IMG/VR virus record: IMGVR_UViG_3300020048_000007
Coordinates: 1 to 64,000 of that record
Reading direction: 5' to 3' (one strand)
Source: a virus
Lineage: Duplodnaviria > Caudoviricetes
DNA length: 64,000 nucleotides
A model generated the notes under the pieces. The model was not told where the DNA came from. It saw only the letters and a list, made by a program, of their open reading frames with translations, and searched no databases. The position numbers and the translations under genes were made by a program. Shown piece by piece: positions 1-64,000 of the stretch. The stretch's first letter is position 1; each line of letters starts with the position of its first letter.

Positions 1-172
<172 letters not shown>

Positions 173-224
173 ATTAGACTAGACCCAAATTACCAAGACT
201 ACCGAGAAAGAAAAAGAGGTATAA

Positions 225-647
225 ATGGCGCTCACGATCTCAAACGCACTCCGAACAGCCGCCTGCAACGCAATAACCGCTCTAGTCGACGCAGGAACAC
301 TGAATCCAAACGGTTACGTTAACATATACACAGCACCAAGGCCATCAGGCCCAACAGCCGCACCGACACCCGCAACCAGACTGGCCACCGTACCCCTGTC
401 TAACCCAGCATTTACCCAAGCCACAGATGGCGAAGCGGTAGCAAACGCAATGGGCCTAACCGGTATACCAGTAGAAGGAACTGGCACAGCGGCATGGTAC
501 AGGGTCTTCAACCGAGACAATATCGCATTATGGGACGGATCAGTTACCCTGTCTGGTGCCGGGGGCGATATGCAATTCAACGATATAGCATTCGTGCTAA
601 ACGGGCGAGTGGTCTTAAACAGCTTTAAAGCAGTGATGCCTCAATAA
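225..647 (+). CDS. Putative virion structural (tail-associated) protein, 140 aa
   Basis: GAGG SD upstream. The pattern ISNALRTAACNAITALVDAG...IYT.PRP...LAT..L..PAF...GTAAWYR...DGSV resembles small phage tail-associated proteins. Confidence 0.6.
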   Translation: MALTISNALRTAACNAITALVDAGTLNPNGYVNIYTAPRPSGPTAAPTPATRLATVPLSNPAFTQATDGEAVANAMGLTGIPVEGTGTAAWYRVFNRDNIALWDGSVTLSGAGGDMQFNDIAFVLNGRVVLNSFKAVMPQ

Positions 648-1585
648 GCTTCTAAAGCGGATGCTATAACCCGATAAACGGCAATCAGTTCCAATCTCGC
701 AGCAGACTCATCTTTGCTGATAGCTTGGAACTCTTTCCCCAGGCTAGTATACCATTCCTTATAAAAATTCATATTGACCTTTAAAGCTTCACCGTTAGCT
801 TCGACCTGCGTAGTCCTAATAGTGCTAGCTGATAAATTAGCATTCGACTCAGCCAATTCAGCGACCTTTCTAAAGGAAGCAGCCAGAGCCTTGAAGTCTT
901 TCTTTTTATCTTCCTCAGAGTAATTGGTACCAGTCACTAATTTGAGAGATGACTTAATGCGACCAGCGGTTTCATTTAACCCGCCACTGCGATCAGTCTG
1001 AACTTTTATCGATTGGCTCGAATTTACATCTGACCCTACAGATACCTTCTTAACGATAGTATCCGTGCGATGCTCCAGTAATTTAAGTTCATCGTTTATA
1101 AACGCGTATGTTGCAGTGAGAATGATAGTATACTCTTGGGACTTGATGCCGGTGCCGAATATTATCTTCGAGCTATCAACCCAAGGGATGACCCTTGGAG
1201 GGGGCGGCAAAATAGTCCAACAATAGATTACTGATTTCAGACCAGCAGGTATTTTCTCAATAGGCTTAATAGAGAGCTCAACCAGATTACCAAGATCTAC
1301 CGGAGTATCAGCGCCCAATACTTCAATAGTTGGTAGCTGAAATTTATCTGGACCAGCCTCGAATATCACTGGTGGCATAGTGCCATACTCAGATCTGGCA
1401 TTCGTAGCATCTTTTATGCTTAGAACATCAGATGTGTTCAGTATCGGTTTTTTTACAGCGACATTTAAAATGTCTTTAGGCGTAGGAGCCTCAACCACAG
1501 GTGGCGGCTGAGGCACTTGCGTGTCTTGCGCGTTTGCCACGTTGATTAATAATAAGCCAATATAGAAAACGCGCTTTTTCATCAT
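641..1585 (-). CDS. Exported protein: signal peptide + beta-sandwich + helical C-terminal domain
   Basis: N-terminus MMKKRVFYIGLLLINVANA|QD looks like a Sec signal. The C-terminal domain (KALAASF...EANGEAL...YKEWYTSL) is paralogous to ORF 3156-3863. Confidence 0.7.
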   Translation of the reverse strand: MMKKRVFYIGLLLINVANAQDTQVPQPPPVVEAPTPKDILNVAVKKPILNTSDVLSIKDATNARSEYGTMPPVIFEAGPDKFQLPTIEVLGADTPVDLGNLVELSIKPIEKIPAGLKSVIYCWTILPPPPRVIPWVDSSKIIFGTGIKSQEYTIILTATYAFINDELKLLEHRTDTIVKKVSVGSDVNSSQSIKVQTDRSGGLNETAGRIKSSLKLVTGTNYSEEDKKKDFKALAASFRKVAELAESNANLSASTIRTTQVEANGEALKVNMNFYKEWYTSLGKEFQAISKDESAARLELIAVYRVIASALEAY

Positions 1586-1908
1586 ACACCCTTACGCCAG
1601 TCATCTAGGAGAGTGATCGTTAGTTGAACCAAATACCGGAGTAGGACACCCCATGGGATGCTTACCTGAGGATCAATACTGCCTTCTGAGGCAGCCAATT
1701 TTTCTAATACTTCCAGGCCATTTTGGTCAGATTCCACATCTTCCTTCATGAGAAGAGGCGGGTTACCAAACAATTGGTTTTGAGCGTAGCCTTGTACGAC
1801 CCAGATATTATAAGCAAGGAGGGCAGCACTGTCCTTGACATTTCCACTCTTAGCGATATCAAGGACCTGTCGAATTTCAGCAAACGGAATGGAGCTAGGA
1901 TACGGCAT
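1582..1908 (-). CDS. Hypothetical protein with a hydrophobic C-terminal helix
   Basis: ATGA-coupled to the next gene; ends IPWGVLLRYLVQLTITLLDDW. Confidence 0.7.
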   Translation of the reverse strand: MPYPSSIPFAEIRQVLDIAKSGNVKDSAALLAYNIWVVQGYAQNQLFGNPPLLMKEDVESDQNGLEVLEKLAASEGSIDPQVSIPWGVLLRYLVQLTITLLDDWRKGV

Positions 1909-1911
1909 GGT

Positions 1912-2181
1912 TCACCTACATTTTCCAGTGTTACATGCGGCAGACCGAAATAGTCTCGCACTAACCTTATTAGTTACCACAGGAGAAGAATAGTAATAAA
2001 CAGGTACAGCGACGGCGGGGAGAGTCGGCAAGGCAGATTGTGGAATAAGGATCGGAGAGACAGGTGGTTCGACCACCTGTTTGGCGACCTGCTTCTCTCC
2101 TAGCAAAGAGAAATCGGGTGAAGGGCACAGATCAAAAGAACCCTGCGCCGATACGAGAGCCATGGCGATGGATATGAGCAT
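1912..2181 (-). CDS. Small exported protein, Pro-rich, ending in ACNTGKCR
   Basis: Signal-like MLISIAMALVSA; 3-nt and 9-nt gaps to its neighbours. Confidence 0.65.
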   Translation of the reverse strand: MLISIAMALVSAQGSFDLCPSPDFSLLGEKQVAKQVVEPPVSPILIPQSALPTLPAVAVPVYYYSSPVVTNKVSARLFRSAACNTGKCR

Positions 2182-2190
2182 TAAAACCCC

Positions 2191-3159
2191 TTAGATTAGC
2201 CAGTAGTTAGGACGCTGCGAAGGAAACCCAACGAATTGACTGAACGCGAAGGTCTCACCCTGTCTCACGATGAAATCCATCTCGTTTTCAGCGATCCAAA
2301 AGGAACCAGGAGGAGATCCGTCAGGTGGAACACCGTGAGCGTCTTGCCCCCAAGAATTCAAAACGCAAAAAATCCGACCGAATTGTGGGTGTTTCCAAAT
2401 GCCAATTATGCACATTTGGTGCTGCCAAGATGTCACCCTCTTATTAAGCAAGATAGATGGGCTACCTTGAGCAGCAGGGCGCATCTGCCCTCCCCAGTTG
2501 CTCGCTATAGTACAAGGATAGCCATTGGCAAGTGCAGCCCAGACATCGTTTGTACTGCGGCAATTAGCTGCGGACTTAACGATATAATTCCGACTCTGAG
2601 TCAGAAACGTCTCGGAGATCGCTGCGCCATCAGACCATTTGTACTCTACTTTCTTACCCCACGTTATACCGTTTGTAGTTGAAACGGGAGGCAGATCAGC
2701 GTGGTCAAACGGCAAAATACCATCTTGTAACATAGCCTTGGCAAATGATGAACCCATACTGCCATCACCTTGGCCACGAATCCCAGCTATAGCTCTTGAT
2801 CTGCCATATGGTAGCAAGTAGAATGGAATCTTTGGTGATATATTTTGCTGTGTTCTGACTATCTCCATGGCGCTAAGGTACCAAACTGCTTGTCCTCCAG
2901 CATTGCCGACACATGACCCTGTCTGTTGGTAGAAGGTCTTAAAATGGCTCCCACCATTAACGGCTTTGCTGAAATCCCATAATACGAGTTTTTCAACATC
3001 TGCCTGCGGGCCAATAATATCGAATGATGGCATGTCGCTCATGATCATCTCATGAGCTGAAGACATGACTTGCGGCCTTTGTTCTGGAGGAATCCAGCCT
3101 CCATCAACGAAGTCACCCTCTTGGATAGTTCCCAATAGATCATAGAAAGGAGTAATCAT
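2191..3159 (-). CDS. Papain-family (C1-like) cysteine peptidase
   Basis: Catalytic motifs in order: YQQTGSCVG (oxyanion Gln and Cys), WQHQMCIIG (His), VLNSWG (Asn), GSFWI. Confidence 0.85.
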   Translation of the reverse strand: MITPFYDLLGTIQEGDFVDGGWIPPEQRPQVMSSAHEMIMSDMPSFDIIGPQADVEKLVLWDFSKAVNGGSHFKTFYQQTGSCVGNAGGQAVWYLSAMEIVRTQQNISPKIPFYLLPYGRSRAIAGIRGQGDGSMGSSFAKAMLQDGILPFDHADLPPVSTTNGITWGKKVEYKWSDGAAISETFLTQSRNYIVKSAANCRSTNDVWAALANGYPCTIASNWGGQMRPAAQGSPSILLNKRVTSWQHQMCIIGIWKHPQFGRIFCVLNSWGQDAHGVPPDGSPPGSFWIAENEMDFIVRQGETFAFSQFVGFPSQRPNYWLI

Positions 3160-3863
3160 TTTACACTCCTCAAGCCAGTAGCAAGTTCAGTAAAGGCTGT
3201 TTTGTTTTCTTCTAGAGTATTGAGTAGGCCAGCAGAATACAATGTTTCACATTCATTTTTTAGATTTGTGAACCACGGTTTCCATAATTCACTTGATGTA
3301 CCAAGTGCTTGCCTATTTGCGTCTCTACCAGCAGCCAAAAACTCATCGATGGTTTTAATAGCACCAGCATTTGCAGCAGCCACTGTGCCTTCTAATGCCC
3401 CAGCGAGTGCTGCTGCCTCTGCAGCTTTGTTAGCTGATGTGATCGTAGAGGACCAAAGAACTGCCTTCGATGCGAGTTTAAATTTACCATCTGGCAGCAC
3501 AGGGCTCGGATTAGGACCTGGCCCAGGCCCTGGATTCGGAGTCGGATTGGGGCCGGGATTAGGGCCTGGCGCTGGTGGCGTGCCCTTAATAGTGACCACC
3601 GTCCGCAGAGTATCGACTTGTCTTCCACTGATAAGTCGCAGTTTTATCTTGTAATCTCCAGGTGGTGCCGTGAAGATTAGTAACCCGTCCGCAAATTCCC
3701 TGATATCGACATTGTCTTCTGGATACACGTCCCATAAGACAGCTGCTTCAGGTGCAGCATTAGACACTGTCAATTGGACCAGCTTGTACTGGTCTACCGA
3801 CGTTACCCCAGTAATCTGCGGCGGAGCCGCCATAAGAAGCGAAGTCAAAATAGCAACTAGCAT
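3156..3863 (-). CDS. Exported protein: signal + PKD/Ig-like beta-sandwich + Pro-Gly linker + helical domain
   Basis: Likely start ATG 3863 after a G-rich SD; MLVAILTSLLMAA signal; PGPNPGPNPTPNPGPGPGPNP linker; paralog of 641-1585. Confidence 0.75.
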   Translation of the reverse strand: MLVAILTSLLMAAPPQITGVTSVDQYKLVQLTVSNAAPEAAVLWDVYPEDNVDIREFADGLLIFTAPPGDYKIKLRLISGRQVDTLRTVVTIKGTPPAPGPNPGPNPTPNPGPGPGPNPSPVLPDGKFKLASKAVLWSSTITSANKAAEAAALAGALEGTVAAANAGAIKTIDEFLAAGRDANRQALGTSSELWKPWFTNLKNECETLYSAGLLNTLEENKTAFTELATGLRSVK

Positions 3864-4708
3864 GCTGATTCCCCCCATACATCAACCCACGTTACAACGT
3901 TCGTGTCGCCAGTAATTTCAGTCGGACAGCTAGTCAAAGGCTGGCCATTGATCCCACCGTCAGCGTCAACAACAGCCCAAACGCAAGGCAAAGCATCAAC
4001 GTCTGCCCAACAGTGGCCATCAGATACATATGCCTCGACAGCGTCAGTCGGCTGGCTATCAAGATGAATCTTAAATGAGTCAACAGGACCAAATCTGAAA
4101 TCCATTTCAGGAACCAATCTAGAACCACAATCCGTAGGGTTATCATTACAATCATAAGTCATACGAATAAAGTCATAAGAGATATAATTAGAAGGAATGA
4201 TATTAGGATTGAGTTCATAACCCGATTCAAAGGATATTAGGGCAGCTCCTATATGAGGTGGCACAACGGCGCCTTGGAACAATTTGCCTATCAGAATCCT
4301 GCTGCTAGTGAACACCTTCTCAACCGCAGCGTTGTAAATGTACAGGGTATGGGACTTGTCTGGGTTTCTAACGACATTCCGAATCGTAACTTGGCGGCCA
4401 ATATGGCTTGGATTAAAATAAGGTTCGTCAGACACAAAGGTATACGGGTCGGATACTTCTTTAAAAACGCCCATGGCTCCAGCCAGTGAATAGACCTCTT
4501 TTCTGATGTCTATCTTGCCATACTTGAAAACAATACCGTCTTGCACTCTTACAGCTGGTGGGACTCCATATATATTAGGGTCCAAAACGGTAGTGGTGTA
4601 CTCCACATCCCTAGCATTAACGTAGTCTACTTTATCGACTATATAGATAATATCATAGGTATCTTTATAAAACACTACTGTAGAATTGCTGATCATCGAA
4701 AGCTCCAC
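3857..4708 (-). CDS. Hypothetical protein, 283 aa
   Basis: Long ORF heading the minus-strand operon, downstream of an AAATATATA motif. The start may be ATG 4696 rather than GTG 4708. Confidence 0.7.
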   Translation of the reverse strand: MELSMISNSTVVFYKDTYDIIYIVDKVDYVNARDVEYTTTVLDPNIYGVPPAVRVQDGIVFKYGKIDIRKEVYSLAGAMGVFKEVSDPYTFVSDEPYFNPSHIGRQVTIRNVVRNPDKSHTLYIYNAAVEKVFTSSRILIGKLFQGAVVPPHIGAALISFESGYELNPNIIPSNYISYDFIRMTYDCNDNPTDCGSRLVPEMDFRFGPVDSFKIHLDSQPTDAVEAYVSDGHCWADVDALPCVWAVVDADGGINGQPLTSCPTEITGDTNVVTWVDVWGESAC

Positions 4709-4716
4709 ATGGCTAA

Positions 4717-4725
4717 TATATATTT
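4717..4725 (-). promoter_or_regulatory. Putative phage promoter motif AAATATATA
   Basis: Lies in a divergent intergenic gap; the same 9-mer recurs at 5410 and 11089. Confidence 0.55.
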
Positions 4726-4755
4726 CAGTTACACTGGTTATCTACAGGCTATTAA

Positions 4756-5409
4756 ATGAAAATAATATCTTTCTCCCTCTGGGGCGATAAACCAATTTAT
4801 TGTGTAGGAGCCATAAAAAACGCACAACTAGCCAAAATCTTATACCCAGGCTGGGTCAGCAGATACTATTGTGCAGAAAGCGTTCCCGAATCCATAATCA
4901 AATCATTGAAAAGATATAGCAACGTAGAAATAATCCAGTGCGAAGGACTAGGTGACTGGGGTAACTCCTCCCACCGCTTTAAATGCTTTGACCAAGAAGA
5001 TGCGATAATCATAACAAGAGACTGTGACAGTAGGTTGTCAATCAGAGAAGTCGCAGCAGTCGATGAATGGATAAAAGAAGGCACTGTATGTCATATTGTC
5101 AGAGACCACCCATTCCATAATACACCAGTGTTAGCTGGTATGTTTGGTATAAAAGGTGGCACGGTAAAAGATTTAGCTTCTCATATGAAAAAACCCAAAG
5201 ATTTTTACGGTTACGACCAACAGCTATTAAGAGACTTCGTTTTACCAAGAATGACAAGCAAGACGATTCACGATGAATTCTTTCAAAAAAAGAAATTCCC
5301 GACGGCACGCGTTGGCCTAGAATTTGTAGGTGAAAGATATGATGACCAAGATATACCATATCCAAAAGACCGACGCGCATTATTAATGTATCTCGGTTTA
5401 AATAAATAG
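4756..5409 (+). CDS. Putative glycosyltransferase (GT-A-like, DxD)
   Basis: KIISFSLWG...Y..GAIKNA.LA...YPGW family signature; TRDCDSR DxD motif; LAGMFG; YGYDQQLL. Confidence 0.6.
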   Translation: MKIISFSLWGDKPIYCVGAIKNAQLAKILYPGWVSRYYCAESVPESIIKSLKRYSNVEIIQCEGLGDWGNSSHRFKCFDQEDAIIITRDCDSRLSIREVAAVDEWIKEGTVCHIVRDHPFHNTPVLAGMFGIKGGTVKDLASHMKKPKDFYGYDQQLLRDFVLPRMTSKTIHDEFFQKKKFPTARVGLEFVGERYDDQDIPYPKDRRALLMYLGLNK

Positions 5410-5418
5410 AAATATAAT
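5410..5418 (+). promoter_or_regulatory. Putative phage promoter motif AAATATATA
   Basis: 16 nt upstream of ATG 5435, followed by a GGAG SD. Confidence 0.55.
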
Positions 5419-5434
5419 ATATCAGGAGACACAT

Positions 5435-8400
5435 ATGGCATACGCGCAAATCGACAGAAATCAAGTAAGTTTCTACCTCTTCCCGGTCAATAACAACCGC
5501 ACAGCTTGGCGACCAATTGGCTTACCAATAATGATGGTAGTGCCAAGAAGAAAGATATTCAGATCCACCTATGAGTATATCCAAGTCGAAAACTCAGACG
5601 TACAAAATGTGTCGATCTATATAGAAAACGTAGCCCAGAATGCTTACGTAGTCGGCCAAGACCACATACTCAAAGACGGTTCCCAGCTAAGATACCCAGC
5701 AAGAGAACAATATAGAGTAGTCCTGTCAGCCTACGATCTAAAACAACTCCTGCTAACAAACGAAGTATTAAACTTCAAAGACCCGCTAGGACAGACAGTC
5801 GAATACGAAAATGTAAAGCCGGGAGATTTTTTCGAATACACAATGTCATCCGGCGTGACAGAAACCATACCATACTACTTGGACGCGGATTATTATGACC
5901 TGAGCAGCTACAAGATAGATGTAGAGATCTTACCACCAAACTATTATAATCTAGTTTACAGCGCAGAATTTTACTACCGGACGGTAGACACGTCAGATCT
6001 ATCATTTTTGTGTTTGCAAGATCAAGTGTTGACCACAGCCACATTCAGATTTGGTATTGACCACCCCGGTCACGTCATGCATGAGATGTACCGGCTAACT
6101 CCACCACCATACCTGACTGACGCCTCTAAAGCCAAAGACACAACAGTTGACTTCTATAGGCCATTTAGCGACATCATAAATGACATTTACGATGAGCAAA
6201 CACTGCTCGGCAGCATTAATTGGATAAGCAAGACCCCTCTGGAATTCATACCATACGTCGCATATGTCTTAGGATGGGACCTCCCATACTTTCCACAGAC
6301 CCGTGGTGCGAAATCATTAGACGCTATTAGAAGAGCCATAACGCGATCAGCAGTATACTTTCAAAATCTGAAAGGATCATACAAAGCCCTAAGCCAATTG
6401 TTTGAAATATTCGGATTAACCTCATACGCAGAAAGGCTATACTACTCAAACGACGGGAAGCTATTAATAAGACCTAACGAAAGCCTACCAGCAGAGTACG
6501 CATCAGACTTTATAAAAGCAACAGTGGTCGGACAGGTCGATCTACTTGTCAATGTAAAAAGAACAGAAACAATCGGTGGCCCCATAACCGACGGGGGATT
6601 CAGAGCCGCCGATGCCGAAAATAAAATCTTACGACCTTCCTCAAACGAGCTTATAGGCGCGAAGCTAGAAATAAACACTAATCTGCTTTTCGTGCCAACA
6701 GCAACTTTGAAGATAAACAACACAGACTTGATTGGTAACAGCAACGAACTGACAGTTCTTGCTTATTCGGTCACAATTGGAAGTGAAGCCGATGCTTACT
6801 TGCAAACGGTAAACGCGGAGGTATGGGCAAATCCAACCAGCTTCGACCAAGACTTAATATTGACTGAAGGAAACATATTAGCATCAAGCAAGATATATCC
6901 AGTGGGTGATAATGGCCAAGATCTCGATGGACTACTAGGCAAGAGTGAAATAAGATTCTCCGGAGTACTAGGACAAGTAGTAGCGTCAAGGCATTATTAC
7001 AAAGGATTACCGGATACTCACAATAGCCCACTGAATGATAAAGCAACTTACGATACTCATGATAACATCGTAGATCTCACATACAATGGGTATGTTGATG
7101 CGGAAACAGCGGTTTACATCTACGCCCTTTACACAAGAACCGAATTAGATATACCATCGCAACTGCAAGACTTGCAAAGCCCATATTTCGACATGCAAGT
7201 CATTACTAAAAACTTAGATCAGCAGGTAGACCCTAAAACACTTAGCTTCGCGATAGCATTTCTAAAGAAAGTACAGGCTTTCCATAGCATAATCAATCTC
7301 GTTAGGACCAGCACAGAATTTTATGAAACCTACGAAGTTAATGACCTATCAGTTGGCGGTGGATCAGCACAACGCAGCGATACCGACATCGGAAGATTGC
7401 AAGTTCCTGGAGCAATCATACCTCGCGTTGGCTGCGGTGACCCAATAACGCTAGGCTACAAACAGGCAGATATAATCCTGCGACTTAAGAAATTAAGTAA
7501 TCTCGAAGAGGAATTTGCATCGCAGCAGCTTCTCAATGGTAGATTAGACACAGACATAAATAGCAGACTTTCTCCATTAAAGGCAGACAGTGAAAGCCTT
7601 ACAGGCGAATACGCCCAATACCACCAGAATATCATTAAGCAAGGGCGCACAGAAGAAGTATCCACGAAACTGCACCCAGACCCAAATGCAAACAGCCAAG
7701 CCTACGGGACACAAATCAACCTTCCACTGTCCGCGACGCACGATACCATCAACAGTCAAGTGACAATAGCAAGCACGAACAGGGACACTTCATCATTTGG
7801 CTCCTTCATGGTGGAGAAAAGGGCTAAACCAACACCAGCAGTATACCCACTAAACAGCATAAGCGATTACTCGTACAAAGGCAGAGTAGAAGATCAAATA
7901 CTTTACCAATTAAACCAGAGCAACGCTGAAAATGCCGTTATAGGAACATTCCTAAAGATAGGAACAGGAGTTTACTACACTTTCCCTAGAATCACAAAAA
8001 AACTAAAACCCAACCATTATAGCAGCGGCGCGAAGCAATCAAATCAGGAATATTATAATACAGGAGTTAATCAGGAATACTTTGAGACAACCACAGATGG
8101 GTCTTATCTCAGCAGACTAATAAGATCATATAAAACAGACGGATACGACACCATACATTATACTAACAGGCAATGTTCCTACGTGCCAGACGCTCAGATC
8201 AACCAAGCATATCAAAGACCATCTATCAACATAGAAAAGCCAACCTTACATCTCCCTGGATGCAGATTTCCAGTAATAGGAAGAATGCAAGACAATTACA
8301 TAAATGGCAATATAGCAGCTAAACCTTGGGATGACGCTTACAATAATTGTGATGATAATTCAAAGCTAAACGCCACTTTAAGCGGCAGCAATGAATATTT

Positions 8401-9151
8401 AATCTACGATGAAAAGGACTATACCTCCTACGGTAATAGTAAGATAGCAGACATCTTAAACCTTGGAGATTCCCAGGTTTTAAATCCCGTAATCGCATAC
8501 GCCGAGGATGACATAGTCCACTCAGTCTATAATAACACACCATTGAGCATCTACGTTTCGCTTGACCAAGTGGATCACAGCGGACTTGAAACTACAACAA
8601 TAGATAAACCTTTATTCAGTTCTGCTGTCCCTTGCGTTTCGGGATTCAACGATTATTCAGATGGCTACAAAGCTTTTTATGGCAGTTTCACCGATGAGTA
8701 TAGCCATGATTCAGAGTATGCCGAAGTATTGGTGGGTTTAAATTTTCCTTACTCCGGCACTGAGAGAGGTCCGTTTCTTTTCACCTTGTCATCTGGTATA
8801 TTGTCAGAAACCGGCAAGAGATTGGATATCGGTAGCGTTATAGCTCCTTGTAGTTCCTACAATTATGAGCCCTTCCCTGTGCTACAACCTTATAGTAACA
8901 GTCTAAACTTAACCAGCATGAACAGTGACACCAATAAGACTGCCTTCGGATTGAAGATCATAGATATGGAACCTGGTGCTTTGGGGACTATGGTATCGAG
9001 AATGAGAAACGATGTCGCATTTGTAGTGGATACCAATGATTTCTCGGTTGATAGGGTAAATATTGTGAGCAGACTTTCTAACGTTGAACAAGTTAATGCT
9101 ACCTCCATTACACTCAACGGAACAGTCACCAATCTAATGGAGCTAGTATGA
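5435..9151 (+). CDS. Large baseplate/tail protein with a P2 gpI-like (baseplate wedge) segment, 1238 aa
   Basis: PLEFIPYVAYVLGWDLP...RRAI......FQNLKGSYKALSQLFEIFG matches the P2 gpI-type pattern (LPYLA..LGW...R..I......KGT..+). Confidence 0.65.
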   Translation: MAYAQIDRNQVSFYLFPVNNNRTAWRPIGLPIMMVVPRRKIFRSTYEYIQVENSDVQNVSIYIENVAQNAYVVGQDHILKDGSQLRYPAREQYRVVLSAYDLKQLLLTNEVLNFKDPLGQTVEYENVKPGDFFEYTMSSGVTETIPYYLDADYYDLSSYKIDVEILPPNYYNLVYSAEFYYRTVDTSDLSFLCLQDQVLTTATFRFGIDHPGHVMHEMYRLTPPPYLTDASKAKDTTVDFYRPFSDIINDIYDEQTLLGSINWISKTPLEFIPYVAYVLGWDLPYFPQTRGAKSLDAIRRAITRSAVYFQNLKGSYKALSQLFEIFGLTSYAERLYYSNDGKLLIRPNESLPAEYASDFIKATVVGQVDLLVNVKRTETIGGPITDGGFRAADAENKILRPSSNELIGAKLEINTNLLFVPTATLKINNTDLIGNSNELTVLAYSVTIGSEADAYLQTVNAEVWANPTSFDQDLILTEGNILASSKIYPVGDNGQDLDGLLGKSEIRFSGVLGQVVASRHYYKGLPDTHNSPLNDKATYDTHDNIVDLTYNGYVDAETAVYIYALYTRTELDIPSQLQDLQSPYFDMQVITKNLDQQVDPKTLSFAIAFLKKVQAFHSIINLVRTSTEFYETYEVNDLSVGGGSAQRSDTDIGRLQVPGAIIPRVGCGDPITLGYKQADIILRLKKLSNLEEEFASQQLLNGRLDTDINSRLSPLKADSESLTGEYAQYHQNIIKQGRTEEVSTKLHPDPNANSQAYGTQINLPLSATHDTINSQVTIASTNRDTSSFGSFMVEKRAKPTPAVYPLNSISDYSYKGRVEDQILYQLNQSNAENAVIGTFLKIGTGVYYTFPRITKKLKPNHYSSGAKQSNQEYYNTGVNQEYFETTTDGSYLSRLIRSYKTDGYDTIHYTNRQCSYVPDAQINQAYQRPSINIEKPTLHLPGCRFPVIGRMQDNYINGNIAAKPWDDAYNNCDDNSKLNATLSGSNEYLIYDEKDYTSYGNSKIADILNLGDSQVLNPVIAYAEDDIVHSVYNNTPLSIYVSLDQVDHSGLETTTIDKPLFSSAVPCVSGFNDYSDGYKAFYGSFTDEYSHDSEYAEVLVGLNFPYSGTERGPFLFTLSSGILSETGKRLDIGSVIAPCSSYNYEPFPVLQPYSNSLNLTSMNSDTNKTAFGLKIIDMEPGALGTMVSRMRNDVAFVVDTNDFSVDRVNIVSRLSNVEQVNATSITLNGTVTNLMELV

Positions 9152-9507
9152 AAAAGCAGGTGCTGCAGAAAAAGATAGAGATCAAGAAAGCAATAGTAGT
9201 AGATGAGCGTAAAGCTGAACCGGTAAAAGACGTTGCTTGTAGGACTGTGTTATACGTTGAAGCTGGCGCTCTGAATACTTCACAGCTACAAGATTTATGC
9301 TCCAGAGTATCTGAGATGTACTTCGATAATCGTGGTGGTATCCATTACATATTGCCAGTCCGCAACGGAAAGATCACAGCAGACATCTTCTTCGAAGAAG
9401 AATGGCTGAGAGTGGCCAGAGAAGTATGTGAAGTAGACCAAAACGGTCAGATAGTGCTGAAAAATGGTGCGACAGAAATCAGGGTAACTAGAGAGTCAAT
9501 TTCATGA
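9148..9507 (+). CDS. Hypothetical protein, 119 aa
   Basis: Overlaps the upstream stop by 4 nt; GGAG upstream. Confidence 0.75.
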   Translation: MKKQVLQKKIEIKKAIVVDERKAEPVKDVACRTVLYVEAGALNTSQLQDLCSRVSEMYFDNRGGIHYILPVRNGKITADIFFEEEWLRVAREVCEVDQNGQIVLKNGATEIRVTRESIS

Positions 9508-9785
9508 TCAACTATAAAGACACACTCACGAACATTGCCAAAAGAGACCTAAGCATAGACTTATTGGCTAAGCAATGGTATGACACAAAGGGCAAATTAG
9601 AAGGATTCTTACTGGCTGGTTCAAGGGACACAGACAGAATCAAGTCTTTATCAAATGATCTATTTAATCTACCCCACGCTGAACGTAAAGATTTTGTGAT
9701 CTTACACTTTGGTCCGAAATATTACGAAAGAATCGAACCGCTCCTACATCAGTTGTCTACTATCGAAGTAGAATATCACAAATAA
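9504..9785 (+). CDS. Hypothetical protein, 93 aa
   Basis: ATGA coupling with the upstream ORF. Confidence 0.7.
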   Translation: MINYKDTLTNIAKRDLSIDLLAKQWYDTKGKLEGFLLAGSRDTDRIKSLSNDLFNLPHAERKDFVILHFGPKYYERIEPLLHQLSTIEVEYHK

Positions 9786-10702
9786 CCATAGCTTTTTGTG
9801 AATCTTTCAGCGTTTGCCTTCAGGCTGTCCTGTACTGTCCTGCTGATCAGCTTATATTCATCAGCCAGGCTGGTAGCAAACACGACAGGGTCGTCGCTTC
9901 CTATAGTGCATTTGAGCCCTTTATTAATCATGGTGTGAATAGGATGATGTTCAATACCCAAAGACGGGCGTATCTTTAGATTCGATGTTAATGCTAGATC
10001 AAACTGTATATCCAAATCAATAGCTCTTTTAATTAGTTCCTCATCCTGTATAATATCGATACCATGCGCAATATTGGTGATCTTAAGATTTTCTATAGCC
10101 TGTCTAACGTTATCGACTCTACCTACTTCTCCCACGTGTACCCTAATCATTTTCTTATGTGCTGCCCATTTCTCGAAGTAGGGTCTATAAAAACTTGCGT
10201 CAAAAAATTTTTCGTCTCCTACAAGGTCTATTCCTGCAATACACTCTTGTATAATAGGATCATCAATTAGTTCAAGATACTTGTGCCTTGACTGTTCAAG
10301 GCTTTCATATTTTATAGATAGTACCAGCGCCACCCTGCCGGGTGCGTATCTTTGAAACTCGCGGTAAAAGAAACTAATCAGGTCTCTTTTATGCCATCTG
10401 ATAGTATGCAGGTATTTGTTGATACTAAAATCGAGCCATACGAATTTTAAATCTTGTCTGATTATTTCATCAGCGACAGCTTTTATCGATATTGATAATA
10501 GTTCTTCATCCCACAGTATTTCATCGAATATTCTGAATTTGTTTAAGAAACCGTCAAACCCGTGTTGGCCATCGTATACTATGGACTCTCTGACTTCTTC
10601 ATAGCTTCCTGCTAAGAAGTGCCATTGTTTTGTTCTTATTATGTCCCAGACGCATTGTGTGGGTATGGAACCACTGAAGTGTACGTGGCAGTCTATCATC
10701 AT
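9776..10702 (-). CDS. add: Adenosine deaminase family metallo-hydrolase
   Basis: All canonical motifs are present: DCHVHFSGS (HxH), GIDLVGDE, HVGE, IAHG, IGSDDP. Confidence 0.9.
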   Translation of the reverse strand: MMIDCHVHFSGSIPTQCVWDIIRTKQWHFLAGSYEEVRESIVYDGQHGFDGFLNKFRIFDEILWDEELLSISIKAVADEIIRQDLKFVWLDFSINKYLHTIRWHKRDLISFFYREFQRYAPGRVALVLSIKYESLEQSRHKYLELIDDPIIQECIAGIDLVGDEKFFDASFYRPYFEKWAAHKKMIRVHVGEVGRVDNVRQAIENLKITNIAHGIDIIQDEELIKRAIDLDIQFDLALTSNLKIRPSLGIEHHPIHTMINKGLKCTIGSDDPVVFATSLADEYKLISRTVQDSLKANAERFTKSYGYL

Positions 10703-11070
10703 GACACCTTATTCAGTAGGTCTAATACGTTTGGATGTAATCTTAGCGATCTCATTTGAAATCTGGTGAAAAAAGAAGATATAGCGAGTTCATCGGTCGG
10801 CATTGTGCTTGTATTCAATGCTTTGCAAACCACGTAGACAACGTCTGGCTTATCATAGTAGAAATGATCTTTTGTTGCCTTACATTTGATGCCTGTCTCT
10901 TCGAATGCTTCTCTTACAGCTGCTTGTTCTGGGGTTTCTCCTGGCTCTATATCTCCGCCTGGGAAGCACCATCTATTTTGCCGATCATCCTCTGCTGTAG
11001 AAAGCCCAAGGAGCCATGCTCTTCCTGATTGTATCACCGCCACTGCGGCTTTAGGCTTTTTCTTAGTCAT
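10699..11070 (-). CDS. Nudix hydrolase
   Basis: Nudix box GGDIEPGETPEQAAVREAFEETGI. Confidence 0.92.
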   Translation of the reverse strand: MTKKKPKAAVAVIQSGRAWLLGLSTAEDDRQNRWCFPGGDIEPGETPEQAAVREAFEETGIKCKATKDHFYYDKPDVVYVVCKALNTSTMPTDELAISSFFTRFQMRSLRLHPNVLDLLNKVS

Positions 11071-11088
11071 TCATTTCTCCCTTATTTC

Positions 11089-11097
11089 TATATATTT
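11089..11097 (-). promoter_or_regulatory. Putative phage promoter motif AAATATATA
   Basis: Lies in the divergent gap upstream of the Nudix-ADA pair, followed by a GGGAG SD. Confidence 0.55.
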
Positions 11098-11140
11098 TAC
11101 AAGACGTCAAAAATATTTTATAACACTAAGGAGTTATAAC

Positions 11141-11899
11141 ATGGCCAGCAGACCTTTCTACGATCGTCTTAGTGAACGAGTCCAGGAAATTACAATGCTA
11201 GAGGGTTTCGATCATCTCTTAGCAGCAGCTACCGAAAGTAATACTTTCAGTAATAGCCAAGAACTTCAGAGCTATATTACAGAAGGTGCCTTAGTCAACG
11301 TTAACACATTTGGATCTGGCGTATTCTCAATACCAAGTGGCGAATACATGGTCTGGCTAACGGATGCAGGTCACACAATGTTAGTGCCTACCGACCAGCT
11401 CACTAGGACACCAGACGTGTTCGAGAATAGCGAGCACGGCTTCGAGATAAGCACGAGAGACATGCTGAAGACATTCACAGGCTTTGGTCGCACCCTCACC
11501 GAAGCCGATGAAGAAGAGCCAGAAAGAGACGAAGAAAGAGACGAAGAAAGAGACAGAGACGAAGACAAACCAGAATCACAGGATTTTTCACTTGCCGTTG
11601 ATGCATCAACAGTTGACCGAACACCTATTTTAAGAGCAATGGAAGACCAGAAGTTCACGGTTACAGAACTTGCTAACCAGTGCGGTGTAGACCCCCCGGC
11701 CATATCAAGAATTCTAAGAGAGCCACAACCAGGCCCAGGCGACCCAGGTGGAAGAAACCCAAGTATCGAATTGGCAGCCAAGATATGCGCTATCTTAAGC
11801 ATGGACCCACGATCCGCCTTCCCAGACATATTCACCAAAAAACGTACCCTCAACGCCAAAAGCACAAGCACCAGTTCATCTAAACGAGATGCCCTGTGA
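11141..11899 (+). CDS. XRE/Cro-C1-type HTH protein with a long N-terminal extension and acidic linker, 252 aa
   Basis: Start moved to ATG 11141 (AAGGAG SD); the track's 10886 start overlaps Nudix antisense. HTH: FTVTELANQCGVDPPAISRIL...RNPSIELAAKICAIL. Confidence 0.8.
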   Translation: MASRPFYDRLSERVQEITMLEGFDHLLAAATESNTFSNSQELQSYITEGALVNVNTFGSGVFSIPSGEYMVWLTDAGHTMLVPTDQLTRTPDVFENSEHGFEISTRDMLKTFTGFGRTLTEADEEEPERDEERDEERDRDEDKPESQDFSLAVDASTVDRTPILRAMEDQKFTVTELANQCGVDPPAISRILREPQPGPGDPGGRNPSIELAAKICAILSMDPRSAFPDIFTKKRTLNAKSTSTSSSKRDAL

Positions 11900-12342
11900 A
11901 ACTAAACATCATCGAAGCGGGCCACTGGGAAGTGGCCCAAATCCCATACCCAAATAAGAGCGTTAAAACCAAGACCAAAAAACGTGCACTAAGCATGTTA
12001 CTTCACCCCTCAGACCGCGAAAACTTCTTCGACGGCATAACAATGGGCGAAGAAATGTCTCCGGACACGATAAACAACAATCTGCTGCAAGGCAACGCCA
12101 TAAAAGCAGACCAAAAAGTAACACCGACGGATAAAGACGAAAAATTAAAGCGAGACCAATATAAAAATAAAGTCATCAACCCAGCATTCAAAAAAATGCA
12201 GGATCAGATGAAAAAAGCGAATAAGGATCTAGAAAACAAGCAACAGCAAGACATGGAAGATGAAAAAAGCACTGAGAAATTATCAGGTACAGTAAACTTA
12301 TTAAGCAAGCAGTTAACGGACATGCAAAGAGTCCTGCGTTAA
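11896..12342 (+). CDS. Hypothetical Lys/Gln-rich coiled-coil protein
   Basis: GTGA-coupled to the upstream gene; 148 aa. Confidence 0.75.
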   Translation: MKLNIIEAGHWEVAQIPYPNKSVKTKTKKRALSMLLHPSDRENFFDGITMGEEMSPDTINNNLLQGNAIKADQKVTPTDKDEKLKRDQYKNKVINPAFKKMQDQMKKANKDLENKQQQDMEDEKSTEKLSGTVNLLSKQLTDMQRVLR

Positions 12343-12353
12343 ACGCAGGACTC
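12329..12353. terminator. Perfect inverted repeat at a convergent gene junction
   Basis: GAGTCCTGCGT-TAA-ACGCAGGACTC; the loop is the stop codon of 11896-12342; no U-tract. Confidence 0.55.
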
Positions 12354-12363
12354 CGCGACAATA

Positions 12364-12690
12364 TCAACCGATTTGCTTGTCTTCTGGGCTACCAGCGACA
12401 ATACCAATATTAATAGCATCTGAAGGCACAACATCGATATCAAGCACAGCGAACAAAGGCTTGATTCCATCGCCAATCTGAGCATCACACTCAAACTTGA
12501 CTTGCGCCGAACCGAGTTTACCCGTAGTTGTAGCGACTGCATTCAGCCCAGAAGGGTCGACAGCCACCGTTACAATGCTCTCATCCGAAGATGACCAAAC
12601 TGGTGATTCGATAACCGCTGGATTACCAGCAGCACTCTTCGGGCTAACACCAAGGTTTACCAACTGAATATCAGTGAGAGTCAGAGCCAT
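12364..12690 (-). CDS. Single Ig-like (Big_2-type) domain protein, probable virion decoration
   Basis: PVWSSSDESIVTV....LNAVATTTGKLGSAQV Ig-like pattern; AGGAG SD. Confidence 0.65.
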   Translation of the reverse strand: MALTLTDIQLVNLGVSPKSAAGNPAVIESPVWSSSDESIVTVAVDPSGLNAVATTTGKLGSAQVKFECDAQIGDGIKPLFAVLDIDVVPSDAINIGIVAGSPEDKQIG

Positions 12691-12726
12691 GATCTATCTC
12701 CTATAAAATTGAACCGCACAACCTAT

Positions 12727-12939
12727 TTACGATTTCTCTGATATCTTCAGTATGTCGATCTCTACAAAATCAGCCAGATCATCCTCAACATGCACCATTA
12801 AAGCTGAGTACCGCACGAATATAAGCCAAATCCTATAATGTATAGACACCAGCTTATATCCATTAGATAAGTGATAATTGATCTGGTTGATTAACTTCCT
12901 TGGGTTTGTACTAACCAACGAGACCGTTCGGCTTTTCAT
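12727..12939 (-). CDS. Hypothetical protein, 70 aa
   Basis: In-operon short ORF (INYHLSNGYKLV). Confidence 0.55.
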   Translation of the reverse strand: MKSRTVSLVSTNPRKLINQINYHLSNGYKLVSIHYRIWLIFVRYSALMVHVEDDLADFVEIDILKISEKS

Positions 12940-13723
12940 GATTAGTGCCTCTATGCCACACAGTTTTGAACGTCTGGCCTGATTTCTGAAAAAAATCAGA
13001 GCTCCTATAATTACATACGTCTTGCTGGCAATTACCCCAATACCAAGCTAACTCACTAAAAGTGCTAAACTGAGGAGAGAAAAGAAGATTACCCTTAGAC
13101 AAAAGCAGCATATCCGCCAACGCATTCTGCTGCCAATCCAAAGAATTGTCTCTGAAAATATGAAACCTGTGTTTACTACGCTGAGTGAAAGCATAACCCC
13201 TATCGAAGTTATCAGTCGCCAAAAACACATCAGTCACTGGAAATTTTTCTAGGATCTCAAACAGTTCTGTATCGTCAAAGTTAAAATCGTGACTATCGAA
13301 ATGGTCAGTGTTAAACGTTCGGTAATGCACGGCAATTGTATATCTATGACGCTTATAAAACTCTGAGCATTTCAGGATTATCCTTTGATTAGGGTTTAAA
13401 TCATATAAAGAATTCACTATGAAGTCTCTTATGGTTTGGGGAACCATTGAGAACATGTGATCTATACACCGCCCATCGTTGCAGTCGCGTGGAAAATAGA
13501 AAAGATTAAAATATTCATCTAGGTAATCTAATTCTTTAAACAGGAATCTAAAATTGTAGTACATCTTCGATTCTTGTTGATCATATGGATCTGGCTCGAA
13601 GAGGTTCTCATACTTCCATTTTCGCCAATTGGGTTTAGCGTTGCCATCGTTTAGATTTTTAGCGCTTATTAGTGCTTTGAGGTTATTAGCTAAGCCAAAG
13701 TGGTCGGGGACGAGTGTCATCAT
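12911..13723 (-). CDS. NodZ/O-fucosyltransferase-like (GT-B) glycosyltransferase
   Basis: GLANNL; IAVHYRT (H-x-R motif I); VFLATDN (motif II); ALADMLLLSK...STFSELA (motif III). Confidence 0.75.
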   Translation of the reverse strand: MMTLVPDHFGLANNLKALISAKNLNDGNAKPNWRKWKYENLFEPDPYDQQESKMYYNFRFLFKELDYLDEYFNLFYFPRDCNDGRCIDHMFSMVPQTIRDFIVNSLYDLNPNQRIILKCSEFYKRHRYTIAVHYRTFNTDHFDSHDFNFDDTELFEILEKFPVTDVFLATDNFDRGYAFTQRSKHRFHIFRDNSLDWQQNALADMLLLSKGNLLFSPQFSTFSELAWYWGNCQQDVCNYRSSDFFQKSGQTFKTVWHRGTNHEKPNGLVG

Positions 13724-14034
13724 TTTTGGGCGCGCCGTTTATTTTCTTTGCCCACGTTTTCGCCGCCGTCCATTGCTCGTAGGTTGCTTTGGTTATCGTT
13801 TTTTTGATCATTATCCTTATGATCAACGTGAACCTCTTTTGGTAAATCTACGCCATTTTTCTTTTCATAATCCAGCCGGGCTTTATTGGTAGAAGTGGTC
13901 TTCCACTTGCCGTCTTTACCCTTCCATTTCTTTACATACAAGGGACGGCCATTATTAGCATCCGAGCCCTTATAAGGCCCAAATATTTTGACTTCTTCTA
14001 TAAGAGCTCTGTACGCATCTGTAAACATTGTCAC
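13720..14034 (-). CDS. Small HNH-motif protein
   Basis: VHVDHKDNDQKNDNQSNLRAM...EN; strong GGAGGAGG SD; the start could be ATG 14028. Confidence 0.8.
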   Translation of the reverse strand: MTMFTDAYRALIEEVKIFGPYKGSDANNGRPLYVKKWKGKDGKWKTTSTNKARLDYEKKNGVDLPKEVHVDHKDNDQKNDNQSNLRAMDGGENVGKENKRRAQK

Positions 14035-14045
14035 CCCTCCTCCAT

Positions 14046-14054
14046 GTATATTTA
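14046..14054 (-). promoter_or_regulatory. Putative phage promoter motif TAAATATAC
   Basis: Immediately upstream of the SD of the HNH gene. Confidence 0.5.
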
Positions 14055-14068
14055 ACCTACTAAATCAT

Positions 14069-14096
14069 TGCCCCTCAAGACTATTCTCGAGGGGCA
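14069..14096 (-). terminator. Stem-loop downstream of ORF 14133-15884
   Basis: Minus strand TGCCCCTCGAGA-ATAG-TCTTGAGGGGCA: 12 bp with one G:U pair, no clear U-tract. Confidence 0.55.
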
Positions 14097-14132
14097 CATC
14101 CGATAGATCACCTGATTTAGCTGATTAATAAC

Positions 14133-15884
14133 TCAGCCTTGCCAGGTGTCGCCATTAAACCAAAGGAAACGGGTCCCGTTAAACCATCCGTCGCCAAAAA
14201 CCGGGTCCCGACCAAACAATGTCTGCAACCGAGGATAGATCTTGTTATCATAGAACGTCGGATCATTCGGAACCTTAGTCGAATCGACCACCAGCTTAAC
14301 GATCCTGTTGGCCAAGCCGCCAGTGAACCCAAACCGATCAATCGCAGCCTCAATAGTATTAGTTGATATCGCTTCAAGATCAATTCTGTTACCCAAACCA
14401 GCATCTAACTCGGTAACATACTTGTTGGAGTTAGAAGGGACTTGAGGAGAAGAAAGATTTGAAGCTGTGCCAGTAAGCGCAAGAGACTGATTTAAAGTCG
14501 GAGAGTACTGGCTGATTCTAGAAACCCCAAAACTACTCAATCTGGCGCGAGCCAGACCATAGTTGACCTGGTGGTCGGTTGAAGTGTTGGCACCGATAGC
14601 AGCGAACCAATCTGAAATGACGGCGGTAGTTCCATCCCATAAATCAGACAGAATGGCATAACCAAGACCCATTTGTCTATCATCTCCTGCCGAAGTACCG
14701 ACAGGGTTCATGGTCACCAAGTCATTTGGTTGGGCGCCGCTATCTAATGTAAGCGTTGCGAATTCAGTGTAAACGGAACTGTTACCGATGAACCGTGTAG
14801 AGAAGTACATGGTTATTGGCCGTGTCCCAGAGTCGGACATTACTATTCGACTTACGAACACGGGGAAGGCTGCGGTTGTGGTCCCGCCATCATTTGCCGG
14901 GGCCGTTATGTTAAATTCTCTGAACAATCCCTTAGGGATATTATAATAAGTGCCATTTATATCTCTTGTGTCACCGGCCAGGGTGGCATTACTATCAAAC
15001 GGGTAGTTGAAAGCTTGTAGCCAACTGGCAATATCCGAGCTTAATGGCGGAATGGGATTTAATGTTCCGTCTGTCAGTATGCCTGTGCCGTGTACCACAC
15101 TGCTGATGGAGTAGTCGTCTGTTATGTTCGTCCCACCGCCCTCAAAGTTCGATATTTGATATTGTGTGGGGTTTAAATATTCTCCAGAAGTATTCTCAAG
15201 AGCCGGTGGCGCGATTGCAGTTATGAAATCCGTGGCTTGCTGTAGCGTTAGATCTAGTGTCTTGAACACTATAAATCCTGCGAATGATGTCGACTCAGTC
15301 TGGCCGACCACTTCTTCACCGAGTGCTGTGCTTGGAAACACCGCAGCAGCGTTAGTTGCTGGTGTGATCCTCATCATCTGGAATGTAAGCGGGCTGTCGA
15401 TTTGATAATCGGCATAGAACAAGATCTGTTCGCCGGTGTTAATATTCTGGTTTCTGATATTACCGCTGAATACTAGTCGAATAACTCCGGCATAAGTATC
15501 AGATGTGGATGAATCCGACCCCGAGACTCTGATTAGCTTTGATAGTCTCACGTGTTCCCATTTTTCTGGGAGACTTATGGACATATCCCATATCAGTCCT
15601 ATTGGGAAATCGATTATGGTAGTTGTATCTATGTCTACTGTCGGTTGGACTATGAAGGGGTATAGTGCTTGGTGTCCGAGCCGTATGTTTAGTGTATCGA
15701 CGGTTTTGGCTATAACTAACTGTCTGACTGCCATGTCCGCGATTGGTCTATTTAGGACTTCGTAGAAGCAAGGGTCAGTTGGTGTTAGCCATCTAATGTT
15801 CAGGGTGTCGTCTCCGCCAGTGAGGCTTGAGAAGAGCGTGCCTGGTGTTTTGGTTGGGATCAGAGCTGGCGTAATCGTGGGCAT
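14133..15884 (-). CDS. Putative virion structural (tail/baseplate) protein, 583 aa
   Basis: Thr/Ser/Gly-rich, beta-type composition; ends GDGWFNGTRFLWFNGDTW; sits in a structural gene block. Confidence 0.6.
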   Translation of the reverse strand: MPTITPALIPTKTPGTLFSSLTGGDDTLNIRWLTPTDPCFYEVLNRPIADMAVRQLVIAKTVDTLNIRLGHQALYPFIVQPTVDIDTTTIIDFPIGLIWDMSISLPEKWEHVRLSKLIRVSGSDSSTSDTYAGVIRLVFSGNIRNQNINTGEQILFYADYQIDSPLTFQMMRITPATNAAAVFPSTALGEEVVGQTESTSFAGFIVFKTLDLTLQQATDFITAIAPPALENTSGEYLNPTQYQISNFEGGGTNITDDYSISSVVHGTGILTDGTLNPIPPLSSDIASWLQAFNYPFDSNATLAGDTRDINGTYYNIPKGLFREFNITAPANDGGTTTAAFPVFVSRIVMSDSGTRPITMYFSTRFIGNSSVYTEFATLTLDSGAQPNDLVTMNPVGTSAGDDRQMGLGYAILSDLWDGTTAVISDWFAAIGANTSTDHQVNYGLARARLSSFGVSRISQYSPTLNQSLALTGTASNLSSPQVPSNSNKYVTELDAGLGNRIDLEAISTNTIEAAIDRFGFTGGLANRIVKLVVDSTKVPNDPTFYDNKIYPRLQTLFGRDPVFGDGWFNGTRFLWFNGDTWQG

Positions 15885-15915
15885 TGTGTGGTTCCGTAAA
15901 CCAGGATGTTTCTCT

Positions 15916-15924
15916 TATATATTC
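15916..15924 (-). promoter_or_regulatory. Putative phage promoter motif GAATATATA
   Basis: Lies in the intergenic gap upstream of 15884. Confidence 0.45.
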
Positions 15925-15933
15925 ACAGAAGAA

Positions 15934-15954
15934 TGGGCTGACTTAGCCAGCCCA
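15934..15954 (-). terminator. Stem-loop downstream of ORF 15994-17031
   Basis: Minus strand TGGGCTGGC-TAA-GTCAGCCCA: 9 bp including one G:U pair. Confidence 0.5.
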
Positions 15955-15993
15955 ATGAAGCAGATTCTCAAGAAGAGAGCATAGACTTCGAAT

Positions 15994-17031
15994 TCAATTT
16001 AAAATAATCGACCATCGTACCGTTATCTCGAAGTCAACGCTTTTCTTAACAGGCATATTTAAGATCCTATGAGAGAAGATCCTAAAGCTATCACGCATAA
16101 CGCCAATGCTACCAGTCAGAGGCGTGTTGCTGCTGTTAACTGGGGTTCTATCTAAAACAAGCTCAGAGCCAGAACCAGATTTGCTGATAACCAGATAGTA
16201 TGGTGAAACTTGGCCTAGGGTGCTCGTCCCATTAGCATTAGTAATCCTAACTTGGTCACCCTCCACAATCAGACTGGTTGGAGAACCCAAGTTAACCGTA
16301 GCAGACCCCGATGCGACCGCAGCTAGAGGAGCAACAGTTCCGTCAGTTCTATCGTCACCCTCAAGGAACAATGAATGGGGATCACAGTTACAACTAGCTA
16401 TTGATCCTATCTCCGGCGCCGCGACAAGAGCACATTCCGTGATTGTGAAGAAATTGCTGTCGATTGTCCCCATGCCATTGTATTCATCTTTTCTGAGAAC
16501 AGTCTCAAAAACGATAATATTATTAATCGCCCTCACATCGTCTTCAAGCAACGGCACGCCAGCTGGCTGGTAAGAAGGCTCAAAAAAGACTCTCTCGATC
16601 CTTTTAAGCGGCCTATTAGGTTCAGCAACCGGGATTGGCTTGATCAATCCACCTTCATCTGTTGCACCTGGTGTGAGTTGGATGGGGTAGCTTCCACCAA
16701 GGATTGAATCGACTTTATAGAAATCGGCATCATTTACATCCAATGGAGCGAAATTGGTGGGGTTATATGAAGCACCGAATACCATATACTTTATACTGTA
16801 GTCATCCAAATTAAGGCCGTTTGCTTCCCACGCACCTGCTCCGGAATTGGCGTTGGGGTTCCAAATGTTAGCGGGAGCAATGCGGTGGCTGAACGATTCT
16901 TTCGCGAATATTTTGACTATGTTGGGCTCTTTGTGAGTGTCGACAACCCGACCATATTTGTCTTTTACTATAAATTCAATCTCGCCTTTATAGCTATTTC
17001 GGCCCATCGATTCGTTCAGATTAAGCTGCAT
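15994..17031 (-). CDS. Tail-fibre anchor / tail-collar-like structural protein
   Basis: GEIEFIVKD...PNIVK..AKE; IIVFETVL...E.NG...ITECAL; IFSHR....VKKSVDFEITVRWSI resembles phage tail-fibre N-terminal (baseplate attachment) domains. Confidence 0.6.
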   Translation of the reverse strand: MQLNLNESMGRNSYKGEIEFIVKDKYGRVVDTHKEPNIVKIFAKESFSHRIAPANIWNPNANSGAGAWEANGLNLDDYSIKYMVFGASYNPTNFAPLDVNDADFYKVDSILGGSYPIQLTPGATDEGGLIKPIPVAEPNRPLKRIERVFFEPSYQPAGVPLLEDDVRAINNIIVFETVLRKDEYNGMGTIDSNFFTITECALVAAPEIGSIASCNCDPHSLFLEGDDRTDGTVAPLAAVASGSATVNLGSPTSLIVEGDQVRITNANGTSTLGQVSPYYLVISKSGSGSELVLDRTPVNSSNTPLTGSIGVMRDSFRIFSHRILNMPVKKSVDFEITVRWSIILN

Positions 17032-17040
17032 ATCATCCTC

Positions 17041-17700
17041 TTAGTTTACAATTACATCCGGTTGGTAGAATGTCGTGCTTGGGATTCTTCTTAATGTCAC
17101 GGTGAACGTATCACCAGCTTCTAAAACGAAGTCTAGAAGCGACACATGTGTGTTGAAAACGCTGACTCTACGTGGGTCGCATATGATGGTGGTAGCACCA
17201 GACCGCTGTGAACCAACTCCGTTTATTACGACGAAAGCTCTGGTATCGGCGGCGATATAGCTACCAAACGTAGCTGGTATTGGTATGTCGCTAGAACCGG
17301 CGTTTTTGGCAAATCCAGCGTAATACAGCTCTGGGGCCACGGAGCTAAGTGAGTCTACAGTTTGTTCGTACCACGATTGTAGTGTAATAGATCCTAAACT
17401 GATTGCTTCTGAAAGACTAAGCCAACTGTTATTTTTTCGTACTCTGAAGGTGGCTGGCGGTATGACGTTTGACAGGTCTATTGAAGTGTTGTACCACAAA
17501 GAACCGTCGCGATAGTTGGTTGGCTCTTGAGACGAAGCTTGGTTGCTTAATAGCCCTATTAGGTAGAGGCGTAACCAATCATACCGTGCCTGTTGGCCGG
17601 GAGCTGGGTAAGAGTCGTGCGGCTGTGAAGTCTCTCCGACATCGTTGGCAAAATCAATCCTGGCCGCTGGAAAACGAATCCGGGCGTCTTGAGTTGACAT
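17041..17700 (-). CDS. Putative virion structural protein, 219 aa
   Basis: Operonic; YRDGSLWYNT motif typical of tail proteins. Confidence 0.6.
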   Translation of the reverse strand: MSTQDARIRFPAARIDFANDVGETSQPHDSYPAPGQQARYDWLRLYLIGLLSNQASSQEPTNYRDGSLWYNTSIDLSNVIPPATFRVRKNNSWLSLSEAISLGSITLQSWYEQTVDSLSSVAPELYYAGFAKNAGSSDIPIPATFGSYIAADTRAFVVINGVGSQRSGATTIICDPRRVSVFNTHVSLLDFVLEAGDTFTVTLRRIPSTTFYQPDVIVN

Positions 17701-17701
17701 A

Positions 17702-18736
17702 TTATACCTTTACTCCCGGTTGCCCTTTTACCTCTCCAGCTGAAGCGGCTGCTTGAGCAGGAGAATCCATCATTCCTTTAATTACGTCTGACTCATCTGG
17801 TTTATCAGGTTGAAAGGCTTTGACCACATCACGCACAGCTTTCTCTTGCGCCGAAATCATAGCTTGCTGCTGCTTCAGGGCACCTGGTGCTTCACCTTTA
17901 GCGAAGTCAATCATGTTTCGAAGCTGCTCTTCCAATTCGTGTGGCTCATCAAGGGCTTCTGATGGTATCCGCAGTAGAGCTTGAGGCGCCTTTGTCGTCG
18001 CGTTCATGACGTAAAGGATTATACTAAGCCCGTCCGCTGATAATTTCCAGTTAATGCCCTGTTGTTTTAATCTTTCTTGGATGGGACCTATACCTAGTTG
18101 GTCACCCAGCACTTTTAACGCAGTACCAAATTTCTGGAATAAGTCTTTAGGCTGGTTATCAGTGGGCGTGGCCATGCCATCTAGCCCTTCAAGCTTTAGG
18201 GTATTATTTATACGCTTGCTTATAGCTGATTCTTTTTGTACTTTGTCTCTTTGACTCTTTTTGGAGCTAGTTGGGTGATTGACTCCACCTAGCGTCATTT
18301 GAAAACTGCTTAGGTTTCTCTGCCTGCTGGATTGGTTTGATCTTGTGATACCAGCGGTAGCACCTTTGTACTGTGACTCTAGGATTCGTTTTGCGTCTGC
18401 TAGGAAGTCAAAGGAATTACGTTCTTGGAGCGCTTTCATTTTTTTCTCTCCGTAGTAAGCATCTATTATTTTATCCCACTGCTTTTCATTGATGGCTGCG
18501 ACTGAGAGACTGATAATGGTCCCACCACGCACTCTTCTTGTGTCTAGATGTACCCGATCATCATCGAATTTTCGTGAGACTTCATGTGCAATTTGATTCA
18601 ATGTGTCCTGATCTTTAGTAGTCACAAATACTGATTGAAGATCGCTCTCCTCGTACGTCGGATTGTAAGTGACATCCAGTTTATCGCACGCCATGCATAT
18701 TGAATCAAGAGCTAATCTTAAATTTTGATAATTCAT
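17702..18736 (-). CDS. Hypothetical protein, 344 aa (candidate head-internal protein)
   Basis: ATGA coupling; charged, low-complexity middle region. Confidence 0.7.
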   Translation of the reverse strand: MNYQNLRLALDSICMACDKLDVTYNPTYEESDLQSVFVTTKDQDTLNQIAHEVSRKFDDDRVHLDTRRVRGGTIISLSVAAINEKQWDKIIDAYYGEKKMKALQERNSFDFLADAKRILESQYKGATAGITRSNQSSRQRNLSSFQMTLGGVNHPTSSKKSQRDKVQKESAISKRINNTLKLEGLDGMATPTDNQPKDLFQKFGTALKVLGDQLGIGPIQERLKQQGINWKLSADGLSIILYVMNATTKAPQALLRIPSEALDEPHELEEQLRNMIDFAKGEAPGALKQQQAMISAQEKAVRDVVKAFQPDKPDESDVIKGMMDSPAQAAASAGEVKGQPGVKV

Positions 18737-19194
18737 GCCTCGTCCTTGTAAGCATATAAGGCCACCAGAGGCACCTTTCTTCCTTCAACGATCAAGCGAC
18801 CGCGCCCATTTTTGCATTCTGGGACGATGACACTGAGTAAATGATCGAGCATCTCTTGAGGGCTGCCTGAAAAACCGGTACCCTGCACGACAAACTTTCC
18901 GTTAACTGGTGTAACGACACTACATCCGGTTTCATCGCCAATGCTTAAATCATGGGGATTCAAATTAATATCGATCTGAGGTTCAGCAGCTTTGACACTA
19001 GTGGCCATGGTGGCTAGAGTCTTTTTCTCTATGGCTACCATCTCATTGTACAAATTCTCTAGTTGAGACTTAATGCTGTCGATTCGCTGCACTACTTCAA
19101 GATATTGGCTAGATAGTTGTTCTAACTCTGATCCAGACTGCTGACCGGATAGATCTTCAAGCACGGCACTAAGAATCTGAGAGAATCGACTCAT
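18733..19194 (-). CDS. Hypothetical protein with an N-terminal coiled coil, 153 aa
   Basis: ATGA coupling on both sides. Confidence 0.7.
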   Translation of the reverse strand: MSRFSQILSAVLEDLSGQQSGSELEQLSSQYLEVVQRIDSIKSQLENLYNEMVAIEKKTLATMATSVKAAEPQIDINLNPHDLSIGDETGCSVVTPVNGKFVVQGTGFSGSPQEMLDHLLSVIVPECKNGRGRLIVEGRKVPLVALYAYKDEA

Positions 19195-19628
19195 CTGTTG
19201 CTCGATGGGTTAAATCTTGAGGAAAAGTCTGTTGGTGTATCAACTTCGCTCGGAACCATCATCGCTATTTGATCGATTTGATTTTTTTCACGATTTTCCT
19301 GATGCTGCTCCGGTTCTTCAACACCAATAATATTATCGGCAGAAATGACTTTTTCGAGAAGATCTCTGGCTCGTTCACCACCACCCAGTAGTTGTATGTA
19401 TCTGCGTGTTAACTTCACTTCTTTTTCAGTGTACGTCTCATTTATTTCTAACTCGTCAATTGGCTCTCCACTATTAAACCCTTGCATGATGTTCTGTCCC
19501 ATGCTTGGGATTGATCCCTCTTGTGCATATGCTGCACCTGTAAGATTTGGTGTTGATCCACCGATCATGCTGTTCTCATTCATCAGATATAGTATCTTTT
19601 GAATGCTTTTATTTGATACTGTTGACAC
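19191..19628 (-). CDS. Hypothetical protein, 145 aa
   Basis: GTG start with AGGAG SD and an upstream AAATCTTTT variant of the promoter motif (19650-19658). Confidence 0.7.
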   Translation of the reverse strand: MSTVSNKSIQKILYLMNENSMIGGSTPNLTGAAYAQEGSIPSMGQNIMQGFNSGEPIDELEINETYTEKEVKLTRRYIQLLGGGERARDLLEKVISADNIIGVEEPEQHQENREKNQIDQIAMMVPSEVDTPTDFSSRFNPSSNR

Positions 19629-19702
19629 GATAGTCTCCTATTCTCTTATAAAAGATTTGATACCAAAAATACCTTATAGATCCTCGCACAAGGAGCGGAA
19701 TA

Positions 19703-19966
19703 ATGCAGCCAGTCGCATATTATCGAATACTAGCTAACTCAGACACGAATCTTTTCTTCAAAGAGATAGAAAAAATCGGCTTCGTTCTTGAAGGCAGGAA
19801 AGAGCGAAACCCATTGGTAAAAACCGTGGAAGAAGCTCGCGTCAGAGCCATCGCCAGCACGATCTCGGAAGACCAAGACGACAATCAGAACCTAGAGCCA
19901 GAACTGCAGGCAATAAAGGAATTAGCCGAAGCACTTGGTTTCATAGTATCATATGAAAGCGCCTAA
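19703..19966 (+). CDS. Hypothetical protein, 87 aa
   Basis: AAGGAG SD; divergent from 19628. Confidence 0.7.
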   Translation: MQPVAYYRILANSDTNLFFKEIEKIGFVLEGRKERNPLVKTVEEARVRAIASTISEDQDDNQNLEPELQAIKELAEALGFIVSYESA

Positions 19967-20007
19967 TAAACCTGCTGAAGGATAGATAGTCACAAAGGGA
20001 GCTGAAT

Positions 20008-20418
20008 ATGTCGGATATGCCAATCCTGGGCAAAGAGAATGTAGTATCTCCGGTTGATTCATTTATACTTGATATTACCCACTATTTAGATGTAATCCGG
20101 CCAAAAGACTACTTCATATTCCGTGAAGATTTCGACCCGCACACATACTTCATCACAAGCGGCGACGCTATCAACAAGACACAAATGCTACTAACCGATT
20201 TGGACTCGTACAAGACACATATCCAAGAATGCATAAACAACCAGAAAGCATACACAAATATTGAACTTGAATTTTTAAGCATAATTGACGATGCCATTGC
20301 TAGCGCGCACCAATTACTAAGTGACCTTTACACAGCTAAGGGTGAAAATTGCTTCCTAGAAATAGAATGGGAAGACCACAGCATTCGAGTGGTCCCGAAA
20401 AATCCACGCGCTAGATGA
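20008..20418 (+). CDS. Hypothetical protein, 136 aa
   Basis: GGGAG SD. Confidence 0.7.
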   Translation: MSDMPILGKENVVSPVDSFILDITHYLDVIRPKDYFIFREDFDPHTYFITSGDAINKTQMLLTDLDSYKTHIQECINNQKAYTNIELEFLSIIDDAIASAHQLLSDLYTAKGENCFLEIEWEDHSIRVVPKNPRAR

Positions 20419-20527
20419 TTTACAGTCCCCATAGATTAATTAGTATCTTTATGTTTTGTAGTTTCATATTGAGGAACAATTTGTAGACTGCAACACATGT
20501 ATTGGCACCTATACAGAAAGGGACAAT

Positions 20528-21646
20528 ATGCCGCACTACATCTTCGAAGGCCCCGACGGGGCTGGTAAAAGCACCGCAATCACAGAGGTCCGAAAGCTGC
20601 TCGACAGCCGAGCACTTGTACAGCAATACCAGCTGCCGGGCACGACAAAAATAGGCATCCACATCAGGACACTTGTCAAAACACCCTGGGTTTTTGATGC
20701 TGACATTACGATGTCGCCATTCACTAGGCAAATGCTGTACGCAGTGGATTACGCTGGTTTCGTGGAACAAGTCCTAATCCCGGATCTAGAGACCAATACC
20801 ATAGTGCTTCTAGACAGAAGCTCAGCCATCTCTTCAATCGTATACGGTCAGGCAGAGGGCGTAGACACAGCTCGACTCGAAAAGCTTTACGACCTCATAG
20901 AAACACCACCAGCCAACATTGTGTTCATCTTTGATCTGCCAGCCCAGACCAGCATGGACAGGATGAAAGGCTCGAGAGATCCAGGTGACCACTTCGACAG
21001 CAAGCCGCCCGAGTTTAAGACAGCATTGCACGATGCTTATAAGAGCCTTGCTTATGGTGGGGTTGACCCAAAGATAGCACTTAAGACAGTGCGAATTGAT
21101 GCCACCGAACATCCCGATCAAATCGTGAAGACTATATTCAATCATATTACTCAGGATCTGGGGATCGAGCAAATCGAAGACCAGGATGTGGGGATTGCGT
21201 CAGAAGTGACCCTGGACAGCGTTCGGCTCGAGGTTATGTTGATGCATCCTAACGCCAAGATCCCATGGCGTTCAAGATCAACGGACGCTGGCTACGATCT
21301 CTTCTCTATAGAAGACACTGTATTACAGCCAATCACTTCTACAATGGTCGCAACAGGCATAAGGTTGGCTTGCCCACCTGGCTACTATTACACCATAGAG
21401 GGCCGCAGCAGCATGTGGTCGAAGGGTGTAGAGCCCAGCAGAGGTATCATCGACAGCACGTACTGTGGTGATTTGTACGTCAGTCTTACTAACTGGGGTA
21501 GAGACACTTATCAGATCAGATCTGGCGACAGAATAGCTCAAATATTGTTGCACAGACAACATGATGCCGACATTCGAATCGTGCAGGAATTCGGTCCAAC
21601 ATACAATCAACGCGGACAAGCAGGTTTTGGGAGCACAGGCAAATGA
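20528..21646 (+). CDS. tmk-dut: Bifunctional thymidylate kinase (N-terminal) - dUTPase (C-terminal) fusion
   Basis: P-loop IFEGPDGAGKST and LLDRS...SSIVYGQ (Tmk); dUTPase motifs AGYDL, EGRSS, IIDSTYCG, RIAQ, RGQAGFGSTG. Confidence 0.92.
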   Translation: MPHYIFEGPDGAGKSTAITEVRKLLDSRALVQQYQLPGTTKIGIHIRTLVKTPWVFDADITMSPFTRQMLYAVDYAGFVEQVLIPDLETNTIVLLDRSSAISSIVYGQAEGVDTARLEKLYDLIETPPANIVFIFDLPAQTSMDRMKGSRDPGDHFDSKPPEFKTALHDAYKSLAYGGVDPKIALKTVRIDATEHPDQIVKTIFNHITQDLGIEQIEDQDVGIASEVTLDSVRLEVMLMHPNAKIPWRSRSTDAGYDLFSIEDTVLQPITSTMVATGIRLACPPGYYYTIEGRSSMWSKGVEPSRGIIDSTYCGDLYVSLTNWGRDTYQIRSGDRIAQILLHRQHDADIRIVQEFGPTYNQRGQAGFGSTGK

Positions 21647-21969
21647 ATTATCTAGTGACCTTCGCGAAAGTATCCATCGATAAAGTCGATGGAATAGAGC
21701 TTTTAGGGACATATTTTGGAGGGCTAACACCAGATGAAGCGGAAGCCGAACAGATGGCCCATGACTGTGTTAACCAGTCAAAAGGTGGCACGATACTACC
21801 GGCCATAAGCATTCTTAAAACGCCGGAGGATTTATTAGAGATGATTGATGTGGCCCACACCCGATTTGAAGCAAAAACTAGACAAATGAGAGAAGCCCAC
21901 GAAATTTTAACAAAGACAACGAGATCCGGAAAGAAATCTAAGAAGACTCTAAAAAAACTATTGGACTAA
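21643..21969 (+). CDS. Hypothetical protein with a basic C-terminus, 108 aa
   Basis: ATGA coupling to tmk-dut. Confidence 0.7.
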   Translation: MNYLVTFAKVSIDKVDGIELLGTYFGGLTPDEAEAEQMAHDCVNQSKGGTILPAISILKTPEDLLEMIDVAHTRFEAKTRQMREAHEILTKTTRSGKKSKKTLKKLLD

Positions 21970-22014
21970 TCAAACGCATTTTAAGTCTTATCTCAAACTG
22001 AATCTGTCAAAAAT

Positions 22015-22053
22015 CATGGCTTAAAACTTCAGTACAGAGAGTTTTAAGCCATG
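22015..22053. terminator. 14-bp perfect inverted repeat between convergent genes
   Basis: CATGGCTTAAAACT-N11-AGTTTTAAGCCATG; no U-tract on either side. Confidence 0.65.
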
Positions 22054-22062
22054 CTGCTGAAA

Positions 22063-24540
22063 TTACGACAGATTTAATTGTCCGTACACAAACTCATTCA
22101 TCAACGTCATTTGGGTTCTGACATCCATTTGCCTGAGTTTCGCGCCAGGGAACATTTTCACACCATATTTCCCAAAGCTTGTATAGGTGCTGTTAGGAAT
22201 GGTATAGTATGGTGAAGTTATAGATACCGGAGTGGTCAAAGCAGCACTGGCGTCCGTGTTTGGCGGTATCAAAAGCTGATTCCACCAGACCCACACCTGA
22301 TCGTCCCTCACCATAATCTCAATGCGATTCCAGTATTCATCTTGCTGCCCCGCCACAACACTGCCGCCTTCATAAACCACAAAGCCGGGCACATTGGGAG
22401 TCGGCTGCGTACCTACGCCATCATAGGCATCAGCCTGAGTATAGACACTACTCACAGCATACCCTGGAGCGAGACCCCTAATAAGGTCATCGAGAGTTCC
22501 AGCATTATCGTCAACAAAAGCCCGGCCAACATCTAACGAACCGACGCTGACTTGATAGCGAATGATGTTCGTATTAGTGTCTTGGAAAAATTCACACCGG
22601 ACAACACTAGCGCTATAATCCTCGTGCAATAGCTCACAGATATCACCAGTATCGCCCAAGAACGGCATGTTGTCATCTAAACTAGCCACCAGCATCACAC
22701 TGTTCGTTGTCATCGAAGTGCCCGGATTGGGGAACATGACTTTGTGCGCGTAGTTGAAGACTTGATTATACCCGACTTGAGCTGGCAGGACTCTAATAGA
22801 TCCGCGAGGAGGGAGATCCTTAAAAGTCACCCCCGCGACCCGAATGTAATACCGTCCCTTTATGAGCCCGGTCTCTATAACCTCCATATATTGTTCACTA
22901 AAGCTATCGATTTTACTTCTAATGATAAAATCAATAACCGTGGTGCCATCAACATCTGGCCGTCCTATGTCCGCTCTAATCATAGCATTATTGAGCGATT
23001 TCCTATGCCATAAGTAAACAGGGCGCTCATAATAGTTGGACGGAGGGTTAGTTGTGCTCCGAACCACAAGTCCCGGCAGAGTCGAATCAAACACAGCCCT
23101 GTGTTGGTAGGTTACATCAGCCTCTTGGTCAGTAGGGTCGTCTGTTATAGAGTTTACTGCGATATTCATGCTCAGCAATGGGTCATCAAATCCTGTTAGA
23201 CCCCACTCAGCATGCTCAAAATCCCTTATCGCTTCCACTTGTATTTCTGTATTGCTGGATTCTGACGAGGTGTAGAAACCAGCAGTGGCTTCAGATGGTG
23301 GCGTCTCTTTGCGTGCAGTAGAAACGTCTCCAAATTGCACGTGGCCGACCCAGTTCCAGATATAAGACGGGTTTAAAGTCGGCTTCTTATTGAAGAAGTA
23401 GGTCTTCCCAACTCCGTTACTGTAACTCCACAAGTCGACCAATGTTCCTACCGGCAATATATCAACAGCCGCATCTAATGCAACGGTTTTAGGATTCGTT
23501 CCGTTAGTCGCATTTTCTGGATTGTTGTATTGCCATACGTTTTTGGCCGTGAACATCGTGCCAATTGGGTTGGCGTTAAATGTGTCCCAGAATCTGACGT
23601 GGTAGTTGTTGGTTGATAGCAGTTCTGCTGGGTATTCAACTATCACACCCATTTGTTTGGTAAGAGTGTTTCCTTTGTAGAGTATCGCGCCTAGAAGATT
23701 AGGGTCGCTTGCTACTTCAAATTCGTATTTTATCTGGTTACCGTTCGTGTCTTTGCCCATGTACCAGATCATGGATGGGACAATAGCTGTGTCTGATGGC
23801 GGCGAGAATACCCAACCGATGTCGGTGGTGCTGAGATTGTTAGGATCTCTTCTTAAGATCATCTCATGGTAAGCTGAGTTGCTATTGACCGAATTTAGTT
23901 GCCGTTTAAACAGAAATGCCGGATAGTTGGTCTTGTTATTAGTGGTAGCTTCTGGATTTGCTGGGTCAGCTATTGTTGCTTCAGGGAATGTGTATATGCT
24001 TAGTTCACCGTACCCGTTTATGTTCGGAAGTTTGCCAGTTGAGACTGGTGGGCGTATGCCAACTGTGTCTGTTCCGTCTTGAACCCAATAAATCTGGTTT
24101 ACTTGTTCGTTTCTACAGTTCAATGGTATTGGGCTGTCTACTGTGAATCTTACTACGTTGCCAAATCGTTCGAGCGATATAAAGCCTGAGCCAGCAGCTA
24201 AGATAACGTCACCCTGGAGCCAGCCGCCGTCTTCCGGGAACCCTGAGCCTTGGAATCCTAAGACACCGACTCGCATCTGTAAGAGGCTGTCTAATCGGCA
24301 CTTGTCTACTGAGGACATGAGACCTGGTGTGTCGCATGTGGCGGGTGGGATCGGGTCTTCTGCGATGTGGGTGACACCGTGAAAACTTGGGTAGATCACC
24401 TGTGATTCTTTGAAATAAAATGCTCTTTGTTGCAAATCATAAGAGAATCCGGTCGTGACGCCGTTAGGCCCATCTACCGTTATAAAGACACCATCACGCA
24501 GAACATTATCATTATGCTGAGGAAGCTTCGAAATCGCCAT
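22063..24540 (-). CDS. Putative virion structural (tail) protein, 825 aa
   Basis: Contains ATCDTPGLMSSVDKCRLDS, an ATxxxxGLMSxxDKxKLD-type tail-fibre motif; AAGGAG SD. Confidence 0.6.
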   Translation of the reverse strand: MAISKLPQHNDNVLRDGVFITVDGPNGVTTGFSYDLQQRAFYFKESQVIYPSFHGVTHIAEDPIPPATCDTPGLMSSVDKCRLDSLLQMRVGVLGFQGSGFPEDGGWLQGDVILAAGSGFISLERFGNVVRFTVDSPIPLNCRNEQVNQIYWVQDGTDTVGIRPPVSTGKLPNINGYGELSIYTFPEATIADPANPEATTNNKTNYPAFLFKRQLNSVNSNSAYHEMILRRDPNNLSTTDIGWVFSPPSDTAIVPSMIWYMGKDTNGNQIKYEFEVASDPNLLGAILYKGNTLTKQMGVIVEYPAELLSTNNYHVRFWDTFNANPIGTMFTAKNVWQYNNPENATNGTNPKTVALDAAVDILPVGTLVDLWSYSNGVGKTYFFNKKPTLNPSYIWNWVGHVQFGDVSTARKETPPSEATAGFYTSSESSNTEIQVEAIRDFEHAEWGLTGFDDPLLSMNIAVNSITDDPTDQEADVTYQHRAVFDSTLPGLVVRSTTNPPSNYYERPVYLWHRKSLNNAMIRADIGRPDVDGTTVIDFIIRSKIDSFSEQYMEVIETGLIKGRYYIRVAGVTFKDLPPRGSIRVLPAQVGYNQVFNYAHKVMFPNPGTSMTTNSVMLVASLDDNMPFLGDTGDICELLHEDYSASVVRCEFFQDTNTNIIRYQVSVGSLDVGRAFVDDNAGTLDDLIRGLAPGYAVSSVYTQADAYDGVGTQPTPNVPGFVVYEGGSVVAGQQDEYWNRIEIMVRDDQVWVWWNQLLIPPNTDASAALTTPVSITSPYYTIPNSTYTSFGKYGVKMFPGAKLRQMDVRTQMTLMNEFVYGQLNLS

Positions 24541-24561
24541 CAGTATAGTCTCCTTCTACAA

Positions 24562-24570
24562 AATAGATTT
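24562..24570 (-). promoter_or_regulatory. Putative phage promoter motif AAATCTATT
   Basis: Upstream of the SD of 24540; same variant as 60698. Confidence 0.5.
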
Positions 24571-24576
24571 GGCTTA

Positions 24577-26205
24577 TTACCATACAGCTAGAAAATCGAT
24601 CACGGAAGTAATCGCATTCCTCTTGTACTCAATCAGATATTCTGGCTTAAATTTAGCCACAATCTCATCCTTCACATTTCTAGGTACAAAGACAATGATT
24701 CTCTCAGCTTTATCATAATGAGACTTTATCTTCTCGATATCAGGAAAAAAGAAATCATGATGCAAAATAGCCCCAACATTCTCACCCATATACTGATTAT
24801 GCTTCAAACCGACAAAATCAGCAAAACCATTGTTCAAAATCTTCTCTATCTTATGACCAGGCAGATACTTGTACTCTAAACCAGCAATAGCAGCAGCCAA
24901 AGCATTATAACCATAACTAGGAGATAGATCAAGAATCGATCCCTTCACACCTAATATCTTAAGAATCGAATAAACAGAGCCGAAATCTCTATAAAACTTA
25001 AACTTACGACCGAATAAAACCTTAGTCTTAGTATCCGCACAAATAAACCGCATAAAATTTCTAAAAGAAAGCTCGGACCGTTTCCTCCTTCGAAGAAACC
25101 TTGCCACAGACCTATACCTTGCTTCGTTATTCAGCTTACTAGCTATCAGAGGGCCAAATGAAAACTTAAAAAAATGCTCAGCAATATAATGTCCAGGAGC
25201 CTCCCTCCCACCTCTGATGGAAGGTTGGAACACCTTATCGATAAAGTACCTGTTGTGATCAGTATTCCTACACTTCTCAAGATCTGCCATAAGCACATCC
25301 ATTGGATGAGTCATCTGCATCCATCTTCTTTCTGAAATCTCAGCTAAGAAAGTATGGACAGCAATTCGCTTTTCAATGGATGTCAAGCCGGTAAAATCCC
25401 GATTTACCTTAACATGGGCAGGATAAGGGCATTCACCCATCATGCCACGACCATAGACGTGTATGATGTTACGGACATTTTTAATAAAGCTACCATGTTC
25501 TTTAATGAAATAAGTCTTATACCTGTTACGGATGGTCCCAGCGTAACGGTATTTCTCAACGATACCAGACCTATATGAAACAAGGAGAGTATACCGCCTG
25601 AATTTAGCATAGCGAACGACAGGCAGCTTAGATAGTTCATGCTGCATAACCCGCATGTATAGAGGAATAGGACAGTCAGTTAGAAACTTCCTATTAAATC
25701 CATACTTGATTGCCCATTGGGTGATGGCATTTGTGCTTACTGACGCAATTTTTGCCATCTCTGATACGGTCATCATCTTGGTAACATAATGCTCATAAAA
25801 CCATTCATAATTATCACAGGGGTTTCTTATTATGATTTTGCGACCAGCTTTGTTACTCACAGTGTAGACAGTTTTTAAAGTAACACCCAATATAGCAGCG
25901 ATCTGTTTTGCGCCATATGTATCCATAGCTGGGACAATCCAGTCTGGATCTTTCCAGTTTACTGGTACGCTGTCTAGATGTTGATACACCTTTGGGGGCT
26001 TTAATACTTTAGGCTCACCGACTTCTATAAGACCACACCGTTTTCTGAGTCGAAATAGGTGTGATTTGTTTATTCTTAATGATTTGGCTATGTCAGCTAT
26101 CTTTAAGTAATTGTATTTGTTAAACCATTTTCTTAAAAGATCATTATCATGCCTTGCTTCTAAATATCCTTCACAGATCTCTTTTTCTATCTTACCGTCT
26201 GCCAT
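24577..26205 (-). CDS. Basic protein with three tandem HTH-like motifs and a degenerate DNA-methyltransferase-like C-terminus
   Basis: LKIADIAKSLRINKSHLFRLRKRCG; YGAKQIAAILGVTLKTVY; EWFYEHYV..MTVSEMAKIASVSTNAITQWAIKYG; SAM-like SILDLSPSYGYNALAAAIAGLEY. Confidence 0.55.
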   Translation of the reverse strand: MADGKIEKEICEGYLEARHDNDLLRKWFNKYNYLKIADIAKSLRINKSHLFRLRKRCGLIEVGEPKVLKPPKVYQHLDSVPVNWKDPDWIVPAMDTYGAKQIAAILGVTLKTVYTVSNKAGRKIIIRNPCDNYEWFYEHYVTKMMTVSEMAKIASVSTNAITQWAIKYGFNRKFLTDCPIPLYMRVMQHELSKLPVVRYAKFRRYTLLVSYRSGIVEKYRYAGTIRNRYKTYFIKEHGSFIKNVRNIIHVYGRGMMGECPYPAHVKVNRDFTGLTSIEKRIAVHTFLAEISERRWMQMTHPMDVLMADLEKCRNTDHNRYFIDKVFQPSIRGGREAPGHYIAEHFFKFSFGPLIASKLNNEARYRSVARFLRRRKRSELSFRNFMRFICADTKTKVLFGRKFKFYRDFGSVYSILKILGVKGSILDLSPSYGYNALAAAIAGLEYKYLPGHKIEKILNNGFADFVGLKHNQYMGENVGAILHHDFFFPDIEKIKSHYDKAERIIVFVPRNVKDEIVAKFKPEYLIEYKRNAITSVIDFLAVW

Positions 26206-27244
26206 TATTTTTAGGTTTCCAGTGATGGACTAATTCATAAGCGGGTTCTATTATATACCTATTATATCGGGGGTCAAAGTATATGATTGACTCTTCTAAG
26301 CCTTCTTCTGGCTCCATCTGTATCTCACCTTCATCAGGTTCAGATGGGTCTTCTGGAGCGTTTCTTTGCGGTGTCTCTGGTCTTTGCGGTTCTACAGGCA
26401 CCGGAGCCGGTTCTGGCGCAGGCCGCTGCGGTCGCCTTTCTAGAGGGTCAGGAGCCGTATTGTCTGCGGCAACGGCTTTAAGCTCGTCATTGGCAGTTTG
26501 TTTTTCGGCTTCTAGCTCTCTTGAAAGCTGTTGAGGTGGCTGTTCTTCCTGCTCAGGCGACACGTAGCCGTCTGGCTCTTTTGCGTCCTGTGCCGTCTGG
26601 GCTATCTTCTGACTTTGTGCATCGGTTCTTGCTTGCTTGATGCGTGCAAAGTTAGCTTTAGCATTCGACACTTCAGGTTCAATGGGCGGTTGCTCTGTAG
26701 GGGGAGCTTGAGCCACAAGCTGAGTCTTCTGATCTAAGGTCTTATCCATCTGAGAAATATCAGTTGGATACTTTGGCATCGCTTGCTGTAATCTTGTTTC
26801 TCGCGTCTTCCTTATCTTATCAAGTCTGGCTTTTGCTAGTTCTTGCCGTGCGGCATCTGGCTCTTTCTTGGGGTATAGCGCAGATTTGTCCACTGCTCGG
26901 ATGTACGATGGATCATAAGTTCTGTAAAATGAGTCGAATATGTCAGGTAAAATCCTTAAGCCACGGTGATACCGGTAGTATAGGTTTTTTGCCTGCATGA
27001 GCGTCGGAAGTGCTCTTCTTAGTCTTTCCCTTTGTCTGTTGTTTAGATAGTTAATATTAACACCGCCGACAAGATTATTGCCGGTCTGCGGGTGGGTGTA
27101 AGCACCAAGTATCAAGACTCTGGGTCTCGGGTCCGTGCGGAATTTATCGTATTGAAAGTTCCATAGTGGCGCTTCACCCTCCTCCTTGAGGATGTATGCA
27201 CCGATTTGGCTTATTTCTATGGTCTGAGCAACAGTTAGTTTCAT
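26192..27244 (-). CDS. T4 gp2 (DNA end protector)-like N-terminal domain + Pro/Glu-rich disordered tail
   Basis: FQYDKFRTDPRPRVLIL...VGGVNINYLNNRQRERLRRAL...FYRTY resembles the gp2 core (D..PL+++...G+NLHYL...R..LL). Confidence 0.45.
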   Translation of the reverse strand: MKLTVAQTIEISQIGAYILKEEGEAPLWNFQYDKFRTDPRPRVLILGAYTHPQTGNNLVGGVNINYLNNRQRERLRRALPTLMQAKNLYYRYHRGLRILPDIFDSFYRTYDPSYIRAVDKSALYPKKEPDAARQELAKARLDKIRKTRETRLQQAMPKYPTDISQMDKTLDQKTQLVAQAPPTEQPPIEPEVSNAKANFARIKQARTDAQSQKIAQTAQDAKEPDGYVSPEQEEQPPQQLSRELEAEKQTANDELKAVAADNTAPDPLERRPQRPAPEPAPVPVEPQRPETPQRNAPEDPSEPDEGEIQMEPEEGLEESIIYFDPRYNRYIIEPAYELVHHWKPKNNGRR

Positions 27245-29157
27245 GCTCTGATTTTTTTCATTTTATGTGCTTGGTAGAGGCGACCTAGATCATCCTGAGG
27301 CACAAAAACCGTCGGTTCAAAGGACTTACTAAGGACCCGCGCCATTGTTAAAGCAGTCTCACTTATCAGTATGCGATCAGTATCATCGACACTTTCTGCA
27401 AAACTTCTATTTTTATACATGGTCGCGACCACGATAAGCTTGGTATAGGCCCTGAGGCCATACTTATTAACAGTTTGGTCAGACATTATCTTGCTGTTGC
27501 CAGCCTCAACCAAATTAGCCCAAGCACTGGGGATACCAAACTCTAACATCTTCTGGGCTTCGTCTCTAAACTCATCTGCTATATCTTTATTGCCCATGAG
27601 AGGCGAACCCTTTAGCCGCCATGCTGAGGTCCATTCGCCTTTCTGTGCTAAATCGCCACCGCTAGCACTTCGATCCTGTTCCTCTTCATCGTCACTATAA
27701 TCTTCAAAATCTGGAATCGGTTCGATCTCTGGATCTTCATAAGGCTTCCACCAGCCCTCAGAATGGCGTGGTGTATTAAGGCTACTTCGCATTTTACCCT
27801 TGCCCGGATAGTTAGCGCAGAGTCCGCCCAAAAGTCTTAGAACACATCTGAATTCCATACTGTCGAAACTTTTTAGAAGGTTTTTTCGCTCAATATGAAG
27901 TTCTTTTGGAAGACTACCTTCTTTGGTAAGCTTCAGGGCTTGGTGCACTTTGTTCGCAGGAATGACAATATTATTTTCCCACTCTATCGGATCAGTGGGA
28001 AGATATTTGCTAGCAACACCATCAAGGTTAAGACAGATCTCAAGCACAGTAAAGAAAGCTGCCTCAGTGGGCGTAGGCTCAGTATTCTTGGATGTACGAG
28101 CCACGAGAGTCTCGGCGGCAGAAAATCCTTCATCACCTATCGGCTTGTCGATTGAAGTGAGTGGTACATTTTTCGTACCACGCGGTGTGCTGATAGCTTG
28201 CATCGACCCTGTCGATAGGCCCATTGTAAGCTCATTGCCTGATTCGATCTCGCCGATTTTTTCTTCTAGCTCTTGTTTTAATGTGCTAATCTGTTCCGTG
28301 TCTTTTGACAATATGGCTTGTCTTAATTCATTCCCGATCTGAAAAATAAACCAGGTATATCTTCCGTATGGGTTGCCTGGGTTTTTATCGTATTTGTTTG
28401 GGCCTTCTTCTTGGTATTCTGGGTCTATTTGATATTGCATGCCTTCAAATGTCGGTGACAATACCGAATCTACGTCGGCGGTTGTTTTCGCAGTGGTTAA
28501 TTTGGTAGCTGCAGTCTTTGCTCTTTTTTCTGCTCTTGTGGTCCCGAAACCACTTATTAATGATTTCTCTAGATCGTTTTTGATCCAGGATATGAAGCCT
28601 GTTGGGTCGCCTCTGGTTCCATCTTTTTTTATTGGGCCTGGGGCACCAGCGTCTATCCCTGGCTTCATTAGCTGTGATAATCTAAGAAGACCGTTCGTAT
28701 ACAGTTCTTGAATTGCTTCTGGGTTGTCGACTTTGTAGGCACGTGCTAGCTTTTTAGCCAGATTTAGAAGAGGGGAATTAGCTGGCCCAAGGATCATTTT
28801 ATAATCTTTATCACCTGCTCTGCCCATATCTCCGGCGTATGCTACTGTTACTTCGTTTTCAGTCCAGACTGGTGCTCTTTCGCCCGGTTCGTAGTCTCTC
28901 GGTGGGGGTGGTTCAAATCCGAGGAGGTATTTTGATGCCCTTGGGTCCCAGGCATCGTAGCTCCATGTGGAGTCTTTTCTCAGAGGTCCGTATGTCTTAT
29001 GCAGGCAATCTTCTGCATAGGATCTGATATAACTTGGGTTAGATGGATCTTTCCACTTTCCGTCGGTTAGGTTCCATGGCTCTCTGTTTTCCCAAGGCGT
29101 GTCTGCCTCTAATATCGTGGCGAGGGCCTTTTGTATTTTATCTTCTAGGATCGACAT
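27241..29157 (-). CDS. Highly diverged sigma70-family RNA polymerase sigma factor, 638 aa, with large insertions
   Basis: Start moved to ATG 29157 (AGGAG SD). Region 2: ANSPLLNLAKKLA...QELYTNGLLRL...GFISWIKNDLEKSL. Region 3.2: PLTSIDKPIGDEGFSAAETL. Region 4: LKSFDSMEFRCVLRLLG...MGNKDIADEF...MSDQTVNKYGLRAYTKL. Confidence 0.7.
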   Translation of the reverse strand: MSILEDKIQKALATILEADTPWENREPWNLTDGKWKDPSNPSYIRSYAEDCLHKTYGPLRKDSTWSYDAWDPRASKYLLGFEPPPPRDYEPGERAPVWTENEVTVAYAGDMGRAGDKDYKMILGPANSPLLNLAKKLARAYKVDNPEAIQELYTNGLLRLSQLMKPGIDAGAPGPIKKDGTRGDPTGFISWIKNDLEKSLISGFGTTRAEKRAKTAATKLTTAKTTADVDSVLSPTFEGMQYQIDPEYQEEGPNKYDKNPGNPYGRYTWFIFQIGNELRQAILSKDTEQISTLKQELEEKIGEIESGNELTMGLSTGSMQAISTPRGTKNVPLTSIDKPIGDEGFSAAETLVARTSKNTEPTPTEAAFFTVLEICLNLDGVASKYLPTDPIEWENNIVIPANKVHQALKLTKEGSLPKELHIERKNLLKSFDSMEFRCVLRLLGGLCANYPGKGKMRSSLNTPRHSEGWWKPYEDPEIEPIPDFEDYSDDEEEQDRSASGGDLAQKGEWTSAWRLKGSPLMGNKDIADEFRDEAQKMLEFGIPSAWANLVEAGNSKIMSDQTVNKYGLRAYTKLIVVATMYKNRSFAESVDDTDRILISETALTMARVLSKSFEPTVFVPQDDLGRLYQAHKMKKIRA

Positions 29158-29240
29158 GCTGGGGAGCTCCTGTGATTTATTGTATCTTTGCGATATTGAT
29201 AAAACGCATGAATCATGCCAAATAAAAAAGGAGGTGCTAA

Positions 29241-29615
29241 TTGAAGAAAGCATTGCTACTGCTAGAAGGATTCGACGATAATGGATTCATCGAAAAGTTC
29301 ACGATAGGATATAAAGAAGACTATAAGACTGTAAGTGCTCCAAATCAATACATCAGAGTGTATGAGTGCTCAGAAGAAATAGAAGACAGAATCATGTCGA
29401 TAGGTGTAGACGAAGCTCAAAACGTGATAGCAAAAGTAGACGACCAATACTACAAGATACTTGATGGGATACAAAACAACCTATTTGTTGTCTTATCAGA
29501 ACTACTACCAGGCATCACAAAGAAATTACAGCTCAGAAAGAATCTTCCGGACACTGGGCTTGATGATGCAGTCAGGGGTAAACTTGAACCTAGTTCCGAT
29601 GAGCCTGATCATTAA
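29241..29615 (+). CDS. Hypothetical protein, 124 aa
   Basis: TTG start with a perfect AGGAGG SD; its 3' end overlaps the convergent GT2 gene by 90 nt. Confidence 0.7.
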   Translation: MKKALLLLEGFDDNGFIEKFTIGYKEDYKTVSAPNQYIRVYECSEEIEDRIMSIGVDEAQNVIAKVDDQYYKILDGIQNNLFVVLSELLPGITKKLQLRKNLPDTGLDDAVRGKLEPSSDEPDH

Positions 29616-30158
29616 ATCAGGTTCGGCGATTGAGCAAAAATTATAATTCTCGTCCAGTAATGTCCGGAGGCATGTCAGGTCTTCGGACTTATCTTCTACG
29701 CCAAACGTGAATATGTTTGGTTTTTGGTACATCATTGAATCAAGCAAAATGCCTTGTGGTGCTTTGACTTCTGATATTCCGTTATACTCACTAATCTGTA
29801 GGTGTGAGCTTAGAAACGACCCGCTTTTGGTTTTTTGTAATACTTTTTGCTGTTTTGATAATCTTTGAGGGTGGTGGTAGAATTCTGGATTGAATAGAGT
29901 TATTATGTCGCCTTGTGCTATGCTGTGAGCGTGGTTTTTAGCTACACCTTTTGTGTATTTGTATGGCAAATCGATCAACTTTATGTTAGTCTCTTCAATT
30001 GCTTTTATTCGTGACGCGTGGTATTGTGACTCAGCGTTATTGATTATTATGAGTTCTTTATTGGTGTATGTTTGCGATTTGAAGGTCTGTATAAGAAAAT
30101 CGACACGCTTTTGGTCTTGCGTGTCGATTATGGTTATGGCGCTAATCAGTGGTTTCAT
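29526..30158 (-). CDS. GT2-family glycosyltransferase-like protein with a degenerate DxD
   Basis: PLISAI...IQTFKSQTYTNKELIIINN...KGVAKN...AQGDIITLFNPEFYHHPQRL; the usual D-D-D-D is replaced by NPEF. Confidence 0.7.
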   Translation of the reverse strand: MKPLISAITIIDTQDQKRVDFLIQTFKSQTYTNKELIIINNAESQYHASRIKAIEETNIKLIDLPYKYTKGVAKNHAHSIAQGDIITLFNPEFYHHPQRLSKQQKVLQKTKSGSFLSSHLQISEYNGISEVKAPQGILLDSMMYQKPNIFTFGVEDKSEDLTCLRTLLDENYNFCSIAEPDLMIRLIGTRFKFTPDCIIKPSVRKILSEL

Positions 30159-30173
30159 ACTGATAAGTACTTA

Positions 30174-31091
30174 TCAGATGATTCTCTTGAAAGCTCTCTT
30201 GACCAGCGAGACCTTAGATTCTGCAAAGAGGGAAAAGCCCCATCTGTGATCTGTGAGCTTACTTGTTATACCTTCTGCAGCGAGTTCTCGCGCAAAGTTT
30301 TCGGCGTTGCGTTGGAATCTGAAGAGGGCTTTACCTTCGCTGAAGATTGGGTCTCTGGCGCTTATTGAGAGCATGTTCAGGCTCATTTTGCCTGTTCGTC
30401 CTTTTTCAGACGTGTAGTTTACAAGCATTTTGACGTTTTCAGGCCGGTGGAACAGAAGTAGTTCTTCTGCGTCCGCGATGGCTTCTGCGAGTGAGTATCG
30501 CGTTGGTGTTTTTGCGATTTCTTCGCCTTCTCTGATCAGCATTGCATAGGATGCGTTGCGTACTGGGGACTTTGCTGCTTCGAGCAGTGACCGTCTAACG
30601 TATTTGGTGAGTCTTGCTACGTTTTCGACGAGTGCTGGGTCTTGGTTGGCGAGAGCTTCCATGCCTACGCCTGTCCCTTTGACTGTCGGGGTGTCGCAGC
30701 AGTCGCTTTTTGGTTTTCGTTTGATAAGGTCATTCTTAGAGTCTAATTCTGAGAATTTCGGCTCTTTGGTCTTCGGCATTTCGCCGCTGGCTTTGCCGTG
30801 TGGTAAGCCTTTGCCTTTTGCCGGTAGCATTGCTTTGCTGCCGGTCTCGTTAATTGGTTTGAAACCCGGATATTTCTTCATCATGGTCGTCAGAGCCTTT
30901 TGAGTTCCCTGTGTCAGCGTCCGTACGTCAACATTACCGGCATACGTTTGCCAAGATTCATTTAAAGCTTTGGTTACAAGGCTTGGTGAATACGTTTGTC
31001 CGGCAACCATAATAGACTTGGCGGATGTTAAAAATCTTCTCAATTTGTCTTGATCTTCTGGATCAAATCGTGTATATTGCATGTCGGTCAC
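30174..31091 (-). CDS. Hypothetical protein, 305 aa (candidate head-internal protein)
   Basis: K/G/P-rich linker between two folded-looking segments; lies downstream of the acidic 626-aa gene. Confidence 0.7.
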   Translation of the reverse strand: MTDMQYTRFDPEDQDKLRRFLTSAKSIMVAGQTYSPSLVTKALNESWQTYAGNVDVRTLTQGTQKALTTMMKKYPGFKPINETGSKAMLPAKGKGLPHGKASGEMPKTKEPKFSELDSKNDLIKRKPKSDCCDTPTVKGTGVGMEALANQDPALVENVARLTKYVRRSLLEAAKSPVRNASYAMLIREGEEIAKTPTRYSLAEAIADAEELLLFHRPENVKMLVNYTSEKGRTGKMSLNMLSISARDPIFSEGKALFRFQRNAENFARELAAEGITSKLTDHRWGFSLFAESKVSLVKRAFKRII

Positions 31092-31136
31092 CCTTTCTCA
31101 GGATTTGATAACTTATTTTTTATTGTCGTAATAATT

Positions 31137-31166
31137 TTAGAGCCCTGACTAACGCCAGGGCTCTAA
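31137..31166 (-). terminator. Stem-loop downstream of ORF 31174-33054
   Basis: Minus strand TTAGAGCCCTGGC-GTTA-GTCAGGGCTCTAA: 11 Watson-Crick bp plus G:U and C:G; no U-tract. Confidence 0.6.
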
Positions 31167-31173
31167 TAATTTA

Positions 31174-33054
31174 TCAGAACCGCGTGGATTTGTAATATTG
31201 TTCGGCGTCGTCACGCCAGTCGCCACCATCATATCTGTCATTGTAACCGTCGTCGCCAGGTCCTAAAATATCATCATCGTCACCAAATTCTTCATCCGCA
31301 CCGAATTGAGGCTCCATAGGAGGCATGTCACGCATTGGACCAAATTCAGCATCTTCATGACGACGCATCTGGTCATCGTAGTCTGATTCAGTCTCAACAC
31401 CATCGCCTTCGCCCATGCATCCAGCCTCTGATGTCATGCCTTCGCTATCGTCTTCGCCCCAAGACTCAGAGTTCATGCCTTCGCCCCAACATTCGTCTTC
31501 CGTATCGTCACCCATCTCATCACCCATCTCGTCGTCCATCTCGTCGTCGAAATCTTCGTCGTCTTCATCTTGCATCGGCATTTGAGCATATTCGTGACAA
31601 AGCTCATGGAGCTCATCTTCTGGGCAGCCATACTTTTCACAGAAATCTTTTAGCTTCGCATGCAGGCCATGATGCTCTTCATCAGACAGCTCACCGTCCA
31701 TGTCATCCATGTCATCCATGTCATCCATGTCATCCATGTCATCCATGTCGTCATCTGCGCCACCGGCCATCTTCATGTCGTTTTCATCGTCTGAAGGAAC
31801 GAAATAAGAGCCGTCTGAATCTTCATATTCATAGAAGACATAGTCACGATTGCGTTCCATCAAGCTGAGCATTGACTTACGGTCCAGTTGAACTGGTTCA
31901 CCATAAGCTTCACACAGCGAGATGAAACCTTCTTGAGTCACCTTGCCTGTGGAACGAGCATATCGGTCAAACAGAGATTGGACATTAATGGTTTTACCCA
32001 TCAAGTTACCAATATTAGCTGGAGACCAGCCTTCAGAAGCAACACCACCAAGAACACCACCATCTTGGTAACGAGAACCCTTCATGGCTTTCATGCCGCC
32101 GCGATTCTTTGGCTTGGCTGGCCAATCATGTCCAACTGATTTCTGATAACCGTCTTCTGGCTTACCTACCGAACTCTTGTGTGAACCTTGTGGTCCGCCG
32201 TCAACACCATTATCATCGACATCCGACATGGCGACGTTGCGTGTTTTCTTGCGCGGCCATTGTTCGCCGTGGCTGGTTAATTCTGATTCAGCGTTGTGGT
32301 CAATTCTGCCTAGTGATGGGGCTTGGACGCCTTTGCCACCCTTTTTCTGCATTTTACCATCGCCGGGCTTGTAATTTCCTGCTGCGAAATCAGGCGAGTA
32401 TTCTCTAACCAGTCTTCTACGGCTCATAGCATTCTCCAGTTTAGTCTTCTTGGTGATTTTCTTTTTGCTCTTTCGAGTATCAGTTCCGAAGGCTACTGGT
32501 GCTAGAGCTATGGCCGCTGTACCAGTGAATGACTCACTGTGGGTAGCACCGTAGTCTAGTCCATCACCCCGATAGTCATTATTATATTTGTCGGGACGCA
32601 CAGTGCCCCTGTAATTAGCCCCAGCAGGAGGAACCACATCCTCAGAGTCAAAATCAAGCTCAAACTCATCATCAGCAAGAAGATCCTTACTGGCATCCAT
32701 ATTGGCATAAGGCTTCGTGCTACCGGACATGTTAGTGAGAGAATCACCAACGTTCCGAGCAGAATCACCTCTCGAAGCCACAAGTTGCGGCGGGCTAGGC
32801 TGATTAGTCATCCTATTATATGTCGGCTCATCGGCCATAATAGACGTACCAACAGGTCCAAATTCAACATCTTCAGCCATTTCAATAACGTCTCTGGCTA
32901 ATTCGTTCAAAGTCTCTTCTTCTTTTTTACGGTCTTTAGAAGATCTTCTAATCTGCTCAATATTATTCATCTTATTAATTCGATAGTCGACATCCTTCAT
33001 TTTAGGAATCTGACTATCGACTTTAGTCACCTTACGAATTGTCTTACGTGCCAT
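31174..33054 (-). CDS. Large low-complexity protein with an extremely acidic C-terminus, 626 aa; candidate prohead core/scaffold or internal protein
   Basis: Start moved to ATG 33054 (AGGAGG SD, TAAATATAA motif upstream). Basic G/K-rich middle, then a D/E/M/G-rich tail. Confidence 0.75.
   Translation of the reverse strand: MARKTIRKVTKVDSQIPKMKDVDYRINKMNNIEQIRRSSKDRKKEEETLNELARDVIEMAEDVEFGPVGTSIMADEPTYNRMTNQPSPPQLVASRGDSARNVGDSLTNMSGSTKPYANMDASKDLLADDEFELDFDSEDVVPPAGANYRGTVRPDKYNNDYRGDGLDYGATHSESFTGTAAIALAPVAFGTDTRKSKKKITKKTKLENAMSRRRLVREYSPDFAAGNYKPGDGKMQKKGGKGVQAPSLGRIDHNAESELTSHGEQWPRKKTRNVAMSDVDDNGVDGGPQGSHKSSVGKPEDGYQKSVGHDWPAKPKNRGGMKAMKGSRYQDGGVLGGVASEGWSPANIGNLMGKTINVQSLFDRYARSTGKVTQEGFISLCEAYGEPVQLDRKSMLSLMERNRDYVFYEYEDSDGSYFVPSDDENDMKMAGGADDDMDDMDDMDDMDDMDDMDGELSDEEHHGLHAKLKDFCEKYGCPEDELHELCHEYAQMPMQDEDDEDFDDEMDDEMGDEMGDDTEDECWGEGMNSESWGEDDSEGMTSEAGCMGEGDGVETESDYDDQMRRHEDAEFGPMRDMPPMEPQFGADEEFGDDDDILGPGDDGYNDRYDGGDWRDDAEQYYKSTRF
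31696..31755 (-). repeat. 9-bp tandem repeat encoding (DDM)x6
   Basis: Plus strand GTCATCCAT units are directly visible. Confidence 0.9.
32582..32590 (-). promoter_or_regulatory. Possible intragenic copy of the promoter motif (CAAATATAA)
   Basis: Coincides with an abrupt skew switch near 32560 and precedes an in-frame GGAG-N6-ATG at 32427. Confidence 0.35.
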
Positions 33055-33565
33055 CAGTGGGCCTCCTGTTACCCTTATATTTAGATAAAATCCAATTCTT
33101 CTCAGATATCTCATCGACCAAATGTGAGTCAGACTTAGATAAAAACTCGACAAAAGCAAACCCATCTGTTAACAGGTATTCACACACGAGCTTGTCAGCA
33201 CAAAAATCGCGGACCTGATTCTCCAAACCAGCACCAGAAAAAGACTTCCTACGCGGTATTGTTACAATCTTGCCAGAGAAATAACTCAAAAGCTCATTAA
33301 TCACTACCTTATCAAACCCAGATTTATCAAGTAACATATAAGGAAAATTCCTTTGCAAGAATTCCCTCAGCCTCTCAGCACCGGATGGCTTAGACATCAC
33401 CTCAGCCAAAACAGCTTCCATCAATCTACGATTGTCAGAACAGCCTTTATTCGCTTTAAGCCTTTCAAGAAAACCGCGATAAATAACCACATCAAAACTC
33501 GACAGCCATGACTGCCATACATGAGAAGTACTCAGACCGCAAAATGAAGAAGTATCGATTTTCAT
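33044..33565 (-). CDS. Hypothetical protein, 173 aa
   Basis: ATGA-coupled to the upstream tail gene. Confidence 0.65.
   Translation of the reverse strand: MKIDTSSFCGLSTSHVWQSWLSSFDVVIYRGFLERLKANKGCSDNRRLMEAVLAEVMSKPSGAERLREFLQRNFPYMLLDKSGFDKVVINELLSYFSGKIVTIPRRKSFSGAGLENQVRDFCADKLVCEYLLTDGFAFVEFLSKSDSHLVDEISEKNWILSKYKGNRRPTDGT
33075..33083 (-). promoter_or_regulatory. Putative phage promoter motif TAAATATAA
   Basis: Upstream of the AGGAGG SD of 33054. Confidence 0.5.
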
Positions 33566-35550
33566 GATGGGAATAACACCGCGTCAAATTGGGCGTTGCC
33601 AGTAAGACGGTACATCTCACCTTTTTTGATCATATCTTTAACAACCGAATTGATTGACTCATCATATTTAAAGTTAAAATCACCAGTAAGCAGTAATTTA
33701 ATGCCATTAAAAGTAGGGAACGCGAATGCTACCTTGCCGAAAGGTTTAAAAATATTATAGCACTCACAGCTGGCATCGTCTATAGAGATTATGGCATAAT
33801 CCTGGCCCATTAAATTCACAATACAGCCATCACAGTCTAGCTTCTTCCATGATTTTTCATGCTTCTTTGCATCAGCATAAGGCATAGTGCAATAGCCTGC
33901 TACTACCTTCTGAATATCAATTACCTGCTCGGGCACTATCTCAATAGAAACGTGACCAGACGATATTAGACCAGGTTCAATTGGCAACCACCACTCCGTA
34001 ACACCACCATCATGCTTAAAACTAACCGCTAGACCCTCATATACATCACGTGAATCAGCAGGATCGGTGAATTCGCCTTTATATAGGAAAGAACTATATT
34101 TCTTCCGACTGTTAGACATGTATGTGAAGCGGACATTAGAGCGGAAAGTCTTACCGACTTTAGACCTGGCAACTCTTATGGAAGCCTCATACTTACCATT
34201 GGGTAGCTCGATTTTCACGCTAGTTAATACGCTATTACTGTAAGCTGCATCGATATTAACGGGATATGAGATGGAGTTGGTGGCTTTCTCTGCCGCAAAC
34301 GTGATAAGCTCACCACCTCCATCAGGTCGTGTGACTATGCCAGTATTAACAGGTGGAAGCCCACCACTACTGCTACTAAATGTCGTTCCACTACTAGTTC
34401 CATAATTGGGAGCTGTGGGGAAAGTATCGGTACCGGAACATGCAGGTGTGAAACTATAACCAAGCTCTTGCAAAGACTTAGTGCCTTTAACCTTAGACGC
34501 ATCAGCATCATCTTTGTTATGAAGAGTAATCTTAGACTTACCAAGAGCTGATGCTGCGACACTTTCCATATGCCGCCTATTGTCTACATTCTTAGTAAGA
34601 GAAATGCATTTTTCTAAAGCACATCCAAGAGCGGCTTTCTGGGTGTCGAACATATCGGACATATTTTTAACCCAAGCAGTCACTACAGCTTCGTAACTTG
34701 CCTTCAGCGCAGTAACCTGGGTTGTAAAATGGCTAAAAATACTGTCAAGCATCTGATCAATATCAACATAGTTTATCTTATTAGATCCAGTACTTGTATC
34801 GAATGCCAGAATCCAAGGGCTTTGACTACTTGCTGTCGCTAATTGCTGAGCAGCCAGAGCCCCCACAGCTTGCCTCGTAAACGATAAGACCTTTTTGTTT
34901 TCATCAAGAGGATCAGTGATCAATTTAGCGCCAGTTAGAACAGTATTGAGCCCGATATTTGGCGAAGCAGAGTAAGTCTCCTGCGTAGCGCTATAAATGC
35001 AAGGAACCCCCTTCCCGGGCAACCCTGTGTCTCCCGGAGGTCCAGAAAAGATAGAAGGCTGACCAGCAGGGCCAACGGGTCCAATATCACCATCAGGGCC
35101 AGCAGGCCCAAAAAATTCTACACTGCCAAGCGCAGTCATTTCAGCTAAAAACGACTCCAGATCAATACTAAAATCAATGCCATACGTAAAACTATGGATT
35201 TTAAAGTCAAAATCCTGAGAAATATTATCACCGAACTCATCAATATTTTGGGCATTCAACTTGGACTTAATCACCAAATTGTCATCACCAGACTCTAGCT
35301 GGATGAAACCCCGGTCATAAACGCAATCACCCACAGTTAGGGTCGACTGAGGTGGCGGTATTAGCATCCTAGATAGCTTGCGATAATCCGAAGCAGATAG
35401 AGCTCCCGAGGTCCTATTAGTAGCAGTCTGAAGAGGGATACGCCCAGTGAGGGTCTGAATCCAAGTTCTCAGAGTAGCTTCATACGTATACAATGTACCG
35501 TCCGGTGAAAGAAAGCTCTGCCCGTCAGTTGGATTTTCTGGAAAAATCAT
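33562..35550 (-). CDS. Tail-fibre-like protein with a short collagen-like (Gly-X-Y) segment
   Basis: Start ATG 35550 (ATGA overlap, GGAG SD). FPENPTDGQ...DGTLYTY....TW fibre motif; GPAGPDGDIGPVGPAG...GPPGDTGLPGKG. Confidence 0.7.
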   Translation of the reverse strand: MIFPENPTDGQSFLSPDGTLYTYEATLRTWIQTLTGRIPLQTATNRTSGALSASDYRKLSRMLIPPPQSTLTVGDCVYDRGFIQLESGDDNLVIKSKLNAQNIDEFGDNISQDFDFKIHSFTYGIDFSIDLESFLAEMTALGSVEFFGPAGPDGDIGPVGPAGQPSIFSGPPGDTGLPGKGVPCIYSATQETYSASPNIGLNTVLTGAKLITDPLDENKKVLSFTRQAVGALAAQQLATASSQSPWILAFDTSTGSNKINYVDIDQMLDSIFSHFTTQVTALKASYEAVVTAWVKNMSDMFDTQKAALGCALEKCISLTKNVDNRRHMESVAASALGKSKITLHNKDDADASKVKGTKSLQELGYSFTPACSGTDTFPTAPNYGTSSGTTFSSSSGGLPPVNTGIVTRPDGGGELITFAAEKATNSISYPVNIDAAYSNSVLTSVKIELPNGKYEASIRVARSKVGKTFRSNVRFTYMSNSRKKYSSFLYKGEFTDPADSRDVYEGLAVSFKHDGGVTEWWLPIEPGLISSGHVSIEIVPEQVIDIQKVVAGYCTMPYADAKKHEKSWKKLDCDGCIVNLMGQDYAIISIDDASCECYNIFKPFGKVAFAFPTFNGIKLLLTGDFNFKYDESINSVVKDMIKKGEMYRLTGNAQFDAVLFPS

Positions 35551-38500
35551 ATCATAACACTCCATACTCTTTTGCCAACGACCATGTGAGATGCTTCCTT
35601 ACCAGATGACGCTTGCATAGCATGAATATAGTCCGCATCAGTAGCCATCGCCAATAAGGGCGACGCAGCAGGAGGAGAGACCGCAGGAGGTGACACCGCA
35701 GGAGGTGATACTGCTGGAGGAGAGACCGCAGGAGGAGAGACCGCAGGAGGTGAGACCGCAGGAGGTGAGACTGCAGGAGGTGATACCGCAGGAGGTGATA
35801 CCGCAGGTGGTGAGGCTGCTGGTGGCGAAGCTGCTGGTGGCGAAGCTGCGGGTGGTGAGGCTGCGGGTGGTGAGGCTGCTGGCGGCGAAGCTGCGGGTGG
35901 TGAGGCTGCAGGCGGTGAGGCTGCTGGCGGCGAAGCTGCGGGTGGTGAGGCTGCAGGCGGAGATATGGCGGGTGGTGAAATAGCGGGCGGTAGAGCCGCA
36001 GGTGGCGCTGCTGCTGGCGGTGCTGCAGCAGGAGGTGATGCAGCGGGTGGTGAAACACTTGAGGACGAAGATGAGGAAGCAGATGATGAGGACGGAGTAC
36101 CACCGCAACCGAGGAATGTAATCGCGTACTGCACTGACGGAGCCCTGAATTCACACATAGTGAGCTCATTAGCGATATTGCTAAGAATATCTCTTGCTTT
36201 GCCATCCAAAGAATTAATGTAATCTTTTACCTGCAAACCCCATTTCTCATCGATCTGAGCTAATAGTGTCTTGTACTTATCCGCATATCCTTGAAGCATC
36301 TCAGACAGTTTCATGGTGGCATTAACTTCCACCGTATTAGATGCAGGACCTTTTGGTACTCTGGCAACAAATGGGTCTGTCGGAGAAGTGTCAATATTGG
36401 GATTGATAATAGTAATATTAAAGCAACTATCTAAAGTGATTGCTCTATTTAATCTGGATGCGATAATCCTGTTTGGCGCGACGTTTAAAACATTTAATGG
36501 TGCCTTCGTCAAGACGAGTTTACAGCCATTATCGCCATTGTTTACGATTTGTATGTCAACTATGGCTTCATTTGTTAGGCCACTACCGTCGACATAGTTT
36601 ACACCGCTTACTTTGCAAATCCCATCAGCTGGTTCGCCTTGCAAGCCGATAAGACCTTTTGGTCCATCACTAAAACCATCAGGGCCAGCAGGGCCTGCCG
36701 GACCAGTCTGACCTTTTGTCCCAGTCGGGCCTGGGTTATAGAATAAAAATCCTTTTTTGTATGCATCACTAATCCTAAAGTCAATATATTCGGTCTGTGT
36801 CTCTTGGTTTAACCCATTTGTGACACATCCATTTCTTCCGGTAATAGTTATACTGTTACTGACTATTTTGATATCGCCAGAAATCACACCATGCGGGTTG
36901 TCACGAGATTTTAATTTTTCCCTATTGTCTATTAAGATACCGAACCCACCAGGGGCGGCTGGTACCCGATCTATGGCAGTCTTCTCAGCTCCGCTAATGA
37001 GACCGCAATTATCTGCGGACGCGAGTACACCATCAGCTGTTGTCCCCGTCCGCACCCATTCCTTCAGAGAGCTGTAGTAAACCCACCGAACACCACCGTA
37101 ATCTATTCTGGTATCGACGTATTCGCTCAAACTGTTTGGTACAAGCTCAGTCCTCAGACTACTACAATCTAGATAGCTTGCACCATTAACAAGAGCTGCA
37201 CCATCAGGCCCCACTGATAGAGGTAAAACACCAAAACACTTGGCATCAGAATCTAATGTGTCATAGTTAATCGGAGCAATATCGATTACCGACCCGCATT
37301 CATAGCTTGGAACATTGGTGATGACTGGAGGGGAGGCAACTACCTGTTTTTCTAGCTGTGTGTATGTTATGATTCTTGGTGACGATGGTGAAGATTCTGA
37401 TGGTATGTCTATGACTTCTTCAGCGACCTGCGCTAAGATATCGTCACCATTAGTTCCTGGCAATGACGGGTTAATAGGTCCCGATTCGGTGTTTGGAAGA
37501 GCGATAGGTAATTGTTTTGGGGGGTCTGGTATGATTATAGGATCTGGTTGAATAACTGGGGGTGGCACGTATGGCGGAACGATCGGCGTGATAACCTGCT
37601 TTGGAGTTCCTGAGCCTCTATTATAAATCGCCAGAACATCATAGCCAGTTATGTCTGTGTCGTAAACTCTGACGTCGTCATAATATGATAAACCTGGCAA
37701 GCTAAATTTAAAGCCAGCAGATCCTAAACGATCGCTATACGTATAAGGTGTTGGATCTGGTCTGCCAAAGTAACCAGTGTTTTTAGAATCTTTGAAACGC
37801 CCAAATCCAAGTGGGGTTCGGTGATCAGTGTCAAGCCACGAAAAATTGGTATTATAAAAATTGATATTGAATTCAGAAAATGGCTTGCCGTCTTTATAGA
37901 TGATTAACCTTTGGTATTGGTGTGAGTAGACCATCGCAAAATGTGAAAAATCAGGGTATACTGCTATCTCCGGGAACGGTATCGTCGTAGGTCCCGGTAA
38001 GTCAAGGACGTAACCCTTATCACTATGCATAATCATACCGAACATACTATACAAATATAGTTCGAATTGATTTCTATTTGTTGTCTGTAGAATACCGTCT
38101 TGATCTACAGTTCTAATTGGGCTAAAATCATTATATCCGACGGCCATCCAAAAGCAGAGAGACGTGTTGCGGTACTTCGAGTTAAATAGGTTAGAATTAG
38201 GCCAATTATTGTAAGCAGTATCGTTAAAATCTGTAATCACGGAATTGGGTGATATGACTACATCTCTATTATCCTTACCAATCCTAAGGCATTCACCTAC
38301 CGCACCGATTTCGAAACTACAACCACTTTTATACAAATTGTACGGCATGCTTGACACTTTGCCGCCATACGTTGCCTTATAGGGCTTCGGATTCACTGAG
38401 TCATATGTAAAATTGCCTCTACCAAATGCTGTTATCTCCTCCGGCGTCTGTGTTATGCCAGAGTCAGAATCAAATTTTAAGTGCCTTCTTGGCTCTATCC

Positions 38501-39332
38501 CTAAACCTTCTAATTTATCCTGTTCTTCGCTAGGATTATTAAAATTGTAGATCTCTTCCGTCGGTTTTGAAGCAGGGATTCTTACGGAGTTGAATTTATC
38601 ATCGTATATTCTTAAATCATCCAGACAACCATTCAACCTTATCTGGTTGATTAATAATGCTCCAAAAGAAAAGTCGATATTAAGGTTTGTGCTAACTAGT
38701 GTCTTTTCATCATTAACACTAACCTCTATATCAGCTTGAGAGCTCGCTTGTGGTTTAGGTTTAACGGTTATTGCTACAAAATACCAGACATCTCTCTCTA
38801 TTTTAGGGCCGAACTGCGTGGATTTGCCGTTATAAGTAAAATTAAAAAAACTCGTCTTGGTGTTTAAAATAACCGCCAGTCCACCACCGTTGCCTAAAAA
38901 CTCAATTCTAGGCACCAAATCACCATAAATTGAAGTCGGTGGCGAATTTGGTGTAGAGCCAGTGGGAAAACCTAGAACATTGTATTCTAAGCTGGAATAT
39001 TTCAGCCAACAAGTTATTCTAGTACCATCTTTTATGCGAGTCACAACAGGGTTAGCGAGCTGGTTAGTGTTCGGGCTCCCGAACTTTAAAGAAGCATAGC
39101 CCTTAAAACATTGCCCAAGCTTACCATCTGTTAAAAATTCACCATCACCCAGTAATGTACAGCCAGAATGTTTCGTGCCATTCCAGTCAGCTACGAGAAA
39201 ACCATCAGGAAACATTTCCGGCTTTGGCAGCGGTTTGCCGTTTTTATCGGTCGCAAATTGGTAAACGTCATCAAGTACTACTACGCTATCATGCAGGTTG
39301 CCATTAAACTTCCAATAATGTAGCAGGCCCAT
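35547..39332 (-). CDS. Tail spike/fibre-like protein: two LamG (ConA-like) domains, collagen segment, C-terminal SPPAA repeats, 1261 aa
   Basis: LLHYWKFNGNLHDSV...ITCWLK...WYFVAITV...LDDLRIYD; second domain LCFWM...HFAMVY...YKDGK...DDVRVYD; GPTGTKGQTGPAGPAGPDG. Confidence 0.75.
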   Translation of the reverse strand: MGLLHYWKFNGNLHDSVVVLDDVYQFATDKNGKPLPKPEMFPDGFLVADWNGTKHSGCTLLGDGEFLTDGKLGQCFKGYASLKFGSPNTNQLANPVVTRIKDGTRITCWLKYSSLEYNVLGFPTGSTPNSPPTSIYGDLVPRIEFLGNGGGLAVILNTKTSFFNFTYNGKSTQFGPKIERDVWYFVAITVKPKPQASSQADIEVSVNDEKTLVSTNLNIDFSFGALLINQIRLNGCLDDLRIYDDKFNSVRIPASKPTEEIYNFNNPSEEQDKLEGLGIEPRRHLKFDSDSGITQTPEEITAFGRGNFTYDSVNPKPYKATYGGKVSSMPYNLYKSGCSFEIGAVGECLRIGKDNRDVVISPNSVITDFNDTAYNNWPNSNLFNSKYRNTSLCFWMAVGYNDFSPIRTVDQDGILQTTNRNQFELYLYSMFGMIMHSDKGYVLDLPGPTTIPFPEIAVYPDFSHFAMVYSHQYQRLIIYKDGKPFSEFNINFYNTNFSWLDTDHRTPLGFGRFKDSKNTGYFGRPDPTPYTYSDRLGSAGFKFSLPGLSYYDDVRVYDTDITGYDVLAIYNRGSGTPKQVITPIVPPYVPPPVIQPDPIIIPDPPKQLPIALPNTESGPINPSLPGTNGDDILAQVAEEVIDIPSESSPSSPRIITYTQLEKQVVASPPVITNVPSYECGSVIDIAPINYDTLDSDAKCFGVLPLSVGPDGAALVNGASYLDCSSLRTELVPNSLSEYVDTRIDYGGVRWVYYSSLKEWVRTGTTADGVLASADNCGLISGAEKTAIDRVPAAPGGFGILIDNREKLKSRDNPHGVISGDIKIVSNSITITGRNGCVTNGLNQETQTEYIDFRISDAYKKGFLFYNPGPTGTKGQTGPAGPAGPDGFSDGPKGLIGLQGEPADGICKVSGVNYVDGSGLTNEAIVDIQIVNNGDNGCKLVLTKAPLNVLNVAPNRIIASRLNRAITLDSCFNITIINPNIDTSPTDPFVARVPKGPASNTVEVNATMKLSEMLQGYADKYKTLLAQIDEKWGLQVKDYINSLDGKARDILSNIANELTMCEFRAPSVQYAITFLGCGGTPSSSSASSSSSSSVSPPAASPPAAAPPAAAPPAALPPAISPPAISPPAASPPAASPPAASPPAASPPAASPPAASPPAASPPAASPPAASPPAASPPAVSPPAVSPPAVSPPAVSPPAVSPPAVSPPAVSPPAVSPPAVSPPAASPLLAMATDADYIHAMQASSGKEASHMVVGKRVWSVMI
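35664..36053 (-). repeat. 15-bp degenerate tandem repeat, 26 units, encoding (S/A/L)PPA(A/V/I)
   Basis: 390 nt from TCA at 36053 to the last SPPAA at 35664; synonymous variation between units. Confidence 0.95.
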
Positions 39333-39404
39333 TTGGTTTCTCGTAATGGCTAGTGGCTTATTATCTTATCTTTAATTACTGAATATTCAATCATCACAAA
39401 AGCC

Positions 39405-39428
39405 AATATATCTGGATTAAAATAGATT
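39405..39428. promoter_or_regulatory. Back-to-back promoter-motif variants (AGATATATT on minus, AAATAGATT on plus)
   Basis: Divergent gap 39333-39442; AAAGGAG SD before 39443. Confidence 0.4.
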
Positions 39429-39442
39429 AGACAAAGGAGACC

Positions 39443-40912
39443 GTGATGCCAGACTTCGTCGCACTTAAAGTAAAAGAAGCAAACCAAGACCAATTACTAA
39501 AGAACCCAAACGTAATCGGCACAGGAATAGGCAACAAAATAATAGATGGCAACAGGCAATCTGCTATCATCGTCTTCGTAGAACAAAAACTGCCAAAAGA
39601 CGAAGTAATAGCAAAATACTCAGCCGAAGAGTTGATACCAAAAACACTACAAGGTATACCCACAAGAATTATAGAAACTGGAAAAATAGTCCCACAAGGA
39701 TTTATGGAAAGAGTAAGACCAATCAGACCGGGGTATAGCTCAGGACACGCAACCATAACAGCAGGGACAATAGGTGGAATATTCAAAGACAAAGACGGTG
39801 ACATAGTCGCGCTATCAAATAACCACGTCTTTGCTGCAGAAAATCGGGCTCTAATAGGTGACCCAATCTACCAGCCAGGACGCATGGACGCACAAGCTGG
39901 CAGCATAATGTTCACAAACTGGGATCAGCCCGTATCTAATAAGCCCTACTTCGGGACACTGAAAAAATTCATGGCCCTAAATAGGTCAAATAACCTACAT
40001 GATTCTGCCATAGCGAAAATACACCCATCATACGTCGACAGTGGTTTAATTGACACAAGATATCCACAGCTTGATAAGCCTCTGGCAGGGATTGCCTCGG
40101 CAGCAATCAACCAAGACGTACAGAAGTGTGGTAGGACGACAGGTCTCACAGCAGGCAAAGTGGTGGCGTTACACGGCTCATTTACCATCGGATATGATTT
40201 TGGGCAAGCGAGGTTTAATGATTGTATAGTGCTGACTGGAATGAGTGCTGGAGGTGATAGCGGGAGCGTTATCATGGATACCAACATGAATGCAGTCGGC
40301 TTACTTTTTGCAGGCAGCGGTAAGGTCACTCTTGCCAGCCCGATTCAGTATGTCATTTCTGAATATGGCTTGACAGTTTACAACGACCAGATAAAATCTC
40401 AATCTGCTGAACATTCCAAAGATTGGACCATGCATTCTGCGAACGGTGTGGTCATCGGCACTCCAGCCACCATGACTGTTAAGTCGAATAATAATTCAGC
40501 ATGTTACGTCGAAAGGAAAATCGGCAGGGCTAATTCGATAAGTGTCAAGATTAACACGATGAACGATAAGGATACTGATTTCGGACCGTCACTCGCCTTA
40601 CTATTTGATGATAATTTCATCAAATTAACATTGGGCTCTGATGGAGTGTCGCTTAGCACCAAGGATTCAATGATAAAATCGGACCTTAAGCCTTTACAGT
40701 CCACCGAGTATATGTTGAGATTGCGCTTGAGGGGCAACGTTTGGAATGCTGATATCCTTGACGATACCGATTGGGTTTCGATCGGGTCAGTATCCATCGC
40801 CGCTGATCCTATTTTGGCCAGGATCGGTAAGCTAGATAAAGCTGCTTCCTGCAGCATGGAGCAGGGAAGCAGCCAAGTATCTTCTTATTATAGTGATTTC
40901 AAGATCAGTTGA
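39443..40912 (+). CDS. Nal1-like trypsin (S1) serine protease with an N-terminal prodomain and a C-terminal beta domain
   Basis: NVIGTGIG...AIIVFVEQKLP...GIPTRIIETG N-domain; catalytic triad LSNNHVFA (His), HDSAIA (Asp), GGDSGS (Ser). Confidence 0.85.
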   Translation: MMPDFVALKVKEANQDQLLKNPNVIGTGIGNKIIDGNRQSAIIVFVEQKLPKDEVIAKYSAEELIPKTLQGIPTRIIETGKIVPQGFMERVRPIRPGYSSGHATITAGTIGGIFKDKDGDIVALSNNHVFAAENRALIGDPIYQPGRMDAQAGSIMFTNWDQPVSNKPYFGTLKKFMALNRSNNLHDSAIAKIHPSYVDSGLIDTRYPQLDKPLAGIASAAINQDVQKCGRTTGLTAGKVVALHGSFTIGYDFGQARFNDCIVLTGMSAGGDSGSVIMDTNMNAVGLLFAGSGKVTLASPIQYVISEYGLTVYNDQIKSQSAEHSKDWTMHSANGVVIGTPATMTVKSNNNSACYVERKIGRANSISVKINTMNDKDTDFGPSLALLFDDNFIKLTLGSDGVSLSTKDSMIKSDLKPLQSTEYMLRLRLRGNVWNADILDDTDWVSIGSVSIAADPILARIGKLDKAASCSMEQGSSQVSSYYSDFKIS

Positions 40913-41288
40913 CGATTTCTGCGTCTTCTGTTTCGGTGCCGGTGTCTTTTTCGCCGTAGTGATCGTCTTCACAGACGATCCAACGGTTACTTGACCTTAT
41001 CCACATATCGTCATCGTCACCGTCTTCATCATCATCTTCGCCATCTTCATCGTCTTCATCGTCTTCTTCATCATCATCTTCGTCGTCTTCGTCTTCTTTT
41101 GTACCTAATCCCCATCCGTAGTCCCCGTCATCATCCTCTTCTTCTTCGTCATCTTCATAGTCGTCGTCATCTTCATCGTACTTAAGAATAACGTTACCTA
41201 GTTCTTCTAGGCGTGATACGTCATCGACTAGAAAGTCATAGGTAAATCGAAAAGGATCATGTTGCAACCACTTGGTGATTTTCAGCAT
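40905..41288 (-). CDS. Very acidic small protein (poly-Asp/Glu)
   Basis: Two long D/E tracts flanked by short aromatic segments (WLQHDPFRF, WIRSSNRWIVCED). Confidence 0.7.
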   Translation of the reverse strand: MLKITKWLQHDPFRFTYDFLVDDVSRLEELGNVILKYDEDDDDYEDDEEEEDDDGDYGWGLGTKEDEDDEDDDEEDDEDDEDGEDDDEDGDDDDMWIRSSNRWIVCEDDHYGEKDTGTETEDAEIVN

Positions 41289-41349
41289 GGCTCGTTCCCT
41301 CCATTCATGACATCCGTATGTTCAACAACTAAATACATCCTGATCCATT

Positions 41350-41361
41350 AAAATATATTTT
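41350..41361. promoter_or_regulatory. Palindromic promoter motif AAAATATATTTT serving a divergent gene pair
   Basis: A perfect 12-bp palindrome that reads AAATATATT on both strands, between 41288(-) and 41373(+). Confidence 0.55.
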
Positions 41362-41372
41362 GAGGCGAAACA

Positions 41373-41717
41373 ATGTTTGACAACTACGAAGATTTCTTCA
41401 AAAAAAGCGACGCTGATATTGAAGAATTGACATATGGCCAGATGATGCATGCTCTAGCTGGTGAGTCAGGCAGTACCAATCACTCACACACCACGAAAAC
41501 CCATACAGCCACTTCAATTCATCGTACCAATGAGTTGCCGCAAACGGCCAAAGCACAACGCCTAATAGACGGTAACTACTATGAATGGATAGAGGCTGAT
41601 AAAAAATGGATAAAAATCATAGAAGACAGCCCAGAACCACCAGCCCACTGGGAGCCAGGCTTATTCGATGGAGAAATCAGAAAATACATCCCATCAAACC
41701 CTGAGCACAGCCAATAA
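41373..41717 (+). CDS. Hypothetical protein, 114 aa
   Basis: GAGG SD; first gene of the plus-strand operon. Confidence 0.65.
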   Translation: MFDNYEDFFKKSDADIEELTYGQMMHALAGESGSTNHSHTTKTHTATSIHRTNELPQTAKAQRLIDGNYYEWIEADKKWIKIIEDSPEPPAHWEPGLFDGEIRKYIPSNPEHSQ

Positions 41718-42711
41718 AGACTGCATATATCGCCAGCAAAAAATCGATAAAGACACATACGTATGCAACCACAGAGGCTTCTGCCAAATACAAGACTGCA
41801 TAAACAGCGAACTCCACACACACTACAAAATAATAAAACAAAACATAGCAGCACCCAATAATATAAGCCTAGCAGCAGCGGTCCTAACCAGCAAAAGAAG
41901 AACACCCACCCTAAACAGAACATGCAGATTCCTCAAAGCAGCAGGAATCACAGAAATAGACATATATAACGACTCAGAACGAGAAGAACCACTTGGCATA
42001 TACGGCAACTGGCTTGTGGGTGCAACATCCACTTACATAAAAAGAAGAAAAGACTGGTACCTCATAATCCAAGACGACATATTCATAAGCAACGACACAC
42101 TATCAAGAATATCTAACCTCGACAATACCAAAATATACAGCCTATTCGCCCCGGAAAACATGGCGCCCAAAAACGGACCTGGCTGGTACACCATATCAAG
42201 ATACTACAACGGACCAAACTGCCTGCTAATACCAGCAGCCATACTAGAACAACTTATAACTAGCAAAACCGCACTAAGACACTGCATAGCGAGAAAAAAA
42301 CAACACTCAGCATACGACGACCTAGGAATATTCGAAGAACTAATAGAATCAGAAATACCGATATCATACCACTACCCAAACTTCACCATCCACTGGGCAA
42401 TCAATAGCACGCATAACAAAAAACAATACCACAAAAAAGTGCTGAGTAAAGCAGCGATAGGCACATACATAGCAGACCTTACAGGCATAACGCATACACC
42501 AACAATCAAAAGCACATCAAGATACACACCAGAAGAAATAATAAGCATATACCACGAAAAAGGCAACGTAACCTACCACTGCTCAACAGGAGAAATAAAT
42601 GGAGAATTCACATACGACCCAAAAGCATACTACATAGAGGTAAAAGAAGAAGGCAACAACACAGACCAAGCCATCATGAGCCTAACGGATAGAGTATTTT
42701 GGACCAAATAA
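41668..42711 (+). CDS. GT-A-like glycosyltransferase with an N-terminal Cys/His motif
   Basis: WYLIIQDDIFIS acidic motif; GIYGNW; YDDLG; N-terminal C..RQ...YVCNH...C....C. Confidence 0.55.
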   Translation: MEKSENTSHQTLSTANKDCIYRQQKIDKDTYVCNHRGFCQIQDCINSELHTHYKIIKQNIAAPNNISLAAAVLTSKRRTPTLNRTCRFLKAAGITEIDIYNDSEREEPLGIYGNWLVGATSTYIKRRKDWYLIIQDDIFISNDTLSRISNLDNTKIYSLFAPENMAPKNGPGWYTISRYYNGPNCLLIPAAILEQLITSKTALRHCIARKKQHSAYDDLGIFEELIESEIPISYHYPNFTIHWAINSTHNKKQYHKKVLSKAAIGTYIADLTGITHTPTIKSTSRYTPEEIISIYHEKGNVTYHCSTGEINGEFTYDPKAYYIEVKEEGNNTDQAIMSLTDRVFWTK

Positions 42712-43826
42712 CAGCCATACAGCAAAAACTTATAAACTACTCCCATAAATCGGAATACCTACTATATGAACAACCAGACCTAATAAAATCAACGATAAAC
42801 GAGCTCAAAGAAGACTTAATATACTATGCAAAATCACACACCCATGAAGTAGCAGAATACTGTGATAAAACAACACTTAAAAACTGGCAAAACGACTCAG
42901 TAAAATACTTCACAAATTATACTAGTGGTACGACAGGGAAGCCATTCTCATACCGTATATGGAAAGACATTTTTCTTAACATAGAAAAAGATAGCCACTA
43001 CGGGCTCATAAACCGAGAGTTTAAACTACCAAACCATGCTAAAGTCCTATATTTATGCCACAACCTACCCGAGACATCGATTAACCTCATAGACAGTAGA
43101 AAAAGCGATAACGTGATGCTCACGCATGGCTATATGCACACAGTAGACATAGCTCTAAAACACCAACTGTTCTATAACGACATTCACGAGTACATCAAAC
43201 AGATCCATAAGATATGCCAAGAAAAATCATATGATATAATAATGGCCACCAAAGAAATACTTGATCCCATGTGGTGGATGATAGAAAAAAAGAAAATAGA
43301 GCCAAAGCGGCTAGCACCGCTGCTAAGCTGCACAGGTAACTTCACGCCAGTGGATTTAATTAGACAATATCTAGAAGCAGGCATATTCGACAACGCTTGT
43401 GACCATATGAGATGCTGGGACGGCGGAGCATCTTTCTTCACATGCAAAGAAGGCACAAGGCACCTATGCGACAACCTATCACACTGCCAAGTCACACATG
43501 ATTACAAGCTCTTATCAGATGATTACTTTAGCCTACCAAACCCATTCATAAATTACTGGAACGGTGATCATGCACAGTTAATTGACAGCTACGAGAAGTG
43601 CAAATGCGGACGATATTTCAGACCATTTAGGGTGTTTTTAACCGAAGACGCAGGCATAGGATGGTTTCTTAACGAGTTTCCGGATAAATCAATCATCAAA
43701 AGGATTTTAACAAATGGACGCTATCTTAGAGTAGTTATTATCAAACCGCTTGCCAACGAGACTTTCAAACGGCTAGTCAAGGCCGCTTATCCGAGACACT
43801 TAGATATCGTGGTGGAGGAACCTTGA
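42699..43826 (+). CDS. CapK/PaaK-like (phenylacetate-CoA ligase family) adenylate-forming enzyme
   Basis: YTSGTTGKPF P-loop; INYWNGD; CKCGR. Confidence 0.75.
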   Translation: MDQITAIQQKLINYSHKSEYLLYEQPDLIKSTINELKEDLIYYAKSHTHEVAEYCDKTTLKNWQNDSVKYFTNYTSGTTGKPFSYRIWKDIFLNIEKDSHYGLINREFKLPNHAKVLYLCHNLPETSINLIDSRKSDNVMLTHGYMHTVDIALKHQLFYNDIHEYIKQIHKICQEKSYDIIMATKEILDPMWWMIEKKKIEPKRLAPLLSCTGNFTPVDLIRQYLEAGIFDNACDHMRCWDGGASFFTCKEGTRHLCDNLSHCQVTHDYKLLSDDYFSLPNPFINYWNGDHAQLIDSYEKCKCGRYFRPFRVFLTEDAGIGWFLNEFPDKSIIKRILTNGRYLRVVIIKPLANETFKRLVKAAYPRHLDIVVEEP

Positions 43827-44629
43827 AAGAATTATTGGAATTCACCAAGAAGCTATATGAATTGTCAGACATAAGCAAAGAGATAGCTCAGTTACTTGAA
43901 AAAATCAATCACAAGATACCGCTTCAAGACCCAGCACCAATAAAGATAACCGATGATAAACCAGTAGGTCTCATCGACATACTCGAATGGCCAGCTGCAG
44001 ATAAAGACGCTGTGGAGTACGAGTCCAGCCCATTCTTAAAAGAATTGCTGGAACTTAATGATGGCCCCATTCTGGAACTGATTCCGGATACGCACCAATC
44101 ATTACTGACACACAAGCTTAACAGAACCTACGATTGTATTACCTCAGAGAACCATCCAGGTGACATAGTTAGGCTTTTGAACTGGCCCGATAAAACATAC
44201 GACCTCATAATATTAAACCATTACCTTGAGTTAAATGAATCGCCTATAGAAATATTAAAAAATTGTAAAAAACATCTAAATGAAAAAGGTAAACTATACA
44301 TCATCATACGACCTTGGACGTCCAGCAACGGTGGGTATCAATCAGACTATATGAATAAAGCGTTTCTACACTTATGCTATGATTTAACTCACAATGAAGA
44401 CATAAAGAATAAATTTAAAGATCCACGGGCTGACATCCAGTATCTAAGTGAATCGGCTGGCCTAAATGTCCTTAACAAAAACTTCCATACACTGCCACTA
44501 CCAGACTACATCACCAAAAACGACTCTATATTAAACAGAATAATCAGCAGAACATGGGGCAATATCAGGACAAGGAACGCCTTGTCCATACTAGAAATCG
44601 TTGGTATGGAGGTAGTACTAGGACGATGA
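43823..44629 (+). CDS. Class I SAM-dependent methyltransferase-like protein
   Basis: YDLIILNHYLE...EILKNCKKHLNEKGKLYI post-motif pattern; the SAM-binding Gly loop is degenerate. Confidence 0.6.
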   Translation: MKELLEFTKKLYELSDISKEIAQLLEKINHKIPLQDPAPIKITDDKPVGLIDILEWPAADKDAVEYESSPFLKELLELNDGPILELIPDTHQSLLTHKLNRTYDCITSENHPGDIVRLLNWPDKTYDLIILNHYLELNESPIEILKNCKKHLNEKGKLYIIIRPWTSSNGGYQSDYMNKAFLHLCYDLTHNEDIKNKFKDPRADIQYLSESAGLNVLNKNFHTLPLPDYITKNDSILNRIISRTWGNIRTRNALSILEIVGMEVVLGR

Positions 44630-45198
44630 AAATTGACTTGTCGATAATAACATCCACTAGCAGACCAGCCAGTTATCGATCATTCATTTACCAGATGACT
44701 ACGCAGCTTTACAAAGGCATTAATGTAGAGCATATAATAGTGCAGGAAGGATCTAAATTTGACGACTTCTACTCTGCAAATATGTTAAACCTTATATTAA
44801 AAAGACAGCCTCTGCATAATGACTACGGCGCGGCAGCAAAAGACGCTGGCTTATCGATGGCTAATGGCGAGTACGTTTGCTTTTTTGATGATGATAACAT
44901 ATACTATCCTAACGCCGTAAGCACAGTCTATTCGACGGTATTGGGCCACGACATAGGAATTTGCAGAGTCCATTATAAGGATAGTATTATTCCACCACGC
45001 ATCATACGCCCGGGATCGGAAGGAGTCATAGAATCTGGTAAGATAGATTCTATGTGCTTTGCAATTAAAACAGATTTGGCTAAACAATTTAAATGGGCAG
45101 GTGGTGGTAGATTCAGTGATATAAGGTATCTAGAAAAAGTGAAACTTCTCTCATGCGATATTCGATTTAATAATCTTATTATAGGTGAGCATCTTTAG
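44626..45198 (+). CDS. GT2-family glycosyltransferase
   Basis: Start ATG 44626 (ATGA overlap); LSIITST; AAAKDAGL..ANGEYVCFFDDDNIY; IDSMCF; FSDI. Confidence 0.85.
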   Translation: MKIDLSIITSTSRPASYRSFIYQMTTQLYKGINVEHIIVQEGSKFDDFYSANMLNLILKRQPLHNDYGAAAKDAGLSMANGEYVCFFDDDNIYYPNAVSTVYSTVLGHDIGICRVHYKDSIIPPRIIRPGSEGVIESGKIDSMCFAIKTDLAKQFKWAGGGRFSDIRYLEKVKLLSCDIRFNNLIIGEHL

Positions 45199-46373
45199 GT
45201 TTCTGGGTTTAATCCCGGCACGTCTTTTTCAAAGCCGATTACATATTTCTTATTGATTATACGCTTGTAGGCATTATTACCGGCTCTCATTTCTGGTAAT
45301 ATATGAACCGTTCGCTTATTTTGAACGTCAGCCATAGCTGCGTGTATGGCGTAAAAGGCTGATTTATTTCTCTTGCTAGTGGCCATTTCGCAGGTGGCTT
45401 GAGCCATAGCTATCATACACTCGGGCATCCCGGTACGTTCTGTGGCGTAACACGCAGCCATGGCCGAGGTTATAGCGAATGGGTTTCCAGCACAGTCTTC
45501 AAAAGCCGATATCAGCATTCTCCTGCATATGTATGCTGGATCTTCTCCGCTGTTGAGCCAGGCGGCTAGCCAATATATGGCACCATCAGCATCTGAATCC
45601 TGTATGGCGTCTTGGTAGCAGTGAGCCATATTGAAATGTTCGTTACCGGATTTGTCGAACACAACGTGCTTGCTAGGAAAAACCATGTCGACTATTTCTT
45701 CTGTTATTTCATTGTCATCCATCATTATGACCGCTGCTTCCACTGCTGTCACAAGCTTTCTAGCATCACCAGAGCATCTGTTGATGAGTTTAGCAGCAGC
45801 TGCCTTGTTGTATCGTATTATTATATCGTGAGCCTTGTAGTATTCTTTTATTCGGCATAGTAACTTTACCAGATGCTCATTATTTAGGGGCTTTGTCTCT
45901 AATACAAGACTTCTGGATAGGATCGTACTGTTGACTGAGAATTTTGGGTTCTCCGTGGTAGCACCAAAGAGTGTCAAGACCCCTTCTTCTATTACAGGCA
46001 GAAAGGCGTCTTTGACTGATTTGTTAAGCCTGTGTATTTCGTCGACGAATAGGACAGTCTGCTGTGTGTTGTCTGAGGCGGCTTCGTCGATTATTGTTCT
46101 TATTTCTTTTATACTCGTATCTGTAGCATTTATGTTTCGAAAATTCGCGTCTATTTCTCTCGATAGGGCCATGGCAAGGGTAGTCTTGCCGGTTCCCGGT
46201 GGTCCCCATAGAATAGTATTCATAACCCTTTTCTTCAGGGCCATCCTATGGATTGGTCTATTTTCTTCTAATAAGTGCTCCTGCCCTATTATGTCTGCTA
46301 GCTTTGTTGGCCTGAGTATAGCTGCGAGCGGGGGGTATTTAGGCTGCCCTTGGGCCTTTCTGGTCGGTCTCAT
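45195..46373 (-). CDS. rarA: Replication-associated recombination protein RarA/MgsA (AAA+ ATPase)
   Basis: PLAAILRP..L.DIIGQEHL; LWGPPGTGKTT; LFVDEIHR; GATTENP; GDAR; YWLA.....GEDP..I.RR....A.ED. Confidence 0.92.
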   Translation of the reverse strand: MRPTRKAQGQPKYPPLAAILRPTKLADIIGQEHLLEENRPIHRMALKKRVMNTILWGPPGTGKTTLAMALSREIDANFRNINATDTSIKEIRTIIDEAASDNTQQTVLFVDEIHRLNKSVKDAFLPVIEEGVLTLFGATTENPKFSVNSTILSRSLVLETKPLNNEHLVKLLCRIKEYYKAHDIIIRYNKAAAAKLINRCSGDARKLVTAVEAAVIMMDDNEITEEIVDMVFPSKHVVFDKSGNEHFNMAHCYQDAIQDSDADGAIYWLAAWLNSGEDPAYICRRMLISAFEDCAGNPFAITSAMAACYATERTGMPECMIAMAQATCEMATSKRNKSAFYAIHAAMADVQNKRTVHILPEMRAGNNAYKRIINKKYVIGFEKDVPGLNPET

Positions 46374-46423
46374 ACTTCTAAAATACTGGCTAGCTAATTA
46401 TGCTTTTAGCGGGACTTAGCCAT

Positions 46424-46777
46424 TTAGATCAGGTCAAAGTTAGGCAATTCTTCTTTTTTAGCAGTCCGTAAGCCATCGCAGATTTTTTCTGCGATTTTCT
46501 TCGCCTCTTCGTTATTCAGCAATGTGCCTCTTTTTAGTGCTGCTAATTTGACTGCTCTTTTTGTGGACGTCATTAGCGGCCTGCTGTAGCCTTGTGCGCC
46601 ATAGTAATTCTTGGACAGCATTTCTTGGCCTTCTTCTGGGTCTTTGGCTCCAGAGCACCCCTGTAATAGTTGGATGGCGCTGGTGATTATCGAAATTATT
46701 GTAAGGATCGGGATAAATTCATATTCCGCTTGCACTTCTTCGCCGATTTCATGCACTACTTTATTGTCAGTTACCAT
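46424..46777 (-). CDS. Hypothetical protein with an N-terminal hydrophobic helix ending in Cys
   Basis: FIPILTIISIITSAIQLLQGC. Confidence 0.65.
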   Translation of the reverse strand: MVTDNKVVHEIGEEVQAEYEFIPILTIISIITSAIQLLQGCSGAKDPEEGQEMLSKNYYGAQGYSRPLMTSTKRAVKLAALKRGTLLNNEEAKKIAEKICDGLRTAKKEELPNFDLI

Positions 46778-47256
46778 GGTAATTTCTTTCCTCCGTCGTA
46801 CGGTTTGGCTAATTCTAGATTCATCAGAGTCGTCTGAACATTAACACCATCGGCTATCACGATTGCATTAATTCTGAAGTATTTATCTCTCTTCAGTTCA
46901 GTTAGCTCTATCTTCTTGGCATCATGGAGAATCTGCTTTAATACTTCGCGTGCTTTAATAGCTAGGGTTTTGACTTCTGGACGTTTGTCCGTTATTTCTG
47001 GTGTGTCTACATGGCTTAATCTTACTAATATGTTTTCCCCTATTATGGCCGGGAATACTGGAACGTCGACGATTATCGTGTCCCCGTCATGGACTCTAAC
47101 CAGTATTACTTCATATGTGCCTGGATATATCTTTCTTGCTTTTTGTGATTCGAATATAGCAGCATTGTTTGGTACTCCTGGCTGGTTTCGGAATATTAAG
47201 CCAGCAACAAGTATAAGAGTAATTATCTTGTATCGTTCTAACATGATCATAATCAT
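46771..47256 (-). CDS. Thermonuclease (SNase-like) family protein with an N-terminal membrane anchor
   Basis: Start moved to ATG 47256 (GAGG SD); VRVHDGDTI, VRLSHVDTPE, RDKYFR, LAKPYDGG. Confidence 0.88.
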   Translation of the reverse strand: MIMIMLERYKIITLILVAGLIFRNQPGVPNNAAIFESQKARKIYPGTYEVILVRVHDGDTIIVDVPVFPAIIGENILVRLSHVDTPEITDKRPEVKTLAIKAREVLKQILHDAKKIELTELKRDKYFRINAIVIADGVNVQTTLMNLELAKPYDGGKKLPW

Positions 47257-47277
47257 TTCTAGACCTCGGTGAGAACT

Positions 47278-47730
47278 ATGACACAAGACTCTGTGCTCTT
47301 CCCTAAGAAAGAGACTTCTAAAGAAAAGTTTGTATGGCGGGCAACATATGAAGACGGCACGATCGTAAAACAAAAGGAAGATGGCAAAGAAACGTCTTCC
47401 GACAAATTGGATAGAAAAGGTTTACGAAAATTCGAAATATTCGAAGAGACAGTCCACGGGGACATGACATTATTAAAACTGCAATTAATTCCCGGCGATA
47501 AATTCGCGTTCAGGCGCAGAATGGCTATTAAGGCTTCTTTTGGGTTACTCGCTAGGTATTATGGGGCTGGTATCACACGAGATGGGCATGTTTCGATCCT
47601 ATGGTTAGATGAAGATACCAAGTCTGTCGAACTTACTCGTCATATCGATGGTCGTAATGATGATACCACAGATGAGTATTGGAAACACAATTTCGCCTTT
47701 GCCGAAAATGACGATGTAGAAATATCTTAA
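47278..47730 (+). CDS. Hypothetical protein
   Basis: FVWRATYEDGTIVKQ; divergent from the thermonuclease gene. Confidence 0.7.
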   Translation: MTQDSVLFPKKETSKEKFVWRATYEDGTIVKQKEDGKETSSDKLDRKGLRKFEIFEETVHGDMTLLKLQLIPGDKFAFRRRMAIKASFGLLARYYGAGITRDGHVSILWLDEDTKSVELTRHIDGRNDDTTDEYWKHNFAFAENDDVEIS

Positions 47731-47740
47731 GAGGATACTG

Positions 47741-47983
47741 ATGTCTACAGATGAAATATCAGACTACATCCGCACGCAGATTTTCGCTGCGTGCGGAAGA
47801 CCTAAAAACTTTAGCATGATGAAACTGACAAAAGTATCTGACCACTGTTATAGAGTTAACCTATATGTCAAAGACCCAGGAACAATAATGGATATACAGA
47901 AAATAGAAGACAGCTATTTCATCACCATAGACGATGATAATAATATAGTAGACAGCGAACCACCATTAACGCGGCATCTTTAA
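47741..47983 (+). CDS. Hypothetical protein, 80 aa
   Basis: GAGG SD; KVSDHCYRVNLY...IEDSYFI. Confidence 0.7.
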   Translation: MSTDEISDYIRTQIFAACGRPKNFSMMKLTKVSDHCYRVNLYVKDPGTIMDIQKIEDSYFITIDDDNNIVDSEPPLTRHL

Positions 47984-49909
47984 AATCTTCTCTGTGTTTT
48001 TCCAAATCTTCGGAGGCGGGGACTTCTTCTTAACCTCGCCAAAGTTCATTACTTCAGGAATTGTTGCTGGAGCCGGTGCATCTTGAATGGCACGCTGAAT
48101 AACAATTGGAGCGGGCTCTGAAGTTTTTGATTCCGGACCGCGCTTAACGCGAATCGGTGATATGTTAACATTACTGAATATCTGTCTGGGCTTAGGAGGC
48201 TCGATGACCACTGGCTGTAATAGCGGTGCGACACCCGGTGCAGCTAAATCCTGTGCATCAAAACCCGGTGATGCAGAGTGGTCAATGTTGTCTAAGCAAG
48301 CACCCCATATCGCCCTTATGTCTGGCGAGATGTTGTCTCCTACACGGGCTATGATATCGACCTTTGAGCAAGTATTTCTATAATCGACTTGGTGATTATT
48401 AAGTAGCGTGTCTTTCGCAGCAATGTCTAATATACCCCAGCCATTCTTCCTAAGAACTATCCTATTAGTGTGTGTAGCATTTGGCCGCTGTAGATCTACC
48501 GCTAATGGGATAAACTTACCTACAGACTCGGAGCGAAAGGCTTTGAAGACGTTTCTTACTACAGCTTCATTAAATCTCAGGAGCAATGCGGTGGCGTAAT
48601 GAACTGCTGTCTGTGACTTTTTACCAAGCGATGATTGGACACTGTGATCGGCTGCGAATGCTCCTAATATTACACTATTATTATAATGTTCCCGTGAATT
48701 TGGCCGATCGCCCGTAAGTCTTGTGAATGCTGTATGACCTATACTATTGGTTGCAACAAGCTTAAAGCTTAGTATCTGGGAAAGATCATACGAATTTCTT
48801 ACCAAGCCGCCTGTGTCATGTGCTCTCAGTGAGGTCGAAATTTTTAGTCCGCTGGTATTGTGCTGCTTTAGCGGTGTTATAGTCTGGGTTGTCTGTGTCG
48901 TATGGGACAGATTAAAGGTCTGTCGTACGAGACCATCAACCAGATGGGGTCGCAATCCGACTGCACTAAGCCCAGCATCGACATAATGGTAATTCGCTAT
49001 ATTAGCAATCTTTAGTGCGTCAGTATTGGCCGAATTTAAAGGCGTGGCTTTTAGTAAAGAGGCAGATGCGTGGCTTTGAAATAGCTGCTGTTGCAACAGA
49101 TTATTAGTATAGTGATACCTGTTGTTCGCTGCCATCCTGTAAATTAAAACGTTTTGTGATACGCTAAAGAAAGTGTTTAAATTCGCTAAAGTCGCATGCG
49201 ATATAAATCTCACAGATTCTAGCAAAGCGTTAGTATTCAAGCTCTCAGCTATCGTTGCCGTCAGACTACTCTCGGTAATTATAGATCTGTTAAAGCTATC
49301 AAGGAGTAGACCATCAGTATTATGTAATATAGTCTCAACCGATATAAGTGCGGCTATGGTCTGGTGTGATATGGTGACACCTGCTGCACCTATGAAAGCA
49401 ATGGTTTGATGAGTCCTAGTTATAGCCGACTTAAGTAATGAATTAGTAAGATGAGTATCAGTAAATCCAGCTATTAATAATGATCTGGCTTGATGGGAAT
49501 CACTGAATGCCGCTTGAAGTAATGAGTCAGTTAGATGGGTATCAGAGAATCCAGCTCTTAAAACTGACCTAGCCAGATGGGTATTTGTAAGCCCCGCCTT
49601 TAGTAAAGAATTAGCTAAGTGAGTTACAGTTAAACCCGCACCTAGAAGTAAAGAATTAGTAAGATGGGTATCAGAAAATCCCGCACTTAATACTGACCTA
49701 GCCTGATGAGTATTGGTAAGCCCCGCTCTAAGAACTGCCCTTGTCTGGTGGACATCAATTAGACCGGCAATTAAAAACGAAGATGCGTTATGTTGCCTAC
49801 TATCGGTCAATCGAATTAAAGTCTGAGTTAAATGTGTATTAGCGAACGTTCTAACAGCGCCGGACAATGCGGCTAACGGAGCATCAGATATTGGTCCAAA
49901 ACCTAGCAT
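47966..49909 (-). CDS. Repeat-rich putative virion (tail-associated) protein, 647 aa
   Basis: MLGFGPISDAPLA start, typical of phage fibre-like proteins; ~14-aa TH(L/Q)xxSLLxAG(L/F)(T/S) repeats. Confidence 0.6.
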   Translation of the reverse strand: MLGFGPISDAPLAALSGAVRTFANTHLTQTLIRLTDSRQHNASSFLIAGLIDVHQTRAVLRAGLTNTHQARSVLSAGFSDTHLTNSLLLGAGLTVTHLANSLLKAGLTNTHLARSVLRAGFSDTHLTDSLLQAAFSDSHQARSLLIAGFTDTHLTNSLLKSAITRTHQTIAFIGAAGVTISHQTIAALISVETILHNTDGLLLDSFNRSIITESSLTATIAESLNTNALLESVRFISHATLANLNTFFSVSQNVLIYRMAANNRYHYTNNLLQQQLFQSHASASLLKATPLNSANTDALKIANIANYHYVDAGLSAVGLRPHLVDGLVRQTFNLSHTTQTTQTITPLKQHNTSGLKISTSLRAHDTGGLVRNSYDLSQILSFKLVATNSIGHTAFTRLTGDRPNSREHYNNSVILGAFAADHSVQSSLGKKSQTAVHYATALLLRFNEAVVRNVFKAFRSESVGKFIPLAVDLQRPNATHTNRIVLRKNGWGILDIAAKDTLLNNHQVDYRNTCSKVDIIARVGDNISPDIRAIWGACLDNIDHSASPGFDAQDLAAPGVAPLLQPVVIEPPKPRQIFSNVNISPIRVKRGPESKTSEPAPIVIQRAIQDAPAPATIPEVMNFGEVKKKSPPPKIWKNTEKILKMPR

Positions 49910-49920
49910 GCTTCACACTC

Positions 49921-49945
49921 TTTAAAAGACATAAGGTCTCTTAAA
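49921..49945 (-). terminator. Stem-loop overlapping the hldE stop codon
   Basis: Minus strand TTTAAGAGAC-CTTAT-GTCTTTTAAA: 10 bp with one G:U pair; a GAATATATT motif lies at 49944-49952. Confidence 0.4.
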
Positions 49946-51257
49946 TATATTCCACCAAAGCAGAACTAGAAGCATCATAAATTGTAGGAGCAATGAAGAC
50001 TTCACCCGCGATATCAGATCCTACTACATCACCTAAACCTGTATAAGGCTTACCCTTAACCAACACCTCAGGTCTCAAAACAGTAATCATCTCCAACGGC
50101 GTTTCCTCATCAAACGGAACGACAAGATCCACAAAATCCAAAGACCTAAGCATCTCCAACCTCCACTCCAAACAATTAACCGGTCGCCCATCACCCTTCA
50201 ATCGTCTTACACTCTCATCAGAATTCACACCGACTACAAGCTTATCGCCTTTTGACTTGGCAAACCTCAAATAGTCAACATGCCCAGCATGAAGAATATC
50301 AAAACAACCATTTGTAAACACTAACTTAAAATCTCGGTCACGCAAAACAGACGGATCATGTATTATTTTGTCAATCACAAAATCATATAGCCTTAAAGGT
50401 TTAATACTCGATCTCTGAACGTACAGACTGGATGCATAAGTCGCTAACTTAGCTGAATCATGAATACCAAACCCTAATAAGACACTATACCCAAAAAAAG
50501 CTAAAAAACAATCGCCAGCGCCAATTATATTTCGCTTAACGACTGGTTCTTGCGGTACTTTAAATAGAATACCATCATCTAACCCAGCCACGCCTTTTTC
50601 GGCCATAGTTATAATAATATTTCTGCAATCAGTGGCCTTGCTGATAACATCAAGCTGCTTTAACAAATCATCAGATCCTGACGCTTCCCTAGCTTCCTTA
50701 GCGTTTAACTTTAAGGCAAAGCAACCACGCCACCGATGAATGTCATTAGGCTTAATATCCACTATCGCATTGCTAAGATGATCTTTAAACCAATCGGCTT
50801 TAAAGAACCCCTTATTATAATCTGAGAACAGATTAACATCGGCTGTAGGAAGCCGTATGAGGCTATCATCAATTTTGGCACCGTGTTCTTCCCGGTCTAT
50901 TCTAAAGATAAACTCACTACCATTATAATACCGCCTTTTTATTGGAGTTAGCGGACTATTAACACAGTTGCTTGTGTCTATCTTGTTCTCTGTATACACA
51001 GAAAATGCCTGGTGAGAAAGAGCACCTACCAAATGTGATTTCAAAGGCAAGTTTTCGAACTGGTACGCCACATTACCAGCGCCACCAGGCATGGATGTGA
51101 CACTTTTTTCTAAAAATGCTGGAAATACAGATTCTGGATTGAATTTTGGTTCTACTTGAATATACTCATCTATCAAACAATCGCCAGCTATATTAATGAC
51201 CTTAGTATTACACAAAGCTCTGGAAATGAAATCATTGGCCAATGTTGAACTTATCAT
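49941..51257 (-). CDS. hldE: Bifunctional heptose-7-phosphate kinase / heptose-1-phosphate adenylyltransferase (HldE/RfaE-like)
   Basis: Kinase: AGDCLIDEY, PGGAGNVA, SDYNKG, GAGD. Transferase: FTNGCFDILHAGHVDYL..AK..GDKLVVGVNSDESVRRLKG..RP, FDEETP. Confidence 0.9.
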   Translation of the reverse strand: MISSTLANDFISRALCNTKVINIAGDCLIDEYIQVEPKFNPESVFPAFLEKSVTSMPGGAGNVAYQFENLPLKSHLVGALSHQAFSVYTENKIDTSNCVNSPLTPIKRRYYNGSEFIFRIDREEHGAKIDDSLIRLPTADVNLFSDYNKGFFKADWFKDHLSNAIVDIKPNDIHRWRGCFALKLNAKEAREASGSDDLLKQLDVISKATDCRNIIITMAEKGVAGLDDGILFKVPQEPVVKRNIIGAGDCFLAFFGYSVLLGFGIHDSAKLATYASSLYVQRSSIKPLRLYDFVIDKIIHDPSVLRDRDFKLVFTNGCFDILHAGHVDYLRFAKSKGDKLVVGVNSDESVRRLKGDGRPVNCLEWRLEMLRSLDFVDLVVPFDEETPLEMITVLRPEVLVKGKPYTGLGDVVGSDIAGEVFIAPTIYDASSSALVEYI

Positions 51258-52020
51258 AGTATGAACTCAAGAACGGACCAAGAATCTTATCAGGATGAAC
51301 ACTAATTCTATTTAGCGATGGACGGATGGCATGTAACCCATTTAGACCCCACGCGGCATCCTTTGATTCAGCACAAGCATTTTCGATCTTACCAAAATCG
51401 TGTTCCAAACTACTCAGCCCAAGAAAATCATTAACCTTTGCCATAGTCTCTTGCGGTAAGCCAGTAATATCGTCATAAGACACTAAGAAAATATTACTCC
51501 TATGTTTCCCTAAGCCATAAACCAGACTGTTATAAGGATCAGAAATATAATTCTCCCACAGACACTTAGCCCTAGCCTCAGTTGTGATCGGTATGCGTTT
51601 TTGTGTTAGATAATCATCGATGAAATTATTGCCCTTCTGCTGGTTCATTAAAACTATATATGAGGTTATGACCTCGCTTATTGGCCTATATGTGCAGACG
51701 ATTTTAGGAGAAGGAGTGATGCATGTGGTAGCAGGCCATACATTCCTAGGCCAACCCCTATGCTTATCGACCACTACCGATTCATTAAACTGACCATAAT
51801 ACGTTTCAGCGATAGCCTTATAGATATCAACATCAATAGACTCTTTATAAGTATAGTTATTATTTAACTTACTAAAAGCCTCATTCGTAAAACACAATAA
51901 ATCGAGAACAGGACTAGTTGGAGTAACATACACATTTTCATGCTGTGCTAGGAGTGAGCCAAGCAGAGTCGAACCGCTTCTTGGCAACCCAGACAAGAAA
52001 TGAATAGTTTTTACAGACAT
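51232..52020 (-). CDS. PAPS-dependent sulfotransferase
   Basis: 5'-PSB motif FLSGLPRSGSTLL; VDKHR.W; TYRPISEVITS; VSYDDI...PQETM..V..FLG. Confidence 0.85.
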   Translation of the reverse strand: MSVKTIHFLSGLPRSGSTLLGSLLAQHENVYVTPTSPVLDLLCFTNEAFSKLNNNYTYKESIDVDIYKAIAETYYGQFNESVVVDKHRGWPRNVWPATTCITPSPKIVCTYRPISEVITSYIVLMNQQKGNNFIDDYLTQKRIPITTEARAKCLWENYISDPYNSLVYGLGKHRSNIFLVSYDDITGLPQETMAKVNDFLGLSSLEHDFGKIENACAESKDAAWGLNGLHAIRPSLNRISVHPDKILGPFLSSYYDKFNIGQ

Positions 52021-52718
52021 CTATTATTCACCTTCATCATGTGCGGGTCGTTATACTTCTCAGTCTTTTCAGGACTAGTTGACTCACCAGCCATATCAAC
52101 CGCAAAAATCCCATGCTGAACAATCGGAAAAACATCTATCCTCAGCAACACATCAATACTAGTCACAATACCGAACTTAATAACATGAGTCAGCAATTGC
52201 CTAGCGATCATGGGGTCAACAGCGTAGGCATGCGCCCTGAGCATAAACCGATAATTCGGATTCAATTGTCCGTGAATAGGAATCAGACCCCAATACTTAT
52301 TCTCGACCTGTTCAATACTGCCAAGATACACAATGTTATTAATAGCATTGTGATGAGTATAAGGGTTAACCATCACAGCATCATGCTCAAGAATCACAAT
52401 AGGTTGATCAATCTCAACACACCTGGCCCACAATGACAAATGGCTCAAAACCACAGACACCTCAGTCACAGCAAGGGCTGGGTTAATCTGCTTAATCCAT
52501 TTTAAATATTGTCTATCTCTAGAATGCTCAGGTATTAATATCTCGCCCTTAGTGCCATCGAAGGCATCGTAAACCACGTATTTCATGCCAACTTCTTTAC
52601 AAGAATCTTGGCATTTTTGGGACATGGTTTCGGATAACTCATGCCCCTTCAATGTGATGATGTAAGCGGATTCTACTTCAGTGTTATACTTATATGACAG
52701 CGATTCTTTGAGTATCAT
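52011..52718 (-). CDS. GT25-like glycosyltransferase (paralog 2)
   Basis: AYIITLK; DAFDG; SHLSLW..C......IVILEHDAV; RAHAYAV.P..A..LL. Confidence 0.75.
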   Translation of the reverse strand: MILKESLSYKYNTEVESAYIITLKGHELSETMSQKCQDSCKEVGMKYVVYDAFDGTKGEILIPEHSRDRQYLKWIKQINPALAVTEVSVVLSHLSLWARCVEIDQPIVILEHDAVMVNPYTHHNAINNIVYLGSIEQVENKYWGLIPIHGQLNPNYRFMLRAHAYAVDPMIARQLLTHVIKFGIVTSIDVLLRIDVFPIVQHGIFAVDMAGESTSPEKTEKYNDPHMMKVNNRCL

Positions 52719-53389
52719 TTATTAGGCTCATATAACTCTGGGATTGTGGTCTTACCCGACAGATCTTGTGCGAAAATTCCATGCTGAACTATTGGGAAAA
52801 TATCAGCCCTAATCATACAATCGACAGGAGTCGTTATCCCGTACTTGATCAGATGGGAGAGCAGATTCCTAGCCACCATAGGATCGACAGCGTAAGCGTG
52901 AGTTTTATAGATATACCGAAAATCTGGCGATATCTGAGCATGAATTGGTATCAAACCGCAATAATTGTTTCTTACCTGCTCATTACTACCAAGATACACA
53001 ATATTATTTAGAGCATTATGATGAGTGTACTTTTGAAGCATCACAGCATCATGTTCTAATATGACTATGGGACGATCAATTTCTACACACTTACACCACA
53101 GAGAATAGTGACTCAGGAGACAGCATACCTCTGGTGGCGTGAGAGTAAAATTGACCATCTTTAGCAATTTCAGATAGTCTTTATCTTTGGAGTGATCAGG
53201 GACAATAATTCTTCCTGATGTCCCGTCGAATGCATCATATATCTGTGCGGATTGACCGACGTCAATGCATGATTCTATACACCTTTGAGCCATCGCTTCT
53301 GATTCTGCATGGCCTTTTAGTGTTATAATGTATGTTGATTCGACCTCTAGGTTATAGTGATAGCTCAGACCTTCGAATACTTCATCCAT
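52715..53389 (-). CDS. GT25-like glycosyltransferase (paralog 1)
   Basis: Same motifs (CCLLSHYSLW, IVILEHDAV, THAYAVDP); closely similar to 52011-52718. Confidence 0.75.
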   Translation of the reverse strand: MDEVFEGLSYHYNLEVESTYIITLKGHAESEAMAQRCIESCIDVGQSAQIYDAFDGTSGRIIVPDHSKDKDYLKLLKMVNFTLTPPEVCCLLSHYSLWCKCVEIDRPIVILEHDAVMLQKYTHHNALNNIVYLGSNEQVRNNYCGLIPIHAQISPDFRYIYKTHAYAVDPMVARNLLSHLIKYGITTPVDCMIRADIFPIVQHGIFAQDLSGKTTIPELYEPNK

Positions 53390-54848
53390 TTAGCATCTCT
53401 TTTAATTTGGCTATTGGTTCATCCCATACTCTTGGGCATTCCTGTCTCAGTAGTGTCACGTTGTCGCCGTACCATGGGCTTTGGTCTCCTGAGTGGGACC
53501 AGACGTAGTACGCTGAGATTGGGACCAGTATGATCACTTTTTTGCCCATTGACGCGGCAGCGTGGGCTATCGATGTGCAGGATGTGATGATAATGTCTAG
53601 GTTTGCTATCGCACCAAAGAGATCTTCTATCGTCTGCAGCTCTGAGCTTAGGTCAGATATTCCTGGGAAATCTTTTAATTCTTCTAGGCCGTGGTCTCTT
53701 TGGAGGCTATAGTAGTAATAGTCTTTGTTTCCTATAGCTTCGTACAGTTGCTTTATTGGATAGGAGCGGTGCAGGTCGTGGTCGTAGGCTGGGTTCCCTT
53801 GCCATCTGATCCCTATTTTTAGTCTTTTAGGTAGTTTATCTGGCAGCGGGCTAAATCCTGAATAGTAAGTTAACTGTTCCCAAGCATATCCATAAAGTTT
53901 TAGGGACCATTTATCAATGAATGCTTGATCTGCTTTTAGATATGGCCCGTACCAGAGATCTTCATATTGTAAGTCTAAGTATATCGGGAGATGCATGGAG
54001 TAAGTCCATTGCACTCCTGGTATCTTCCTCACTTCCGTTAGGTCGTTTATGACAGTGAAACCGTTGTTTTGGAATAGTTCGGTCAAACCTTTCCGCTCAT
54101 CGTTTGTGGCTTTTCCGTGCCATTTTGCGTACCAATATGGTATGATTCCCCGTTCTTTGAGATGCTTCATGAATCTGATATTGATTATTTCATCACCGAT
54201 TCCTGCTTCTGCATATACGATTAGATGTTTAACATCTGGCGTGCCCTGCCAGAATGGCAAGTCTAAGTCTTGGTTTCTGTTAAATATAGTCTCGGTGTTC
54301 CATAGTTTCATTTTGGCACCGTCTAATATGAAGTGCCTCAGTCCTTCTTGGAATTTGTCTCTATATAGGTAATAAGTACCCAGGTTAAAGTTGATTTTTA
54401 TTCTTGTCTCTTCGGATATGTCTTTGCTTTCTAGCGCTTTGTGTAGTATTTCTTCGGCTTCTGGTTTTCTATTTAATAGGTATAATGAGTATGCTTTTTC
54501 TAGCTGGACTTCTACGTCCTGTGGCATTATACGTTCGTTGCATTTAATATATGTGAGGGCTTTTTCTGGTAGGTTAGCATGGTTATAGACATTAATTAGG
54601 TTGTTTCGTGTGATATATGTGTGTTGTGGGCTTGGTGCCACTACGAGTGCTTTTTCGCCATAATTTATGGCTTCCATGTAATTCTTGAGCTTGAAGTAGC
54701 ATTTTGATATATTGTCGTATTGCGGGAAGTGCCCGGCGTGTTTGGCGAATGTTTCTAGGATTAGGAAGGAGAGATCTGTTCTTCCAAATTTATCTAGCAT
54801 GTATGTGATCGGCTCGAGGTCGTCTACGCCTCTTGGTTGTTCATCCAT
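53382..54848 (-). CDS. TPR-repeat + GT9 (heptosyltransferase-like, GT-B) protein
   Basis: N-terminal TPRs (YMEAINYGEKAL, NLGTYYL); IVYAEAGIGDEI; IGIRWQGNP; YSLQ; LDIIITSCTSIAHAAASMGK. Confidence 0.82.
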   Translation of the reverse strand: MDEQPRGVDDLEPITYMLDKFGRTDLSFLILETFAKHAGHFPQYDNISKCYFKLKNYMEAINYGEKALVVAPSPQHTYITRNNLINVYNHANLPEKALTYIKCNERIMPQDVEVQLEKAYSLYLLNRKPEAEEILHKALESKDISEETRIKINFNLGTYYLYRDKFQEGLRHFILDGAKMKLWNTETIFNRNQDLDLPFWQGTPDVKHLIVYAEAGIGDEIINIRFMKHLKERGIIPYWYAKWHGKATNDERKGLTELFQNNGFTVINDLTEVRKIPGVQWTYSMHLPIYLDLQYEDLWYGPYLKADQAFIDKWSLKLYGYAWEQLTYYSGFSPLPDKLPKRLKIGIRWQGNPAYDHDLHRSYPIKQLYEAIGNKDYYYYSLQRDHGLEELKDFPGISDLSSELQTIEDLFGAIANLDIIITSCTSIAHAAASMGKKVIILVPISAYYVWSHSGDQSPWYGDNVTLLRQECPRVWDEPIAKLKEMLNG

Positions 54849-55389
54849 TTTTCACCACCAGTAGCTTTATGAAGACGTCTTTGTATACGTTATTAAACCG
54901 CTTGCTGAGTGTATCGAGCTCTTCGTATTTGCCTTCTGTGGCGAGGTGTTGGAAGTCATCGTCGACTGAGAATGAGTAGTCTGCTACTTCGAAGTCTACG
55001 TTTAATCTGGGGGCGAAGCCGCTGCTACTTTCGTGGTGTTCTTTATGCCAGGTGCAATATTTCTTGCTGAATTGTCTGAGCATGTTTACCGTTATTGGGC
55101 GTCTGTGGGTGGGATCGCCGTAGTAGTTTTCGTGTCTGTGGTGTGGTACCGCTATGTCTATTATGGCACTGTCTTGGCAGACTCGGTATAATTCTTTTAT
55201 GACGTGGAAAAAACCTTCTCCTATGTGTTCTAGGATGTGGTGGGCTCTTATTTCTTCTATGCTGTTGTCTTCGAATGGCCAGGTTTCTGTTTCTAGGTTG
55301 AAGCAGTAGTCTGGTTCTGTTAGTGGGTCGTGGTCTATGTTTTGATAGCCGTCTAGTCTTTTGTAGCCGCCGCCTATGTTTAGCTTCAT
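54841..55389 (-). CDS. Class I SAM-dependent methyltransferase (type 11-like)
   Basis: KLNIGGG...GYQNID; PFEDNSIEEI.AHHILEH; ELYRVC; GDPTH. Confidence 0.85.
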   Translation of the reverse strand: MKLNIGGGYKRLDGYQNIDHDPLTEPDYCFNLETETWPFEDNSIEEIRAHHILEHIGEGFFHVIKELYRVCQDSAIIDIAVPHHRHENYYGDPTHRRPITVNMLRQFSKKYCTWHKEHHESSSGFAPRLNVDFEVADYSFSVDDDFQHLATEGKYEELDTLSKRFNNVYKDVFIKLLVVKNG

Positions 55390-55784
55390 CGTTTTTCCTG
55401 TATGAAGTCTTCTGGGCCGTATAGTTCTATTGTTTTATTGTGTCGCATGATTATATACGGGGTGTTGTGTTTATTTGCGAAATTAGTCAGTTCTGATATG
55501 GCTTGTGGGTTTACGTTATTTGTTATTTCTATGGCTCTTAGGAATTGTCCTTTTGTCCATTTTTCTACTGAGATCATGAGTCCTGATTGGTCTGGTCTCA
55601 TCCATTCTGGGAAGAGTTCTTGGGTCCATGCGCATTGGTAGTTTTTACAGACTTGGGGTCTTGCGTTGTATATGAGGCATCCTGAGCATTGGAATGGGCA
55701 CCTGTTGTTTAATATGGTCAGGCCATATACATTTAGCTTTAGGTGGCCGTCGCAACAGGCTGTGCATTCAGAGCATGGTCGCAT
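55386..55784 (-). CDS. YkgJ-like Cys-cluster (Zn/Fe-chelating) protein
   Basis: RPCSECTACC...CPF...CLIYNARPQVCKNYQCAW. Confidence 0.75.
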   Translation of the reverse strand: MRPCSECTACCDGHLKLNVYGLTILNNRCPFQCSGCLIYNARPQVCKNYQCAWTQELFPEWMRPDQSGLMISVEKWTKGQFLRAIEITNNVNPQAISELTNFANKHNTPYIIMRHNKTIELYGPEDFIQEKR

Positions 55785-58106
55785 TCATATAACTACTACA
55801 ATGGCCAATGTATGATCATAGCCTAAAGACACTTGTGTCCATGTATTACTCTTAGTCACAGTCTGAACTGGAGAAGCTCTGTTGGTTGTGGTACCATCAC
55901 CTACTGCTCCGACTGTATTAAAACCCCAACACCATAATGTACCATCAGTTTTTATGGCTCCACAGCGATATCGATTAACAGCAATACTTTTCCAATTTGT
56001 GCCTAATGAAACTGTTTGTACTGGTGAGGATCTGGAAGTTGAAGTATTGTCACCCAATGCGCCAACTAAATTACCGCCCCACATCCAAAGAGTCCCATCA
56101 TTCTTCACTGCTCCTGAATGTATGAAATTGTTCGCTCTGCTACATGCGACTTGCGCCCAATTTGTACCAGCGGCTATGGTCTGAACAGGTGATGACATAG
56201 ACGAAGTAGAATTGTTGCCTAGCTGGCCATTTCCATTTGCACCCCATAGCCATAAAGTGCCGTCCGTTTTTATCCCTCCGGTATAGTTCCTGCCTGCTGA
56301 TGCAGATAACCAAGTCGTTCCTGCGGTAATAGTTTGGACCGGTGAACTCTTGCTGGCTATGGTATTATCACCGAGTTGACCGCTAGTTCCCAAACCCCAG
56401 TTCCATATAGTTCCATCAGTTTTAACAGAAACGATATGCGCCGATCCGCACGAAATGTTTCTCCAATCTATGCCGCCAGTTATGGTCTGAATCGGCGAGC
56501 TTTTATTTATTGTGGTATTATCAGCAATTTGCCCGCTATCATTTGCGCCCCATACCCATAGTGTCCCATCTGTCTTGATAGCAGCGGTAAAACCGTTAAA
56601 GCCAGTGCCACCGCATGCGACCGTTCTCCAATTTGAGCCACCAGTGATAGTCTGAACAGGAGAACTTTTATGCGCTGTCGTATTATCACCTATTTGACCT
56701 GAGTCATTGCGGCCCCAGCACCAAAGTGTACCATCAGACTTGACACCGGCTGAATGTCTATATCCAGCGGATACTGTAACCCATATGTTATCCTTGGATA
56801 CTATTTGTGTTGGTGAAGACACGGCTATTTGATTATTAGTGCCCAATTGTCCATCAGATCCTTGCCCAAACCCGTATACGGTACCATAGTCATTAGCTCT
56901 AAATGGAAACTTTTCCATGTATACGTCGCTTAGGTCAACCAGTGCGGTTGTAAAACTATTGCCTACAGCACCGCTATGGACAGAATTGGAACCCTCACCA
57001 ACATTCTTGAAAAAAACAGACCCGGTGATTTGAGTAGGGTTGGATCTAGCAGTATTAGCATTATCACCTAAATGGCCAGCACCTCCCGCACTGCCCCATG
57101 TAAAAATCCTACCATCATTTTTAAGAGCTCGAACCATACTACTTCCAGCCCACGCGTCGCGCCAATCTTTACTATTTAAACCAGTCTGTACAGGCGAAGA
57201 TTTAGACACGGCAGTATTATCACCCATCTGTCCTAAGATGCCACTACCCCATACCCATAATGAATTGTCAGTCTTAAGAGCCACAGCATTATTCTGCGTT
57301 ATTGAGACTAAGCTCCAATTTGTTCCGCCAGCAACAGTCTGAACAGGTGAAGATCTGCTAACAGTATCATTAGTGCCTAACATGCCTTGAAGGTTATTAC
57401 CCCAGACCCATAATGTACCATCGGTTTTAACGCAAGAAGTAGCACCATAACCAGCAGATACTTTGGACCAATTAGCTCCACCTGCTACTGTCTGGACAGG
57501 AGATGATCTGTTAGTCGAAGTGTTGTCACCGAGGCCACCCCTTGCCCCTGCCCAGTATCCTTGACTACCCCATAACCATAAAGTGCCATCAGTCTTTATT
57601 GCTGCGGTGTGACCATATCCACAAGAGATAGAACTCCAATTACTGCCACCAGCGATTGTCTGGATAGGCGAACTTTTAGCAGCAGTCGTGTTATCACCTA
57701 GTTGACCAGATGCATTATTGCCCCACATCCATAGCGTGCCATCAGTCTTTATGCCTCCACAAAAGTTATACCCAAGCGCTACTGATGACCAGTTGGTGCC
57801 TCCTGCTATTGTTTGGATTGGTGATGATTTTGTAACTGCTGTATTGTCGCCTAATTGACCACTGGTGCCTCTACCCCAGCACCATAATGTGCCATCTGAT
57901 TTTATTGCTGCACTAGAATTGAAAGATGTCACTACGCTTGACCAGTTTGTACCGCCAGTTATTGTCTGGACTGGTGAGGATCTGTTAACTAGTGTGTTAT
58001 CGCCTATTTGGCCGAAGTTATTATAACCCCACATCCATAGTTCGCCGGATGGCAGTTCTGCACCTATTATTGGTCCTTTGTATTGAAATCTATAGCCGCT
58101 TGCCAT
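55785..58106 (-). CDS. RCC1/BLIP-II repeat protein, two beta-propellers, 773 aa
   Basis: About 14 repeats of ~51 aa: IKTDGTLWxWGxNxxGQLGDNTxxxKSSPVQT. Confidence 0.9.
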   Translation of the reverse strand: MASGYRFQYKGPIIGAELPSGELWMWGYNNFGQIGDNTLVNRSSPVQTITGGTNWSSVVTSFNSSAAIKSDGTLWCWGRGTSGQLGDNTAVTKSSPIQTIAGGTNWSSVALGYNFCGGIKTDGTLWMWGNNASGQLGDNTTAAKSSPIQTIAGGSNWSSISCGYGHTAAIKTDGTLWLWGSQGYWAGARGGLGDNTSTNRSSPVQTVAGGANWSKVSAGYGATSCVKTDGTLWVWGNNLQGMLGTNDTVSRSSPVQTVAGGTNWSLVSITQNNAVALKTDNSLWVWGSGILGQMGDNTAVSKSSPVQTGLNSKDWRDAWAGSSMVRALKNDGRIFTWGSAGGAGHLGDNANTARSNPTQITGSVFFKNVGEGSNSVHSGAVGNSFTTALVDLSDVYMEKFPFRANDYGTVYGFGQGSDGQLGTNNQIAVSSPTQIVSKDNIWVTVSAGYRHSAGVKSDGTLWCWGRNDSGQIGDNTTAHKSSPVQTITGGSNWRTVACGGTGFNGFTAAIKTDGTLWVWGANDSGQIADNTTINKSSPIQTITGGIDWRNISCGSAHIVSVKTDGTIWNWGLGTSGQLGDNTIASKSSPVQTITAGTTWLSASAGRNYTGGIKTDGTLWLWGANGNGQLGNNSTSSMSSPVQTIAAGTNWAQVACSRANNFIHSGAVKNDGTLWMWGGNLVGALGDNTSTSRSSPVQTVSLGTNWKSIAVNRYRCGAIKTDGTLWCWGFNTVGAVGDGTTTNRASPVQTVTKSNTWTQVSLGYDHTLAIVVVI

Positions 58107-58120
58107 TATTCATTTCTCCC

Positions 58121-59347
58121 TTAATAATTTCCATCAGCGATAGCAGCGGTGCACCCTTGTCGGGGCGAGCATGAAGCTTGTCTCCAAGTAGCCCCACCCA
58201 TAATAGTCTGAACCGGTGAGGATCTGTTAACAGTGGAATTACTACCAAGTTGACCAGCAGAGCCAGCACCCCACATCCATAACGTACCGTCAGATTTAAC
58301 ACAAGCAGTATGATTATAACCGGCTGAAACTAGCTTCCAAGTACTTCCTCGCGCTATTGTCTGAATCGGCGAGGATTTGCTGACACCAGAATTATCACCA
58401 AGTACACCAGAACTATTACTGCCCCATAACCATAAGGAACCATCAGTTTTAACACAAGCAGTATGGGCGTTACTGCAAGATGCTTGGGTCCAATTAGTCC
58501 CACCGGCAATAGTCTGTACAGGTGAGGATCTATTGATTATTGAGTTATCACCAAGCCGGCCTGAACCATTAGCGCCCCATAACCATAATGTACCATCAGT
58601 TTTCACACAAGCAGTGTGGGCGGTACCACATGACACTTGTTTCCAAGTAGTCCCCCCAGTAATGGTTTGCACTGGTGAAGATTTACCAGCTACGGTATTA
58701 TCACCAAGCTGGCCGGAACTATTTAAGCCCCAAGTCCATAATGTGCCATCAGATTTAATACAAGCAGTATGGCTATCACCACATGACACTTGTGTCCAAG
58801 TAGTCCCCCCAGTAATAGTCTGAACCGGTGAGGATCTGCTAACAGTGGAATTACTACCAAGTTGACCATTAGAATTACTACCCCACAACCATAATGTCCC
58901 GTCAGTCTTAACAGCAGCAGTATGACTTTGGCCACACGAGACTTGTTTCCAATTCGTACCACCAGCTATAGTCTGCACTGGCGAAAATCTATCAGTTTTA
59001 GTACCATCACCAAGATTACCACCATAACCATTATCACCCCACAACCATAATGTCCCGTCAGTCTTAACAGCAGCAGTATGTCTATATCCACACGAAACTT
59101 GCTTCCAATTCGTACCACCAGCTATAGTCTGAACAGGCGAAGATTTAGAATTCGAAAAAGTACCATCACCAAGTTGGCCATAGGAATTGTTACCCCATAA
59201 CCATAACGCTGGTGTTTTCACACCTGGCGCTAAATTTGGGTAAACATCGATAATATAATCCTTTAAAACCCAACCAGTCGATCCAAAATCAGTATTTAGC
59301 ATCTGATCCCTAAAGCCAGTCATTATAGTCCTATCAACTACTGGCAT
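58121..59347 (-). CDS. RCC1/BLIP-II repeat protein, one beta-propeller, 408 aa
   Basis: Seven highly similar repeats: VSCGxxHTAxVKTDGTLWLWG...SSPVQT. Confidence 0.9.
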   Translation of the reverse strand: MPVVDRTIMTGFRDQMLNTDFGSTGWVLKDYIIDVYPNLAPGVKTPALWLWGNNSYGQLGDGTFSNSKSSPVQTIAGGTNWKQVSCGYRHTAAVKTDGTLWLWGDNGYGGNLGDGTKTDRFSPVQTIAGGTNWKQVSCGQSHTAAVKTDGTLWLWGSNSNGQLGSNSTVSRSSPVQTITGGTTWTQVSCGDSHTACIKSDGTLWTWGLNSSGQLGDNTVAGKSSPVQTITGGTTWKQVSCGTAHTACVKTDGTLWLWGANGSGRLGDNSIINRSSPVQTIAGGTNWTQASCSNAHTACVKTDGSLWLWGSNSSGVLGDNSGVSKSSPIQTIARGSTWKLVSAGYNHTACVKSDGTLWMWGAGSAGQLGSNSTVNRSSPVQTIMGGATWRQASCSPRQGCTAAIADGNY

Positions 59348-59348
59348 A

Positions 59349-60038
59349 TCACACCCCCTGAGGTATTACGACAACAGCGTTAATTTCATCTAAAGAAGAG
59401 CAAGCATCAATCTCATTGACCTTAGCTAACTCCCAATCAAAAGCAGACTGAACACTCTTATCAACCTGCGAAAGAATAAACTCAATATCAGCTCTATTCA
59501 AATTCACCCAACCATCCTGCAACTTCCAATTTACGAACTGATCACCCAAAGAAGGCAGTTTAGAAGCCAGTAAAGATCTCGTAGCCTTATCAGTCCTAAT
59601 AGTGATAGTACGACCGACAGGAAGAAAATCGACACCAACAGTCAAACTATCAGGCACATAGGACGGGGGAGAGAAAGGCAGAGATAGTGTTAAATCAACA
59701 TTCTCCTTGTTATAACGCTCAACAGCCACCTCTTGCTTCAAATTACCCTTTGCGATATCAATATTAAGAGGACTGGGATAATAAGTCGCGATTACTTTAT
59801 CCTCTTGAATATCCCATAATGGACCATCAAGATATTGGGTCCTAGGATTGCAATCCTGCCTGATTTCGATGAGTGGTAATATTCTAGTACGGAGATCAAG
59901 AGAAAACGGTACTCTGTCTTGGTCAGACATCATGACCATACCCGCCACACCAAGGTCACGCAACTCAGAATTAATACGCCCAAGATACCATTTATCAAAA
60001 GTTATGGAAATCTGATTCATATAGACAAGAGCATACAT
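59349..60038 (-). CDS. Tail-fibre assembly-like protein (DUF4376-type C-terminus)
   Basis: LKQEVAVERYNKE...NWKLQDGWVNLNRADI..I...V...VQSAFDWE.....I. Confidence 0.6.
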   Translation of the reverse strand: MYALVYMNQISITFDKWYLGRINSELRDLGVAGMVMMSDQDRVPFSLDLRTRILPLIEIRQDCNPRTQYLDGPLWDIQEDKVIATYYPSPLNIDIAKGNLKQEVAVERYNKENVDLTLSLPFSPPSYVPDSLTVGVDFLPVGRTITIRTDKATRSLLASKLPSLGDQFVNWKLQDGWVNLNRADIEFILSQVDKSVQSAFDWELAKVNEIDACSSLDEINAVVVIPQGV

Positions 60039-60040
60039 TT

Positions 60041-60673
60041 TTAAACTCCTATCTCTTCAAGATCCAAGGCAACCAGAACAGTATCAAGATCACAGACACT
60101 ACCAGTAGCAAAACCGACCATATTAGAATAAACGGCAGTCGAAGTCTCAGCATCACATCTTACATAGAACAGCGTTTGTACACCACTACTCTGAGTACCA
60201 CCAAATAGCTCAAGAGCCAAAAGCTGTGCCTTGGCATCTTCTGTAATAGAGACTACTGCGCCATAGTGTGTTGCTGGTTCCACGCCGGACCCTGATAATG
60301 GTATGTCAAAGCTATTGCCGGGTGCTATTACAGCAGCCATTGCGTTGTATTGGTCTTTAGCTGGCTCTAAGCAGACCATATAGTATAGGTATGGTGTTGA
60401 GCTTTGGCCATCTCCGACTGTGATGTTGCCAGCGGTTGCTTCTATGGCCGCAGCAGCGTCTTGTTTTGCTTTTTCTATTTCGTACAGTTTTACGTGTTGC
60501 GTTATAAACCCACGGATCACACTATTTGCAAAAACAGCTTTGCTTTGCGGATTCGGGATGGTTCCTGTACCGTTTGGGTTGGGTACTGTGTTTTGGTAGC
60601 TGAAGTTAGCAGCGATTGCATCAAATACTCTATCTGAGTCGATGTCTGCTATATAAATTGAAAGCGTTGCCAT
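60041..60673 (-). CDS. Hypothetical protein in the tail-fibre operon, 210 aa
   Basis: GGAG SD; 2-nt gap to the next gene. Confidence 0.7.
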   Translation of the reverse strand: MATLSIYIADIDSDRVFDAIAANFSYQNTVPNPNGTGTIPNPQSKAVFANSVIRGFITQHVKLYEIEKAKQDAAAAIEATAGNITVGDGQSSTPYLYYMVCLEPAKDQYNAMAAVIAPGNSFDIPLSGSGVEPATHYGAVVSITEDAKAQLLALELFGGTQSSGVQTLFYVRCDAETSTAVYSNMVGFATGSVCDLDTVLVALDLEEIGV

Positions 60674-60697
60674 GAGCAGCTATTCTCCATTTCCTAT

Positions 60698-60706
60698 TAT
60701 AGATTT
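60698..60706 (-). promoter_or_regulatory. Putative phage promoter motif AAATCTATA
   Basis: Upstream of the SD of 60673. Confidence 0.5.
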
Positions 60707-60710
60707 GAGA

Positions 60711-62564
60711 TCAACCAGAGAATGTGGTTGCGAAAGTAGTATTATAACCACACTCGACCTGCTTCCAGAGAGACCCACCAGCAAGCGTCTGAATCGGTGA
60801 TGACCTCCTAATTACAGTGTTATCACCAAGCTGGCCAACGCCATTAAAACCCCACACCCACAATGTTCCATCATTCTTTACTGCGGCAGTGTGTTTATAT
60901 CCACACGATACATATTTCCAATTAGTTCCACCAGCAACCGTCTGAACAGGCGAAGACCTATCATTTATAGTATTGTCTCCAAGCTGGCCATAAGCGTTTA
61001 AACCCCATAACCATAAAGAACCGTCGGTCTTTATGCCAGCCATATGGCTCGCTCCAGCAGACACTTTAAACCAATCCATACTCTTTGTAAAAACCTGAAC
61101 CGGTGATGATCTATTCGTGATGCTGTTATCGCCCAGTTGCCCCCAGATGTTATAACCCCATGTCCATAGAGAATAGTCAGTAGCGATAGCAGCAGAACTG
61201 TTGCTCACAGATACGTAGTTCCATCGTTTACCAGTGGTTGTGACTTGGATGGGAGAAGACTTACTGACGACCGTATTATCACCAAGCTGGCCATAAGCGT
61301 TACTACCCCAAAGCCATAAAGTATTATCATCTTTGATACCTGCAGAGGACAAGCTGCCACCTGTGGCTTGTATCCAATTAGCAGCAGTTCCCACTTGAAT
61401 TGGCGAGGACTTATTCACTGACGTATTATCACCAAGCTGGCCACTACTATTTAACCCCCATGTCCAAATAGTATTATCATTTTTAGCAGCCACAGCATGG
61501 GTAGACATAGAAAGATACTTCCAATTAGTTCCACCGGCAACAGTCTGAACTGGAGAAGATCTGTATATAGTCGAAGTGTTTTGTCCAAGCTCACCGGCAG
61601 TATTGTAACCCCATGTCCATAAAGTGCCGTCGGACTTAATACCGCCTGACCTATAAAAACTCCTTGCAGCTTGTTCCCAATTTCCGCCGAAATCCACTGT
61701 CTGAACCGGCGTAGATCTGTTAATTATAGAATTGTCACCTAGCTGGCCGTAATTATTCACCCCAAACACAAATAATTTGCTACCAACATACTGATCTATC
61801 AACCAAGCATCAGTAATGAAAAGATCATTTAATTTGGTACCACCAGCATAAAATGTGCTCTTGCCAGTTCCATATGAAAGCCAGCCGACTGTACCATGAG
61901 ACTTTGTTGTTGCAACAGCGACATCTGAGGTATTACTGGCACCAAAAAGACCCGTTCCGCTCCATTGCAAATCGTTACTAATAATGCCGGTGCCGTATGA
62001 GCCACCAGAATTTAAATTAATAGAAAACCCACCAACTGTATCCGTCACATTATTATTGAATTTCCAGTAATGAGATAATGTTGACGGGTATGGAGAGGTG
62101 AACTCTGTTGGGGCTCCACCATTGTAGATCGTGGTTAGGTTTACTGGGGTCGCATCAGTACCTTGATAAATCTGAACTTCATCAACCGAGTCATAGAAGC
62201 CGATTGTATTAAAGCTCCTAGCGCCCGCCCCACCAGCCCCAATCGCAGTAAACGCTCCAGCATTTACACTATACCTATATCTTGGATTCTGAGCTACGTC
62301 ATCAGCGCACCTTATCGCAAGCATATACCAAGTATCTGCAGTAGCGGCGCTAGCCGTTGTCGGGCCTAAAACAAGAGAACCATTCAAGCCATCCACTACC
62401 CAATTACCAGAGCTGTAGGAAAACGAGATCATGCAGTTAGTATTAGGTGGTGTATTGTCGTCCACCCCGTTATCCAGCTTAAACCCTGATTTAACTCCTA
62501 CTGAACTACGGTATTTGCACCAGGCCACTATCGTCCAGTCGCGCGCTGTTATAATTGCTGGCAT
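60711..62564 (-). CDS. LamG-like domain (apparently circularly permuted) + RCC1 beta-propeller protein, 617 aa
   Basis: WTIVAW...WYMLAI...VDEVQIY precedes LSHYWKFNNNVTDTVG; then seven RCC1 repeats. Confidence 0.8.
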   Translation of the reverse strand: MPAIITARDWTIVAWCKYRSSVGVKSGFKLDNGVDDNTPPNTNCMISFSYSSGNWVVDGLNGSLVLGPTTASAATADTWYMLAIRCADDVAQNPRYRYSVNAGAFTAIGAGGAGARSFNTIGFYDSVDEVQIYQGTDATPVNLTTIYNGGAPTEFTSPYPSTLSHYWKFNNNVTDTVGGFSINLNSGGSYGTGIISNDLQWSGTGLFGASNTSDVAVATTKSHGTVGWLSYGTGKSTFYAGGTKLNDLFITDAWLIDQYVGSKLFVFGVNNYGQLGDNSIINRSTPVQTVDFGGNWEQAARSFYRSGGIKSDGTLWTWGYNTAGELGQNTSTIYRSSPVQTVAGGTNWKYLSMSTHAVAAKNDNTIWTWGLNSSGQLGDNTSVNKSSPIQVGTAANWIQATGGSLSSAGIKDDNTLWLWGSNAYGQLGDNTVVSKSSPIQVTTTGKRWNYVSVSNSSAAIATDYSLWTWGYNIWGQLGDNSITNRSSPVQVFTKSMDWFKVSAGASHMAGIKTDGSLWLWGLNAYGQLGDNTINDRSSPVQTVAGGTNWKYVSCGYKHTAAVKNDGTLWVWGFNGVGQLGDNTVIRRSSPIQTLAGGSLWKQVECGYNTTFATTFSG

Positions 62565-62567
62565 TTA

Positions 62568-64000
62568 TCATTCTCCTATGAGCTTGTTGTATTTCTCTTC
62601 GAGCTCGTTGTATTTGACGCTTAATTCTTTTATGGCTTCCAAAAGTAAGCTAGCCATATTGCCGTAAGCCAGTGATTTAATACCATCGTGTTCTTTCACA
62701 AGATCTGGTAGCACTTTCTCAACCTCTTGCGCTATAAATCCTAAGCTATGGATACCGGTATCTTTCCAGTCAAATTCAACACCTCGTAGCTTGTTAACTT
62801 TTTCAAGAGCATCTTCAATTGTCGAGATATTTTCCTTTAATCTTTCGTCCGAGTTCGCGATGATATTACCACCAGCTGTGAAATCACCGGTCGCAGGGTT
62901 AAAAGTAAGCTTAGTCGATGAAACATTAGCTGTCGATACAGAACCAGTGGTGGCGTTTGTAAAAATCAGATATCGCGTGGCGGCGGTTGTTGTATCATCT
63001 GCAATTGTTAAGCCGCCTGTGATGTCCGTCAAGAATGCCACTGTCTGACGGGTAGTCGATGGTGTGAAAAAAAGCCTTGTTCCGTTGAATTCCATATTGC
63101 CAGCAGCTGCGGTCGTCATATTCGTGCCGCTGGTAAACCTCAAAGGTCCAGTGGTAGCGTTACCAGCAGCAAGATTGACCACTTTTGACGATAAAGTCTC
63201 AGTACCAGCTAGCGTCGCCAAAGTACCACTCGTCGGGAGAGTAACTGAAGTGATCCCGGTAGCAACAAATGTTCGAGCAAAAGCACCAGAGTGTGTGACG
63301 TTACCAGCCATTGTTAAGGTAAAGCCAGTATTCGCGATCCCTGTGCCGCCGTACTGACCGGGAATCACATTCCCGTTCCAGGTCGTGTTGGTCGACATGG
63401 TTTTATTTGTGAATGATTCGATGCCCGCCAGAGTCGCTAAAGTTCCAGTAGTGGGTAATGTGACCGATGTTGTACCGGTGGCTGTCAATGTACGGGCAAA
63501 CGCCCCAGCGTGAGAAACATTACCAGCCATCGTTAGAGTGAAGCCGGTATTTGCTATGCCAGTACCGCCATATTGACCGGGAATCACATTACCGTTCCAA
63601 GTAGTGTTGGTCGATAATGTTTTATTAGTAAAAGACTCTATGCCAGTTAAAGTAGCGAGAGTACCGGTAGTGGGAAGTGTTACACTAGTATTAGCCGTAG
63701 AGGTTAAGGTCGTAGTGAAAGCACCAGAAGTGGTTAGATTTCCTTCGAGTGACAATTTAGAAGGGTTTGCAGAAATAGCTAGAGTGCTAGTAGAAGAAAT
63801 AGCCGCTGATACCCATTTATAACCTCCAGCTATCGTCTGGACTGGCGAAGATTTGCTAACTGTAGTGTTATCACCAAGCTGCCCGGAGGTGTTTATGCCC
63901 CATGCCCATAATGTCCCATCAGACTCTATCGCTATAGTCGATTTTCCACCCATGAACACACCAGACCAAGATCCTCTGATTATCGTCTGTACAGGTGAAG
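62568..64000 (-). CDS. Tail fibre (partial; 5' end beyond the window): RCC1 repeats + Thr/Gly fibre repeats + C-terminal S74 intramolecular chaperone
   Basis: The frame is open to the window edge (SPVQTIIRGSWSGVFM); SDERLKENISTIEDALEKVNKLRGVEFDWK...GFIAQEVEKVLPDLV plus a terminal coiled coil. Confidence 0.88.
   Translation of the reverse strand, partial: SPVQTIIRGSWSGVFMGGKSTIAIESDGTLWAWGINTSGQLGDNTTVSKSSPVQTIAGGYKWVSAAISSTSTLAISANPSKLSLEGNLTTSGAFTTTLTSTANTSVTLPTTGTLATLTGIESFTNKTLSTNTTWNGNVIPGQYGGTGIANTGFTLTMAGNVSHAGAFARTLTATGTTSVTLPTTGTLATLAGIESFTNKTMSTNTTWNGNVIPGQYGGTGIANTGFTLTMAGNVTHSGAFARTFVATGITSVTLPTSGTLATLAGTETLSSKVVNLAAGNATTGPLRFTSGTNMTTAAAGNMEFNGTRLFFTPSTTRQTVAFLTDITGGLTIADDTTTAATRYLIFTNATTGSVSTANVSSTKLTFNPATGDFTAGGNIIANSDERLKENISTIEDALEKVNKLRGVEFDWKDTGIHSLGFIAQEVEKVLPDLVKEHDGIKSLAYGNMASLLLEAIKELSVKYNELEEKYNKLIGE
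63190..63750 (-). repeat. 219-bp (73-aa) internal repeat, about 2.5 copies
   Basis: CCGGGAATCACATT occurs at 63358 and 63577 (219 nt apart); unit NGNVIPGQYGGTGIANTGFTLTMAGNV...TSVTLPTTGTLATL.GIESFTNKT.STNTTW. Confidence 0.9.

What the first reader, a model, noticed from the sequence alone, without database searches (positions are those of the whole stretch)
27241..29157. Giant, insertion-riddled sigma70-like factor among head-type genes: candidate virion-packaged sigma factor
Seen in sequence (residue 1 = Met at 29157): res 126-201 ANSPLLNLAKKLARAY...QELYTNGLLRL...GID...GFISWIKNDLEKSL; res 332-351 PLTSIDKPIGDEGFSAAETL; res 428-444 LKSFDSMEFRCVLRLLG; res 521-530 MGNKDIADEF; res 558-574 MSDQTVNKYGLRAYTKL. 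Established: these follow, in order, sigma70 regions 2.1-2.4 (ANLRLVISIAKKY...DLIQEGNIGL...FSTYATWWIRQAI), 3.2 (PISMETPIGDD), 4.1 (LAGLTAREAKVLRMRFG) and 4.2 (TLEEVGKQF-VTRERIRQIEAKALRKL). Unusual: 638 aa, an acidic insert of roughly 75 aa between 4.1 and 4.2, and an insert of about 27 aa in the turn of the -35-binding HTH. Both ends carry amphipathic (I/L)xE-type segments (MS-ILE-DK, AT-ILE-AD, FAE-S, LISE-T) resembling T4-type prohead-protease sites, and the neighbours are a gp2-like end protector and acidic scaffold-like genes. Inference: a sigma factor packaged in the head, matured and ejected with the DNA to redirect host RNAP before phage gene expression. Known phage sigmas such as T4 gp55 and SPO1 gp28/gp34 are small and made after infection.
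Basis: partly seen in the sequence, partly recalled or inferred. Interest (0 to 1): 0.85.

Follow-up and report, generated by a model that had tools for sequence, protein, structure and literature searches.

The report
Oversized sigma factor of a huge phage
A widespread freshwater giant phage that has no RNA polymerase of its own encodes a 638-residue, very divergent sigma-type factor that most likely redirects the host polymerase. It may also be carried inside the virion, which no known sigma factor is, but that part is unproven.

Summary

**Sigma call: supported by independent lines.**
- Some relatives hit TIGR02937 sigma70-ECF (best 2.6e-6) and Pfam Sigma70_r2/r4.
- AlphaFold models give about 10 sigma-domain-2 and about 13 sigma-domain-4 matches among the top 50 of 48,161 PDB chains.
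- A conserved but disordered linker sits where region 3.2 should be.
- A co-fold with E. coli beta' clamp helices scored 0.52 against 0.03 for controls (weak support).

**Lineage.** The family (68 cluster representatives) is absent from Pfam, PHROGs and 50,697 GenBank phages. It is single-copy in four huge-phage contigs that lack any detectable RNA polymerase.

**Packaging: unproven, but not baseless.**
- The three best-conserved (L/I)xE motifs flank the sigma core.
- A T4 gp21-type prohead protease is present.
- The translationally coupled downstream gene is gp2-like (P 9.5e-5).
- Against it, the head module lies 67 kb away, no other ORF shares the leader, and terminal (L/I)xE motifs also occur in non-virion proteins.

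The scan had not noted this family on other DNA.

The parts
27241..29157 (-). Sigma-like gene, 638 aa (P0001). It is the first gene of a conserved co-directional module.
   Evidence: start confirmed by relatives; single copy in four genomes
29107..29157 (-). N-terminal 17-aa amphipathic leader MSILEDKIQKALATILE, ending in ILE|A. Candidate propeptide or capsid-targeting-like segment.
   Evidence: 45 of 53 family members have [LIVMF]xE at residues 10-21. It is a helix followed by a low-confidence linker in the model.
28783..29070 (-). Family-specific N-terminal domain (res 30-125; WKDP..Y.R..AED.L..T.GPL ... PG..AP.WT..EV). No known counterpart was identified.
   Evidence: Conserved in A2; pLDDT 87-95
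28495..28782 (-). Sigma domain 2-like segment (res 126-221), regions 2.1-2.4, with a 13-aa lineage-specific loop at about 172-184.
   Evidence: hhalign P 0.0008-0.0018. PF04542 hits in 8 of 55 relatives. VIA matches to SigB, RpoS, SigK, sigma32, sigma70, SigE and sigma28, Z 5.2-6.6.
28222..28494 (-). Helical segment (res 222-312) in the position of sigma domain 3.
   Evidence: A small E. coli sigma HMM spans domains 2-3 in relative P0009 (E 6e-5), and region 3 matches relatives P0027 and P0017. On its own this segment attracts generic four-helix-bundle matches.
28075..28221 (-). Conserved but disordered linker (res 313-361; G.STG..QAIST.R....S.D.P.GD), the region 3.2-like 'finger'.
   Evidence: pLDDT under 50 despite near-invariant G313, G317, A321 and S335. 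It aligns to RpoD PISMETPIGDD.
27409..28074 (-). Sigma domain 4-like module (res 362-583). The helices are 365-385, 433-447, 523-540 and 560-582, separated by three inserts.
   Evidence: Domain model pLDDT 86.8, pTM 0.85. About 13 of the top 50 VIA matches are sigma region 4, for example 5fgm_A 65/65 aligned at rmsd 2.2 and 8jzt_A 57/57 at rmsd 1.6.
27592..27816 (-). 75-aa insert between helix 4.1 and the HTH (res 448-522). It holds the family's most conserved block, NYPGKG..R..PR..GWW.P.EDPEIEP.
   Evidence: pLDDT 94-98
27640..27708 (-). Acidic lineage-specific stretch (res 484-506) inside that insert.
   Evidence: Alignment occupancy under 20%; low pLDDT
27244..27408 (-). C-terminal tail (res 584-638) with conserved FAE (586-588) and ISE (598-600).
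   Evidence: These are the second and third most conserved [LIVMF]xE motifs of the family, at 70% and 77%.
29158..29240 (-). Upstream non-coding stretch with an AGGAG ribosome-binding site. The promoter is not identified and there is no copy of the AAATMTAT motif.
26192..27244 (-). Downstream gene 2 (350 aa, P0075). Its N-terminal domain is T4 gp2-like (DNA end protector), followed by an acidic P/Q/E-rich tail. It overlaps the sigma-like gene's stop by 4 nt (ATGA).
   Evidence: Atlas score 0.88 with 172 shared features to a PF26869 Phage_T4_gp2 cluster. hhalign P 9.5e-5 against 0.2-0.8 for 16 other T4 proteins. It is adjacent to the sigma-like gene in all relatives.
24577..26205 (-). Gene 3 (542 aa, P0074): a basic protein with multiple HTH motifs. 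It overlaps gene 2 by 14 nt.
   Evidence: Sub-threshold HTH_17, HTH_23 and HTH_29 hits, and phrog_8446. Conserved synteny.
22063..24540 (-). Gene 4 (825 aa, P0073): a conserved beta-rich protein of unknown function. It carries an intein in one relative.

Best explanation
The gene encodes a highly divergent member of the sigma70 family. The order of parts is:
- a short N-terminal leader;
- a family-specific domain;
- a sigma domain 2;
- a helical domain in the position of domain 3;
- a conserved flexible region 3.2-type linker;
- a sigma domain 4, whose four helices are interrupted by three inserts.

The phage lineage has T4-type head genes and no recognisable RNA polymerase. The protein therefore most likely binds the host core RNA polymerase (domain 2 on the beta' clamp helices, domain 4 on the beta flap) and directs it to phage promoters.

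Shown: homology and fold of domains 2 and 4, the domain order, conservation, single-copy status, and coupling to a gp2-like gene.

Inferred: core binding, promoter recognition, and the time and route of action. The route could be synthesis after infection or delivery in the virion.
For: - **Sequence.** hhalign of the 55-member profile against E. coli sigmas gives one hit, regions 2.1-2.4, P 0.0018/0.0008. Single sigmas give P 0.007-0.02 on the same segment, against 0.06-0.85 for 17 T4 controls. TIGR02937 matches 5 relatives (best 2.6e-6), FliA/WhiG 3 and SigBFG 2. Pfam Sigma70_r2 matches 8 of 55, and Sigma70_r4_2 (7e-4) and GerE match single members. A five-sequence E. coli sigma HMM hits relative P0009 residues 121-291 at E 6e-5.
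- **Structure.** The full model has pLDDT 79.7. Sigma domain 2 of SigB, RpoS, SigK, sigma32, sigma70, SigE, sigma28 and pro-sigmaK appear among the top 50 of 48,161 chains, Z 5.2-6.6. The C-terminal domain model (pLDDT 86.8, pTM 0.85) gives about 13 region 4 matches that cover whole sigma-4 domains at rmsd 1.6-2.5 A.
- **Language-model neighbours.** At least 17 of the 100 nearest clusters carry Sigma70_r2.
- **Co-fold.** Residues 95-325 with E. coli beta' 250-320 scored 0.52, best of 3 controls 0.03, verdict 'weak support'. That mark was reached by 58 of 80 solved complexes and 2 of 110 mismatched pairs. At 0.60 or under it was reached by only 7 of those 80 and by both mismatches. The runs agree in at least 78% of contacts, and the partner's pLDDT is at least 64.
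- **Context.** No Rpb1, Rpb2 or T7-type polymerase was found in four contigs, one of them rated 100% complete by CheckV. The gene is single-copy in all four. T4-type jumbo phages are reported to rely on phage sigmas and host polymerase (PMC7824862).
Against: - P0001 itself has no hit in Pfam, PHROGs, NCBIfam or PDB sequences.
- Foldseek finds nothing significant.
- All structural Z-scores are below 7, a range the tool warns is common for helical proteins.
- The sequence signal for region 4 is not significant.
- In the hhalign register, the region 2.3 aromatic residues used by group 1-3 sigmas to melt the -10 element map to N194/D195 and are not conserved in the family.
- A 19-aa insert sits between the two HTH helices.
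- No cognate promoter motif was identified.
- The co-fold pass is in the weak band, and the host is unknown.
Confidence: 0.62

Rival explanations
1. Packaged sigma. This refines the best explanation rather than replacing it. The protein is targeted into the prohead by its N-terminal leader and trimmed at (L/I)xE sites at both ends by the gp21-type protease. It is then ejected with the DNA, together with the gp2-like protein, to programme host polymerase before any phage gene is expressed.
For: - The three most conserved [LIVMF]xE motifs of the 53-sequence family are at residues 15-17, 586-588 and 598-600, just outside the sigma core (79%, 70% and 77%). No other L/I-x-E position exceeds 17%.
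- 45 of 53 members have a leader that ends this way.
- A Peptidase_S77 (T4 gp21-type) protease is present in all four genomes.
- The phage's own MCP has SMILE|DQ about 32 aa before LVGVQPM.
- gp21 cleaves after L/I-X-E. Short N-terminal capsid-targeting sequences load T4 internal proteins, and Alt is trimmed at both termini (PMC9026906).
- T4 IPI starts with a 19-aa leader ending ITE (the cleavage position is from my own knowledge).
- The next gene is translationally coupled and gp2-like, with conserved adjacency down to 25% identity.
Against: - There are no virion proteomics and no homologue in any isolated phage.
- No other ORF of the contig shares the leader.
- The head module is 67 kb or more away.
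- The motif count is at chance level.
- 17 of 78 conserved protein families, including ribonucleotide reductase, also have a fully conserved terminal (L/I)xE.
- With L/I only and full conservation across the four genomes, the sigma-like protein itself shows no site.
- Site 598-600 lies inside a well-packed helix.
Confidence: 0.3
2. Sigma-derived decoy or regulator. The protein keeps the core-binding surfaces of a sigma but no longer recognises or melts promoters. It occupies host core polymerase, or tethers another factor to it through the conserved NYPGKG...EDPEIEP insert, to shut off host transcription or to assist another sigma.
For: - The melting aromatics of region 2.3 are not conserved.
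- The HTH is interrupted.
- The best-conserved block is a non-sigma insert in domain 4, at the place where the beta-flap and anti-sigma contacts lie (the location of those contacts is from general knowledge of sigma-4).
- The complete relative also has a canonical 290-aa sigma.
Against: - The recognition-helix pattern S..TV......A..KL is retained, with K573 nearly invariant.
- ECF sigmas and T4 gp55 also lack the group 1 aromatic set (general knowledge).
- The canonical sigma was found in only one of four contigs.
Confidence: 0.12
3. Not a transcription factor. It is a helical virion or assembly protein (for example adaptor- or neck-like) whose resemblance to sigma domains is convergent.
For: About 13 of the top 50 matches of the C-terminal model are phage head-to-tail adaptor or neck helical bundles, Z 4.0-5.1. 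All Z-scores are modest. The neighbours include tail-fibre-like genes.
Against: - The adaptor matches have rmsd of about 4 A, against 1.6-2.5 A for sigma-4.
- Independent sequence-level hits to sigma models do not fit this reading.
- The correct N-to-C order of domains 2, 3.2 and 4 does not fit it either.
- Language-model neighbours are sigma families.
Confidence: 0.06

Closest known systems
Bacterial sigma70 family, groups 3-4 (FliA/WhiG, SigB/F/G, ECF; TIGR02937)
   Same: The domain 2 sequence motifs match (L..A..ARxY, DLY.NG...L, F.S...). The domain order is the same and a region 3.2-type linker is present. Domain 4 has a four-helix fold with an HTH.
   Different: It is 2-3 times longer. 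It has an extra N-terminal leader and domain. Three inserts sit inside domain 4: about 45 aa, 75 aa (conserved and ordered) and 19 aa in the HTH turn. The protein itself matches no curated model. The group 1-3 melting aromatics are not conserved.
Phage sigma factors: T4 gp55, SPO1 gp28/gp34, and RpoD-like sigmas of T4-type jumbo phages (PMC7824862)
   Same: A phage-encoded specificity factor for host core polymerase, in a phage without its own polymerase.
   Different: Those are small (gp55 has essentially domain 2 only) or close to cellular sigmas. None has this insert architecture or a conserved N-terminal leader. No sequence similarity to any GenBank phage was detected.
T4 head-internal, ejected proteins (IPI-III, Alt) with capsid-targeting sequences cleaved by gp21
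   Same: A short N-terminal amphipathic leader ends in (L/I)xE. There are candidate sites at both termini, as in Alt. A gp21-type protease is in the genome. The predicted role is to act on host transcription at entry, as Alt does.
   Different: There is no homology, only a motif-level analogy. Presence in the virion and cleavage are untested. The leader is not shared with other proteins of the phage.
Bacillus pro-sigmaE / pro-sigmaK
   Same: A sigma factor with a short N-terminal pro-sequence whose removal would activate or release it. pro-sigmaK appears among the structural matches.
   Different: Those are cleaved by dedicated membrane proteases during sporulation. Here the only candidate protease is the prohead protease, and cleavage is hypothetical.
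AR9 gp226 / phiKZ gp68 promoter-specificity subunits of phage multisubunit polymerases
   Same: A divergent phage-specific factor that confers specificity on a multisubunit polymerase.
   Different: Those work with phage-encoded polymerases. No polymerase genes were found here, and no similarity to them was found.

Membership tests
sigma70 family | Domain 2 (regions 2.1-2.4) homologous to known sigmas | tested here: met
   hhalign P 0.0018/0.0008, the only hit and in the correct register. Controls give P 0.06-0.85. PF04542 matches 8 of 55 relatives and TIGR02937 matches 5 (best 2.6e-6). About 10 sigma-2 structures are in the top 50, Z 5.2-6.6.
sigma70 family | Domain 4 with a helix-turn-helix (regions 4.1-4.2) | tested here: met
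   Met at structure level. About 13 region 4 domains are in the top 50, fully covered at rmsd 1.6-2.5 A. At sequence level there are only single-member hits (Sigma70_r4_2 7e-4, GerE 6.5e-4), and the signal is not significant for this protein (P 0.28-0.57).
sigma70 family | Order domain 2 - (3) - flexible 3.2 linker - domain 4 | tested here: met
   The extended hhalign alignment places PLTSIDKPIGDE on RpoD PISMETPIGDD. The linker 313-361 is conserved but has pLDDT under 50.
sigma70 family | Binds core polymerase through the beta' clamp helices | tested here: inconclusive
   Co-fold score 0.52 against best control 0.03, verdict 'weak support'. The mark was reached by 58 of 80 solved complexes and 2 of 110 mismatches, but passes at 0.60 or under are more often wrong than right unless the guess was likely beforehand. 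Contact agreement is at least 78% and the partner's pLDDT at least 64. An E. coli partner was used and the host is unknown.
sigma70 family | Region 2.3 aromatic residues for -10 melting (a feature of groups 1-3, not of ECF sigmas or gp55) | tested here: not met
   In the hhalign register, RpoD W433/W434 map to N194/D195 and Y430 maps to W191, which is not conserved in the family.
sigma70 family | Promoter-specific initiation with core polymerase | not testable with these tools
   Needs in vitro transcription. No cognate promoter motif was found.
T4-type capsid-targeted, gp21-processed internal proteins | N-terminal targeting leader ending in L/I-x-E | tested here: inconclusive
   The motif is present and conserved in 45 of 53 members. 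The control shows that such terminal motifs also occur in non-virion proteins, and the leader is not shared with other ORFs.
T4-type capsid-targeted, gp21-processed internal proteins | gp21-type prohead protease encoded by the phage | tested here: met
   Peptidase_S77 is above its cut-off in all four genomes. In G000 it lies at contig 102880-103347, and it also matches phrog_207.
T4-type capsid-targeted, gp21-processed internal proteins | Found in the virion in processed form | not testable with these tools
   No isolate exists and no proteome is available.
T4 gp2 DNA end protector (neighbouring gene 26192-27244) | Homology to gp2 | tested here: met
   hhalign P 9.5e-5 over 62-64 columns to gp2 residues 135-211, against P 0.2-0.8 for 16 other T4 proteins. 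The atlas cluster carrying PF26869 scores 0.88 with 172 shared features. Only the C-terminal half of gp2 is matched, and there is no direct tblastn or phmmer hit.

The most novel reading that the evidence does not exclude
A sigma factor delivered with the genome. The protein is loaded into the prohead through its conserved 14-19-aa leader and trimmed at conserved (L/I)xE sites on both sides of the sigma core by the gp21-type protease. It is then ejected together with the co-translated gp2-like end protector. The incoming DNA would therefore meet a host polymerase that has already been reprogrammed, before any phage gene is expressed. This would be a third route to immediate-early transcription, beside host sigma70 promoters (as in T4) and packaged polymerases (as in N4 and phiKZ).
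Probability: 0.3. Interest if true: 0.85.

Novelty: new variant of a known kind. Interest (0 to 1): 0.62.

Why it matters
Huge phages without their own polymerase must capture the host enzyme, yet their transcription factors are mostly unannotated.

This family is invisible to Pfam, PHROGs and NCBIfam for the window's protein. It is conserved, single-copy and syntenic in a freshwater huge-phage lineage whose DNA appears in metagenomes of 13 or more studies.

It extends what the sigma70 fold is known to tolerate. Domain 4 is split by three inserts, one of which is the most conserved part of the protein. That gives a concrete candidate for the factor that sets this lineage's promoter specificity.

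If the packaging reading is right, this would be the first virion-borne sigma factor. A single virion proteome would test it.

Tried and rejected
- **Direct family and sequence searches with P0001.** Pfam, PHROGs, NCBIfam and PDB sequences gave nothing.
- **Megablast and tblastn against 50,697 GenBank phages.** P0001, P0009, P0024 and the gp2-like domain gave nothing.
- **Foldseek.** The whole model against PDB and AFDB clusters, and the C-terminal model against PDB, gave no match at E <= 0.001. The multi-insert architecture probably defeats it.
- **Profile of the family against PDB sequences.** It returned only designed helical proteins at E >= 0.1.
- **Phage multisubunit or T7-type polymerase as the partner.** None was found. 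This rejects the AR9 gp226 / phiKZ gp68 analogy.
- **A shared capsid-targeting leader in other ORFs of the contig.** The leader HMM found only the gene itself.
- **The AAAT(A/C)TAT 'promoter' motif.** It occurs 10 times against 8.9 expected in the window, and none lies upstream of this gene. CAAAT[ACT]TA lies 15-43 nt upstream of a few genes but is not enriched.
- **Conserved terminal (L/I)xE as a discriminator of virion proteins.** The genome-wide control showed it is not specific.
- **First attempt to find viral loci with the full alignment.** It failed for lack of a conserved block; a sub-alignment worked.
- **PF26869.** It is not in the local Pfam copy.
- **Metatranscriptome contigs.** They lie on the gene, but they cannot prove transcription or show its timing.


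Full report
**1. The observation**

The minus-strand ORF 27241-29157 translates into 638 residues without a stop. The mechanical ORF list extends it to 29253 (670 aa). Close and distant relatives all start at the MSILE-type methionine, and an AGGAG ribosome-binding site precedes 29157.

The window is the first 64 kb of a 231,672-bp IMG/VR virus contig, rated 64% complete.

**2. Is it a sigma factor?**

The protein itself has no match in Pfam, PHROGs, NCBIfam or PDB sequences. An exhaustive HMMER search found 68 cluster representatives, 44 of them at E <= 1e-30. I aligned 55 near-full-length members as A2. Several lines of evidence converge.

- **(a) Profile comparison.** A profile-profile comparison of A2 with an alignment of E. 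coli RpoD, RpoS, RpoH, FliA and RpoE returns one hit only. P is 0.0018, or 0.0008 with sub-alignments. Single sigmas give P 0.007-0.02 on the same segment, and 17 unrelated T4 proteins give 0.06-0.85. With a looser setting the alignment runs on to place PLTSIDKPIGDE on RpoD PISMETPIGDD, which is region 3.2.
- **(b) Family models.** Scanning every family member on its own, 8 of 55 touch Pfam Sigma70_r2. Single members touch Sigma70_r4_2 (7e-4), GerE and Sigma70_r4. In NCBIfam, TIGR02937 sigma70-ECF matches five members (best 2.6e-6), FliA/WhiG three and SigB/F/G two. A crude HMM built from only five E. coli sigmas hits relative P0009 at residues 121-291, E 6e-5.
- **(c) Whole-protein structure.** The AlphaFold model has mean pLDDT 79.7. 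Foldseek finds nothing. An exhaustive structural alignment against 48,161 PDB representatives puts domain 2 of SigB, RpoS, SigK, sigma32, sigma70, SigE, sigma28 and pro-sigmaK in the top 50 (Z 5.2-6.6), and two region 4 domains as well.
- **(d) C-terminal domain structure.** Residues 358-615 folded alone give a compact domain (pLDDT 86.8, pTM 0.85). About 13 of its top 50 matches are sigma region 4 domains, covered end to end: 5fgm_A 65/65 at rmsd 2.2 A, 8jzt_A 57/57 at 1.6 A, and 4g6d_A 62/62 at 2.1 A.
- **(e) Language-model neighbours.** At least 17 of the 100 nearest clusters by protein-language-model features carry Sigma70_r2.

All Z-scores are modest. A second group of matches (phage adaptor and neck helical bundles, Z 4-5, rmsd about 4 A) shows that the fold evidence alone would not be enough. 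The sequence-level region 4 signal is not significant for this protein. The agreement of independent methods, and the correct order of parts, is what makes the call. I put homology to the sigma70 family at about 0.8.

**3. Anatomy**

| Residues | Part | Evidence |
|---|---|---|
| 1-17 | Amphipathic leader | |
| 18-33 | Low-confidence linker | |
| 30-125 | Conserved family-specific domain | |
| 126-221 | Sigma domain 2, with a 13-aa lineage-specific loop | |
| 222-312 | Helices in the place of domain 3 | |
| 313-361 | Linker that is strongly conserved (G313, G317, A321, S335) yet disordered, as expected of a region 3.2 finger that orders only in holoenzyme | |
| 362-583 | Domain 4 | |
| 584-638 | C-terminal tail | |

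Domain 4 is built from helices 365-385, 433-447, 523-540 and 560-582.

Only residues 484-506 are acidic and lineage-specific. The remainder, NYPGKG..R..PR..GWW.P.EDPEIEP, is the most conserved and best-ordered block of the whole family.

The insert between the two HTH helices is about 19 aa.

In the hhalign register, the aromatic residues that group 1-3 sigmas use for -10 melting are not conserved. This is a caveat for function.

**4. Partner**

No Rpb1-, Rpb2- or T7-type polymerase is detectable in this contig or in three related contigs. One of those is a 408-kb record rated 100% complete. The head genes are T4-type: phrog_138 MCP, a gp21-type protease and a gp20-type portal. That matches the class of jumbo phages reported to lack polymerases and to rely on phage sigmas (PMC7824862).

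A co-fold of residues 95-325 with E. coli beta' 250-320 scored 0.52, against 0.03 for the best of three controls, with the verdict 'weak support'.

- The mark was reached by 58 of 80 solved complexes and 2 of 110 mismatched pairs.
- At 0.60 or under it was reached by only 7 of the 80 and by both mismatches.
- The runs agree in at least 78% of contacts, and the partner's pLDDT is at least 64.

The family is single-copy in all four genomes. A canonical 290-aa sigma exists in the complete relative but was not found in the other three, which are incomplete.

**5. Context**

The gene opens a conserved co-directional module: GT2 glycosyltransferase, then a small divergent ORF, then the sigma-like gene, gene 2, gene 3 and gene 4. 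The module is retained in relatives down to 25% identity.

- **Gene 2 (26192-27244)** overlaps the sigma-like stop codon by ATGA. Its N-terminal domain is gp2-like. The atlas score is 0.88, with 172 shared features, to a Phage_T4_gp2 cluster. hhalign against T4 gp2 gives P 9.5e-5, while 16 other T4 proteins give 0.2-0.8. T4 gp2 protects injected DNA ends (record annotation). No other gp2 match exists in the four genomes.
- **Gene 3** is a basic multi-HTH protein.
- **Gene 4** is an 825-aa conserved beta-rich protein of unknown function. It carries an intein in one relative.

The statement 'among head-type genes' is not correct. MCP, protease, a 1088-aa acidic core-like protein and the portal lie at 96-109 kb of the contig.

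**6. Packaging**

*Points in favour.*
- gp21 cleaves after L/I-X-E. Ten-residue N-terminal capsid-targeting sequences load T4 internal proteins, and Alt is trimmed at both ends (PMC9026906).
- Across 53 family members, the three most conserved [LIVMF]xE motifs are at 15-17 (79%), 598-600 (77%) and 586-588 (70%), on either side of the sigma core. No other L/I-x-E position exceeds 17%.
- 45 of 53 members carry a leader of the form M..L..RLN.RL..I.E.
- The phage's MCP has SMILE|DQ at the place expected for a gp23-type maturation site.
- Gene 2 has its own conserved sites at 19-21 and near its C-terminus, and gene 4 has one at 59-61.

*Points against.*
- The total motif count in P0001 is at chance level, 7 against 7.7.
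- No other ORF shares the leader.
- In a control over 78 protein families shared by the four genomes, 17 have a fully conserved terminal (L/I)xE. These include ribonucleotide reductase. Under that strict four-genome criterion the sigma-like protein itself shows none.
- Site 598-600 lies in a packed helix.
- No isolate or proteome exists.

I therefore rate packaging at about 0.3. It is a legitimate hypothesis that can be tested cheaply, not a finding.

**7. Occurrence**

Near-identical DNA is present in freshwater and lake metagenomes of at least 13 studies beyond the likely source. Short contigs from four metatranscriptome libraries lie on the gene, on gene 2 and on gene 4. This does not prove transcription.

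**8. Verdict**

This is a new, structurally unusual branch of the sigma70 family in uncultivated huge phages: a new variant of a known kind. The packaged-sigma idea remains open, with some circumstantial support.

Noticed in passing
window 26192-27244 (-): The gp2-like N-terminal domain is fused to a roughly 200-aa acidic Pro/Gln/Glu-rich tail. Fully conserved (L/I)xE motifs lie at residues 19-21 and near the C-terminus in five relatives. Only the C-terminal half of T4 gp2 is matched.
   Followed up: partly
window 22063-24540 (-); L007 7192-10248: An 825-aa beta-rich protein, 63-64% identical among relatives, has no family or PDB match. The 25%-identity lineage has a 1231-aa version with weak Vint/Intein_splicing hits, which suggests an essential protein. 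A conserved HIAE|DP lies at residues 58-62.
   Followed up: partly
window 29241-29615 (+): A 124-aa ORF with a strong AAGGAGGTG ribosome-binding site and a TTG start is divergent from the sigma-like gene. It overlaps the 3' end of the GT2 gene by about 90 nt, and the same ORF is called in relatives' contigs.
   Followed up: no
G000 contig 103473-106739 (-), L017 7473-10739: A 1088-aa very acidic, low-complexity protein lies between the portal and the prohead protease. It has 11 fully conserved (L/I)xE sites and is a likely scaffold or core protein that is heavily processed.
   Followed up: partly
G000 contig 96063-97649 (-), L017 63-1649: A T4 gp23-type major capsid protein has a candidate maturation site SMILE|DQ about 32 aa before LVGVQPM.
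   Followed up: partly
G001 contig 355850-356722 (-), L011 988-1860: A canonical 290-aa sigma70-type factor (Sigma70_r2 E 1.8e-15) occurs in the complete 408-kb relative, about 18 kb from its sigma-like gene. It was not found in the other three contigs.
   Followed up: partly
window 24563-24570, 60699-60706; contig 106760, 140553, 169995: CAAAT[ACT]TA lies 15-43 nt upstream of several start codons (the 825-aa gene, the 1088-aa core gene and others). It is not enriched overall, and it is absent upstream of the sigma-like gene.
   Followed up: partly
G000 contig, intergenic regions: The words GGTTCTGG and CAGAACCA are about 8-fold enriched in intergenic DNA, which points to a repeated intergenic element.
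   Followed up: no
G000 contig 101118-102680 and 108735-110195: Two HNH/homing-endonuclease-like genes (phrog_559, phrog_3339) are inserted within the head module, next to the protease and the portal.
   Followed up: no
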